NCBI GenBank assembly: GCA_951406725.2
Contig: OX597816.1
Span: 116,560,001-116,624,000, forward strand
Reading direction: 5' to 3'
DNA: 64,000 bases
Source of the DNA: Octopus vulgaris
Taxonomy: Eukaryota
A program made the position numbers and the translations under genes. Under the pieces are notes generated by a model. That model was not told the DNA's origin and did not search any database. It saw only the letters and a program-made list of their open reading frames with translations. This document shows positions 1 through 64,000 of the stretch, in pieces. Each line of letters starts with the position of its first letter. Positions within the stretch are counted from its first letter, which is position 1.

Positions 1-47
1 CAAAAGAGGTTTCATCATTCTACAATAGAAGAGTATATATGTATATA

Positions 48-174
48 CATGGTGATTCAAAAGTCACCATATATAGGAAAAATTTAATTCTTATAAGAAA
101 CGGTTAAATAAAGAAACTGTTTCTTATAAAAAAAATATATTGTTCATATGTATGGTGACTTTTGAATCACCCTG
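48..174. mobile_element. Tc1/mariner-type MITE (~127 bp, nearly palindromic)
   Basis: TIRs CATGGTGATTCAAAAGTCACCATA (from 48) and TATGGTGACTTTTGAATCACCCTG (ending 174), TA on both sides; inner inverted repeat TTATAAGAAACGGTT/AACTGTTTCTTATAA. Confidence 0.85.
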
Positions 175-489
175 TAGAATCTCATTCATATGAAAAACAG
201 TATTTAGTGTTCAAATATTTCTATTTTTCCAATGTTTTTTTTATCATTTAAACATCATTTAAAACATTATTTGATATTAATGGCCATCATTGGCTGAAAG
301 TATTCTTCCTCCAACACCTGATTTAACGCAACTACCTGGTCTTTAGTTGCCTGTGCTAGAGTTCACTCTGTTACTAACATTCAGACCAGGTTTCCATATT
401 GAGGGTATCTTCCTTCCAGCAACTTTAGAGGCCCTAACAAAAGAGTGTGATGAGCACTGCCTTTCTTGCCATGATTTAGCTGTATAGTA

Positions 490-638
490 AGGCGGCGAGC
501 TGGCAGAAACGTTAGCACGCCAGTTGAAATGCTTAGCGGTATTTTGTCTGTCTTTACAATCTGAGTTCAAATTTCACTGAGGTCGACTTTGCCTTTCATC
601 CTTTTGGGGTCGATAAATTAAGTACAAGTTGCATACTG
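490..638 (+). mobile_element. tRNA-derived SINE family A (central motif GCCTTTCATCCTTTYGGGGTCGATAAA, Meta-domain-like), 3' truncated
   Basis: Head GGCGGCGAGCTGGCAGAA, B-box-like GAGTTCAAAT; recurs many times (20090, 20322, 41645, 43690, 44550, 44832, 54790 etc.). Confidence 0.8.
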
Positions 639-649
639 AAACCAGGAAA

Positions 650-1086
650 CCAGCCCTTATGAACCAACATGACTCAAGAAGGTAACTTTGTTTTGTTGTG
701 TCACAGCTGCACGCACATCTGCCATGTTTTTCTGAGTTAATCTGGTTGCGGGTCTCCCAGAACGTTCGTCAATATCGACATTTTTCAGCCATCTTGGAAA
801 CGTCTGAACCACTCGTACACTTGTGTGCGGCTCATACACTCCACTCCATACACTTTCTGCAACTTTGCGCAGGCCTTTGAGCAGGTATCACCATGACAAT
901 TTTTTATCATGGTCAATGCGACGATCACACGCTACACACCTTCCTTCTAAACACTGCTGTAAATAGCGGAAGTGAGCTGGGACGTTAAAACTTAGAGTGT
1001 CTGCACAGCAGAGTTCAAGGCTTTATTCTGCGTGCTTTAACCTCCTTACTATGGCAACAGTCCGGATACTTATTGATCAGACCTCG
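650..1086 (-). mobile_element. Mariner 5' fragment (TIR plus N-terminal HTH remnant)
   Basis: Minus strand begins TA|CGAGGTCTGATCAATAAGTATCCGGAC (mariner TIR); frameshifted MSRTQVYEWFRRFQDG..DIDERSGRP. Confidence 0.8.
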
Positions 1087-1097
1087 TATATATGTAT

Positions 1098-2262
1098 ATC
1101 AGGTTATTAAGAATGAAATGTTCGTTTTTTTTATGCACCAAGTTTGACAATCATTACTTCTTATGTTTTATCCTGACAACTCTTTGTTTAACAACATTGA
1201 AGAGTTACATCATCACTTTTCGAAATGCAATTCATGGTGTCTGATTATATTGTGAGTTTTCTCTTGTAAATTAATTTTTGTGAACCCATGGATAGATAAA
1301 AAATCCGTGTTGTTTATGAATATAGGTTACGTCATGGAACTAATACATCCGAAACAGGTCGAAACATCAATGAGGTGTTTGGCGAATGAGCGCACTGTAC
1401 GATGATGGTTTGAGAAGTTCCAGTCTGGTAACTTTACTCATGAAAAGCAGCCCCGTGATAGACCTGAGACTAAGGTGGATAATGATGAGCTGGAAACTGT
1501 AGTGGAAGCGGATACATCTCAAACTACGCGTGAGTTAGCAGCAAGGTTTGATGTTTCGATTCCAACTGTATTGAAACAAATCAGAATATAAAGAAGCTGG
1601 ACAAGTGGGTACCACACGAACTGAACGAGCATCAAATGAAACGTCGTCTTTAAACTTGCTGTTCTTTGCTGTCACGGCATAAAAGCTAACCATTTTTGCA
1701 TCGTATTGTTATGTGTGTTGAAAAATGGATTCTTTTCAATAATAGCAAGCGTTCTGCATGATGGTTGGTTAGAAACGAAGTGCCAAAACACAATCCAAAA
1801 AGGAATATTCACCAAAAAAAGCTAATGATGTCTGTTTGGTGGTCCAGTGCTGGTGTCATCCACTATAGCTTCATGAGACCTGGTAAGTCAATTACAGCGG
1901 ATGTATACATCAACCAAATGGATGAAATGATGAGTGAACTTGCAATTGAACAACCGAGATTGGTCAATACAGACAGGCCAATTCTCTTGCATAAACGACG
2001 CTACTCAAGTTCCAGGAACTGAACTTGGAAGTACTCTGTCATCTACCATATTCACCAGACCTTGCAGCAACTGACTATCACGTTCTACAGGCATTAGACA
2101 ACTTTTTTGCAAGGAAAAAACTTCAAATCTGAAGAAGATGCAAAAACAGCCTTTCCTGATTTCATCACCTCTTGCTCTCCAGAATTCTTTGCTGCCAGCA
2201 TAAATAAGCAACCGATAAAATAACAAAATTGTGTTGATAATTTAGGTGCATACTTTGATTAA
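1098..2262 (+). mobile_element. Decayed mariner (Hsmar1/SETMAR-like) transposase pseudogene; 3' TIR lost
   Basis: Remnant ~1288-2261 with stops and frameshifts: WFEKFQSGN, KWVPHEL, EKWILFNN, KKLMMSVWWSSAGVIHY, HLPYSPDLAATDYH, GAYFD*. Confidence 0.93.
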
Positions 2263-2294
2263 CTGCATATATTATATATATATGCACGTATATA

Positions 2295-2325
<31 letters not shown>

Positions 2326-2336
2326 ATATATATTTA

Positions 2337-2523
2337 TATGTATTGGAGCAATCTCGAGTATAACCAGCTGAAATTGCAAAGATAATCTGGAACTCGACTG
2401 AGGAAAGAAAATTCCGAATGACCCGTCCTTCTTTTCTTTGTATCGTCTATCTGGATGTTTTGTTGTCCCTTTCTTGTATCACCTAAGTGTCTGGATGTTT
2501 TGCGTTCTTGTCCCATTTTGTAT

Positions 2524-2525
<2 letters not shown>
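2337..2525. repeat. (TA)n-flanked repeat module, probably Penelope-like-element derived
   Basis: Bounded by (TA)n; its end GTTTTGCGTTCTTGTCCCA recurs in reverse complement at ~12965-13030 (GGGACAAGAACGTAAAAC), also next to (TA)n. Confidence 0.5.
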
Positions 2526-2594
<69 letters not shown>

Positions 2595-2598
<4 letters not shown>

Positions 2599-3328
2599 GT
2601 AAAATTGATTAATTAATCAATTTTACCTTTTGGATTGTGTTTTGGCAACTAGTTGCTAAACCCTTAATTATTGTTATAATTATATATAAAACTTCTTGTA
2701 TAAGTTTTTACCTAATATGGTTCCTTTCTATACCGAAAGTACTTGGTGAAATTTATTAATTATAAATTAATAATTTTTTACCTTATATCTATAATAATTA
2801 TTTTACTCCCTGATAACAAGAAAAGCTACGGATCTATTTTCTGCAGTACTGTCTCGTGACCCACATGGCGTAGAAATTGGTGGCAAATATGAATTTCACT
2901 CGTCTATATAAATTTGGATATGCTAACTACCTTGTGTGATGTTCTGATGTATGCAAAGGGTAAGTTTTCTAGCATTTTTTAAATTTATAACTATCGGAAT
3001 ATTATGTTGATAAGGAAATGGAGTTTTATAACACTAATCTAGAAACGCGTCCATAATTGACCGAAGACTGTTTGATTTCACTATTTTCCTTCTTTTTTGC
3101 CTGTGTGAGTTACAGAGAGGGTTATCTGTGGAGTCATATTTTGTAGCGAAAAGAAATAACGGTCTTTTGGCTGCTATTTCTAAATTTTTCGGTATGTGGT
3201 TAAGCAACTCGTTGCTAAGCCCTTAACTATTGTTATAATTATATATAAAACTTCTTGTATAAATTTTTACCGGAACTACTTGGTGAAATTTATTAATTAT
3301 AAATTAATATTTTTTTATAATATATCTA

Positions 3329-3330
<2 letters not shown>
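2595..3330 (+). mobile_element. Penelope-like pseudo-LTR module: 5' palindrome plus partial tandem repeat
   Basis: Perfect 30-bp palindrome 2598-2627; ~130-145-bp direct repeat ~2646-2790 vs ~3203-3330; hammerhead motif at 3001-3057; (TA)n on both sides. Confidence 0.65.
3001..3057 (+). ncRNA. Minimal type-I hammerhead ribozyme, U3-A8 core variant
   Basis: ATTATG-TTGATAA-(imperfect stem II)-GAAA-CGCG-TC^CATAAT; stem I ATTATG/CATAAT; palindromic stem III ACGCGT. Confidence 0.65.
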
Positions 3331-3364
<34 letters not shown>

Positions 3365-3369
<5 letters not shown>

Positions 3370-3705
3370 TGCAGCGTGAAGGTGTTTGTAAACCATTTAA
3401 GAAACACACAAAAGCCGTTCGATTTATTTCAACATTTAAGTTTAATTTGTCAAAATATTTTCGTCGCTAAAATCCGCGACCTGTTCACTGACAAAAATCC
3501 GTGATGCAGCACGGATTTTTGTCAGTGAACAGGACGCGGATTTTAGCGACGAAAATATTTTGACAAATTAAACTTAAATGTTGAAGTGAATCGAACGGCT
3601 TTTGTGTGCTTCTTAAACGGCTTACAAACACCTTCCACGCTGCAATTGTTTTCGTTCCAGCACACGATCTCAGATCAAATCACTTGCTATGCGAGTACAT
3701 CTCCG

Positions 3706-3707
<2 letters not shown>
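3365..3707. repeat. Fold-back module: ~140-bp inverted arms (3365-3503/3510-3649), 6-nt spacer, right arm extended to 3707
   Basis: Arms are near-perfect reverse complements around TCCGTG-ATGCAG-CACGGA; (TA)n on both sides. Confidence 0.92.
3518..3567 (+). ncRNA. Hammerhead-like motif, G3-C8 core variant (mirror copy 3446-3495 on minus)
   Basis: TTTGTCA-GTGAACA-GG(A/T)CGC GGATTTTA GCGAC-GAAA-ATATTT^TGACAAA; 7-bp stem I; palindromic AAAATATTTT stem III. Confidence 0.6.
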
Positions 3708-3747
<40 letters not shown>

Positions 3748-3959
3748 CAATAATAATTCTCTAAATGTGATATAGACAGTAACTGCTCCATAACATAAGG
3801 GACTAAAGCCATCTGAATATGGCTAGGGACAGGGCAGGGTGGTGGGGGTGTTACTGTTGCATTTAGCCCCAGGCGAACATCGACGTCGCCAGATAGGCTT
3901 GACACCATCACGGTGTCCTTTATCCTGCAAAGGGAGATAATTCCCCGATGAAGCGGAAA

Positions 3960-4009
3960 CCACACACGGACCTAGGTTTCAAGGTGTATTGCCTATCATC
4001 AACGTGTGG
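3960..4009 (-). ncRNA. Minimal type-I hammerhead ribozyme (U3-G8), minus copy
   Basis: Reverse complement of 4511-4560. Confidence 0.75.
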
Positions 4010-4510
4010 TAGGCCCCCGCTTCCTCGACGAAATCTCACTCTGCAGGATATTTATATATAGATTTTCAAGCAAAATACATTTGCTGATTTCGAAAATCTG
4101 TTCGACAGCAATAATAATTCTCTAAATGAGATATAGACAGTAACTCCTCCATAACATAAGGGACTAAAGCCATCTGAATATGGCTAGGGACAGGGCAGGA
4201 TGGTGGGGGTGTTACTGTTGCATTTAGCCCCAGGCGAACATCGACGTCGCCAGATAGGCTTGACACCATCACAGTGTCCTTTATCCTGCAAAGGGAGATA
4301 ATTCCCCGATGAAGCGGAAACCACACACGGACCTAGGTTTCAAGGTGTATTGCCTATCCCTTATGTTATGGAGCAGTTACTGTCTATATCTCATTTAGAG
4401 AATTATTATTGCTGTCGAACAGATTTTCGAAATCAGCAAATGTATTTTGCTTGAAAATCTATATATAAATATCCTGCAGAGTGAGATTTCGTCGAGGAAG
4501 CGGGGGCCTA

Positions 4511-4560
4511 CCACACGTTGATGATAGGCAATACACCTTGAAACCTAGGTCCGTGTGTGG
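4511..4560 (+). ncRNA. Minimal type-I hammerhead ribozyme (U3-G8), predicted cleavage after 4551
   Basis: CACACG-TTGATGA-TAGG CAATACA CCTT-GAAA-C CTAG G-TC^CGTGTG; stem I CACACG/CGTGTG; palindromic ACCTAGGT stem III. Confidence 0.75.
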
Positions 4561-4722
4561 TTTCCGCTTCATCGGGGAATTATCTCCCTTTGCAGGATAA
4601 AGGACACCGTGATGGTGTCAAGCCTATCTGGCGACGTCGATGTTCGCCTGGGGCTAAATGCAACAGTAACACCCCCACCACCCTGCCCTGTCCCTAGCCA
4701 TATTCAGATGGCTTTAGTCCCT

Positions 4723-4782
<60 letters not shown>

Positions 4783-4783
4783 T

Positions 4784-5129
4784 GAGTGGCTGTGAGGTAA
4801 GAAGCTTTCTTCCCAACCACATAGTTCCGGGTTCACTCCCACTGCGTGGAACCTTTGGCAAGTGTCATTTGATAGACGGAAACTGAAAGAAGCCCATCGT
4901 GTATATGTGTGTGTGTGTATTTGTGCGTGTGTCTGTGTTTGTCCCCCAACCATCGCATAACAACCGATGTTGGTGTGTTTACTTCCCCATAACTTAACGG
5001 TTCGGCAAAAGAGAGTGATGAAAAAGTACTAGTCTTACAAAGAATAAGTCCTGGGGTCGATTTATTCGACTAAAGGCGGTGTCCCAGCATGGCCACAGTC
5101 TAATGATTGAAACAAGTAAAAGAATAAAA

Positions 5130-5134
<5 letters not shown>
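4784..5134 (+). mobile_element. tRNA/CORE-type SINE family B
   Basis: A-box TGGCTGTGAGGTAAG, B-box GGTTCACTCCC, CCTTTGGCAAGTGTC core, internal (TG)n, tail CAGCATGGCCACAGTC..GAAACAAGTAAAAG; more copies at 18530, 34806(-), 40884(-), 46533, 48713, 62818. Confidence 0.85.
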
Positions 5135-5180
<46 letters not shown>

Positions 5181-5679
5181 CATACATATGTATAAGCATA
5201 CATGCAATGGATTTACACATAGTTTCTGTTAATAATCCTCCTTCATACAGAATTGGTCAATTTGAGACTATAGTAGAAGACATCCTTAAGCTCAAAGTAC
5301 TGTACGGAAGGCTTGATTCCATGGCAACATAGTGAGGAATTGAACTTCTTAAACACACAGTAATGTGTAAGACTGTGAATGGATGTTGACATTTCTTAGA
5401 ACTGTTGCTTTAAATTATACAGACTTTTGACCATTGTAGTTTTGTAATACAAAGACATAAGCTACATTTGTAACAACGGGAAAAGCAGAGCTAAGAGATA
5501 GTCTTCTTGTGGACCAGAAGTCAGAGTAGTGACCTACACCGACAGATTATTGCTACACATGTAACTAAAGATTTTAACGCCATTTTTGTTGCTTCCAATA
5601 TCGTTATAGAGAGCTGCAGTTATTGGGTTTCCTATTTTCTTGAAAATAGTTAATGTCTTTTGTAATATGGTTCACTGAA

Positions 5680-5984
5680 GAAGAGCATTGTACAGTAATT
5701 ATTTGCAGCGAAATTGTTGTGTGTTGTAGTGTAGTTACAGAATAGCTGCAGGTTGCAGTGTAATATATAGTATAGCTCTGTAATTTGTAGAACAGTTGCA
5801 ACATACTGTAGTTCCAGTGCAGTATGGAATGAAGCATTTGGTGCCTTTGTGTAGTGTAATAAATTGTGCAATGTATTGCAATATATAGCATAATTGTTTT
5901 TATATGATGTAATGCTGTGTACTGTATTGTAATATAGCATAGTACCACATAGTGTGATACTTCGTCGTCGTCGTCGTCGTCGTC

Positions 5985-6023
<39 letters not shown>

Positions 6024-6045
6024 ATAGTAGTAGTAGTAGTAGTTG
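5680..6045. repeat. Degenerate (TGTAR)-like simple repeat followed by (TCG)n(TAG)n
   Basis: Direct reading. Confidence 0.7.
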
Positions 6046-6369
6046 CCAATCAGCATCTTGCCCCTAACTTTGCACATCTATATCTAAGATGAAAGTTGTT
6101 CCAGATATAAACATCCCTTTTTTTACACTCATACGTTAGTTTAGCTCAGACGACTTTATCCAATGTGTCCCTCTTCTTGAGATGATACAGCATGATTTTT
6201 AGGAATATTTTGCTGCTACTTCTAGCAAGTAAAATAACTACGTAAAATGCCTTCATTGGTTTGTATATGCTGCATAAGAAAGTATATCAATAGTGCAGTG
6301 TAATGAAGTACTATAATAGTGCTGTTTGGCATTCCTTGTAATGCACTTAGGGTTTTTGATTTATGTTTA

Positions 6370-7190
6370 TCCTGTCCGTCCATCTTAATGATAACCATGG
6401 CATTAATCAGGATTGTGAAGCCCCAGTGTGCGTGTTAGGGAGTGGTTAATAAATCTAATATAGGCTTGAAATGTTCTGTAGTACATTGAACTGATGTGGT
6501 TGGGTCTTTCTGTAAATGCACTAGCAGCTCTAAACTTCCATGGCTTCCTCTTCTGATTAGTCTGTTTGATTCCAGCTTGTTCAGATGCTACGACACCTTT
6601 CTTGATGCAGCTGTAGCAGGTAGTTCTCTCGATAGCGTGATGCTCTGGATTAAATAAGGTTTTAAGAGTGTCCTTGTAGCATATGTTCTGGCCATCAACC
6701 AAACGTCTACCCCAAACTAAACTTTCTGCTAAAAAACGTTGTTTAGAAGTTGAGACGCTTCCTCAAACAGTCTTGAGAAAAATATCGAAGGCAACGCTGG
6801 CTTCGACATTGAGCAGTTGACTTCGATATTGATTTAGAGGATTCTTTAATACATGTTTAACGTATGTGAAGCTGCCAAGTGCCTGTAGAATTGTGGACTT
6901 AACCGTGATTGAGGTGTTACATAGTCCCTGTGAAGAAGGACCAGATGTTATGAGACCTCAGCTTTATTTGTGTTGATCTAGAAGTTAAATATATAATGGC
7001 CAGCAAGGCACTTCATTTCGCATTGCATCAATCTACTGAACTTCAACGAGTTCCAGCTGAAAGCTGGTGCAGCTCTAACCCCCACCCTAACCCTAAACGA
7101 AAAAAATGCCTCCTTGAATTTTCAGAATGTTCTTCTCCTGATACCCAGAGCAGTTCTTTTCCACTATAGCGCAGTTACTCTCGAAGACTT
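6370..7190 (-). mobile_element. RTE (BovB-like) LINE 3' fragment, decayed and internally deleted
   Basis: Remnants GQNICYKDTLK..IKKGV..KRK..RTFQAYIRFINH (RTE C-terminus) and EASVAF. Confidence 0.7.
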
Positions 7191-7616
7191 TGTTTGTACG
7201 TTCTGTTCTTAGTTCATACCTTTCAAGAAGGAACCAATACACCAACCTTACCATTTCTCTATCACATAACCATTACTCTTGTTAATGATGTTGTAAATAT
7301 TATTGTTATTGTTGTGCAGACCAATGGTCAAAAGCATTCCAAACATAAACATACCTTTATGTATATGTATATATATATATATATATAAATATATATACAC
7401 TCTCTACAGAGTGGCCGAAACTTTCTAACTTCCTACAGCTTGATCCTTAGATATTACCATTACATATTATATATATATATGTGTGTTCGTGTGTGTATGG
7501 CGTTGTATAGAGTGTTTGAAGTGTACAGATATTGAGAAAAAGAAGGCAGTCAGAATATTGGATAATTTTATATATATAGATAGATAGATAGATATATCAT
7601 TTTTATATATCCGATA

Positions 7617-7750
7617 GTCGTCCCTTGCCGTGGTGGAAGAGCTTGTGTCTTCCAATGATTCCGAGAGTGATGCCGTCTGGAGTCTTAGACTCCTTGTAGG
7701 GCCACTCATGGCAGCAAGGTCGAGGATGAGGCCCCACTAAACACGACCAA
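7617..7750 (+). mobile_element. RTE/Expander-like LINE 5'-end motif, isolated
   Basis: CTTGCCGTGGTGGAAGAGCTTG..CAATGA..ATGCCGTCTGG..GTAGGGCCACTCATGGCAGCAAGGTC resembles recalled RTE 5' ends. Confidence 0.55.
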
Positions 7751-7775
7751 ACACCAAAATCAAGGAGGAAGAGGG

Positions 7776-7970
7776 AGCGAGGGAGAGGAGGAGGGGGAAG
7801 GAGATGAGGAGGAGGAGGAGGAGGAGGGAGAGGATGGAGAGGAGGAGAAGGGAGAGGATGGAGAGGAGGAGAAGGGAGAGGATGGAGAGGAGGAGAAGGG
7901 AGAGGATGGAGAGGAGGAGAAGGGAGAGGATGGAGAGGAGGAGGAAGAGGGAGAGGAGGAGGATGGAGTA
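7776..7970. repeat. 24-bp polypurine minisatellite (GGAGAGGAGGAGAAGGGAGAGGAT)n
   Basis: About 5-6 near-identical units. Confidence 0.9.
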
Positions 7971-8385
7971 GGAAGCTGTTAGCTTGTTAATGATGAGGAT
8001 GATGATGATAAAGGAGATGATGATGATGGTTGTAGTGGTGGTGATGGTGGTGGTAACGACGACGATGATGACTGTTGCTGTGCATGATTGATGTTCGTTC
8101 CCATCATGTTTCACATTGCCCAAATCCCTTTCGGCAAATCAAGAGCCATTTTGTGATTACAGCACAATTTGTAATTATTGCAATTAGCGAGCAAACTGTT
8201 AAAATGGCAACCCCGTAAATTGTCATTGTGCAAAAGTATTATCAGTAGTAGCACATGCAGTGGTTTGTATCATATTTTAGATATATAGAAATAGTAAGAG
8301 AGAGAGAGAGAGAGAGAGGGTGAGGGATAGGTTATACCAGAGTGAGAGCGAGAGAGGAAGACATAGTGTCTGATGAATGTATAAG

Positions 8386-8439
<54 letters not shown>

Positions 8440-8479
8440 CACACACATGTATGTATCTGTATATGTCTTTGCAGTTGTG

Positions 8480-8790
8480 CGTATTATGTGTATATGTATG
8501 TATGTTATGTATGTATGTATGTATGTATGCATGCATGTATGTATGTATATATGTATGCATGTATTTATGTATGTGAGTGTATGTACGTAAGTTAATATAT
8601 GTATGTGTGTATGTATGCATGTATGTATGTGAGTATTATGTGAGTTTATGTGTGTATGTATGTATGTATGTATGTATGTATGCATGCATGTATGTATGTA
8701 TGCATGTATTTATGTATGTGAGTGTATGTACGTAAGTTAATATATGTATGTGTGTATGTATGCATGTATGTATGTGAGTATTATGTATGT
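8480..8790. repeat. ~145-bp tandem duplication within a (TGTA)n field
   Basis: GTGAGTGTATGTACGTAAGTTAATATATG at ~8573 and ~8718. Confidence 0.8.
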
Positions 8791-9128
8791 ATGTATGTAT
8801 GTATGTATGTATGCATGTGAGTCTATGTATGTGTGTATGTATGTATGTAAGTGCGTGGATTTGTGCGTATGTGTGAATGTGCATGCGTGTAGAAAAAGAG
8901 AGGAATGGAATGGAAGAAAAAGAGGAAATAAAAAGAAAAAGGGTGAGGATGAAGAAGAAAAGGAATATGTGTAAGAAAAAAGATGGCGAAACAAGGTAGG
9001 AGGTAAAAATGTGGGGTGGGGTATAGAAGAAAAGTGAGTGATTTGGAGTGAGGGAGATAAAGAAAGGAATAGACGATATGAAAGAGGTGAATGAATAGAG
9101 TTAACATATCGTGTGTGCGTGTGAGTGT

Positions 9129-9168
<40 letters not shown>

Positions 9169-10199
9169 TAAAGAGATAATAGGTGAATGTTGATGAGAAA
9201 ATGGAGAGTGAAGTGATGGCGATGATGAGAGAAAGACATAATGAAGGATAAAATTTTTTTTTTATATAAATCGTAGAGAAAGACAGACAATAAAAAATGA
9301 GTGTAAACGTGGCAGAGGAAGAGAGGGAGAGAAAGGAGGAGAGAAATAGAGAGATGGGGGAGAGAGGAAAGGGTTTAAAAGATGGAGCAGAAACCAGATT
9401 TAAGGAGTTCAATGGCCAGAGGCACATATTGCATATATTGTACATACTGATGAATGGCAGAACGTGGGTGGGTGACGACAGAGGAATCAGGTTATATGCT
9501 AGCCCACCCTACCCTCAAGGTCTAGTTTGTCATTGTCATCAACGCCCTCTTCTTTCTCCCTCCTTCCTCTCTCACTCTCTCTTTCACACACACTTTCTCT
9601 CTCCTTTCCCTTCATCCCATGAATTAGTGGTGTGCACATTCAGCAGCTGGGACAACATATGTATATGTGACAAAGGATACAAACACTCACACACACAACC
9701 TCACATGCATACACACTCACGCACAAACACATACTTAAATACACGCGCATATAAATGCACAAACCAAAGCATACACCACAAATATATACACACTCACATA
9801 CACATACACACATACACATAAACACAGTAACGCAACGGTTTAGCATGGCATTGGCGTATCGCAGAGAAAGAACCAAACTTTGTCGTATTTCCTAATCAGA
9901 ATGGGATTCTTTGCTCCACCACAATCAATCAGTTACGGCAAGTTCACACAGTTAAATATGTGAATTAAGTAAGATAATATGGTCGGCTGATCCCATCACT
10001 GAACCTTCCTACTGTTTAGACTTTGGCTGCGGCCTTTAACAAAAACTCTTGAAAACACTCATTCGGCATATATACTACTTCGTACCTTGCAAAACGTTTT
10101 TGTGTTTTTTATGATATGCGTACGTGTGTATGAATGTTAGAGCGTGATTGAGAGCGTGCACACACACATACATGCATAAACACACAATGCACATGCAAA

Positions 10200-10885
10200 C
10201 ATCCTAACAACTTCTCCAAAGCACTGGATGAGGGATGCTCTTGCTGGAGATACAATCAGGTCCTCAAGACCAATATCTAAGGCAATCAGCGAGACGATCA
10301 ATGACAGCAGACATGCGAACACGACACTTTTGAAGATAGCTTTTATTGAGGAAAAGACACGAGAACAGCTCCAGTGGTTTACTTTCTACAGCGCATGACT
10401 AGAAGACAGAATTCGACTTTGAGAAGCAGCTAAAATTTCAATCAACCAGACCTTGTTGAGACCAGATATCGTTTTGTTTTCTGAGATATCAAGGCAGAAA
10501 AAATCCTATTGACGTTAACTGTGCCCTGAGAGGAACCACAAAAGCTAAGTTACAGAAACTGGCGGAGAACTGTCGCATGAATGGGTGGGGATCGAGATGT
10601 TTACCTGTGGAGGCCTGTGGTGTAGAATCCGCAGATCATACTCTGAATAAGGCCTATGAAACCCTGGTAATTACAGAAATGAACAGAAAAGCCATCAAGA
10701 ACAAAGTAGAGGGTACTGAGAAAGCATCTAAATGGTTTCGGTTAAAAAGAGGTGATCGGGGAGGTCAGTAGAATGTCACTTGGACACAGATTGATTGATT
10801 TAGATTGGATTACTCAGATTAGGGTGTATGTTGTCAAACCCGAAACACTCAGTGATTCCTGGGCACATCACTTACAGTGTGTCTA
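10200..10885 (+). mobile_element. Restriction-like-endonuclease LINE 3' end (HERO-like), decayed
   Basis: RPDIVLFS..LTVP*E..MNGWGSRCLPVEACG..EKASKWF motifs, then a short 3' UTR. Confidence 0.7.
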
Positions 10886-10993
10886 AGTATAGTACTTGTA
10901 GTTGCACGTAAAACTATGCATATGTGTATATGTCATATGAATGTATGTATATGTATGCGCGTATATATATGTATGTGTATTTGTATGTAAGCA

Positions 10994-11040
<47 letters not shown>

Positions 11041-11327
11041 CATTGTTCAGTTTTATTTCAAGATTTCTTGTCAATAAGGAAAGAGTCGGTTTCTAACCTA
11101 GATTTGAGGCTTCTTCATTGGAATTTCAACATCAACAATAGGGTAGTTTTGTATGTATGTATGTATGTATGTATGTATGTATGTATGTATGTATGTATGT
11201 ATGTATGTATGTATGTGTGTGTGTATTCATGTATGTATGCATGTATGTATATTTGCAGATTTGTATGTTTTGCTTTATGTATGTATTCTCATGCATATAG
11301 TTGCATATCTAGACATGCTCATATACA

Positions 11328-12746
11328 CACTGAACAGCAAAAGAAATACGAGACGTGTGTGATTGTGAAATATGTTTTAATTTCTTTATGTCAGAGATAA
11401 ATTTTGATAGATCTGAAAAAGTCAATTTCTTGGATGCACTTTGACCACAGTCTATGGGTCATTGTTATGTGTTCTGGTGACATGTTCAATACTGTCTATG
11501 CCCTACCTGGGCTTTCAAAACGGCCATACACCGTCGGTACATGGAGTGCATGGGACGGTTCACAAAATCCATTGGCACCTGTGCTCACACCCTGAGGAAA
11601 GCTGCCTCCAGTTCCACACAAGTTGTCGGCCTTGGGTCCACCTGATTCAGCCGTCTCTGGATTTCATCGCACAGATGTTCAATTGGGATCAAATCCGGGC
11701 TGAGAGTCGGCCACGGTATGGTTCTGATATTGTGCTGATGGAGGAAGTTCATGATAACCCTGGCAGGGTGGGAAGGAGTATTGTCCTGCTGGAACACGTG
11801 GCTATGTTATGCGCGAAAAAAGGCACAATGTGAGGTCACCGTAGCGCTGCGCTGTGATACCATCCCCTCTGTCTGCACCAACATTTTGGAACACATGGGG
11901 TCCAATTCTCTGATTCAGTCTTATAGCACCCAAACCATGATGTTTTGGCCACCCCACGCAGCTCTCTCCATGATACATGCGTCTCTGTAGCGTTCACTCC
12001 TCCTACGCCACACCCTGACTCTGCCATCCGAGGTGGTAACGCAGTACCGGCTCTCGTCAGAGAAGACTATCGACCGCCATTGTTGATGCCGCCAATGTCG
12101 GTGCTCTGTAGCCCACTGTAGTCATGCCTGAAGGTGGCAGGCAATGAGGATAGGCTCAAGAGCAGGACGACGGCAACACAGGCTGTTGGCAGCCAGTCGG
12201 CGTCGTCCCGTGTCGTCGCTGTCCAATGCCAATGGCCGCAGAAACTGTCATGCTGGCTGGTCTGAAGCGATCACGGAGGTACTGCAGGTGGATGAAGCAG
12301 TCCTGCCTATGCGCGGTCACTCGGAGGCGCCCTCTACAGTGCAGTTGGTGTTGTTGTATCGCTGTTGCAGGCGATAGATGGTGCTGACATGGACATGGTA
12401 AGCTTGCGCAAAAACCAGGGCACGTTGCGCTGCTTGCAATGTGCTACGGACAATCGGCTCATGCCATATGCGCCCAAATTACAAATGTCAGGAATGCGAT
12501 CTCCACGAGATGCACATGCATTTCCGTTTTCATGACAATTGTTTGCGACTGCCGACCACGGCATACAACGCAGCTGCATTTTGACGTCTCATTTCAGAGA
12601 AAGTTGAAAGGTTACTTGCAATTTGGGTCTCAGCCATAAACCAGCATGTCTTGGAATATTTACACTTATATCCCCGAAATAAATTTTCAGAATTTACCAT
12701 ATAAAAATGACATTTGAAAAAGTCGCGTTTCTTTTGCCGTTCAGTA
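11328..12746 (-). mobile_element. Tc1-family DD34E transposon, full length but frameshifted
   Basis: TIRs ACTGAACAGCAAAAGAAA / TTTCTTTTGCCGTTCAGT; remnants WRSIVFSDESRY, IMVW, FQQDNTPSH..WPTLSPDLIPIEHL. Confidence 0.93.
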
Positions 12747-12903
12747 TATTTAAATGATAAAATTCTTGGAAGTTTTACAGATTTTTCAGTTCCGGTGATG
12801 GATTCGGTCTGTAGTCTACAAATTAGCTTTCTCCTTTCTGGTTTTGAGAAGCTTAATTTCTCAAGATTGGTATTTAGGCAGTGTATTACATATCCCATGT
12901 ATG

Positions 12904-12970
<67 letters not shown>

Positions 12971-13070
12971 AATACAAACTGGGACAAGAACGTAAAACAT
13001 TTAGAAGACGATACAAAAAACACGGACGGACTATGCTTATATATGAATGAATGTATGTATGTATGTATGT

Positions 13071-13312
13071 TATGCACTAGGGTCGATGTAACCGACTTAA
13101 TCCATTTGTCTGTCCTTGTTTGTCCCCTCTATGTTTAGCCCCCTGTGGGCAATAAAGAAATAAGAAACGTTAGCACTTTGCCTTTCATCCTTTAGGGGTC
13201 GATTAAATAAGTACCAGTTATGCACTGGGATCGATGTAACCGACCTAATCCGTTTGTCTGTCCTTGTTTGTCCCTTCTATGTTTAGCCCCTTGTGGACCA
13301 TAAAGAAATAAG
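13071..13312 (+). mobile_element. Family A SINE 3' part, tandemly duplicated, with Tx1-like tail
   Basis: ~95-bp unit at 13071 and 13219 ending TGTTTAGCCCC.TGTGG.CAATAAAGAAATAAG. Confidence 0.7.
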
Positions 13313-14777
13313 ATATCCAGAGTGTATGGTAAGTCACATGTTTGGGAGTTATGAATACAATCTTAGGCATGTCTCTGTTTTATTAGACCTCCTCAACTAA
13401 GCACAGTTCCCTCAAGTACGACTAATAAATGTACTATTTCTCTGAAAGTAATTCAATAATTAAGTAAATTTAAATAATGAAAATGGAAAATATCCCAAGG
13501 GTGTCATTTGCATTACAATCAAATAGCTTCATGCATGCTTAACATACATAATGCAGAATTTATTGCTTTCTAATCAACTGAAATTATAACTGTAATGAGA
13601 AGGAAAGTCATTAACATTAATGTAAATTACTCTCAGAAACTGCAAGGGAGAACACTTTAAAAATTGGAAAGGAATATATATACAGGAGATAGGGAGTAAC
13701 AGCTTTGGAAATGTTTCAGCAGTAAAATGGAAAGGTCTCAGCAGTAAAATGTAGTGAATTCAAAACTACTCTACAGAAAGAACACCTGGAAAATTTTCAA
13801 TCACTTTATTCTAATTTACCTAAGTAGTAAATAATTTTCATAAAAGTGTCAATCGTTCTGATCTATTGGCAACTGTGAGTAGACTATATATTTCTATGGA
13901 AGCTCAATAAAACCGATTAATATTGCTGAAGTTTTCGACGTAGCTATCTAACATCAAACTAACTCAGCAACAGCAGAGCTCCAATCAATTTTTTGTCAAA
14001 TGAAATTTGGAGAACTGTTTCACTTGTCCCTTTGTAGAGTAATATTCATTAACGCTAGTAACTTTCCTTCTGTTATGGTTTAATTTCAGTTGATTAACAG
14101 TGAATTTCAGATTACCATACTGAGTATGTTTATCTTTACATAATAGGTTTAGACTAACTACATTGAGACAATTCATGGTATGTATATATTAAAACAAAAT
14201 GCATAACAATTACTAGGACATATACATGTGTCTCAAGAAATCACATGTTAAATGTGTGAAGTGCAAATATAAGTTAAAACGTCACAAAATTCGTTCTCCT
14301 ATATATCTGTTGATTACAAATAGCATGATTCAACAGATTCAGAAGTATCTGTCTCAAATGCAGAAAATATATAATTATTCCTCAAAATACATCCGGAGTG
14401 TATCTCAAAAGCAAAACTCTAGAAGTCAATGAGCAATTTAGCTAGTTTCTTATTGGCCAGGTCATATTTACAGAATGAACCGTTTCAGTGACATTGTATC
14501 TCATTGGTGCAAAGCAGTTTAGAAGTCTGCTATTCATATTTGAAAAGAATTGTGAGAGAAAAATAGTGACAGAGATTGTAATGTTTCACAAAGATAAAAC
14601 AGTATGGTTCTCACTTCCTTTCACATTACATAGAGAGGAAGGTAAATTCACTTGCAGATTTAGACTTGTTAAAACAATCTCAAGGTATCTTCTGCTGACG
14701 TTGGAAGCAAGCCATTCTTCAATAATGCTCTTTTAATTTTTTTACAGGAAAAATTTGTTTCTAATTACATTGTGTAT

Positions 14778-14822
<45 letters not shown>

Positions 14823-17366
14823 CACATGTGCACATACACATTGTTTATACAAAAGCTTCTATGTTTTTTACTTATCGGTCTGCAAATAATGTCCACTTGC
14901 AGACAATGCTTGTAGTTAGTGAAGAACTTCACCATATGCTCAGCTGGGACTTCTTTCACTTAGTGAGCCTTTTTTTAATTGGTTTTCATTTTCTTTGCCA
15001 GGGAGACAAATCTTGATTGAAATTTATTTCCTTTCATGCTAGTATATTAATTCAACAGAAAACATATTTTTCCTTAATTTTTAATTTTTCAACGTCAATA
15101 TTTTAAATTCTGAATATATACAGACAGAACGGTTTTGATGTAACCATATTTCATCAGTGCAAAGCAATTTATAGTTACATCAATCATTATCATTATTTTA
15201 TGCCTGATTTCTATGCTGCCATATATTGGTTGGGCAATCATGGTCCACATCATTTTTTATTTGGTGTTACTTATGTTTCATTTTTTTGTTTTGATTTCTA
15301 CAATTGAATGCCTTTCCTATCACCAGTTAAATTTCATCATGGCACCAAGTTGTCATGTTTTTAACACAACTAAAGAATCTTTGTGATACCTTGTTTAATT
15401 GCACAAATAAATTAATGATGTATTAAATTCATTAATGATCCATTGATTATATTTGGGAGAATTAAGAAAAAATAGAAATAGATAGAGATAGATAAAAATA
15501 TTTGTTAAAAAGTAACATTTGTGAGTTCGTTTCTGATCAAATAGAGAGGAAAAGAGAAACACATATGTCTGAGACAAATGAATGCTTTCATACATATACA
15601 CTAAATTCTTCAGAGTTTGTTGGTTCTAACTTTGCTTTTTACACTCTTGACTATGATATAAACTATTTTACCAAGCAACCCAATAAAAGCATTGCTTTCT
15701 CATTGACCAGCAAGCAGGAAAGCGTAAGACCATGTGAAAATACTTCCTTTTGTTTGACAAATACAGGGTAGAGATTTGCATTAATTTATTTTGCAAACCA
15801 GTTTTCTACATTTTTTTTAAGTGTTAAAAGAATAAAGAATGTTTTTATTTACTATGCCACAATTCTGTTTTAATCTAACTTATAAAATATCTATGACTGT
15901 TAGATCAACATTTAGCTTTGTCTTTTAAGAAATGTAAACCCAAATAGCTTTGCACTGCCTGTCTGATTCAAACATCACTAAAAGCTAAAAGGGGAATTTT
16001 TTTTCCTTTATTTAGAATAACTTATGACAAAATAAACCAAAAGAAATATTAAAAATACAATGAAAAATATATATTAATATGATTAATAGTAAAATAGATT
16101 TAAAACAAAATTCAATAAAGCAACAAATGAATAAAAAATAAAATTCCTAAGATAGAAAGGTCTTTAGAGAAATTAACTGTCCAAGAAATCAGTAAGACGT
16201 GTGTGTTATCTTGAAAAAGAAAGAGATAGTTGGTGTTATATCTATTTCATAATATATAAGAAATTGCTTCTTTCAGCAAAACTTACTTATTTTTTAGTTC
16301 AGAAAAATAAAAGTAATAGATGAAAAATAGAAAAAAAAACTACAGAAAAGAAAAAAGTATTCTTTCATCATATTTACTGTTCCAGTGATTTGGACCTGGA
16401 ATCTATTTTTTTAATTGTTTCTATATTTGCTGTTAATGTTTTTCAAATTTTTATAAACCATATTTTTTCTATCTTTAAAATATCATACACACATATATAG
16501 ATACATACATATATAAATGTGTGTGTGTGTTTGCACGTGTGTGTATGTATATGTATACACACACACACATACACAGATATACATACACACACATAAACAG
16601 ACAATAACAAACATACAGACAGGTACAAAGAAAGAAGACAGCAAAACAGTCCAATTTTGGTGCTGGAGGTTAAAAAGAAAGATTTGGAGAAATGATTAAG
16701 AAAAGCTGAATCAAAGCAATATCTTCAGATGATTGAAGTCAATCTATGAGAAAATTTTTCCAAGAAGACATAGAAAACAGTGCAAATTTTGGTTGGGTTT
16801 CAGAAGTATTGTTTGATAAACCTAGTATCCATGCCAATCCATTTGAGGGCCACAGATTGACTTTCAGGCTAAATAGCAGGTTAGATGAAAATCAGATACA
16901 ATAGGTGCCGCAATTTTTCATCCACCTTTTATAATGATGCATACACATAACCACAAAAACTCACCTCTATCAAAATACAGTCCCACATGAACACACAGCC
17001 TTGCACACTTGCATGTGTGGTAAGCTAGAATATATTACAGTAGCATACATAAATATCTATGTGTATATTATGCATATGAATACATATACATGCTTGCACT
17101 TATACAATATAAGCATGTATATGTACATGAACATGCTCATAAATATATAAGTGTGTATGTATGTATGCATTTATGTATGTATGTATGTATGTATGTATGT
17201 ATGTATGTATGTGTAGAAACATACACACATTCATGCAAATGCATCACAGACAAATACAATAATACAATACATATGTATGTATATCTATATCTATATATAT
17301 TATATATATATATATATTTATTTATTTATATGTATGTATGTATATGCATGTATGTATATATGTGTG

Positions 17367-17400
<34 letters not shown>

Positions 17401-17771
17401 ATATATGTATGTATAAATATATATGAGTGTGTCTATGTGTATGTTTATGTGTAAATTCATATGTTTATACATATATATATATGCACACATAAAAATATCT
17501 GTCTACATGTGCATATGTATGAGTGCATATGTTAGTATTTCTATAATTTTCAAACTCATGTGGATAGATTTATAGTCTAAAGAAGGAAAAAGAAGTTAGC
17601 TGTAGAAGAGTAGATATATAAGAAAGCTAAAAATAGAGGTGGAAATAAAGAAAACTTTGAGCAGATAAGACTATATACATTTATAAAGACATATATGTAT
17701 GTTTGTGAGTGAGAGAGGGAGAGAGAGAGAGAGATAGAGCGAGAGCATCTACACAGATAAAGAAGAGATGT

Positions 17772-17812
<41 letters not shown>

Positions 17813-20089
17813 CATACATGAATACATACATACCTAGATAGATAGATATTTACATATATATATATATTTATATGAATATATATTTATGTTGAGATATATA
17901 TATGTTTATATAAATATGTATATTTATGTAAAGATATATATGATTATAAATATATAAATAGTGTGTGTTTCTGCATATATACAAATATATATATGTATGT
18001 GTGTATATATATATATGTGTGTGTGTGGGTGTGTGTGGGTGTGTGTATGCATACATACATATATATATATATTCACACATATATATATATATTTGATTTG
18101 ATCATGAGGAAATTGCGTTTAGAATTTAAGTTCTCACAGAAACAACTTTGTAACACTGCTATGTTCCTAGTAGCTTAAGACACTCTTTGTTTTTATTTTA
18201 ATCTTTTTTTTTTCTTGAATTCAGGAAGACTCAATAACATAATTATCGTGAGTGATAATACAGTACATACTTCTAGCATCAATGTGATTTATATAAGTTT
18301 TAAATTCAGAAATTAAAGTTAATACATCAAATTTATTTAAAAGTATATTCAATTTAATTTTAGTTTTAGATTGACTATTTTCATGTTAGTATGAACTGAG
18401 TTAGTATAAACTGAATATTTGTGTATATCTTTGTGCCAAAAGGTTCTTTGGATCTAAACCAAACCAACAATGGGATGGGAACAGTTCCAATTTCAAGTCA
18501 ATAAAGGTGTTTCTATGTGCAAGGTGTTTCTTGACAACCGATGCTAGTGTGTTTACGCCCCCGTAACTTAGAGGTTCACCAAAAGAGACTGATAAAATAA
18601 GTACTAGGCTTACAAAGAATAAGTCCTGGGGTTGATTTGCTCGACTAAAGACGGTGCTCCAGCATGGCCACAGTCAAACCACTGAAAAAAAAGTAAAAGA
18701 GTAAAAAGAGTAAAAGAGAGTATTGCAATCAATAAAAAAATATTTGACGTAAATTGGATTAATATAAAAAAAAAATAAAAAGTAGGATGACAGGCAAATT
18801 CGACTTCATTGGGATTTTAGCTCAGATCTGAGTCAGAATATATACCATGAGGCATTGTATTCAAATCTCTGACAGCTCTGCAAATTCAGTTTTCATGTGC
18901 CAGGTAACACATTGATCTATGTTTTTTTCATCACAGGGCACAACAAACATAGCTGGCATTTTATAGGAAGTGGGTATGATGAACAATATCAGCCCCAGAC
19001 TATTACTAGTATTTATTTTAGTTAACAAGGGATCCTAGACCCTAGACATAGTTGGTCATCCTGAAAAATGTATCAGCTAAATCTCCCTTGATCATTTTTA
19101 TTAAAGGAGGCAAAGTCAGAATTCATGACCATTTATTTTTTTCAGGATCTCCAAGACACATTGATGAGGAAAGAAGGATGTTATTCATTAACTGATGACC
19201 TGGCTCCAAATACTTGTAACTACACTAAGGTCAGCCAAAGTAATGGTGTTAAAAACCAGACAACATATTAAGTATACTGCCCAAGAACTTTGATCAAATA
19301 CCACTGGACATCTCATTCAACAGTTTAACAATTATGGCAGTCTACTATTCTAGATTGATACTTTATTTTACAGCTCCAAAATAAAGAAGAGCAAATTTGA
19401 CTTCAGCAGGATTTGAACTCAGAATGCAGAGAGCTGGAACAAATACAACAGGGCATTTTGTTTTATACATTCATAACTTTACCAATTTGCAATCTGAGAC
19501 ATTATACACAAACATCTTCAAAAAGGAAAGGATACGTTAAATAATGTATTCCAAAATATCAAATACTTTAGAAAATGACATGGTGAGGTTATGATATCTT
19601 CGATAGTAAGTCAGCACAATCAGAACTGGTCTGGGATGAACCACAACTAGCATTTATTTTATTAGCTCAGAAAATATATACACCAAAGTAAATCCTGATT
19701 AGATGTGAACTCAAAGTGAACTGAATCACACTAGATAATACTTTATTATATTTTACTGATTTTGCTGACTCCATCTGGTTGACCACAATAACTAATGCAA
19801 ATCAGTACCTGTTCAACTTAAACTTTCAGTCTTACACTTTCTAGTAAAATAAGAACTGAAATGCAATTTCAGTGTGTGCAGTGATGGTAGATGATGGCCG
19901 GGGTGGTGGGGGGAGGATAACTAGAATATGTTTTATATATTAAATTACTGAAATACCTCAAAACATTTAATTGGCAATAATGTCTCTGCCAAATGTCTAC
20001 CAGTGTTACATGGCAATAATAACAAGCATAAGAAACCCAAGAACAAAATTTCACTATGAAAATAAAATTAGTATCATATTAGAATGTAA

Positions 20090-20900
20090 AGTACTGGCTG
20101 GCAGATTCATTACAATGCTGGATAAAATGTTTATCAGCATTTCTTCTGGCTCTTTATGTTCTGAGTTCAAATCCTGCCAAGGTCAATTTTGTTTTTCATC
20201 CTACCAGGTATCAATAAAATAAGTACCAGTTCAGCACTGGGACCAATGTATTCAACTTACCTTCTACCCTAAAATTACTAGCCTTGTGCCATAATTTGAG
20301 ACCATAATTATACTAGAATGTAAGGCAGCAAGCTGGCAGAATCATTAGCACGCCAAGCAAAATGCTCAGAAACATTTGTCTGTCTTTACATTCTGAGTTC
20401 AAATTCTACTAAGGTGAATTTTGCCTTTCCTCCTTCTATGGTCGCTAAAAAGAAATACCATTTGGACACTGGAGTCAATATAATTGACTATCCCCTGTCC
20501 CCAAAAATTGCTGACCTTGTGCCAAAATTTGAAACCAGTATTATACTAGAATGTAATGTAAAGTCCCCCTTCAATCATGGTTGACCATGGGATTGCACCT
20601 AGAAAGTTCCCCTCTGGGGCACAAGTCTGCGCAAGATTGTTTTGGTGGAAGACCAGCAGTCATCCATGCATACTAGCCTCCTCTCTCAGTGCCACCAATG
20701 TTATCCAGGGGAAAGACAAGTGCCAGTACAGCTTGGCACCAGTGATGTCACAACTCATTTCTACAGCTGAGTTTTTTTAGAGCAACATGAAATAAAGTGT
20801 CTTGCTTAAGAACACAGTACACAGTCTGATCTGGGAATCAAACTCATAACCTCATGATTGTAAGCCCAATGCTCTGACCACTGACCCATGCATCTTCACA
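20090..20900. mobile_element. Three stacked SINEs (two family A on plus, one CORE-type on minus at 20565-20899)
   Basis: Recognisable heads and bodies separated by repeated TAGAATGTAA. Confidence 0.75.
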
Positions 20901-21302
20901 AGAATGTAGTAAATAGGACAAAATACACTTAGAATATCAGAAACGTTATTTGTCAGGAGACAAAATACAATTTAGTTTTCAGAAACATTAAAAATTATTC
21001 CAAAAATGATTTAGCAGAAACGCCTAGTAAATTAAAAGCCTCTTAGCTGGCTATAATACTAAACAAAAGTTCTTCTTGCTGTTAAATGTTTATAAATATC
21101 CACAATTGTGATAATATTGGTACCAACAGTATAACAGGAATGTTGACTTCTCTTTCATCTCATTGAAACATCTGCAAGAGATTGACCACCCTCCCCACCA
21201 CTCTCACACACACACACACCCAGATAGAATTTTGACAATGAGTGATGATTTCTTCTAACATCTGGCAGCCTAACTTGGTTTCAAAAATAATACTAGTATT
21301 AC

Positions 21303-21342
<40 letters not shown>

Positions 21343-23529
21343 CTGGTGCTGCTGATGTTTAACTCCAGGTCAGCTCTGATTGAGCAGACCTACAACAGAG
21401 ACTGTCTCCTTTTCGTACTTTGTTCTTTTGGTGGGAACATCTAGAACTAGGACTACATTATATAATGTGTTCTTCTTTTTCTAAGACGGGAGTGTCATTT
21501 GAGAGAAATTTGGTTGCTATCTCTTGCAAGCTGAGTAAATGCCAATCAGCTTCTTCATTGTTTCATTACTGTAGTAGTTCTGAAAGCAACTGCTGCTGTT
21601 GTTGTATAAATGCAGCAAGACAGAATGGTTAAGACGTTTGCTTCACAACCAGGAGGTTTGATCCTCCTTTGTAACATATTCAACAACATTTTTGAGTAAA
21701 GCTGAGTCAACAGATACTAGTCAGAAGCCATCGTATGGATCATAATTGTATTATACACACTGATTCTTCATACTGATTCTCCTTGAGAATTACATGAAGT
21801 TATACACATTAATTTAAAGAAATTATGATTCACATGAGCAAACAAATAAATACTCATCATCAAAATCAATAGATGATCTGTTTAAGTTGTTGTTCTATAA
21901 TTAAAATAGCAAATTCAAAACTATTCTTGTCTGGTTTGGCACTGGTGATTCAGTATCAAATATTCTTTCCTTGTTGCATTGGATTCAGCCTAGGGAATAA
22001 TCTTCATTCAATGCATACCTTTCCAAATATCCAGAAAGCTCGTGACCAGAAGAGGCCCAGATTTATGGTTTTACTAGTTTTCTGGAGATAGCCTAAATAT
22101 ATAATTAAAATATAAAATAAACTGAGAAAAGTAAAGGATTAAATTGTATTTAACAAATTCAAATGAATACATTTCTAAAGAAGTCTGTTTGATATCTATT
22201 AATCCACTTAAAATTCTTAAACTATATCATATTGTAGCATGTATACAACATAAAGTTTAGAGGAGGAAAATTAAATGAAGAAAAGTAAAGAACATAATTA
22301 TATTTAACAGATACAGGTACAAATTAATACACTTCTAAAGCAGAGTCTATTTAATCTTTATAAATACATATACAACAGCAAAGAACAAAACCTTTTAAAA
22401 CATTGTTTGCAAATTAATCAACTTCATAAACATAGTCTGTTTACTCAATACAGGGTACAGTATATTGTATGATGTTACCCAGAAGCCAGTTCTAGAAGCC
22501 AGATAAGAGATCCATTACTGTATTGCAATTTACTATGACCACTCATATGTTAAAGTAAACTCTTAGCACTGTTTCTTTTTTGTAGTGGTTTCCCTCATGG
22601 CAGGATATGACTAACAAAAGGCCCCAAAAAATGGAAACTTTACATAATTTCTCAACCTTTCATAAATTGCAGATAGACAAATTAATTGTACCTATTTTAC
22701 AGTTAGACTAATTGAGTCAGTTAAGAATTAAGTATCTTGGTCATGTATAACCCAAATAAAGGTAGAACCAATAAATATGGTTACCTGCTCTGCTAAAGCT
22801 TGTAGCAAAATTTCCCTCAAATCACACTCAACTGTTTTGAAGCACATTTTGAATACTGTGGTTCTGGATTCCCTGTGCATAGAAAAAAGACAAGATGGTC
22901 ATGGCTGGAATGTCGTTGATCCCAGGTCTGTTCCATTAAGATTAATATGGGGTTAAGCAACCACCACAGCAAAAACAATAACAGCTAACTAAAGCATGCA
23001 AACTATGGATCATTCAGTTAGCAATGGAAAACCTGACACAACAAGCAATGATTCTCTAAACATTATAAAATATCATAATGATTACTGCATTATGTTTTTA
23101 CTGTTATTATTTCACCTCAGTGAAGACTTGAATTACTTGATTTTGCCAAGATACAATGGACAGTTTGTGGTAGATAATAAACTAAGAATGCACACCTGAA
23201 TTCAATATTTCATTCTCAGAGATAAACCAATGCCAAATGCCTAAAAGCCAAATAAATCTTTAATGAAAAAGTTTGGTTGTTATTTGAATCCTTTCTTGGA
23301 GACGATAGCAGCAGCAATGTTAGTGCTGGAAACTACTTCTGTAACAATTACAGAAGAGTGAGGAGTATGTTGTTGCTATTCATATTTTAAGCTCCAGGTC
23401 AGTGCTGACTGTCCTGACCTATGGCATTTCAATGGTTAATTGTATGTTAAGTGCCAAGTCAACCATGATTGAACAGTAAACTTATGATCTAAAACACTCT
23501 CCAACCATAACAAACCTGTTTTCACACAT

Positions 23530-23587
<58 letters not shown>

Positions 23588-23589
23588 GT

Positions 23590-23875
23590 CAAAGTGAATA
23601 GCCTAATGGTTGGAGTATTGTAATCATGGTCGCCATATTGTGGGTTTGATTCCCAAACCAGGCTGTACATTGTGTTCTTGAGCAAAACACTGCATTCCCC
23701 ATTGCTCAAGTTCACTCAGCTGTAAATAGATAACCCTGCAATGGAATACCATTCCAATCAGGGGCAATGTTGGCCTGTTTACTTAGCCAGCAGGATGACA
23801 TTATTTGAAAGCTAAAACAATGTAAAACACATTGTGACCAGTGATGTATAACAATATCTGGTAGTTTGGTCAATA
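23590..23875 (+). mobile_element. tRNA/CORE-type SINE (related copy 56105-56405 on minus)
   Basis: A/B boxes; TGTGTTCTTGAGCAAAACACT..TTCACTCAGCTGTAAAT. Confidence 0.7.
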
Positions 23876-24950
23876 CTATGACATACATACATACATACTT
23901 ACATACATACATACATACATACATACACACATACATACATGATGGTTGCCAACTCGATTTCGAGTAGAGCCATTGCTTGATTTCCTTATGCCTTAGAATA
24001 TCATCAATGAGCTGTACAAATATGACTTTTGAGGCCTGCCAAACACTTCCATGCTTTTTGACAATTAGTGCAAGAAAACATGGTGATTGTAGTCTACAGT
24101 TCCATGAACTTTACTATGTCTTTTCAAGCCAATTTTTTATCTGCATACTTTATGACAGAGTATGCATTCGAAATCATCTGTCTATAATCAATGTGCAGTT
24201 GTGCAATGTGTAATTTCACACGGCTCTTTATTCCAGCCTTACTAAGACAAATATTTCCAAATTCAACGTAAGATCATCACGTTCATTAATGTTATTAATG
24301 CTTGTTAGAACATCATTCTTGACACTTTTTCTCATCTTTTTTTTTATCTTTGCATGCTCCATTCTCTTCTTTTCAAATTCATTTTTGCCTTCATACACAA
24401 CTTATTTCCATTTTTTTCAGCAATGTTCTAAATCTTCCCAGTTCTCAATTGGAACATTTATCTTATTCAATCCCAACTTCAGACAATCTTTGTACCTCAT
24501 CTTTGGTTTGTAGGATAGACACTTACCTGTCACTAATTCTCAGTAAAAAAATGTTGTTTAGGCATTCTGTCATCTGTCATTCTAAGTGTCCACTTCATCT
24601 CAATCTGTACTGCAATAGCAAAGCTTCAATACTGAAGCATTTACCTCTTTCAAGCATCTCATTGTCACTCACAAACATTTTCCAGCATGCATGCATGCAT
24701 GCATACATACATACATACATACATACATACATACATACATACATACATACATACATACATACATTTAATTAGAGGATATTTTAACTTTGAGAAGGGATGG
24801 TTGCATCCAAGAAGTACTAGTTGTGTTGTTGGGGAATGAAATTCCCTTAAAACAATAGGTATATATTAAGCATATAGTTTATATCCAGTTGAAAGAAGAA
24901 AAGAAAATAGAGATAAGGAAGTTAATTATTTGTTGTTAACAAATTCGCCA

Positions 24951-25058
24951 TCTTCACTTCTTACAGCCGTTTCAATTAATATTCAATAATCTAATTACAA
25001 ATTTGTACATTAAATTTGCATTTATGTGACATGAGCATAATTTCATCAGAGGTAAAAA
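24951..25058 (-). ncRNA. Type-I hammerhead ribozyme, canonical core, long AU-rich stem II (Penelope pLTR-type remnant ~24815-25070)
   Basis: Minus: TTTTTACCT-CTGATGA-AATTA..TAATT-GAAA-C GGCT G-TA^AGAAGTGAAGA; stem I has a bulge; stem III near-palindromic. Confidence 0.6.
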
Positions 25059-25117
25059 AAGCTGTACCTTGGGATGTTATATGTGAACCTATTTCAGCAG
25101 AAATATATATATATTAG

Positions 25118-26340
25118 TCTGAGTCCTCACCATTATATCACTACTTCTGGACCATCCGTTTTTTCGCGTCCACTGCGACTCGCCCCTGATCAGCTCAAAA
25201 AGGCTCGATCTGAGTTTGAGCATATGCTTCAACTCGGCCTTATTCACCCCTCCACCAGCCCTTGGGCATCTCATCTTCATTTGGCACGGAAAGGGATTCG
25301 GATTTTCGTCCGGAGGATTACAGACGTTTGAATGTAGTCACTGTTCCCGATCGCTATTCGTTAAAGAATCTCCAGGATTTTTCTTCAAACTTGCATGGTT
25401 GTACTATTTTTCCAAGGTTGACCTCATCCGGGCTAATCATCAAATTCCGATGAACCCTGACGACATTCCAAAAACTGCCTTTTGGAAGTTTCACGTTCCT
25501 GTTTATGAGCTTCGGTTTGCAGAATGCAACGGAGTACATTCCAGAGGTTTATTGACGAAGTTGTCCGTGGACTTGATTGTGTGTTCGCTTACGTGGATGA
25601 TTTGCTCATAGCTAGCGACACGCGTAAAAATCACCTCCAACACTTATCTCAACTTTTTCAGTGTCTTCGCACCTACAATGTGCGAATCAACTCCGATAAG
25701 TGTGTTTTCGGACAGACCTCTCTGGAATTCCTAGGTCATTATATTGGTTCTAATGTTATCCGACCTCTCTCCTCCAAAGTCGATGCAATTCAACGCATCT
25801 CTCTTCCCACTTCTTTACGCCAGCTGCGTCATTTCTTGGGAATCGTCAACTTCTACAGGAGATTCATAACTAAATGTGCAGACAAGTTACTTTCCTTGAT
25901 TCAACTATTGAAAACAAATAAAACAAAAAAATTCTCTTATCATTTTATCTGCCGAGGCATTATCTTCTATTGAGTCAATCAAGAAGGAAATAGCTTCTGT
26001 TCCTTTGCTTGCACATCCAGTTCCTGATGCTTGTCTCTCTTTAACAGTTGATGCATCGGATTCTGCGGTCGGTGCCGTTTCACAACATAACGTCGATAAT
26101 TAAACTCGACCTTTGACATTCTTTTCTCGTCAATTAAAGCCAGTTGAACGTTGTTACAGTACGTTTGATCGTGAACTCTTAGCGATCTACCTGTCGGTTC
26201 GTCATTTTCAACATCAACTCGAGCACCGAGATTTTATGATTTAAACTGATCATAAGCCTCTTACGTTTGCTCTGTCATCTAAATCCAGACAGACACTCTC
26301 CTCGTGCTTTTCGTCACCTGGACTATATCTCCCAGTTCAC
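25118..26340 (+). mobile_element. Ty3/gypsy pol fragment (RT and RNase H), frameshifted
   Basis: SPWAS, DYRRLN, DIPKTA, FQRFID, AYVDDLLIAS, FLGIVNFYRRFI, VDASDSAVGAV, YSTFDRELLAIY, TDHKPL. Confidence 0.95.
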
Positions 26341-27329
26341 GAGTTGCTTTTCACTGTTGGATTTACCCTTGAAGATCGACTTCTCATAGAAAATGTACAT
26401 AAACAACATATTCACAAGTGATGTCGATGGACTAACAAAGACAGGTGATTCAGCGCTTTGCACCTCCTCAGAGATAGACATCACCTGGTGTGTCATAGTC
26501 CATGGTTTTTATACATGCAAAAACAAAACTACAGCAACTCGTCACACCAAGCTCTTGAGGAAAAGTTAATTTAAAGCACGAACTCAGAACGCTGAGTGAA
26601 AGAATTCGTTCTACCCAACCGGCATACATACCAAGTTTGCTTTCAATCCATAGGCATTGTATCAGGAGATGAGGAAGAAAGACATTACCGTTACGAAAAC
26701 CACTTCTCAGCAAGATCTTGAAAATAGATTTCAACCAGAATGCATCGTCGTGCAGTTACGAAAAATGTTCTGCTAACCTCGACAGGTCCGAAATAAATTT
26801 TATCTTTCTTAGTCTGTTTGGATCGACAACTCCATTCCTCGGTCCAACCAATTTTGTTTCTGCAGTATCTGCCCCAGCAAAATGCTCGTTTTATCCTCTG
26901 TGCCGATGAGAACGGGAGACAATAATACACGTACGTGTGCAAACTAATGCACACACGCCCCCCCCACACACACACACAGATATATATATATATATATATA
27001 TATATGTCTGTGTGTGTGTGTATGTATGTATGTATGTATGTATATATATATATAAGCTTCTTTCAGTTTCTGTTTACTAAAATCACTCACAAGGCTTTGA
27101 TTGACCCCGAGCTATAGTCGAAGATACTGGCTCGAGATGTTACACAGTCGGACAGAACACAAAGGAAACTTCTTAACCACATGACTTTGCTATACGCAAT
27201 ATATGTGTGTATGTGTGCGAATTTTACGATATATGAAAGATTTTTGGGCCGGTTTGCTCGAGTTGAAAAAACAGCAACAACAACAACAACAATTACTATT
27301 ACAGCAACAAATGCTGCAATTAATGAATA

Positions 27330-29317
27330 GTAAGTCGTCAGGGAATGCTGAATAAAGTTCTTGCCAGATTATGTTGTGAACTCGATAACAGAGTTTAAGT
27401 ACAAACCAGACGAAGGAGTTACCTTCGAGGCGGCTTACTGTAGATGATACGAAAAAATCTCCAATAAAGAGTACAAAGATTGGGATGACGTTATGAAAAC
27501 GCGTTTAATCTTAAGAAAACTGGCAGCAGGAGAACATGAGCGTTACAGCAATTACGTACTCCCGAAAAAGCCTTAACATAAACTTTAAAGATACAAAAGA
27601 CATATTGTGTAAATTTTTAGTGAGAAAAGTTCGTTATTCAATACACGTTGGAAATGTTTGAATTTAGAGAAGAACAACGAAGAGGACTAGATCATATATG
27701 CTGGTAGAGTTAACAGGGAATGTGAAAGTTCAAGCTCGACGAACTAACTCCAGATATGTTCAAGTGCCTGATATTTACTCAGGGACTAACTGCAGAAACA
27801 GACGCAGAAGAAAGAAGAAAGAATTCTCGCTAAGCTGGAACAAAACCAAGCTGTAACCTTACAAGAGTTAGAAGACCGTGAAAGAATAGTAAATTTAGAG
27901 ATTGCTCCCAAGTGAAGCAAGTGCGAAATAGGCAGAATAGAAATCAAGTGTGTACAAAAATACAGTACATACAGGACAAAAAAAAAACAGGAGACAAGCC
28001 CATGTTTTGCCTTTGAAGGTCGACACCTGAGAAAAAACTGCCTATTTAAGAAAATAGAATGCTTCTGTTGTGGAAAAAGTTAGGCATATAAAAGGGCACT
28101 ATAGAACTAAGGTGACAAACTGTTGGAACAAAAGGTAAAGAATAAACAGTATGTCATCGAAAGAGACTGGTAACGAAGAGGAAATTTGTAAATGTAAAAA
28201 TTAAAAATAGAAGATTAAAAAGGCAGTTAGACACTGGAAGTGATATTGCCATTATAAATGGTAATATTAGTTCCAGTGTCTAACTGGAAGTATGTCGGTA
28301 AGCCGAAATTAATTAAATCTGCAAAAGTTGCTCTTGGTGTTACGGCCAAAAGATTGTATTTTGTAGGTGAATTTGTGTGTAATATAACATTTCGTGACCA
28401 AATGAAAACGGCAAAAATATATGTGCTGAAAGATTCAGATAAACTATTCGGCACAGAGTGCATGAAACTTTTCAAATTGTGGAATACGCCCGTAAGTGTT
28501 TTGAGTGGGAATATAGTCGATTCATTCGAAGTTTCGAATGAAGCTAAGGGACTGAAACAAAAAATAAAACGTTTCCAGATGTTTTCTAGGAGGAACTGGG
28601 TTGCTGCACGAAAACAAAGGCAAAAATTGCAGTAAAACAAAGTGCAACACCTGTATTTAAACCAAAACGGAATGTACCATTCTCGTCAAAATCACCAACG
28701 ATAAAAAGTGAACCTTGGCCAAAAGTAGATGTTCCGTGGTCGAGACTACACATCGATTTCGCTGGTCCTTTAAACGGTACATAACTACATAATGGTATTT
28801 GATAGTTTCTCTAAATGGCCAGAAATTTCTAAGTGTAAAAAACCGACCTCCTCAGCTGTGACAATTTTTCTTACATGAGCTGTTTGCGAGATTTGGCATC
28901 CCAGACGCGGTAGTATCTGACAATGGAACGCAATTTGTATCTTAAATTTTAAAAATTTTATAAAATGTACACGGTAGAACATGTAACTAGTGCGCCATAC
29001 CATCCCAGATCTAACAGGCAAGCAGAACGTTTTGTGGACACATTCAAGATAGTCATAAGAAAGTCGAATATGGAAGTCATGGATGAGGTAGCTCTACAAC
29101 AATTCTTAAGCATATACCGTGTGACACCAAATCCAAATACACCAGCAAGTATGTCACCAGTGGAGTTGATGTTTGCAAAGAAAGTAAAATCAGTCTTCGA
29201 CAAATTGCTACCTGGCAAGAAAAGAAAAATTGCAATGGAAAATACAGCAAGATTTTTCAAAATTGGTGGAAAGATATTTGTGAGGGCTCATAGAATGGGA
29301 AACAGTGTTGGAAAGAC
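27330..29317 (+). mobile_element. Second Ty3/gypsy remnant: gag, protease and integrase, with RT/RNase H deleted
   Basis: LDTGSD protease motif (~28228); PWSRLHIDFAGP, DSFSKWPE, FGIPDAVVSDNGTQF, APYHPRSNRQAERFVDTFK. Confidence 0.9.
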
Positions 29318-32129
29318 GTATGTATGTATGTATGTATGTATGTATGTATGTATGTATGTATGTATGTATGTATGTATGTATGTATGAATGCATGCATGCA
29401 GGCAACTGAAAAACCTCCCATATTTTACACAGTCATTATTGTGACACTAATAAATTTAAGCAGGTAGTAACAGTGTTTTGATATAATCAATGTTGTTATT
29501 CTTTTTATAGTTACCTTTAGGTTTTGAATAGGAGCACACTGTGAGTTTGTTGTTGAAAAGTTTATCAAGAATGGTTAATCTGAGTAGGGTTTTTTTTGTT
29601 TGTTTGTTTGTGTTTGTTTGTTTTTTTTTTTTGTACCCTGTATATCTTTGAATTTCATTTTCTCAAAATAACTATATTAGAGATAATTGAGCTCAGAATG
29701 ATTTATGAAGTATTTCTTCTACTCACATTACTTAACTTCTAACACATTTTTGATATTTTCAGCTGTATATCTGATCTCATGGGGCAGCCAGAACTACTCA
29801 GTTTGGTTGGTTTGACAAAAAGAAATATGAGTACTTATTGACAGGAACAATTACATTTTAAAACTGTTTCTTTTACAACAACGTTGATCAGAATAAATCA
29901 ACATAAGAGCTTCTATGCAGTTGCTCAACTTGTTATATATAGCAGTCAAACCGACCTCATATCACATTATGCTGTCTTTAAAACAGAAAGGCTAGATTTA
30001 TTAGTATATACATACATCAGCTCAATTAGTTTTGATATGGGGACCAACAAATATAACTATAATGACAGCGACAAGGAAAAAACTTTGATGTGAATAATAT
30101 ATGAGAGGGTACATTTTTTTCTTCTTTGAAGTTATTAATAAAATTAAATATAACAGATTTAAAGAATTGAATATTATTAAGAAATTTAATTCCATAATAT
30201 TATATAGATTTGCACTTATCTATCACTCCACTTCAAAAGAAAACATATTAACTTTCTTGATAGCTTACAAAATTCTCTGGGGATATTTGCTCAAAGAGAG
30301 ATAAGTAATAAAATACAAGAACAGCATTGCTTATGGCTTGCAATATGTTAGTTTTTAGGCCTAGTTCAGCAGTGATCTAGTTGACCTATGGCTAAAGGCT
30401 TTCCAACCATGACCAGCTGGTCTTTATCTAGACAATCTATTTAGGGCTATATTATATAATGTACTCTTCAATTTTTAAACACTCTAAAGTGTCATTTGAA
30501 TAAGACTTCACTACTGTAACCAACTGATGAATTGACTTTGTAAAGCCCACCTCATTGGCTCATTGTGCCACCTATTTTCTGTGTGAATATCAATTAGATA
30601 CAGACCTGACATAGCCAGCAGCTCACAATGTACTGAAACAATTTGAAGAGGATAAACAAGGAGTAAATTAACAGAGTTAACAGTTGAATGTGACAGTCTT
30701 TTAGCAAAACAGGTTTTGAGTGTCATATACATATCCCAACTGATGAAGTGTCTCTTTCTGATGATGTGCACTCAGGATGGATCAGTCATGAGTAAAATAA
30801 CAGAAAACATGGGAGGAAATTTATGAAGTTACTCATGAAGATCATCACAAACCATAAGTTCTTTTACATGACTGAACCTTCCAGAAGAGCTGCACAAAAT
30901 ATCATAACATGTTCTACATTGCTGTAGTCTGTCTTCTAGCTCCTGACACTCAGGGAGAAACAGTGGCTTCTTGACATGTGTTTTGAGCTATGTCTCCCAA
31001 CATAACCTTAAGATTGAAAGGATTCTACTTCAATACAATAGATTAAATTTTAAAGGAACTGCAGATAGTTTTGTATAGCCTTTAAGAAGACTTTCCTAAT
31101 GGTTTTGAAACATAGAAGATGCAGAGATGGCAGTGTACATTCTCAAAATGGTTATTTAAAGGAGATGATTTCTAAATATAGATAATGGCTTCAAATTTTG
31201 GCACAGGGCTAGCAGTTTCAAGGACAGGGTATTAGTCAACAACATCAACCCCAGTTCTCTAGTGATACTTATTTTATCAACCCCAAAATATGAAAATTAA
31301 AGTTAATCTCGGTAGGATGTAAACTCTAAATGTAAAGCCAAAAGAAATGCCCCTAAGCATTTTGTCCAGCATGCTATTGATTCTGCCAGCCCCATGGTCT
31401 TATTCCTAAATATAAAGAGTAAATAGGATATATTATTTACTGGAATACCAGTGTACCTTATTTTTAGAACTTTGTAGAGAACTTTCTAATATCACATTGA
31501 ATATGGAAAGTAACCCATTTCTTTGTCAGGAAACTTAACAGCAAAAGCATGTCAACTGTTTCATGTAAATTACATGCTTGGTTTTCCTTAACAGAGACCT
31601 AAGAATGTGTAGCAACACTGAGCCAGCAAATACCAGATGCCTTTTATATTCAGTTGATAATTAGCTGCAGGTGACACTAATCAATGAAATTCAGGATCAC
31701 AGGTGTTCCAAAAGTGACCATCTATTATTTTCTGATGTATTGTATTTCAGATCACAATATTTAATGTTCCATCATTTCTAAGGTGGTAGGTTATGGTTTT
31801 ATGGAGATTTGGCTGTTATTTCTTGCATTTTGAATTACCATGTCAAGGCTCTCACTTATTATAGCATATTCTAGTACACCAAGTAATGTCTCAAATATTG
31901 TTCTATTATATAACAACACACACTGTACTATAGAATGGTATCTTATTAGAATTATATACCAGAAATTTCAATTAAGTGAGCCAATAGAAATGTATCTATG
32001 TGATTGGTCACTTGGCCTACAAGAAATAGTAACCAAATGTCCTTAAATTACATTCCAACATCATAAAAGAAAGAGAATATACATTAGATAACATAGCCCT
32101 TGATAGCCCCACCACCAGTGGACATAAAT

Positions 32130-32830
32130 TGACAATGATGAAGATGATGACGATGATCATGATCATGTTGATGAAGACGAAGAGGTGGAGAAGGAGGATA
32201 ATGATGACAATGAGGAAGATGGTAATGATGATGATGATGACCACAACAATGACGATGATGATGACAATGACAATGACAAAGATGATGACATTGATAATGA
32301 TTTCATCTTCGTCATAATCATCATCATCATCATGAGCATGTTGATGACGATAAGGAAGAGGAAGAGTGGGAGGAAAAAGATTACAATGATGAAGATGATG
32401 ATGATGATGATGATTACAACGACAATGATGACTGCAGAGATGACAACAATAATGGCGATGACAACAGAGACGACGATGACAATGGCAACAATGATGGAAA
32501 CAGCAGCAATGAGAGTGATGATGATGACAGCAAAGACAGCCGTTCAAGAATTTGGACGTGGAGATTTCTATTTCCAGCGACTTCGAGGGCCACCTCCCAG
32601 TGGTGTCAGGCATCAACGAAGTTTTTTTTTTTTTTCCCCAAGGTCTGGGGTCTCCCGCCCCCTAAGCTCTAGACCATCACCTAATCACCCTTAACCGTCT
32701 TGTTACTTAACAACAACAACAACAGCAACGACAATGATGTCAGCAATGATGACAATAGCAATGACAAATATGATGACACTCCTAATGGTTTTGGTGAGCA
32801 CGATAATGTCAAAGACGATAAAGACAAAGA
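32130..32830. repeat. Degenerate (GAT/GAC)n field with a non-repetitive insert at ~32535-32710
   Basis: Direct reading. Confidence 0.8.
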
Positions 32831-33179
32831 CACAAATCCAAACCAACTGTAATTCTACTCTTAATCTCAAGTGTCTTTGGATAAATATATTTGATGACCA
32901 GGTTCCTTTCTAACAAGGCTACTACTTGAACTGCTTGTTCAGAACTACATGGTAGCTATGAAACAAAATTGTCTCAATTATAAAAAACATATTTTAAATG
33001 AACTAGATTAGGTCCACTTCAAGCTTATTGCTCACTAGTACATTAGTCCTTGTACACTGACCAAATCATAAGCAACACATTAGAACATGCCAACAGCTGA
33101 TGTTTAATAAACAACAACAACTATTAAAGAACAGTTCTTTCTTTTCTGAAATGACATCTCCTTGTTGCAATTATTATTA

Positions 33180-33237
<58 letters not shown>

Positions 33238-34683
33238 CATCATTATCATCTTCATCATCATCATCATTATTATTATTATTAAGGAATAATTTTTTATTAT
33301 TGTTATTAATTGTTTTTATCATTTTTCCTTTCCTTTCAATTTCCTTTTATTTAAATATCTGTCTGTCTGTTAGTCAGTCAGTAAGTCTGTCTATCTAACA
33401 ATCTTACATGAAGAATGGAAACCTGGTATTGATTAAATCAAAAAGACGAACTTAGAAGGAGGCAAAAAATGAAGCAATCAGTTCTTAAGTAAATAAATAT
33501 ATAAATATAAAAGAGATAGTGAAGAAGTTTTGCCCTTTTGGCAAATTGAAATTTACATAATAATAATTGTTAAAAATGCTTGATAAAGAACCGAGAAGCC
33601 AAGTAGAAAATTATTGGATGTGTGTCCTGCTTGTTTGAAGAAAATGAACTGTTTTGCTTCTTTAGTGATTACACAATTTGCCTTCAGTAGAAATTTCTAG
33701 TTGTTAAATTTTAAAGTCATGACAAAGTGCAAAAATACAGATTCAGTGCAACTAGAGGTAAAATTTGAAAATCTTCAAGAATTACATCTCCGAGGCATAG
33801 AAATTATGCAGTTCAAGAAGTCTGAAGATTGCCTTTAGCCCTCCGGATGTGAATGAGAAAGAGAAGAGAGGTGATGGTGGTGGATGTTAGGGGGTAGGTG
33901 ATGGTGAAAGAAGAGAAGGAGGAGGAGGAATTGAAATAAATGGATGTCTGAAAAGGAAAAAAAAGGTAAAAGCTCTTTCTATTTAGTGATGATGGTGACA
34001 TTGGGGATGAGGATGGTGGTGGTGAATAAATGTAGCACTGATAAAACAAATAATAATAAATAAATAACAAAATAAATATATTTTATTGAATACTGCTTCA
34101 AATTGACCAAGATAAAATTTTTCAAGTTTCTGAAATTACAAAACAGGTAAAAAAAAATTAATTAAATAAAATTAGAAAAAAGAAATTATATATAAAAATA
34201 TATATAAAAACTAAAGAATTAAAAATAAAGATAAAATTTAATTTCAAAAAATAATATGCAAATTTAAATAGTAAGAATGAGCTTTCAGTTCTGATTTTCA
34301 TTTGGAGGTGGGGTTCTCAGAATAGAGAATGACACAAGGAATTTCAAATTGCAGGGTGTTTTAGAATTCCCTCACACAACCTACTGCTCCCAAAATCAAA
34401 ATCAAAAACATCTGTGGCTAAAAGATTTGATATACATCTAACTCCTCTCACTAAATGAGGATGTAATGGAAGATGGAGGTGGAGAGAGAAGGACAAAAGC
34501 AGCACCTGTTAATTTGACTAGCTAGCCATATGCAACTGCCTTTACATACACTATACATACATCAACACACATACATGCACACACACACATACACACGCAC
34601 ACATGCACACATACATATACACATGGTGAGCATGTATCTCAGAATATTTATACCTATGTCCATGGTTATCTAACAATCTAACC

Positions 34684-34737
<54 letters not shown>

Positions 34738-34752
34738 GCACACACACACATG

Positions 34753-34791
<39 letters not shown>

Positions 34792-35024
34792 TATATATAT
34801 ATACTTTTTATCTTTTACTCATTTCAGTCATTAGATTTTGGCCATGCTGGGGCACTGCCTTGAAGAATTTTAAGATGTAAGAATAAATCCCAAGTACTTT
34901 CTTTTTTAAGACTGGTATTATTTTATTGGTCTCTTTTGCTAAACTAAGTTTCCAGGACATAAACAGCCCAACACCTCTTTTCAAGCAGTGACGAGGGACA
35001 CACACAGACACAAAGACACATGCA

Positions 35025-35079
<55 letters not shown>

Positions 35080-35235
35080 ATTTATATTATGAGAAAGGCA
35101 GAGAGAAATGTATGTATGCATGTACTTTTATTGTAAACTTGACACAATAGTGCTTCATACATATGTATATATATATATATATACATACATACATAAATGC
35201 ATGTGTATTTGTGCATGTGTGTGTATATCTATACG

Positions 35236-35277
<42 letters not shown>

Positions 35278-35654
35278 ACCAAGATAGTGGCCTGAGCAGG
35301 GTTAGTATGTGAGACCAGCAAATGCCCATGCAGCAGGCCTCCCACCTCCATTCCACAGAAGTTGTTCAAGGTAGGGACAGGTGCCAGCACAGCTTGGTAT
35401 CAATGCTATCACAGAAGTCACCAGAACAATGTTGAAGATTATGTTGGACTGATTTATGGACTTCTGCTCCTAATTTCTTCCTCAGGGTTTACTCCCAAAT
35501 CCTTCCCCAAGAGTGGAGATTACTGCAAAGTCAGAGGGGTATGAAATTAGCTTGTCCTCTCTTATATGAGTTGCTTTCCTAGGCTGATGAGTTCCTTTTT
35601 ATATAATATAATAATAATGAAATTATTGTATACATTATTGCATAATTATCTGGC

Positions 35655-35914
35655 TTCTGTGCAGGTGGCACGTAAAATGCACCAATCCGACCGTGGCCGA
35701 TGCCAGCCTCGCCTGGCACCAGTGCAGGTGGCACGTAAAAAGCACACACTACACTCACGGAGTGGTTGGCGTTAGGAAGGGCATCCAGCTGTAGGAACAT
35801 TGCCAGATAAGACCGGAGCCTGGTGCAGCCTTCTGGCTTCCAAGATCCCCGGTCGAACCGTCCAACCCATGCTAGCATGGAGAACGGATGTTAAACGATG
35901 ATGATGATGATGAT
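35655..35914 (+). mobile_element. SINE family C / RTE-type 3' tail ending (GAT)n
   Basis: GAGTGGTTGGCGTTAGGAAGGGCATCCAGCTGTAG..CATGCTAGCATGG..TTAAACGATGATGAT; relatives at 36850-37203, 39800-40190(-), 50320-50600(-). Confidence 0.75.
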
Positions 35915-36004
35915 ATTGTAATTATTCTATTACCTGAAGCATAGATTTAAAGGTGCCATCACTCACCTTCATCTCTCCTCTTGTCAGTATAAACAATTCT
36001 GCCA

Positions 36005-36290
36005 GGCACAGAGGCTGAGTTGCACTAGAAGGCCAGAGGTTGAACATGACTAGCAGAGTATTTGAAAACATTTCTTAGAAGTGGAAGTTTATCCCCAATA
36101 CTGGTTTGACTACATTTCAATTCATAAGAGAACACAAGGATATCCACATCTTCATTTCAAAGATGTCTGCAAGAGAGATACTAAGTTTCATAACTTAAAC
36201 AGTGAAAAGTGGGAGGACATTACTGATGATCGTGCTTGCTGGAGACTGGAACGAGACACCTGCACACGAAAACACAAAAGTAAAGTGCCT
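36005..36290 (+). mobile_element. RTE LINE C-terminal fragment
   Basis: KRTQGYPHLHFKDVCKRD..WEDITDDRACWR. Confidence 0.65.
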
Positions 36291-37671
36291 GCTGACATAC
36301 CTGATGCAATCAGTCTAGAAATTTCAATTAAATGAAATTGCATCTTTAATAACGACTGTAATAATTTTCTGTTTTCTACATAACTAATTCTGGCAAAAAA
36401 TTTCAAGAAATAACACTTTAAAAATTTCAGTTAATTAAGGAGTTAGGAGTGAATTTGATCTGTAGCAATACTCTGACAACTCAAAACACATTTCTGTATT
36501 ATTGAACATTTTCAGCAAAGCAAGTTTAACCGTTACAATAGATGTTAGATGGCTAGAGAAGTATACAGGATTTTTGTGAAATAATGAGGGTAATTATAAT
36601 ATTAAAGAATGACTGAGGCAAAAATATCTATAAAACAAGAGCAGTGGCTCTGATCTTTACTGACTCTCATATACTGATATGCTGCTGATCCTACTTCCCT
36701 CACTTCATTGCTCCCTCTTCCTCTTCCGGTGAGGCCCCTCAGCCATTGACATCACTGCCCTTTCCTACCAGGTCACCTCATCTCCACATACTAATGCACA
36801 CATTCATAAATTCATGTGCACAAACATACTCACAAATTCAAGCACATTGTCCCTGTATCGTAGTTTGACCTTTCATCACCTGGAAAGCCACCTCCCTCAA
36901 TACCACTCCTGCTCTCAGTTGAGGGGTTTTTGCCTTGCAAGTTACTTGGTGACTTCGCCAATGTTGGACAACTTAAAGTGGCTGGTGTTAGAAAGGGCAT
37001 CCAGCTGTAAATGGGCTGTGTTAGGGAGGTAATCCAGCTGTAAAGGGGCTGTGTTAGAAAGGGCATCCAGCTGTAGAAACCATGTCAAAATAGACAGTAG
37101 AGCTTAACAGTCCTCTGATTTGCCAGCTCCTGTCAAACCATCCAACCTATGCCAACATGGAAGACTGACATGAAATGGTGGCGTTGATGATGATGATGAT
37201 GACATCTAACAAAACAGCAACAACTAAGACAACAATGACAATGATAGCAGTAAGAGCCTTGGATGACTGAAAGATTAAATAGTGGTGGTTCATGGGTTCA
37301 AACACTGTCACATGTCTTCAATGGCACCTTTTAGTCATAACACATTACTTTGCTTCCTTCTAGTAATGCAACTGGTTGAATGATTAGTATTTGGAAGACA
37401 CCAGAAGTCACAAATGCTGCATACAAATGCTAGAATGCATATTTTTCAAACATCTGCCCCCCCCCCCAAAAAAAAAATTTAGAAACATTATTTTATTCAG
37501 TATATTAAATACAATTTAAATATTGATATATGTATGTGAATATCAAAGTGTACATAAGTCTTTACATACTTAAGCTTACAATATAGAAATATCATTTCCT
37601 GCACAACACACACACACACACACACACATATTCATAGTTGTGTATATATATATATATATGTATGTATGTGT

Positions 37672-37722
<51 letters not shown>

Positions 37723-37794
37723 CATACATATATACATATATAAATATATGTATGTATAAATATATGTGTGTGTATATATGCATATATGTGTATG

Positions 37795-37845
<51 letters not shown>

Positions 37846-37987
37846 TATATATGTATATATATGTACATGTATACACACACACATATACATATATGTATAC
37901 ATATATATACACATCATACACATAATATAATATATAGATAGATATATATATATGTGTATGTATATATATATATATATACATACACAC

Positions 37988-38053
<66 letters not shown>

Positions 38054-38593
38054 TCAATCAATAAGCATTGTGCAGATAACTGATGATGTTGGAACAAGTT
38101 TTGATACACAAGGCAGAGAATGAATTATAAAATAACCATATTTTACATCCACATCATTTGGTCTTTCTTTTCATAATGACATGACTGGTAGAAGTATGGG
38201 AGGAGTTGAGGGTCAGTACTGCTGAATGGAAGGGATAACAAATGAGTTTAATATAAGAAAAAATATATATATATATATGCACATACACAATTTACACATG
38301 CTTACTTTTTTGCTATTATTATTATCATCATCATCCTCATCCTCATTATTATTATTATTATTATTACTATTATTATTATTATTATTATTACTATTATTAT
38401 TATTACCATCATCATCATCATCATTATTGGTTGTTTCTCTGTTGGGATTTCTCAATTCATTCCTTATCTATACTGTTTTTTTATGCGTAGCTTTTATTTT
38501 TCATAATCAGTTCTGCATAGATCCCTACTATTCTTGCCATGTCCCCTCATATGTTATCCTTGTGGCAAATAAAGAAATTACTATCATCAACAT

Positions 38594-38626
<33 letters not shown>

Positions 38627-38882
38627 TTCATTATTACTATTATCATCATCATCATCACTAACGTCGTCATCGTCATCATTACCATTGCTGATGTTGTTGT
38701 TGTTTATCCTTATTGTTTCTACTGATGCTGCTGCTGCTAATTCAGATTTTCAAACAACATATATCTAGGTTCATTTTGTTTACTAAGAGGCGAAATGATT
38801 CTGGAGAACTATCTGTGACACCTCTGATGTAACAAGAATAGGAAAAATTCATTTTATTATCATTATTTCATATATATATATC

Positions 38883-38916
<34 letters not shown>

Positions 38917-39135
38917 TGTATGTATACATACATGTATGTATATATAAATATATATATATATACACATATATATACATATAGACACAAACACACACACATA
39001 TACACACATAGACACACACACACACACATAAATACATATATATATATATTATATGTTATATATTCACAGATATGAATACCTACACATAAAGATATGCTTA
39101 CACACCTTTATGTGAATATACATATGCACTCTCTC

Positions 39136-39169
<34 letters not shown>

Positions 39170-40883
39170 GAATTCACTCATATATTCATGCACAAACATA
39201 TATACATGCATATACACCATACACATTAGAAAAAAAATCATATCAGATTGTCTCTCATTTATCAGATGAGATATTTGATAAAGTGTATTATAGGAAAATA
39301 GATATTATAAAGTATACTTGCCTCTCTGTTTCTGATAATTCTTAGCTATCGGCCATTTTATGAGTACAATTTTCACACAATTTTCTAGATCACAATAAAA
39401 CAAGGATTTTCTCTTGCTAAACTCTTTTACCTTTACTTCTCGTTTACAAGTTTCAACAGCATCTGTAATCCTTGTTTCTGTGAAATTTCACAACCACAGT
39501 CTTCACAGCTATATTAGAGAAGCTTCTTATTTATTAGGCGTGTTATAAAAGAAATTAACACAAATATAAAAAAAATAAATAGATAAATAGACTATGGTGT
39601 TCAAATATGATTTTCAGATAAAAGGATCTGATTTTTTTTTGTTTTTTATGTAATATGTTTATTGATTAAGTTATGAAGAACATGGAGGTTTTGGAGTATG
39701 TTACAACCAAGTAGGTTATAAACAAAGTAGTAATCTAAAATAAAATGCTGGACAGCAGTTCAATTCTATTTGGCCAAGAAGAGTTATTTTTATTAAACTA
39801 CAGTTGGATGCCCTTCCTAATGCCAACCACTCCAAGAGTATAGTGGGTGCTTTTACGTGACACCTGCACGAGGGCCAGTCTGGTGGTACTGGCAACAGCC
39901 ATGCTCGAAATGGTGTTTTTTTACAAGCCACCTGCACAGGAGTCAGTCCAGCAGCACTGGCAATGATCTTGCTCGAACGTTTTCTTCATGTGCCACTGGC
40001 ACAAGTGCCAGTAAGGCGACGATGGTAACGATCACGCTCAGATGGTGCTTTTTACGTGCCTACTGGCATGGAAGCCAGACAGCTGCTCTGGCAGTGATCC
40101 CGCTCGGATAGAGCTATCAGCGCTCCACTGGCACGGGTGCCAGTCATCGAATTTGGTTCAATTTCGATAACACCATTTCGATGAGGATGAGGATGATGAT
40201 GAATGGTTGGAAATTTACATGAACAGGAAACACAGGTAATCATTAAAAAAAAAGAAAAAAGAAAATTTAAAATGGCAGAGATAGACAGAGTTATGTTCCT
40301 TAATAATTTGTGCTACATAGTTTCTGCTATTTTAAGGTTTAAATTTATGACTAGATATTAGTCTGAACACCGCAACTTCAGAGACATTTTGCTCGATACA
40401 AAAAAGTCGATGAGCTTCACAGATTCTTGTACTCAGTGAGGTAGCTGATCCTGGCATCTTAGTGGCTGCTATGATACAGGAGAAATTCCAACTGCTCATA
40501 TTGCAAGAAATGTTCTACAAAACTCACACTCATCACATGTAAAGATCATAAATTAATCTAACTTGTTACTGATAATTGTCTTGGAGTTGGATGTTGCAAG
40601 AATAGAAGAAATGAGATCAACAAGGAAGTTAAGATAGAATGGACCAGAGGTTGTGAGTAGATTTCAGTCTGTCAAAAAAAAATTAAATGAATTTCCTCTG
40701 AGACTTAGCGACATACTAAACAAATGACTATCATTCAAGTACCACTGTGGAGGGTTTTAATTTGTCCCTGTATTGCATTGTTTATCATAAATGTCACAGA
40801 TGCCATCTTGTTCTGCTCTCCTACTCTAAGAGCAACATCTCATGTTGACATTGCTGTCAGGTAATCCAAAAGTCTAAACTCAA

Positions 40884-41276
40884 TTACTCTTTACTCTTTT
40901 AGTTGTTTCAGTTATTTGACTGCGGCCATGCTCTAGCACTGCCTTTAGTTGAGAAAATTGACCCCAGGACTTATTCTTTGTAAGCCTAGTACTTATTCTA
41001 TCGGTCTCTTGTGCTGAACCACAAAGTGACGGGGCATAAACACACCAGCATCAGTTGTCAAGCAATGCTAGGGGTACAAACATATACACACACATTATAT
41101 ATACATATATACGACAGGCTTCTTTCAGTTTCCATCTACCAAATCCAGTCACAAGACTTTGGTCTGCCCAAGACTATAGTAGAAGACACTTGCCCAAGAT
41201 GCCACGCAGTGGGACTGAACCCGGAACCATGTGGTTGGTAAGCAAACTACTTACCACACAGCCACTCCTGCGCCTA
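40884..41276 (-). mobile_element. Family B SINE, near full length
   Basis: Minus begins AGGCGCAGGAGTGGCTGTGTGGTAAG..GGGTTCAGTCCC and ends in a (AAAGAGT)n tail. Confidence 0.88.
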
Positions 41277-43920
41277 TCAATAAATACTTCTTAGTTGTTT
41301 CCATTTTGCTTAATGCCATCAGTCCTTGTATCAAGCAAAATAGCTCTAAAGTTAAGGTGTTCAAACTGACTACTTAGTCATGATTTCAAACCATATAACA
41401 GCAGTCTTTGTCAAGAAACAACTCTGCTTACCACAGCAAATTCTATTTTTTTTACTTTGTAGTTAAATAATTAGAAGTCAATGACTTATGTAATGATAAA
41501 AATATTTTTTTCCAGTATAGATTATTGTTACATTGTGAAATGGTGGATGTAAACAGTTTAAAAAATAAAATTAAATAAATTTTAAATTAAACAAAATTAA
41601 TAAAATAAAATGCAAGTTATAAATCCTATAATATCATTAAAGTTAGTAAGCTGGCAAGCAGGCAGAATCATGAGCACATTGGACAAACTGCTTAGCATTC
41701 TGAGTTCAAATTCTGCCAAGGTGGACTTTGCCTTTCATACTTTTGGAGTTGATAAAATAAAATAAGTATTGAGTACTGGGGTCAATGTAATGAGCTATCC
41801 TCTACCTCGAAAATTGCTGACCTTATGCCAAAATTTTAAACCATTATGAAAGTTATTACTAAAATTATCATAACTACAATATTCATAAATGATTTCTTTA
41901 TTATGCATATGACCAAATAGTTTTGTCTACATTTGTATTTTAATACATGAAGTCATTTCAACAAAGATTTAGAATAAAGCTTAAGCCTAGATTCAATGTT
42001 TTATAAAGTAAATTTGTGAAATTGTTATCTTTTTCAGGCAAACAGAACACTATCCAGTTGTAACTGATCACTGAAAATATTGATACTTTATAAAATAAAT
42101 CTAAATCTAAAATGAATTTTACAACTTTGCATGTTTTTAAATGACCTTTCCATGTTGTAGGAGCTTCAGTTTCAACATAGTTTTAGCTTAAGTCACTTGC
42201 AAGACAAGAATGATTTCAAAATTTCAAGAGTTTTAGCCACATTGCAAAAACCCTGTTATATTTTGCCTAAGTCTAGATTACATTTTGTAAGAATTTATTC
42301 CCAAGTTATTAGTTCAAGGTTCAGCATCAAAGTACAAGATATTACATTTAGAAGATTATATACATATTCATATTCTTTACTCATATTTTTTTCTTTGCCT
42401 AATTGCTTTACATAACAAGAAGGAATAAAAGCAATGCTCATGGCCTTTTTATAGGATCCCTGAGACTGGCAGGTGAAAGAAAAGAAGAAACTATGACTCA
42501 AAGGTGGCTGAAGTCAGAAGTGGCACATCAAGGTGTTTAGAAATCATTCGCCAGACTGAAGATTGGACCAAATTCTCATACCATAGTTGATACCACTAAC
42601 AGCGACCAAGGTTCAGACACTCATATTAAGCTGGAAGAGAGAGTAAATCTACAGGAAATCTTCAGGATTTTTTCTTCTGAGGGTTTCGTTGTGGAAATAT
42701 AAAATATGAAAATATATTTGAGTGTTCTTTCCATACACTGAAAAACAGTTATATTTATTGCTGTTTAACACTAGATCTACCGTCAAGCAGACCCATGATC
42801 AAAGGCTATCCAGCCATGAACATCACACAATTTTAAGAATATATTGTATATACTTCATCAGTCTCAGCAATGAGAATTCAATTAGTTCCCTACCCATGAA
42901 TTTAAAATGAGTGTGACTAAGTATTCCACAGACATATGCACTTTCAATACAATTCCATGGACAAATCAGTGCAACACAATATGGCATGGTCGAATTGTAT
43001 GTACAATTTTGAGAGAGAGGGAGGGAGGGGGGAGGAGGAAAGAGTCAAACTAGTTCTGTACTAACTCCAAAAGGATTAAAGGCAAAGCTGACCTTGAGGA
43101 ATTTGAACTCAGAGCAAAAAAAGTCAGAATGAATATCACAAGGCATTCTAAGCAATGCTCTACTGATTCTGCCAATTCACTACCCTTTAAAGGCATGTGG
43201 AGCTATATTATCTACTGTACACTATCCTAGTTTGAATTAGTATGGTGTGATTTAAAAGAGATTAAGCTGCTATTTCCAGCAGATTCAGTGAGCACATAGA
43301 GGTGCCCACATTGCTTAATCCTCAGTAGTAGTACATATTGGAACTGATTCTCCAGTTACTCACCTACAAAGATTAATTGTTGTTTAGAAGCAGATCAGCC
43401 AAGATTGAGTCAATCTTCTGATGAAAGGCATTCCACACTCCTTCCTCTTAAATCTGCTAGCCTTGTGCAAAAATTTGAAGCAATTAGATTGACTGTGACC
43501 AGGACAAATTGTCAGAACACCAAACAAACTGCTTAGGGGCATTTTATCTGTCTTTAAATCCTGAGTTCAAATTCCACTGAGATTGATTTTGCCTTTCATC
43601 TTCAGTTAAGTACTGAGGTTGATGTAATCGACTGATATCTACCCTACCAAAATTTCAAGCCCCGTGGAAGGATTATTATTGTTATTATTAAGAAGGTAAA
43701 TTGGTAGAATTATTAGCATGCCAGACAATGTACTTAGCAGCATTTCATCCATCTTTACATTCTGAGTTCAAATTTTGCTGAGGTCAACTTTGCTTTTCAT
43801 TGCTTCAATCTCAATAAAATAAATACCTGTCAAACACTGGGGTAGATGTAATTGACTAGCCGCCCTCATCCAAAATTTCAAGTCTTGTGCCTATAGTAGA
43901 AAGAATTATTATTATTATCA

Positions 43921-43956
<36 letters not shown>

Positions 43957-43959
43957 GAA

Positions 43960-44520
43960 AATGCACAGCTTATTTTTCTGGGTATGATGAAAAGTATCGG
44001 CTGTTCACAGCCAGCAGACTAAGGTGACACTTATTTACTGGTCATGCTTCAAGAACCTTGTGAAGAATTCTTGCAGTTCTAAGCAATGCTGATTTTTGTA
44101 AGTGTTCTATCTTCATACTTGCACCGATCTTTTTCAGCCATATTGGTAGTTGAGTGTTGATACTTCCAAGTGCACCAATTTCCCGCTTCAAATTGAATTT
44201 CCCACTTCAAATCGCCATAGTTATTTATTTATTCTTCTTTCACATTGATCCTGTTGTCACCAGGGCATGCTATGTTGATTATCATGCATGCTCTTTCTTT
44301 TTTATTCACCACAACAATGTCCAGTTTTCAATGTCTGGTTGGGTGATCACACTGGATCATTACATCCCACAGGATTTTGCAATTCTCTTTTTTGGTGACT
44401 CCTTCTGGAGTTTGCTCATACCACATCTTTGCCCTTTGTAGGCCATGATTTCCACAGAGCTGCCAATGGACAATTCTTGCCACATTGTCATAATGTCTTT
44501 TGTATTCGCTTAGTCCATAT
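43960..44520 (-). mobile_element. R4/Dong-clade LINE 3' end in a (TAA)n tract
   Basis: EYKRHYDNVARIVHW..KMWYEQTPEGV..KILWD..IACPGD..IGALG..LQKSALLRTARILHKVL. Confidence 0.88.
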
Positions 44521-45079
44521 TTATTATTATTATTATAATTACTATAAAAGAGGTGGGGAACTAGCAAGATTGTTAGCATGCCAAGTAAAATGCTTAGTGG
44601 TATTTTGTCGGTCTTTATATTCTAAGCTCAGATTCCACTGACATCAGCTTTGCCTTTCATCCTTTCAGGGCCAATAAAACAAGTACCAGTTGAGCACTGG
44701 GGTCGATTTAATGGACTTAGCCCTTGCCTCAAAATTGCTGGCCTTATGTCAAAATTTGAAATCATTATTATTAATATTAATATTATCATTATTATTATTA
44801 TTAATATTATTATTATTATTATTATTATTATTAAGGTGATGAGCTCACAGAATTGCTAACACACCAGGTGAAATGCTTAACAGTATTTCGTCTATCGCTA
44901 TGTTCTATGTTAAAATTCCACTGAGGTCAATTTTGCCTTTCATCCTTTCGTGGTCACTAAATTGAGTACCAGTTGAGTAATGGGGGTCAATGTAATCAGC
45001 TATCATCCTCCCCAAAATTTCAGGGCCAAATTTCAGGCTTATAGTAGAAAGGATTATCATTATAATTATTATTATTGTT

Positions 45080-45119
<40 letters not shown>

Positions 45120-45960
45120 TTTATTATTACTTTGTTCTTTTTCTAAAATCTGTTTTGGAAAAACAGCAAAATCAAATTATAACTTTTTAGATATTTCAAC
45201 ATCTAATAGAAATAGACTTAGGGGTTTTTTTTTTAAAGAAAATATACCTCCTAAGAAAATAACTCAATAACAAATAAATAAAATCTTGTCACAATATATC
45301 TGCAAATATTTCACTGCGATGCTTATGTATTAAGCTTCAGTGAACATACCAGAGCGCAATAGTCAGTTCTTAACATTGACTTGATGAAGGAATGAAATGG
45401 TTTTGAAAAGGGTTTTTTTTTTTTCTTTACACCTCCTCCCAGCTCTCAGAATTTTTATCACTATAAGATAAAAAAAATAACATTAGGTCTTGTGTTAGAT
45501 ATATATAACACTAAAATATAACTAGATATCACTAATGTAAATTTATGGCTTTTTTTTCTTCATAAACAATAAAGGAAAACGTGATATTATACTTTAAAAG
45601 GAGCTTAATATGCAATATACACCTACTTATATGTGTATGTATGCTTGCATACATATTGATGTATGCGTATGTGTGCGTATGCATGTGTATTTGTGTGTGT
45701 GTGTGTGCTTATATTAGTGATCACCATCAATTTTCTGCTCTGTTGGTTTCATTTATATCTCTTTTATACATGTATTGTGTAAAACAGCAAAAATTTAAAT
45801 AAAATGAAAGCCGAGTAGGAATGAAAGAAAAAGAAATTGATAAAATTAATTATTTTCATTCAATTTCAATAATTCCACACATAATGAGGGAGAGAATATA
45901 TATATATGTATATGTATATATTTATGTATGTATGTATATATGTATATATATACATATATA

Positions 45961-46006
<46 letters not shown>

Positions 46007-49000
46007 TATATGTATATGCATGAATATATATGTTCATATCTAAATACATATATAGAAATATATATGTATATATATATATCACACACACACATATATGTAC
46101 ATACATAAATATATACATATGTATTTATACATATATACATACATAAATATACATATATATATATGTATATACATATGTGTGAGTGTGTGCGTGTGATTGT
46201 TATATCTTGCATTGGGTGTTTAATTTTAATGCTAAGCCATTGCCACCATATTGATCTTTTAGTGTAGTTGTGTCATGATGATAAATAACTTTGCACCATT
46301 AATCTTAGTTAAAAGAGAAGATAAAATATACATTAACATTAACATCATCATTATCATCATTATCACCATAATTGAAGAAAAGACATTTAAAAAAAACATA
46401 CTAAAAATGCGATATTTCTTCAATCCTTCTAACAAGACTGAATGTTTACAACTCTATGTTTACCTATGTATTTATCTATATGGAAATGTCTATTTGTTTT
46501 ATCAAATCTATATGTGTTTCTTCTATAATGGTTAGGCATGGCTGTGTGGTTAAGAAGCTCGTTTTGCAACCACGGTGTTTTGGGTTCAGTCTTATTTTGC
46601 ACCATCTTGGGCAAATATCTCTTTTTTTATAGCTCTGGGTTGATCAATGCCCTGTGAATGAATCTGATAGATGGAAACTGTGTGGAAGCCTACTATGTGC
46701 ATGTGTGCCTTTGTGTTTGTGTGTGTGTGTATGTGTGTGACATTGTGTTTGTGTATGTGTGCCTTTGTATATGTGCTTGCCCTCCACTCCACCACCACCT
46801 GACAACAGGTGGTGATTTATTTATGGTTTGTTACCCTTCAAGACAGTACCTCAGCATGGTCTCAGTACAATGGTCTCAGTTCAATGACCAAAACAAGTAA
46901 ATGGTAAAAAAATAGAAAAAAAAGCTTTGTCTATGACACTTCATGAAGCCTCCAAGACTATTGGAGGAAGGGTGATAGGTGTCTTCCAGTCAGTGATTTG
47001 GACCAAATGCTTGCAACATGGTGGACTCTATTACATGCAGATACCCAAACTGCAAAATGTTGTATTAAAACTGGGCGGCAGATTCAGTCTACCATCCAAC
47101 CTGGCCACTGTAGGATATGAACTCAAGAATCCACAAAGCCAAAACAAATATGGCAAGGCATTGTTTTTGATGTTCTAATGACTCCACCAGTACATCCTTG
47201 TACACTGGTATTTTATTTATCAACCCTGGAAAAATAAAAGGCAAAGTTCACCTTGATGAGATTTGAACTCAGGAAGCCAGAATAAACATCACAAAAATTT
47301 TTTCTCTAACACCCTAATATCTCTACTAAATCACTATCCTGAATGTTGTTGTGTTTGCTCCTGATTTACTTTAATTGAACAGTACCCTGATCAAAAACTT
47401 TTCATATATGACCATCCCATTTGTTTTTATACCTAGAACTTCATTATCCAATATGCATTTTAAGAAGATTTGATTACTATTTGTAGCAATTTCAGCAACC
47501 ACACAGAGACTCACTTCTTAGCTGAATGTTATTATTGTTTAACTTCTGGTCAGCCCTAGTTGAACAGGCTTACTATTTTTAAAGGCATTCCAGTCTTGAC
47601 CATCACATCTTTCTGTATAACTTCGTTACACAATGTGAAATTTATGAAAGATTTGGTTACTATTACTAGACAATTGAATGACCACACCAAAACTCACTTG
47701 TTGATTGATATAGATTCAAAAACTAATGAATTAATGTTTTTACACTTAATTAAAACACATGGCATAATTAACAGTTTTTAAGTATGATAGAAGAGAAGAA
47801 GGCTCTTAATACTGGTGAGAGAGTGGTAATTTAATTGACTCAAATATATGACTGGTACTAATTTTCTCAACTTTAAAAGGGAAAAAAAAGTAAAGTATAT
47901 CTTGACAGTTTTTGAACTCAGGACATGCAATGACATAGAAAACTACTAACTGTATTGGTGCATTCTAACTCACTACAACACCTCACAGTATATCTGTCAA
48001 CCATCGTTCTATTCCAATTGACTTTATTCCACTTTTTTATATGTCATCATGCAACCAATGGACAATATATGTGGTATACGTCTGTGCTGTTGCACAATAA
48101 CAAAAAATGTTTCACTTAAAAGGACAAAAGATAAAAAGTTGTGCTGGCAGTGTTTGAATTCATACAAAAACCACCAACCCTAGTATATTTTTTTCTATTG
48201 ATTAATCTGAAAGAAAAGCAAAGCTCAATTCCAAGCTTCTGAGATTAGTGAGAGGAAAGTATGTATTTGTTCTCATGCTCTAAAAATTCTGTCAGTCCAC
48301 TTCTTTAGACTGGAATTTTTATTGACCTTCAGTGATGGAAAGTAAAGTTGAACTTGGTAAGAATTGAACTCATAATGCAAGGAATAAGTAAAGCAAAGTA
48401 TTTTGGACAATGCTCTAGTGACTACACTCATTCACTACCTACAAATTATTTACTTGCTTCTGCCATTCATCTTCTCACAAACTATCCACATCACCTATCA
48501 TTGGTTCCTCTGTCTCACAATCACTTCCACTTAGTCAACCATCACTCTATTCCAGTTGACTTTATTCCACTTTTTTTATTTGCCATCATACAAAACAGCT
48601 CTATAACAGTGAAAGCATATTTGTAGGTTGAGGCAGGTTTAAATCACTTTCCTTTGAAAGTAGAATAACTGAAAACTTTCTTTCCTCTATAGATCTCATT
48701 ACAGAAGTTCAACAGGCGTGGCTGAGTGGTAAGAAGCTTGCTTCCAAACCACATGGTTCTATGTTCAATCCCACTGTGTGGCACCTTAGGCAAGTGTCTT
48801 CTACTATAGCCTCAGGCCAACCAAATCCTTGTGAATGGATTTGGTTGATGGAAACTGAAAAGAAGCTTGTCATATATATGTGTGTATGTGGATGTGCGTG
48901 TGTGTATATGTGTGTGTCTTTGCAACTGTCTCTGCCTCCCCACCATCACACACACACTAACAGGCACACTCAGCACACAACACACACACACACACACACA

Positions 49001-50319
49001 TGCACAAATACTTCATGTTCATCCAACAGAGTAATGAGGAGCATCTAGCTATCCATAAGGATGAGTGATGATTGCATGGTGACTTTATTTAAAGTGAAAA
49101 ATTATTGAACCTGTTCCACTGCACTCTCTCATCAATGACCATCTTCAATCCAGTGGCAGGACCAGATTAGGATGATTGGAGATGGAGATAGATGCAGTGG
49201 ATGACTAAGATATCTTACTTGTCCTGTCTTGCTTTCTACACTCCACAATGTGCTGCTGTAAGCATCTTCTCATCCATCGACCCATAAAGGTTTCTTCCAC
49301 AGAATCTGCTAGTCCAGTCTTCACATGCATAAGTAGGTAAACCCATACACACACATACATACACGCATGCACAAATATATATACATACACACATAAGTGT
49401 GAAGGACAAACCACATACCCATCAAGAAGGCCTGTGATGATAAAAGAGGAGTGTATACAAAACCCTTTGTTTAATAAAATAAAGACGAAGCATTTTAAAC
49501 ATGTCCAATACTAGCATGGTAAAGAAAAATATATGGATGTAAATTATTTTGTCTTCTTGTTAATAAAAAGGTGAAAGGGAAAGAAATCACTTTTTTTAAT
49601 GATGGTCCTCATTTTGTGGACCACTGCATTATATATCTTTCTCAGTGTATATATTTGCATGTGGCTGTGTACATATTTGTTAATATACATATATTATGTA
49701 TCATATTATTTAGTATGTATAATATATTGTCAGATGTATGAACTTGTTCCATATAACTCATACATTTTTTTCAATTACAGCCATTTTATCTAATGTCTCT
49801 ATTTCTTTTGTAGGATTATATTCCCTCTTAAGTTTCAGATTTAATGACAACCATCTGCATATGGTTAATTGAACAAAGTAGATATTAATATACAACCTCC
49901 ATAGCTTTGCTTAAGTGCTTCTCAAAAAAAAATTAAATGTATATCACACCTTTTTTAATGTATGTATATGTACATATAGTAGCTGAAGATAAAGACAAGC
50001 ATTTATCTCATACATATTTATATACACACACATACATATGCATATGTGTGTGATTTTAAATTATCTCTTTACATTAAAATGGAATCCAGGGAAACAAAAC
50101 CATGTATATCAATGGAATTTTATTGAAATTAAAACCTCATTCTTTCCAGAATGTTTGATTTTGCATATCTTAAATCTGATTACAAGAGCAAATAAAGAAT
50201 TAACATCTACTTTCAACTGATAGAAATGTAATTTCCTTTTTATTCATCCTTTTAACATATACTGTACCTACAAATATCGGATGTCCTCTCATAATTTTAG
50301 AAAGTCATAATCATCATCA

Positions 50320-50875
50320 TCATCACCATCACCACCATCATCATCATCACCATCATCATTTAACATCCATTGTCCATGCTGGCATGTGTTGGATGGTTTG
50401 ACCAGAGCTGCTGGTGAGCTGCACCAGATTCCAGCCTGATTTAGCATGGATTCTACAGCTTGATGCCCTTCCTAATGCCAACCCCTTTACAAAGTGTACT
50501 GGATGCTTTTATGTGGCACCACCTCAAGCACTTTTATATGACACTGCCCAGGCACTTTTACACGACACCACATAGGCACTTTAACGTGACACCGCCACTA
50601 CCAGAGGGACCAGTCTTAACACTTCTGCTGCAAAGTATGGGTCTTCTTGGGTACAGCAAGGTGCCAGGAATCTTAGTCATTTGTCATCTCCCCTGAAAGT
50701 TTTAGTGTCCTAAGATGGTTCTTCAGTACTTCATCCCATGTCATCCTGGGTCTCCCACTTTCATATGTTCCATCAACTTTGAGAGATCAGCACTTCTTTA
50801 TGGACCTGTCAGCATCCATCTGCATCACCTGACCAAACCAGCACAGTCTTTGCTCATGCACACAGCAACTAAGTC
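50320..50875 (-). mobile_element. RTE LINE 3' end with family C tail
   Basis: RLCWFGQVMQMD..GRPRMTWDEV, then AGGAAGGGCATC tail and (GAT)n. Confidence 0.75.
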
Positions 50876-51708
50876 CTGAACAACTTGTAAAGTATGAGGG
50901 CTAAGTATGATACTGGTTTCAAATTTTGGCACAAAGCCAGCAATTTCGGGGGTTGGGTCTAAATTGATTATGACAGCCTCAGTGCTCATCTGGAGCTTAT
51001 TTTATTGAGCCTGAAAGGATGAAAATTAAAATGACTGTGAGTGGGCATATTGAGTCTAATAGAGCACTAGGTAAACATGGAAAAACTACCTTGAAAATTC
51101 TTTTCATTAAGTCATAAATTGTAATTCAATGAATTTCATATGTCTTTAAAACCGGTTGAAAACCCAAACTTTGCATTACAAATATTGCTGTCATTCTCAT
51201 ACCAAAAGGCAATCCATCCATTTATTTGATATTACAAAGAAAATCAGAAACACAAACATAAAGATTTCCTTGTCAATGATTCATGAATCACAACTGATTT
51301 CCATAAGTACCACATTAAAATAATATTGATCTAGCTGAGAATATTTAAGGAAGGACGTCTCCTGATATGGAATTTCTCTGTTGATTTTAACAAGTACACT
51401 AGTCAGCTAATGATCTTAATCTGATAGTAATTGCATCCAAATTCCCCAAAATTCTATTTTATATTCTTAAAAAAAAAAATTAGTTATCACAAGTATGTCA
51501 TTTCTTGTGAAGGTACCATGGAAAAAGTAACCAGTACACTATATAATGTGGTTGGCATTAGTAGGGGCATCCACTCATAGAAATATTTTTTTTAAATATG
51601 AAAAAGGGAGAAAAACATTTTATTTCTCCCATGAAGTATGGGGAGTTGCAGGACAGCTAGTTGGTGTCTTCAAAAGTGCCTAACTTCAAAGATGATGCAC
51701 GCATGCAC

Positions 51709-51758
<50 letters not shown>

Positions 51759-51916
51759 GCATACATCCACACACACATGCATATCCACACATACACACAT
51801 ACACACACACATATCCACACATACACACATGCACACATCCACACACACACACACATGCACATCCACACACACATGCTCACACATCCACACACACATGCTC
51901 ACACATCCACACACAA

Positions 51917-52618
51917 CAAGGAGCACTACCAGTTCAAAATAAACTCTACAGGCATGAAAGCACTATCAGGCAGGACTATCTGAGATGCCTGCTGAATGAT
52001 GAAACTGTCCTACACACAGTGGTACAGTGTTTGAGTATTGCTGACCGGTGGAGTTATGTCAAATAACTGTTGTAGCATGTGGGGTGATCCATCATGAGGA
52101 TTGCTTCACCATCCACTTTTAACAAAGTAGGGCAAGCAGTGTTTCTCTGTTTAGTGGCAATGGTGAAAAACGTTGTGTGGTGGACAAGACTGAAAGGATA
52201 AATGACAGATACTTTCTTCTTCAGTCAAGTCTTCATTGACTATTTAAGTTCTACTTGGAAAGGAAAGTGAAGGTGGAGAGAGAAGTGCTATTTCCCTACG
52301 AATTTGTGAAAACATGGATGACTATGATAAAAATGGTTAGAGTGAATGGCCCTCTAAATAGACACCTGTAGATTGGAGAGCATGAAAGAGGACTTGTGTC
52401 TTTGGTGGTCAGGGCAATCCTGGATCTGTGGAGTTCCTTGATTGGCCCTAGCTGAAGTTTCTTCTGTATCAGGAACTGCATCATTCATTTTATCACTTGC
52501 TTTGTATATCATGTAAACTCTTACCATCTTTTCCATTTCTTTTTCCCCACATAAATTATTGTCTGTTCTTGTGATGTCCACCCTCATTTACGCCCTTGTG
52601 GTTAATAAAAGAAGTTAT
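51917..52618 (+). mobile_element. Tx1/L1-clade LINE 3' end
   Basis: [25 protein letters not shown] (decayed CCHC region), then a 3' UTR with AATAAA. Confidence 0.75.
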
Positions 52619-52627
52619 TATAATTGA

Positions 52628-53085
52628 ATGGGAGAGCAGTGCATGCCATCAAAGTGACACTGAGATACAAATATACAAAGTCCAATATACCCATCATGAC
52701 TACCTGTCTGATAAGGGTATACCAAGCACATACATCACTACCACATGTGTACAACATGGTGACCTTGTATCAAGATAAACAACACTTGACCTAGCAGGTG
52801 GGGTCCAGTTAGAATTTTCTTCAGGTCGAGTAGCCCATCCTGCTAAAAAGGTCCTTGAATAAGGTTTGTCTAAGGATGATGGATGAAACATCCATGTTTC
52901 CAGAGGTGAATTATTCAAACCCCAAAGAATTCCTCTCAACACATGGCTATGATGCTCCCCCACTACTTCTGCTCATGATCAGAGATGCACATATCATCAG
53001 CCATCAAGGGATATGCTCAACTGGTTATGGTCAAGCAACCACCAAGTAAATCTGTGGCGCTGAGCAGAATATTTGTTGTGATGCA
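52628..53085. repeat. Unclassified ~450-bp interspersed repeat
   Basis: Non-simple sequence bounded by (TAT)-rich tracts; resembles a recalled Octopus repeat; no ORF. Confidence 0.4.
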
Positions 53086-53112
53086 TCTATTATTATTATC
53101 ATTATTATTATT

Positions 53113-53144
<32 letters not shown>

Positions 53145-53149
53145 ATAAT

Positions 53150-54775
53150 TGTTTAATATTTGATAGTTTGAGGCAAATTTCTACTGCATCACCTGCTACA
53201 CTTCCATGTTACTAGGGTATGTACTGAATTGTGTGTTTTTTTTTTCTTGAGGTGTGGTGCAGTCTTTTGTTGTATTACTGCTTATATTATGTGTTGAGTG
53301 TGTAATGTATTGGTTACTAAGATTTCTGGTGGAAGTTTATTTCACTGGATAATTGCTGTACAGAGTGTGTCTTGTCTTAGTGGGTTGTTTTGTTTAGGTT
53401 GTATTATTGAATTGATAGTGTCATGCATAGGATGTGGACTGTTCCTAACAGGGCTAATTTTGGGATAGTGTGTTATGTTGAAGATTCAGGTACAGCTTCT
53501 ACATTTTTGGTCATGTGTTTTTTTTTTATCATGCCCAATGCTCTAATTATTATTATCATCCTGCATACATAAGTGAAAGCAGGGTATTGTAATCACTTGT
53601 CTTTGTCTATATGTCTGTGTGTTTGCAAAATTACAAGAAAATGGCTGAATAGATTTTCACCAAATTTAGCAGAAATATTCATTGGGTGAGTGGCTTCAAA
53701 TGACAAAAATTTGGTTTGATTATCTTCAAACATACATTGATATAACCATAAATATGCAACTCTCTCTGTGTGTGTGTGTGCGTGTGCATGCATGCATGCA
53801 TGTGTGTGTGTGAGTACAGTGATGGATTTGAGGGTTTCATTTATTTACAAGTTAATTTCTTAATTTCATTGGGGTATAAATACCTATAATGGTGATACAT
53901 AAAAAAAAATTTTTTTTAATCAAACTCACAAATTTCCTGATAAGTAAGTGGTCATATTATTTGTATCCTACAATGAACTACAGTACATTTGATTCACCTG
54001 CCATCATTGAAAGACGTTGAAAAATTTTCTATAAGTACTTCATTTTGTTCACTTTCTTTTTCATAATCATGATTATTTATAATAATGATTATTATTTGAA
54101 TAATCATTTATTTAGCCATATGCAAATTGTATGTTGAACTTTCCAAAACAACCTTTGATTTTCTTTGTCAACTCATATTTTAGCATTTCACTGAAAAACT
54201 ATTAAAATAGAAAGTTTTTTTTTCAACACAGATGATTCTTCAGTGAAAATTTGGATAAGTATCTTCATTTTATGTTATTTTTTTCTTAATTTTAATTCTA
54301 GACCCCCTAAAATAGCATTCAAATTTCTTTGCCAACTCGTATTTTAACGTTTTTATGGAAATAATCAGTAGAAATATTTATTTGCATGTAGGGTATGTGT
54401 TGCCCTTCCGATGCCCATTTTTTCATTAGTATTGTTTTCACTTTCATGCCCCATATCTTGAATACTTCAATTTTGAGGTCTTTGTACTTTGACAATTTCT
54501 CCACTTTTTTGGGGGACAATATTTTGATCAGAAGGGACTACAATGTCTATCAGTAAGCAAGTGTTTTTTTCCCAATCCTTGATTATTATGTCTGAGTGAT
54601 TAGCTTTTATTCCTTTCTCAGTTTAAACCAGCATATCCCACATGAATATGTCTTGTACCTTGTTTGGCACATGTTTATACCACCTATTGTCCGTTTTAAT
54701 ATTGAAATATTGGCATATTGCCTAGTCGATATAACTGCTTACTTGATCATCTCCGTACATATATTCAGATCTGGC
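53150..54775 (-). mobile_element. R4/Dong-like LINE fragment split by a HINE
   Basis: EKLSKYKDLKIEVFKIWGMKVKTI (right part) continues as IIRALGMIKK (left part) across the insert. Confidence 0.7.
53553..54423 (+). mobile_element. Helentron-associated non-autonomous element (HINE/DINE-1-like)
   Basis: 5' CATCCTGCAT..GCAGGGTAT inverted repeat, GTCT-rich tract, 3' subTIR ATGTAGGGTAT, T-run end; inserted at a T-rich site. Confidence 0.65.
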
Positions 54776-56847
54776 AAGGACTGGGCAGCCAGAGATAGCA
54801 AGCTGGCAGAGTTGTTAGCATGCAAGGCAAAATGGTTTGCAGTATTTTGTTTGTCACTATGTTCAGAGTTCAAATTCCACCAAAGTCAACTTTACCTTTC
54901 ATCCTTTCAGGCTTGATGAAATGAGAACCAGTTATGCAGTGGGTTTGATTTAATTGACTAGCCCCTTCCCCCAAAATTTCAGGCCTTGTTCCTATAGTAG
55001 AAAGGATTATTATTATTACATAGACTGATAACAAATTCTTACTCTTGTCAGAAATGAAGCTGTATCACAGTATTTGAAGAATAAAGAAGATTCAAAACTG
55101 GAATTTCAGGAAAGGAATGCATTTCTCTCTTGTATCATTATTGTTGTTGTTGTTTTCTATTAATTTTTTCCAGCTAAAATAATAATAAAATTATTATCTA
55201 AATCTGCTAATAGAATAAAATCCAATAATAGGTGAAGAAGTTTCCAGTAATTTCAACAACTGCAACAGCAACAAAACCTAAATAAAAGTGTTAAGAAGAA
55301 AAAAATTGTTAATTTGCCAAATCAATAAATTTACCTAATTTCAAACGATTTGATCCAAAGATTGGCCATATGTAGCAAAGAAGCTGTAACTCTGATTGTA
55401 TCATATGATTGTAAACATTACATTTTGGAATCAGAAAAATTAATCAAGTTTAGCTAAGGTAATTAAGGGGGATCTATAAAATGGAACTTGTGTATTTCGG
55501 CAATTAATTTCCTACAATATTTTGGACTTGTGAATGTTATTGGATATCAGAGAGAGAAGGTGTTAGCCATTTAGTGATTTTGTGAAGAGTAAACAGGAAA
55601 CTGAGAACAAAGTGGAAAAGTTGTATTCAATATAAAGTCAATAAGGAGTAATTTAATTTTTCTATCAAATTGATACTGAGTTCCACTTCCATGATTCTGG
55701 AAAACTGTTAAAAGAAATATTTGCAGCAAAGAATAAGTTAAAACGTTAAGCAGAAAGTGTGAAAGTAAACTTGCTGTTGACAGCTCACATAAATACATAC
55801 ACACTGATAAGTGAGACTATGTGAAAAATTTGGCTGCTAGAAAAAGTAGTGAGTGCTCCCTCAAATCATGTTCTATGGTTATCTGAAAGGAATTAGCAGA
55901 TTCATTAGATAATGTGCCCAGAAAGAAAACATGATATTCATAGCCAGACTGCCAATTATCATAGGTTTGCTCAGTAAGAGCTGTACTGGAGCTAAACAAT
56001 ATCATATTCAAAAGCACAATTTTATTTTACTTTATACCCAAATACTCATACATACAGTTCAACACATGTACACAGACACAGACACACACATACACAAGCA
56101 CTCAAGAGTTCCAGTTGATCAGATCAACAGAACAGTCTGCTTGTGAAATTAATGTGCAAGTGGCTGAGCACTCCACAGACATGTGTACTCTTAATGTAGT
56201 TCTCAGGGAGATTCAGTGTGACACAGAATGTGACAATGCTGGCCCTTTGAATTACAGGTACTGCTCATTTTTGCCAGGTGAATAGACTGAAGCAGTGTGA
56301 AATAAAGTATCTTGCTCAAGGACAAAATGCATCATCAGTTTTTGAACTCACAACCTTGTAATCATGAGCCAAATACCCTAAACACTAAGTCACATGCCTT
56401 CACACACATACATTAAGGCATGTTCAAGAAGAGATATGCACACAATTATGTGCACACAGAGCCAACAATCCAGGTATCTGTACATGAGATTATACTTCAG
56501 TATATAGAGAATATGACGGGAATAAAACTAATTTAAAATTTATACATTGTTTTTTAGCATATCTATATACAGTTACTGAAGCAGTTTGTCATTGCATACC
56601 ATGTTTACAATGGTATCCAACCATTCATTCCTTAAATCAGAATTTGTACATAATTTCTCCAGGTAACACAATGAAGATAATGTTTTAATTTGGTAAGTTG
56701 CAGATATATGATGTACATGGTTAATAGGTGAATAACTTAGCAATAAAGGAGAATTTTTGAATGAAAGAGTAAAAGTAAAAGGGAACTGTGGAAGTGGTCA
56801 GAAAAAGTTAATCAAACAAAATACAAGATACACAAATATATAAAGTA

Positions 56848-57228
56848 CTAGCAGTATCACCCGGCGTTGCTCGGGTTTGTAAGGGAAATAACTATAAAGC
56901 ATTTTTAGAGAGTTATAGCAAAAAATGCATTAAAAATGGAAAAAAAATTATGGTAAATTTTTTTAAATCGTTGACTCATCGTAGACATTTTTAGAGAGTT
57001 ACTTCCCTTATATTTAAAAAAAATATGCATTAAAATGGAAAAAATGATGGTAAATTATTTTTAAAATCGTAGATTCATTGTAGACGCGCGATAGTACCCA
57101 GAAGGGCTTGATATAAATCACGACTATAAGATACCCGGTTTTGGTTAAACTGCACCGCAAAATGTGGGAGTAGTTAGGAATCTAAATCGGAGTAGACAGA
57201 CACTCAACCTTACTTCTTATCCCTTAGA
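56848..57228 (-). mobile_element. Non-autonomous Helitron
   Basis: Minus 3' end: CCCGAGCAACGCCGGG hairpin, 8 nt, then CTAG|T; internal ~85-bp tandem duplication; 5' end approximate. Confidence 0.8.
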
Positions 57229-57282
57229 CGGTTATTGAAACAGCTAACTCTACTAACCTATGTATATATATATGTGTGTATG

Positions 57283-57333
<51 letters not shown>

Positions 57334-58259
57334 ATGTGTATGTGTGTGTGTGTGCGTGTGTGTATGTATATGACTGGCTTCTTTCAGTCTCCACCTACTT
57401 CATTTACTCACAAGGCTGTGCTCAGTCTGCCAAGATTCCACACAGTGGGACTGAACCAAAAGCCATGTGGCCTTATTTGATTCCACAAAATGTTTTTACT
57501 TCACAACCACCCCTATGCCTATATTTCCTTTCTCCTTTTATAGAAAAAAATACGAACTAAAATGGAAGTCTATGAACATGATGTGGTCTACTGATCGATT
57601 TAGGAGGGCAATAGCTCTGAATAAGAAGTGATTCATATCAGAATAACCTGTCCAACCAACACATGCTATTAAAAAAGCAAGAATGATCTGACGATGATAA
57701 TGATGATCATGATCATGATCAAGATCATGATGATAATGATGACTGTTTTGGTGCATACACAAACAGTTATCCTGCTTCATCTTTGCAATGCTTAGAATTT
57801 TTATAGACTCCTGTCACATTAGTTTTGTGAGCTCAATGGAGTTTCATAGGTGGTCTCTATTTTAAATTGTCAGTGCTTTGTAATAATCTTGGAATTGATG
57901 GGACTCTAGTCACACGATGAACAGGATCTCAGAATGCAAGGAGTTAAATTAGATTTTGCATGAGACCTCATTTGATGTCACAAAATTTCCACTATCCAGG
58001 AGATTGGTAATTTATTTATTGACCCTCACCAACAAGATGAAAGGCAAAAATCAACTTTGGTGGCATTTGAACTCAAAAGCAGAGCGAACTAACACAAACA
58101 CCACAAGGTATTCTATTTAACACTTTAATGATTCTGCAAATTCACACTCTTATTTACATGTACACATGCGTGTGTGTGTGTGTGTATCTGTGTGTGTGTG
58201 TTTGTCTGTCTGTCTGTGTATGTATTAATGTATGTGTGTATGCATAGACACACACTTGC

Positions 58260-58293
<34 letters not shown>

Positions 58294-59692
58294 CAATGAG
58301 TAAAAAAGTGGAAGACAGCTTATCTGAAGATCTTTTAAATTCAAAATATTCAAACTACCAAAACACCAAAAATAATAATACATAAGGGTCCAATTCAGTT
58401 CAAAGCATGCATTTATGCACTAAAATATTATGATTCATGAATGAGTGAACAAATAAATAAAGCTTATGCGATATTATACATGCTTCAAGCTAAACACTCA
58501 TAGTACTGGACAATGGTTGTATAAATAACAAATTTGTTTTGTTTTTTGTTGAATTTTTTTAATCAGTGTAGTTACTTTTCAAGGCTACAAAGTAGAAATC
58601 AACAAATATTTTAGGTAAAGCATTTGTACCAGGCAGAGTTCAGCTGAGATTTTATCAGAATAGTGATAGTATTAAAAAAATGAAAGAAAACAATGTTGTC
58701 AAAAGAACTGTTTCTAGTTAATAATAAATATGAAAAATTGTAATGCAGTTTGATAACCTTTATACCTGAAAGGATTGGAAATAGAAACATTTTGGATATT
58801 TTGGGGTTTCTTTTGAATTTCTGGGTCAATTTTTGTAGTATCAATAAACATCAATAAGTTCTTCTTTATCTTTGCACTAATACCCTTAAGAATATCTGCA
58901 GGTTTCCTTCAACATTTTCAACATAAACAAGAGTACAACACACTAGGCAAGTAAAGCACATATGAAAGTGTTGCTATCAAGGCTTCTGCCAACAAATCTG
59001 CAATGACTTAAATGGATTAGACAAGTCCAAGCCAAGGCAGGTGGGATCATTCAAAACTCATTACCCTCAAGAGTTGTACCTTGCTCAGAAATATTCCAAG
59101 TGCTTTGTGTAATTTTTACACTTGTGACCCTTCCAAATTCTTTTGGGATTTATAAATATATATTGATTAACCTATACTATCAAAACTATTCACTAGATAA
59201 AACTAGCTAACCACTTCTAAATTTACAGAATATCATCACTGTCATTATTTTTACGTCTACTTTTCTGTACTTGCATGGGTTGGGTGGGCACTTCCAAACA
59301 CTGCATCTCACTGTTCATTGTATTTCTTTGTCACTCTGTTTGTCAGCTTTCATCACTTCTACCAATGTCTTCCTAGGTCTTTTACTTCCACATTTTCTTC
59401 CTACTTCAATCTTTGGGCACTTCTTTATCCATCAGTTATCATCCATGTTACATTAAATATCTATGCCATCATAGTCTCCTCCTCTCTTGCACACTAAATT
59501 TGATTCCTCTTATACCCAGCTTATCTTTCAATCAGTCTGTACCATGTCCTTCATGCACACCAACATCCTGTGGAGCATGCATGCATCATTTCACTTCAGC
59601 CTTTGCATATCCTTTTTGTTCAGTACCCACATCTCACTTTTCATGCAGCACTACACTGAATATCAAATTCAGCATTAAAATTTTGTGTATTA

Positions 59693-59734
<42 letters not shown>

Positions 59735-59805
59735 GTATTAGGGAGTATATCCAAACTTACAGGGAAAAATTAGATTTAGTATTAAATCAAATTTCACAGT
59801 ATAAA

Positions 59806-60975
59806 TATAAATTAAATTAGAGATAAAACCACAATTAGGCAACTCAAACAGTGATAGACATAAACCAAAACATAAAAAAAACAAAAAATAAATATAACTA
59901 ATATAATATACAATATATATATATAATATAAAATTTAAAATTTAAATTATTAAAATTTTAAATTTTTAAATTTATATTTATAAATTTTTATATTTTTATA
60001 TTTTTAATTTTTAATTTTTAAACTTTTAAACCTTTTTTAACCAGAGATAAGGAAACCATGATGGTCCTCTGGTGGACATTCGTCCTCAGCCGCCTGGATT
60101 ACTGCTCACAGATATGGTCACCCACCAGTGTAAAATTAACAGCGGACCTTGAAGCAATCCAGAGAAGATTCACAAAGAAGATCGTCTCTTTGGAACAGCT
60201 CAGCTACTGGGAAAGGTTGAAACAGCTAAGACTCTACTCCCTGGAGAGAAGACGGGAGAGGTATGCAGTAATATATGTCTGGAAGATCCTGGAAGGAATT
60301 GTGCCAAATTTTGGCATTGTAAGCTACACCAATGCTAGAACGGGACGACACTGCATAGTGCCAAAGATCCCAGCAATGCCATCACACTTCAGGACCAGCT
60401 TTTTAATATTCTCCCAAAGAGTCTGAGGAACTTGCACAAAGTAGATGTAGCGGTTTTTAAATCAAAGCTGGACATCTTCCTGTCAAGAGTCCCATGTGAA
60501 CCTACCTCACGGCAAGAGGTGCAAATGAGAGTAGCTATATCAAACTCCATTCTTCACCAAGTGCCACATATTAGACGAGGTCTGTCGTAATAACAATGTA
60601 GCACAAAACGGCAGTGCGTCAGCATGGCCGCAGCTCTGAGCTGAAACTAGAAAAAAAAAGTATAAAAAAGTTAAATATAATATAATATAGTTATTATACT
60701 TATTATATTATATTTAACTTTTTTATACTTTTTGGTTAGTTAAAAAAAGTTTAAAAGTTTAAAAATTTCAAATTTAAAATATAAAAATATAAAAATTTAT
60801 AAATATAAATTTAAAAATTTCAAATTTTAATAATTTAAATTTTAAATTTTATATTATATACATATATTGTATATTATGTTAATTATATTTATTTTTTGTT
60901 TTTTATATTTTGGTTTATGTCTATCACTGTTTGAGTTGCCTAATAGTGGTTTTATCTCTAATTTAATTTTTATAT
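59806..60975. repeat. AT-rich fold-back element (arms ~59806-60042 and ~60734-60975; axis ~60695)
   Basis: AATTAGAGATAAAACCAC..GGCAACTCAAACAGTGATAGACATAAACC is mirrored at ~60912-60962; inner palindrome 60655-60733. Confidence 0.9.
60039..60655 (+). mobile_element. CR1/L2-group LINE 3' end, 5'-truncated
   Basis: FVLSRLDYCSQIWSP..LEAIQRRFTKKI..LSYWERLKQLRLYSLERRRER; A-rich tail. Confidence 0.9.
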
Positions 60976-60988
60976 ATATATATATATG

Positions 60989-61880
60989 CGGGGGGTACCC
61001 AAAAGTAACCAGAAACCTTCTCTGAGGGACAAACCTGTTGTAGTTCAGGTTTCCACAGTTAAAAGCCACTTGATACGATCCCCAGGCATCAGTCTACTGA
61101 CCAGCATCATCGTGTGAAGTTGTACTGCCACATGGTGCGTCGTTGTTTTGCAGTGCTTCACTGTTGATTTTTGTGATGGCTGGAATGATGGAAGAGTGTG
61201 CTTCTGGGCAATTCTGTTTTCTGCTGGGTAAAACAGCAGCTGAAACAGTTGTCCTGTTTCAAACAGCCAATAAGGATGCTGTCATGATCAGAGCACAAGT
61301 TTACAAATGGTTTCCATGCTTTAGGAATGGTCACTTGTTGCTTGAAGACCTACTTCATTCAGAACAACCATCAACCTCCCAAACAAATGAAAACATCATG
61401 AAAATTCATGCAATGATCTTGGAGAACTATTACTGAACAATTGACAAACTTGTTGATATGACTGGTGTGTCCTGGAGCTTGTGCCAAAGAATTTTGAGTG
61501 AAGAATTGTGAATGAAAAGAGTTGCAGCAAAATTTGTGTCTCACTTACTCAAGGAACATCAAAAACGGTCATGACTGAATGAGTGTTGTGAACTGAGAGT
61601 ACAGATAAAAGTTGATCTGGACCTTTTTTTTGGAGGTTATCCTTGGTGATGAAAGCTAGTGCAACAGAATTTGCAGATGTGGAAGGGATGAAAAACAAAA
61701 ACAATGGAGGGGCATAAAGGCATCACTTTGCAAGAGTTCTACCACTGCTTCCAACAGTGGAAAACACATCTGGACCGATGCATTGCTTCAAATGGAGAAT
61801 ACTTTGAAAGCAATTAAAATGTATAAGTAAGTGAATGAAACAGTATTGCAAAATTCTGGTTTCTTTTGGGTAGCCCCTTG
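60989..61880 (+). mobile_element. Internally deleted mariner with both TIRs
   Basis: TIRs GGGGTACCCAAAAGTAACCAGAA / TTCTGGTTTCTTTTGGGTAGCCCC; FCFLLGKTAAET, RAQVYKWF, MKRVAAKFV, GDES, then jump to CFQQW..RCIASNGEYFE. Confidence 0.9.
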
Positions 61881-62519
61881 GATATTGTATCATTTATAGT
61901 AAGGGAGCTGGCACAAAATATGCAGGTAAGAATAAAATTTTAACCAGTGAAGTATGTATAATTAAGAAAATGCTTTCCCTGCTGGACATCCATCTTTACA
62001 ACTACCATTCAAAAAGAAGCACACCTCAGCAACTAACTGTCAGGCTCTCCATACATAATATTAGATTCTTTACTTTGTATTTTAAAAGGTTTTGCCACAA
62101 AGCTATGTCTTATTTTTATATATTTTCAATTCTTTTCTCCATAGATCACTATGGCAAACAATTCAAAAAGAGAAAAATACAATAAAAATACACACAAACA
62201 AACTTGAGGAGGCAGAGAGAGAAATTTATGTTCATTTTTTTTAAAGAAAGTATTTATATTATAAAAATTCATTCAATCATTCTTGTTACTTGTTCCTGTT
62301 TTCTGACAGCTCACTTCTCATCTCACACAAGCAAGCACAAATACTCAAACAAATACAATTATACACACACACACACATGCACACACATATACATCACACA
62401 CAAATACAGCCACATACTTACATGTATTGAAAGGCATATGCTACCACATGTATATTCACAAGTCTGACTGTGAGAACTACTGTGAATGCATATCGTTTTT
62501 ACATATACATATGGTTGCA

Positions 62520-62555
<36 letters not shown>

Positions 62556-62633
62556 ACTCAACAGATAATGTGTGTATACAGTTTATTATGAACAACTCCC
62601 ATGTGTGCATGAGCGTTTGTGTGTGTGTGTCTG

Positions 62634-62669
<36 letters not shown>

Positions 62670-62817
62670 AAATAAAATACAGAAGGGTATTCAAATACCA
62701 CTTGCTATAAACAGAGCTGTCGCTCTAAACAACAATTTACTCGCTACAAAAATACAGAGGTTGTGGCCATTCTTGAGCACTACCATTGGTGTGATTGCTA
62801 AGTTATTTCATACAAGT

Positions 62818-63250
62818 ACAAGCATGGCTGTGTAGTAAGAAGTGTGCCTCTTAACCATAAGGTTCTGTCTTCCATCTTACTTCATGGTACTCTCACTTCA
62901 TTTAGGAATGGTCACTTGTTGTTAGAGTCTTCTACTATAGTTTCAGGTTGACCAAAGCCTTGTGAGTGGATTTGGTAAATAGAAACTGAAAGAAGCCTGT
63001 CATATATATAAATGTGTGCGTGTGTGTGTGTCTTTGTATCTTTGTGTCCCCCACCACTGCTTAACAACTGGTGTTGGTGTATTTATGTCCCTATAACTGA
63101 GCAGTTTGGCAAAATGACTGATAGACTAAATACCAGGTTTCAAAAATAATAAGTACTGGAGTTGATTCATTCAACTAAAATTCTTTAAGATAGTGCTCCA
63201 GCATGGCCACAGTCTAATGACTGAAACAAGTAAAAGACAAAAGATAATAG
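62818..63250 (+). mobile_element. Family B SINE with a foreign ~30-nt insert
   Basis: Head, core and tail as in 4784-5134; insert near 62892-62925. Confidence 0.8.
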
Positions 63251-63887
63251 ATACATATATGGTTCAGCTAACGCACACACATATATGGAAAAATTAGCAT
63301 AAAAATGGTAACAATGACAATGTAGCTTGATGTGAAGGAATTGAGGATTAAAATTTTGGTGAAAACATTTGAAAAATAACTGGTGTATTTTATGGAATAA
63401 TTTCAAGCTCTTCATTTCTATTGCAACCAAGCAGCAAAATGGCTGTGTTAATAGGATACTGCACAAAATGCTTCATTGACGCAAGGCTATAGTAGAACAC
63501 ACTTGCCCAAGGTGCTGTGCAGTGTGACTGAATCTGGAACCATGTGATTGGGAAGCAAGATGCACACAGCCACACCTGCACCTATTGATGACTTTTACTT
63601 TTATTTGTTTCAGCCAGAGGCTGTGGCCATTCTTGAACACTACTATTGGTGTGATTGCTAAGTTATTTCATTTCTCTTCCACAGCCCTGCCTCCATATTT
63701 GGTTCTGGTTTCATAGTTACAAAATCAGTGATTGTATGACACTGTTTTCTATATATTGAAAGAGAGGTAAACTGCTGCCATGCCTGGAGATTCAATACAC
63801 CACCAAGGAGATACAAAACTGATTGAAACCACATGGTGTGGTGGTCTCAAAGCAAGGGTGGCAGGAGTTATCTCCCACTTGCAATAA

Positions 63888-63930
<43 letters not shown>

Positions 63931-64000
63931 CATTTTCAGGGGTGTTTTGTTTCACTGTTGTCCTAAAAGCAGCTACACTTCCCTTGGGAATTGTGAGTGC

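What the first reader, a model, noticed from the sequence alone, without database searches (positions are those of the whole stretch)
3001..4560. Three unrelated hammerheads within 1.6 kb, each with a different non-canonical 3-8 pair
Seen: cores read UUGAUAA (3007-3013), GUGAACA (3525-3531) and UUGAUGA (4518-4524) instead of CUGANGA. Each has a correct stem I, GAAA and a palindromic mini stem III. Known: C3 and G8 form a Watson-Crick tertiary pair in the active hammerhead, and compensatory swaps can rescue activity. U3-A8 and G3-C8 are exactly such double changes and U3-G8 is a wobble. Inference: covariation argues for selected, probably attenuated, ribozymes rather than decay. Standard CUGANGA searches would miss all three.
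Basis: partly seen in the sequence, partly recalled or inferred. Interest (0 to 1): 0.8.

Follow-up and report, generated by a model that had tools for sequence, protein, structure and literature searches.

The report
Penelope hammerheads with swapped core pairs
Three hammerhead-ribozyme motifs from three separate repeat families of the Penelope jumping-gene type lie side by side, likely because all three insert into TA repeats; each family has swapped the same core base pair, all four Watson-Crick versions of that pair occur in this genome, and the RNAs are predicted to cut themselves only slowly, if at all.

Summary
Confirmed and extended. The odd cores are family states, not decay: U3-A8 in 22 of 22 copies, G3-C8 in 93 of 100 listed (6,477 matches), U3 in 100 of 100 listed with G8 (58) or A8 (42). 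All three show Penelope-like (PLE) anatomy: head-to-head arms and two fixed 3' ends. The G3-C8 motif is the 3' end of a coding RT + GIY-YIG element; the other two look non-coding and retrozyme-like. A fourth coding family has A3-U8 (98 of 100 listed). All 13 multi-copy families sampled keep 3 and 8 paired. U3-A8 is published and U3-G8 stands in a published alignment; I found no natural G3-C8 or A3-U8 in print, but three key papers were not held. Copies are made mostly from uncut RNA, which fits slow cleavage but does not show selection for it. The scan noted a U-A core and an unsettled G-C core in other genomes. Verdict: new variant of a known kind; cleavage untested.

The parts
2596..3333 (+). 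Element E1: partial tandem of a unit of about 550 bp with a short inverted 5' arm, between (TA)n arrays; no coding frame found; older family (copies 86-95% like this one)
3001..3057 (+). HH1: minimal type I hammerhead, U3-A8 core at 3007-3013, stem III palindrome ACGCGU, predicted cut after 3051; extra A before G12; stem II of this copy partly decayed
3365..3708 (.). Element E2: two head-to-head arms (3365-3506 minus, 3507-3708 plus with a tail of about 58 nt); 3' terminal piece of a coding PLE
3518..3567 (+). HH2: G3-C8 core at 3525-3531, unpaired G after A9, palindrome AAUAUU, predicted cut after 3560; private mismatch at 3534
3446..3495 (-).
3746..4727 (.). Element E3: 361-bp unit, 1.7 units on minus (3746-4358) joined head to head with one unit on plus (4357-4727); non-coding, retrozyme-like; young family
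4512..4557 (+). HH3: U3-G8 core at 4518-4524, U-U at the base of stem II, palindrome ACCUAGGU, predicted cut after 4551
3963..4008 (-).
4324..4358 (-). 5'-truncated third HH3 copy at the inversion junction
2524..4779 (.). (TA)n arrays flanking the three insertions (2524-2595, 3316-3365, 3708-3746, 4723-4779): the inferred shared target

Best explanation
These are minimal type I hammerhead motifs carried by three separate Penelope-type retroelement families whose 3-8 pair has been swapped as a family state; they likely cluster because each is inserted into (TA)n by a PLE reverse transcriptase/GIY-YIG protein, and they are predicted to be slow ribozymes that need a second copy or the element's protein to cut. 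Steps: (1) shown: position 3 and 8 stay paired across families (C-G, U-A, G-C, A-U, U-G) while the other core bases and a palindromic stem III are kept. (2) From the literature: the pair positions G8 for catalysis and a G:C swap partly rescues, also in a PLE hammerhead. (3) Shown: arms end at two fixed 3' sites and join head to head; inferred: two priming events at two internal RNA sites, as in the Anolis PLE. (4) Shown: copies run across the predicted cut site, so the template is mostly uncut or re-joined RNA. (5) Inferred: occasional cleavage of tandem or read-through precursors is enough to keep the fold under selection, so any pairing at 3-8 is tolerated.
For: Family fixation: U3 in 100 of 100 listed, purine at 8 in 100 of 100; G3-C8 93 of 100 listed; 0 of 11 listed C3 copies have G8; 22 of 22; A3-U8 98 of 100 listed; no other letter at 3525 or 3530 in four runs. 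Pairing across families: 13 of 13 multi-copy families, permutation P about 1e-4, 4 of 120 if collapsed to five states; 12 of 13 hits in a 1 Mb even sample paired. A double change keeps the HH3 palindrome (CCUAGG 62, CCAUGG 6 of 71 copies). PLE anatomy: against PMC8557442 and PMC11167929. Coding parent of E2: 530-aa open frame with an RT motif and C-terminal GIY-YIG 1.1 kb upstream. Uncut template: 31 of 49 E2 arms picked by their 3' part hold the whole motif, 2 of 49 start at the cut site; E3 arms of up to 854 nt cross it.
Against: No cleavage was measured. In PMC11167929 hammerhead mutants did not affect insertion in vitro and no RNA reads began or ended at the cut site; 8 of 9 Xenopus dimer elements did not cleave (10.64898/2026.07.22.740005); in PMC9901934 only the G:C swap rescued, so U-A, A-U and U-G may be nearly dead. 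The HH2 palindrome is very weak (-0.2 kcal/mol). Families are not independent and the loci were not random. No coding parent was found for E1 or E3.
Confidence: 0.6

Rival explanations
1. Selected attenuation: slower cores are favoured because uncut RNA is the template, so lineages gain by leaving C3-G8.
For: Templates are mostly uncut. Other weakening changes recur: U4C in 4 multi-copy families, U-U at the base of stem II, very weak palindromes. The commonest short family sampled and the family with many 781-aa open frames are both non-canonical.
Against: C3-G8 families persist: 6 of 13 hits in the even sample and 6 of 13 families. U3-G8 and U3-A8 sister subfamilies both spread recently (1.9% and 2.4% within). 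Tolerance explains the same counts.
Confidence: 0.2
2. The motifs no longer cut; the hammerhead fold is kept as a structural or protein-binding signal, or is a recent fossil carried along in successful master copies.
For: PMC11167929, the 2026 preprint, PMC9901934; no pile of 5' ends at the cut site; PMC8557442 suggests hammerheads may simply parasitize PLEs.
Against: G12, A13, A14, A9, G5, A6 and H17 are kept along with the pair, although my descriptor demanded them; the 3-8 pair forms in the active fold; palindrome covariation within a young family.
Confidence: 0.17
3. Chance look-alikes or single decayed copies of canonical hammerheads.
For: No Rfam hit; the window's HH1 and plus-strand HH2 carry private stem II damage.
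Against: Shuffles give 0.025 hits; variants are fixed in tens to thousands of copies; position behind a PLE frame is the known one.
Confidence: 0.03

Closest known systems
Minimal hammerheads of Penelope-like elements (Cervera and De la Pena 2014, PMC4209133; read: main text parts 1-2 of 4, supplement parts 1-2 of 3)
   Same: Type I, tiny palindromic stem III, unpaired base after A9, place in the terminal repeat, pairs on opposite strands 100-700 bp apart; U3-A8 reported in Schistosoma (about 1,300 hits); a U3-G8 core stands in Fig. S3 (Saccoglossus row).
   Different: G3-C8 and A3-U8 appear in none of the 56 rows of Fig. S3; here they are family states, and four Watson-Crick pairs plus the wobble occur in one genome.
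Poseidon PLE of Anolis (PAc) (Frangieh et al. 2024, PMC11167929; read: parts 1-2 of 4)
   Same: Two internal reverse-transcription starts give the tail; AT-rich targets; uncut RNA is the main template; C3G/G8C partly rescues the ribozyme.
   Different: There G3-C8 is an engineered rescue; here it is natural. Tails here are about 44, 58 and 110 nt rather than 30-40.
Non-LTR retrozymes (PMC7229834, passages; preprint 10.64898/2026.07.22.740005, parts 1-3 of 5)
   Same: Short non-coding tandem units with one type I hammerhead each, likely moved by PLEs (E3 361 bp, E1 about 550 bp).
   Different: E1 and E3 carry minimal, non-canonical motifs and PLE-style inverted arms with fixed 3' ends; circular RNA not shown.
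Natural core variants (Perreault et al. 2011, PMC3088659; passages)
   Same: U3-A8 covariation and U10.1-U11.1 described in nature.
   Different: The passages read name no natural G3-C8 or A3-U8; its Figs S6-S7 and Dataset S1 were not read.

Membership tests
Type I hammerhead ribozyme | Core U4 G5 A6, A9, G12 A13 A14, A15.1-U16.1, H17, closed by stem I | tested here: met
   all five motifs
Type I hammerhead ribozyme | C at 3 and G at 8 | tested here: not met
   U-A, G-C, U-G; no Rfam hit
Type I hammerhead ribozyme | Positions 3 and 8 able to pair | tested here: met
   13 of 13 multi-copy families
Type I hammerhead ribozyme | G10.1-C11.1 closing stem II | tested here: inconclusive
   met in HH2; HH1 has an extra A before G12; HH3 has U-U, a tolerated natural variant per PMC3088659
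Type I hammerhead ribozyme | Self-cleavage 3' of H17 | not testable with these tools
   no assay; only contigs were offered
PLE minimal hammerhead | Short palindromic stem III suited to dimers | tested here: met
   exact palindromes; covariation in E3
PLE minimal hammerhead | Dimer formation | tested here: inconclusive
   co-folding did not give the hammerhead dimer; duplex energies -7.5, -0.2, -11.4 kcal/mol
Penelope-like element | One frame with RT and GIY-YIG upstream of the hammerhead-bearing repeat (E2) | tested here: met
   L372:6978-8567, 530 aa, GIY-YIG over the Pfam cut-off, RT motif seen in the translation and by likeness to L156; no RVT_1 Pfam hit; 5' end missing
Penelope-like element | RT and GIY-YIG frame linked to E1 or E3 | tested here: not met
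   90 loci of 3 kb gave 3 loci with PLE-protein pieces; none was shown to be linked; a parent elsewhere is not excluded
Penelope-like element | Partial tandem, inverted 5' arm, tail at one end | tested here: met
Penelope-like element | Insertion into microsatellite | tested here: met
   most arms end in (TA)n
Non-LTR retrozyme | Non-coding tandem unit with one type I hammerhead per unit (E3, E1) | tested here: met
   361 bp and about 550 bp units
Non-LTR retrozyme | Canonical hammerhead, efficient cleavage, circular RNA | not testable with these tools
   core is non-canonical; RNA not examined

The most novel reading that the evidence does not exclude
In this animal lineage PLE hammerheads have explored the whole pairing space at 3-8 (C-G, U-A, G-C, A-U, U-G) in successful, partly still coding families, because selection favours a throttled, protein-gated ribozyme; CUGANGA-based surveys then miss up to half of PLE hammerheads in such genomes, and some PLE clades reported to lack hammerheads may hide swapped cores.
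Probability: 0.3. Interest if true: 0.72.

Novelty: new variant of a known kind. Interest (0 to 1): 0.5.

Why it matters
The role of hammerheads in PLEs is called unclear in PMC8557442. This genome offers a natural allelic series at the one tertiary pair of the core, with cognate proteins (U-A, A-U and G-C families have coding frames) and a young U-G versus U-A sister pair, so the question of whether cleavage matters becomes directly testable. Natural, family-fixed G3-C8 and A3-U8 would extend the known core consensus, and descriptors should use any pair at 3-8: 6 of 12 paired hits in an even 1 Mb sample were non-canonical (two of them weak).

Tried and rejected
Rfam: no hammerhead; its weak miRNA hits reflect the E2 hairpin. 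Two HH3 copies 10 kb apart on C30 were a segmental duplication, not a full element. An apparent fixed difference between the two E2 arms came from my query; 1 of 100 listed copies has it. An HH1-like motif behind the GIY-YIG frame of L151 is a separate insertion after that element's own 3' end; the HH3 copy near the frame in L155 has the motif upstream of the frame, and no link was shown. The first E3 tree lost most A8 copies to a filter and was redone; it has no outgroup, so the direction between A8 and G8 is open. Co-folding was uninformative on dimers. Expression: no RNA holder listed; the contigs laid cannot show ends or strand. The homolog search of the L156 protein gave unnamed RT + GIY-YIG relatives at up to 58% and no clade name. 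Papers not held: Lunse et al. (PMC5785218), Arkhipova et al. 2017 (PMC5850863), Przybilski and Hammann 2007 (PMC1986816). No earlier scan notes on this genome or this sequence.

Full report
Observation. The three cores are at the stated places. A descriptor with free positions 3, 7 and 8 found 5 motifs in the window: plus strand at 3007, 3525 and 4518, minus strand at 3488 and 4002; 40 shuffles gave a mean of 0.025. Rfam found no hammerhead. The window lies in a 2.8 Gb assembly; an animal, probably a mollusc, is my inference from recall and no call names it.

Context. Each motif sits in its own insertion between (TA)n arrays. E1 (2596-3333) is a partial tandem of about 550 bp. E2 (3365-3708) is two head-to-head arms. 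E3 (3746-4727) is a 361-bp unit in partial tandem plus an inverted unit. In other copies the arms end at two fixed sites downstream of the predicted cut: about +179 and +223 for E3, +90 and +148 for E2, +196 and about +305 for E1, mostly against (TA)n. Partial tandems, inverted 5' arms, a tail at one end and microsatellite targets are the PLE signature (PMC8557442, passages); in the Anolis element the tail equals the gap between two internal reverse-transcription starts (PMC11167929, parts 1-2). Three motif-bearing inserts in 1.6 kb would be very rare at the sampled density (Poisson 1.5e-6, for a window that was picked for the cluster), and TA arrays are denser here (2.0 against 0.68 per kb); a shared target is the inferred cause.

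Family states. HH1: 22 of 22 pattern matches read UUGAUAA. HH2: 6,477 matches, 93 of 100 listed G3-C8; 178 matches lack G3, and none of the 11 C3 copies among the 100 listed has G8; contigs of four runs, coded as four organisms, list no other letter at 3525 or 3530 at 5%. HH3: 255 matches, U3 in 100 of 100 listed, G8 in 58 and A8 in 42 (counted by hand). On 73 of 75 distinct HH3 copies (2 dropped as too short or running into TA), with positions 7-8 masked, there are two clusters 8.6% apart: 56 copies (54 G8, 2 A8; 1.9% within) and 16 copies (all A8; 2.4% within), plus one outlier. Both spread recently. A double change keeps the stem III palindrome in 6 of 71 copies; 3 break it.

Parents. [quoted passage not shown] So E2 is the 3' end of a coding PLE. 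For E1 and E3, 90 loci gave no linked frame (3 loci had PLE-protein pieces, none shown to be linked); they resemble non-LTR retrozymes (PMC7229834 passages; preprint 10.64898/2026.07.22.740005 parts 1-3). A GIY-YIG search gave 148 scored matches, many in 781-aa open frames; that family has RT and GIY-YIG, a U3-A8 hammerhead and a (TA)n end.

Beyond the window. One hundred evenly placed 10-kb stretches gave 13 strict hits: C-G 6, G-C 3, U-A 2, U-G 1, A-C 1; four shuffles gave 4 hits in all, one a G-U. Over all loci then held (1.79 Mb with overlaps, not random), 175 distinct hits fell into 13 multi-copy families and 13 singletons; all 13 families are paired (C-G 6, U-A 4, U-G/U-A 1, G-C 1, A-U 1), and 11 of 13 singletons (5 mismatched HH2 copies there had been fetched on purpose). 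Permutation gives about 1e-4, or 4 of 120 if related families are collapsed to five states. The A3-U8 family has 182 matches, 98 of 100 listed, behind a GIY-YIG frame 56% identical to the U3-A8 family's.

Mechanism. Of 49 E2 arms from 29 loci picked by their 3' part, 31 reach at least 40 nt upstream of the cut site, 6 end within the motif, 2 start at the site and 10 start downstream. E3 arms cross the site and reach 854 nt. The template is therefore mostly uncut or re-joined RNA, as in the Anolis element, where hammerhead mutants did not impair insertion, the ribozyme needed the protein, and C3G/G8C partly rescued it. For E2, I infer priming 90 or 148 nt behind the motif and run-off at a fixed RNA 5' end about 57 nt before the cut. 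I commit to slow, dimer- or protein-dependent ribozymes that process a minority of precursors, with 3-8 free to be any pair (0.6). Selected attenuation (0.2) and a non-cutting fold (0.17) stay open: only the G:C swap rescued in a full double-mutant scan (PMC9901934 passages), and 8 of 9 tested dimer elements did not cleave in the preprint.

Novelty. U3-A8 is in print for nature (PMC3088659 passages) and for PLEs (PMC4209133); a U3-G8 row stands in that paper's Fig. S3, and PMC7151607 (one passage) cites a U3/G8 core with an insertion. Ten searches showed G3-C8 only as an engineered mutant and no A3-U8. Three papers most likely to bear on this were not held, and the supplements of PMC3088659, PMC8557442 and the preprint were not read, so the claim of novelty is limited. 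PMC6765202 and PMC6257768 were seen as passages only. Earlier scan notes from other genomes report a U-A core and an unsettled G-C-like core with an insertion; I take them as leads only.

Verdict. Real motifs, known class, family-fixed swaps; G3-C8 and A3-U8 in coding PLE lineages and the full set of pairs in one genome are the new part. New variant of a known kind, interest 0.5.

Noticed in passing
G000:C4:866865-868581 (L145) and L287-L306: A fourth family with an A3-U8 core: 182 exact matches, 98 of 100 listed; a GIY-YIG frame piece lies upstream on the same strand in 10 of 20 loci (two are one place); 56% identical to the U3-A8 family protein of L156.
   Followed up: yes
L156:1744-4086 and 3' end near 5170: A 781-aa RT + GIY-YIG PLE with many open-frame copies, a CxxxxCxxC linker (Neptune-like per PMC8557442), an upstream 359-aa frame without Pfam hit, a U3-A8 hammerhead and a (TA)n end.
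   Followed up: partly
L077:1728-1760, L337-L366; window 3507: Short E2 copies start at AG|ATG just behind a branch-point/pyrimidine/AG tract that 526 longer copies keep; 10 of 16 short copies have G where long copies have C. Could be a copied cap at a start site, a splice junction, or microhomology.
   Followed up: partly
L025, L159, L165, L217 and others: U4C cores (CCGAYGA) in 4 multi-copy families, one beside a PLE frame.
   Followed up: no
L039/L040: One insertion of the U3-G8 subfamily has A8 in both arms, a possible return to a Watson-Crick pair in its template.
   Followed up: no
window about 1300-2260 +: Looks like a broken mariner-type transposase remnant (by eye, family recalled).
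   Followed up: no
window about 4780-5130: Looks like a tRNA-derived SINE next to E3 (by eye, recalled).
   Followed up: no
L132, L151, L155, L166: The stretch 110-200 nt downstream of the E1 cut site matches other loci at 73-87%, suggesting related families or a shared priming signal.
   Followed up: no
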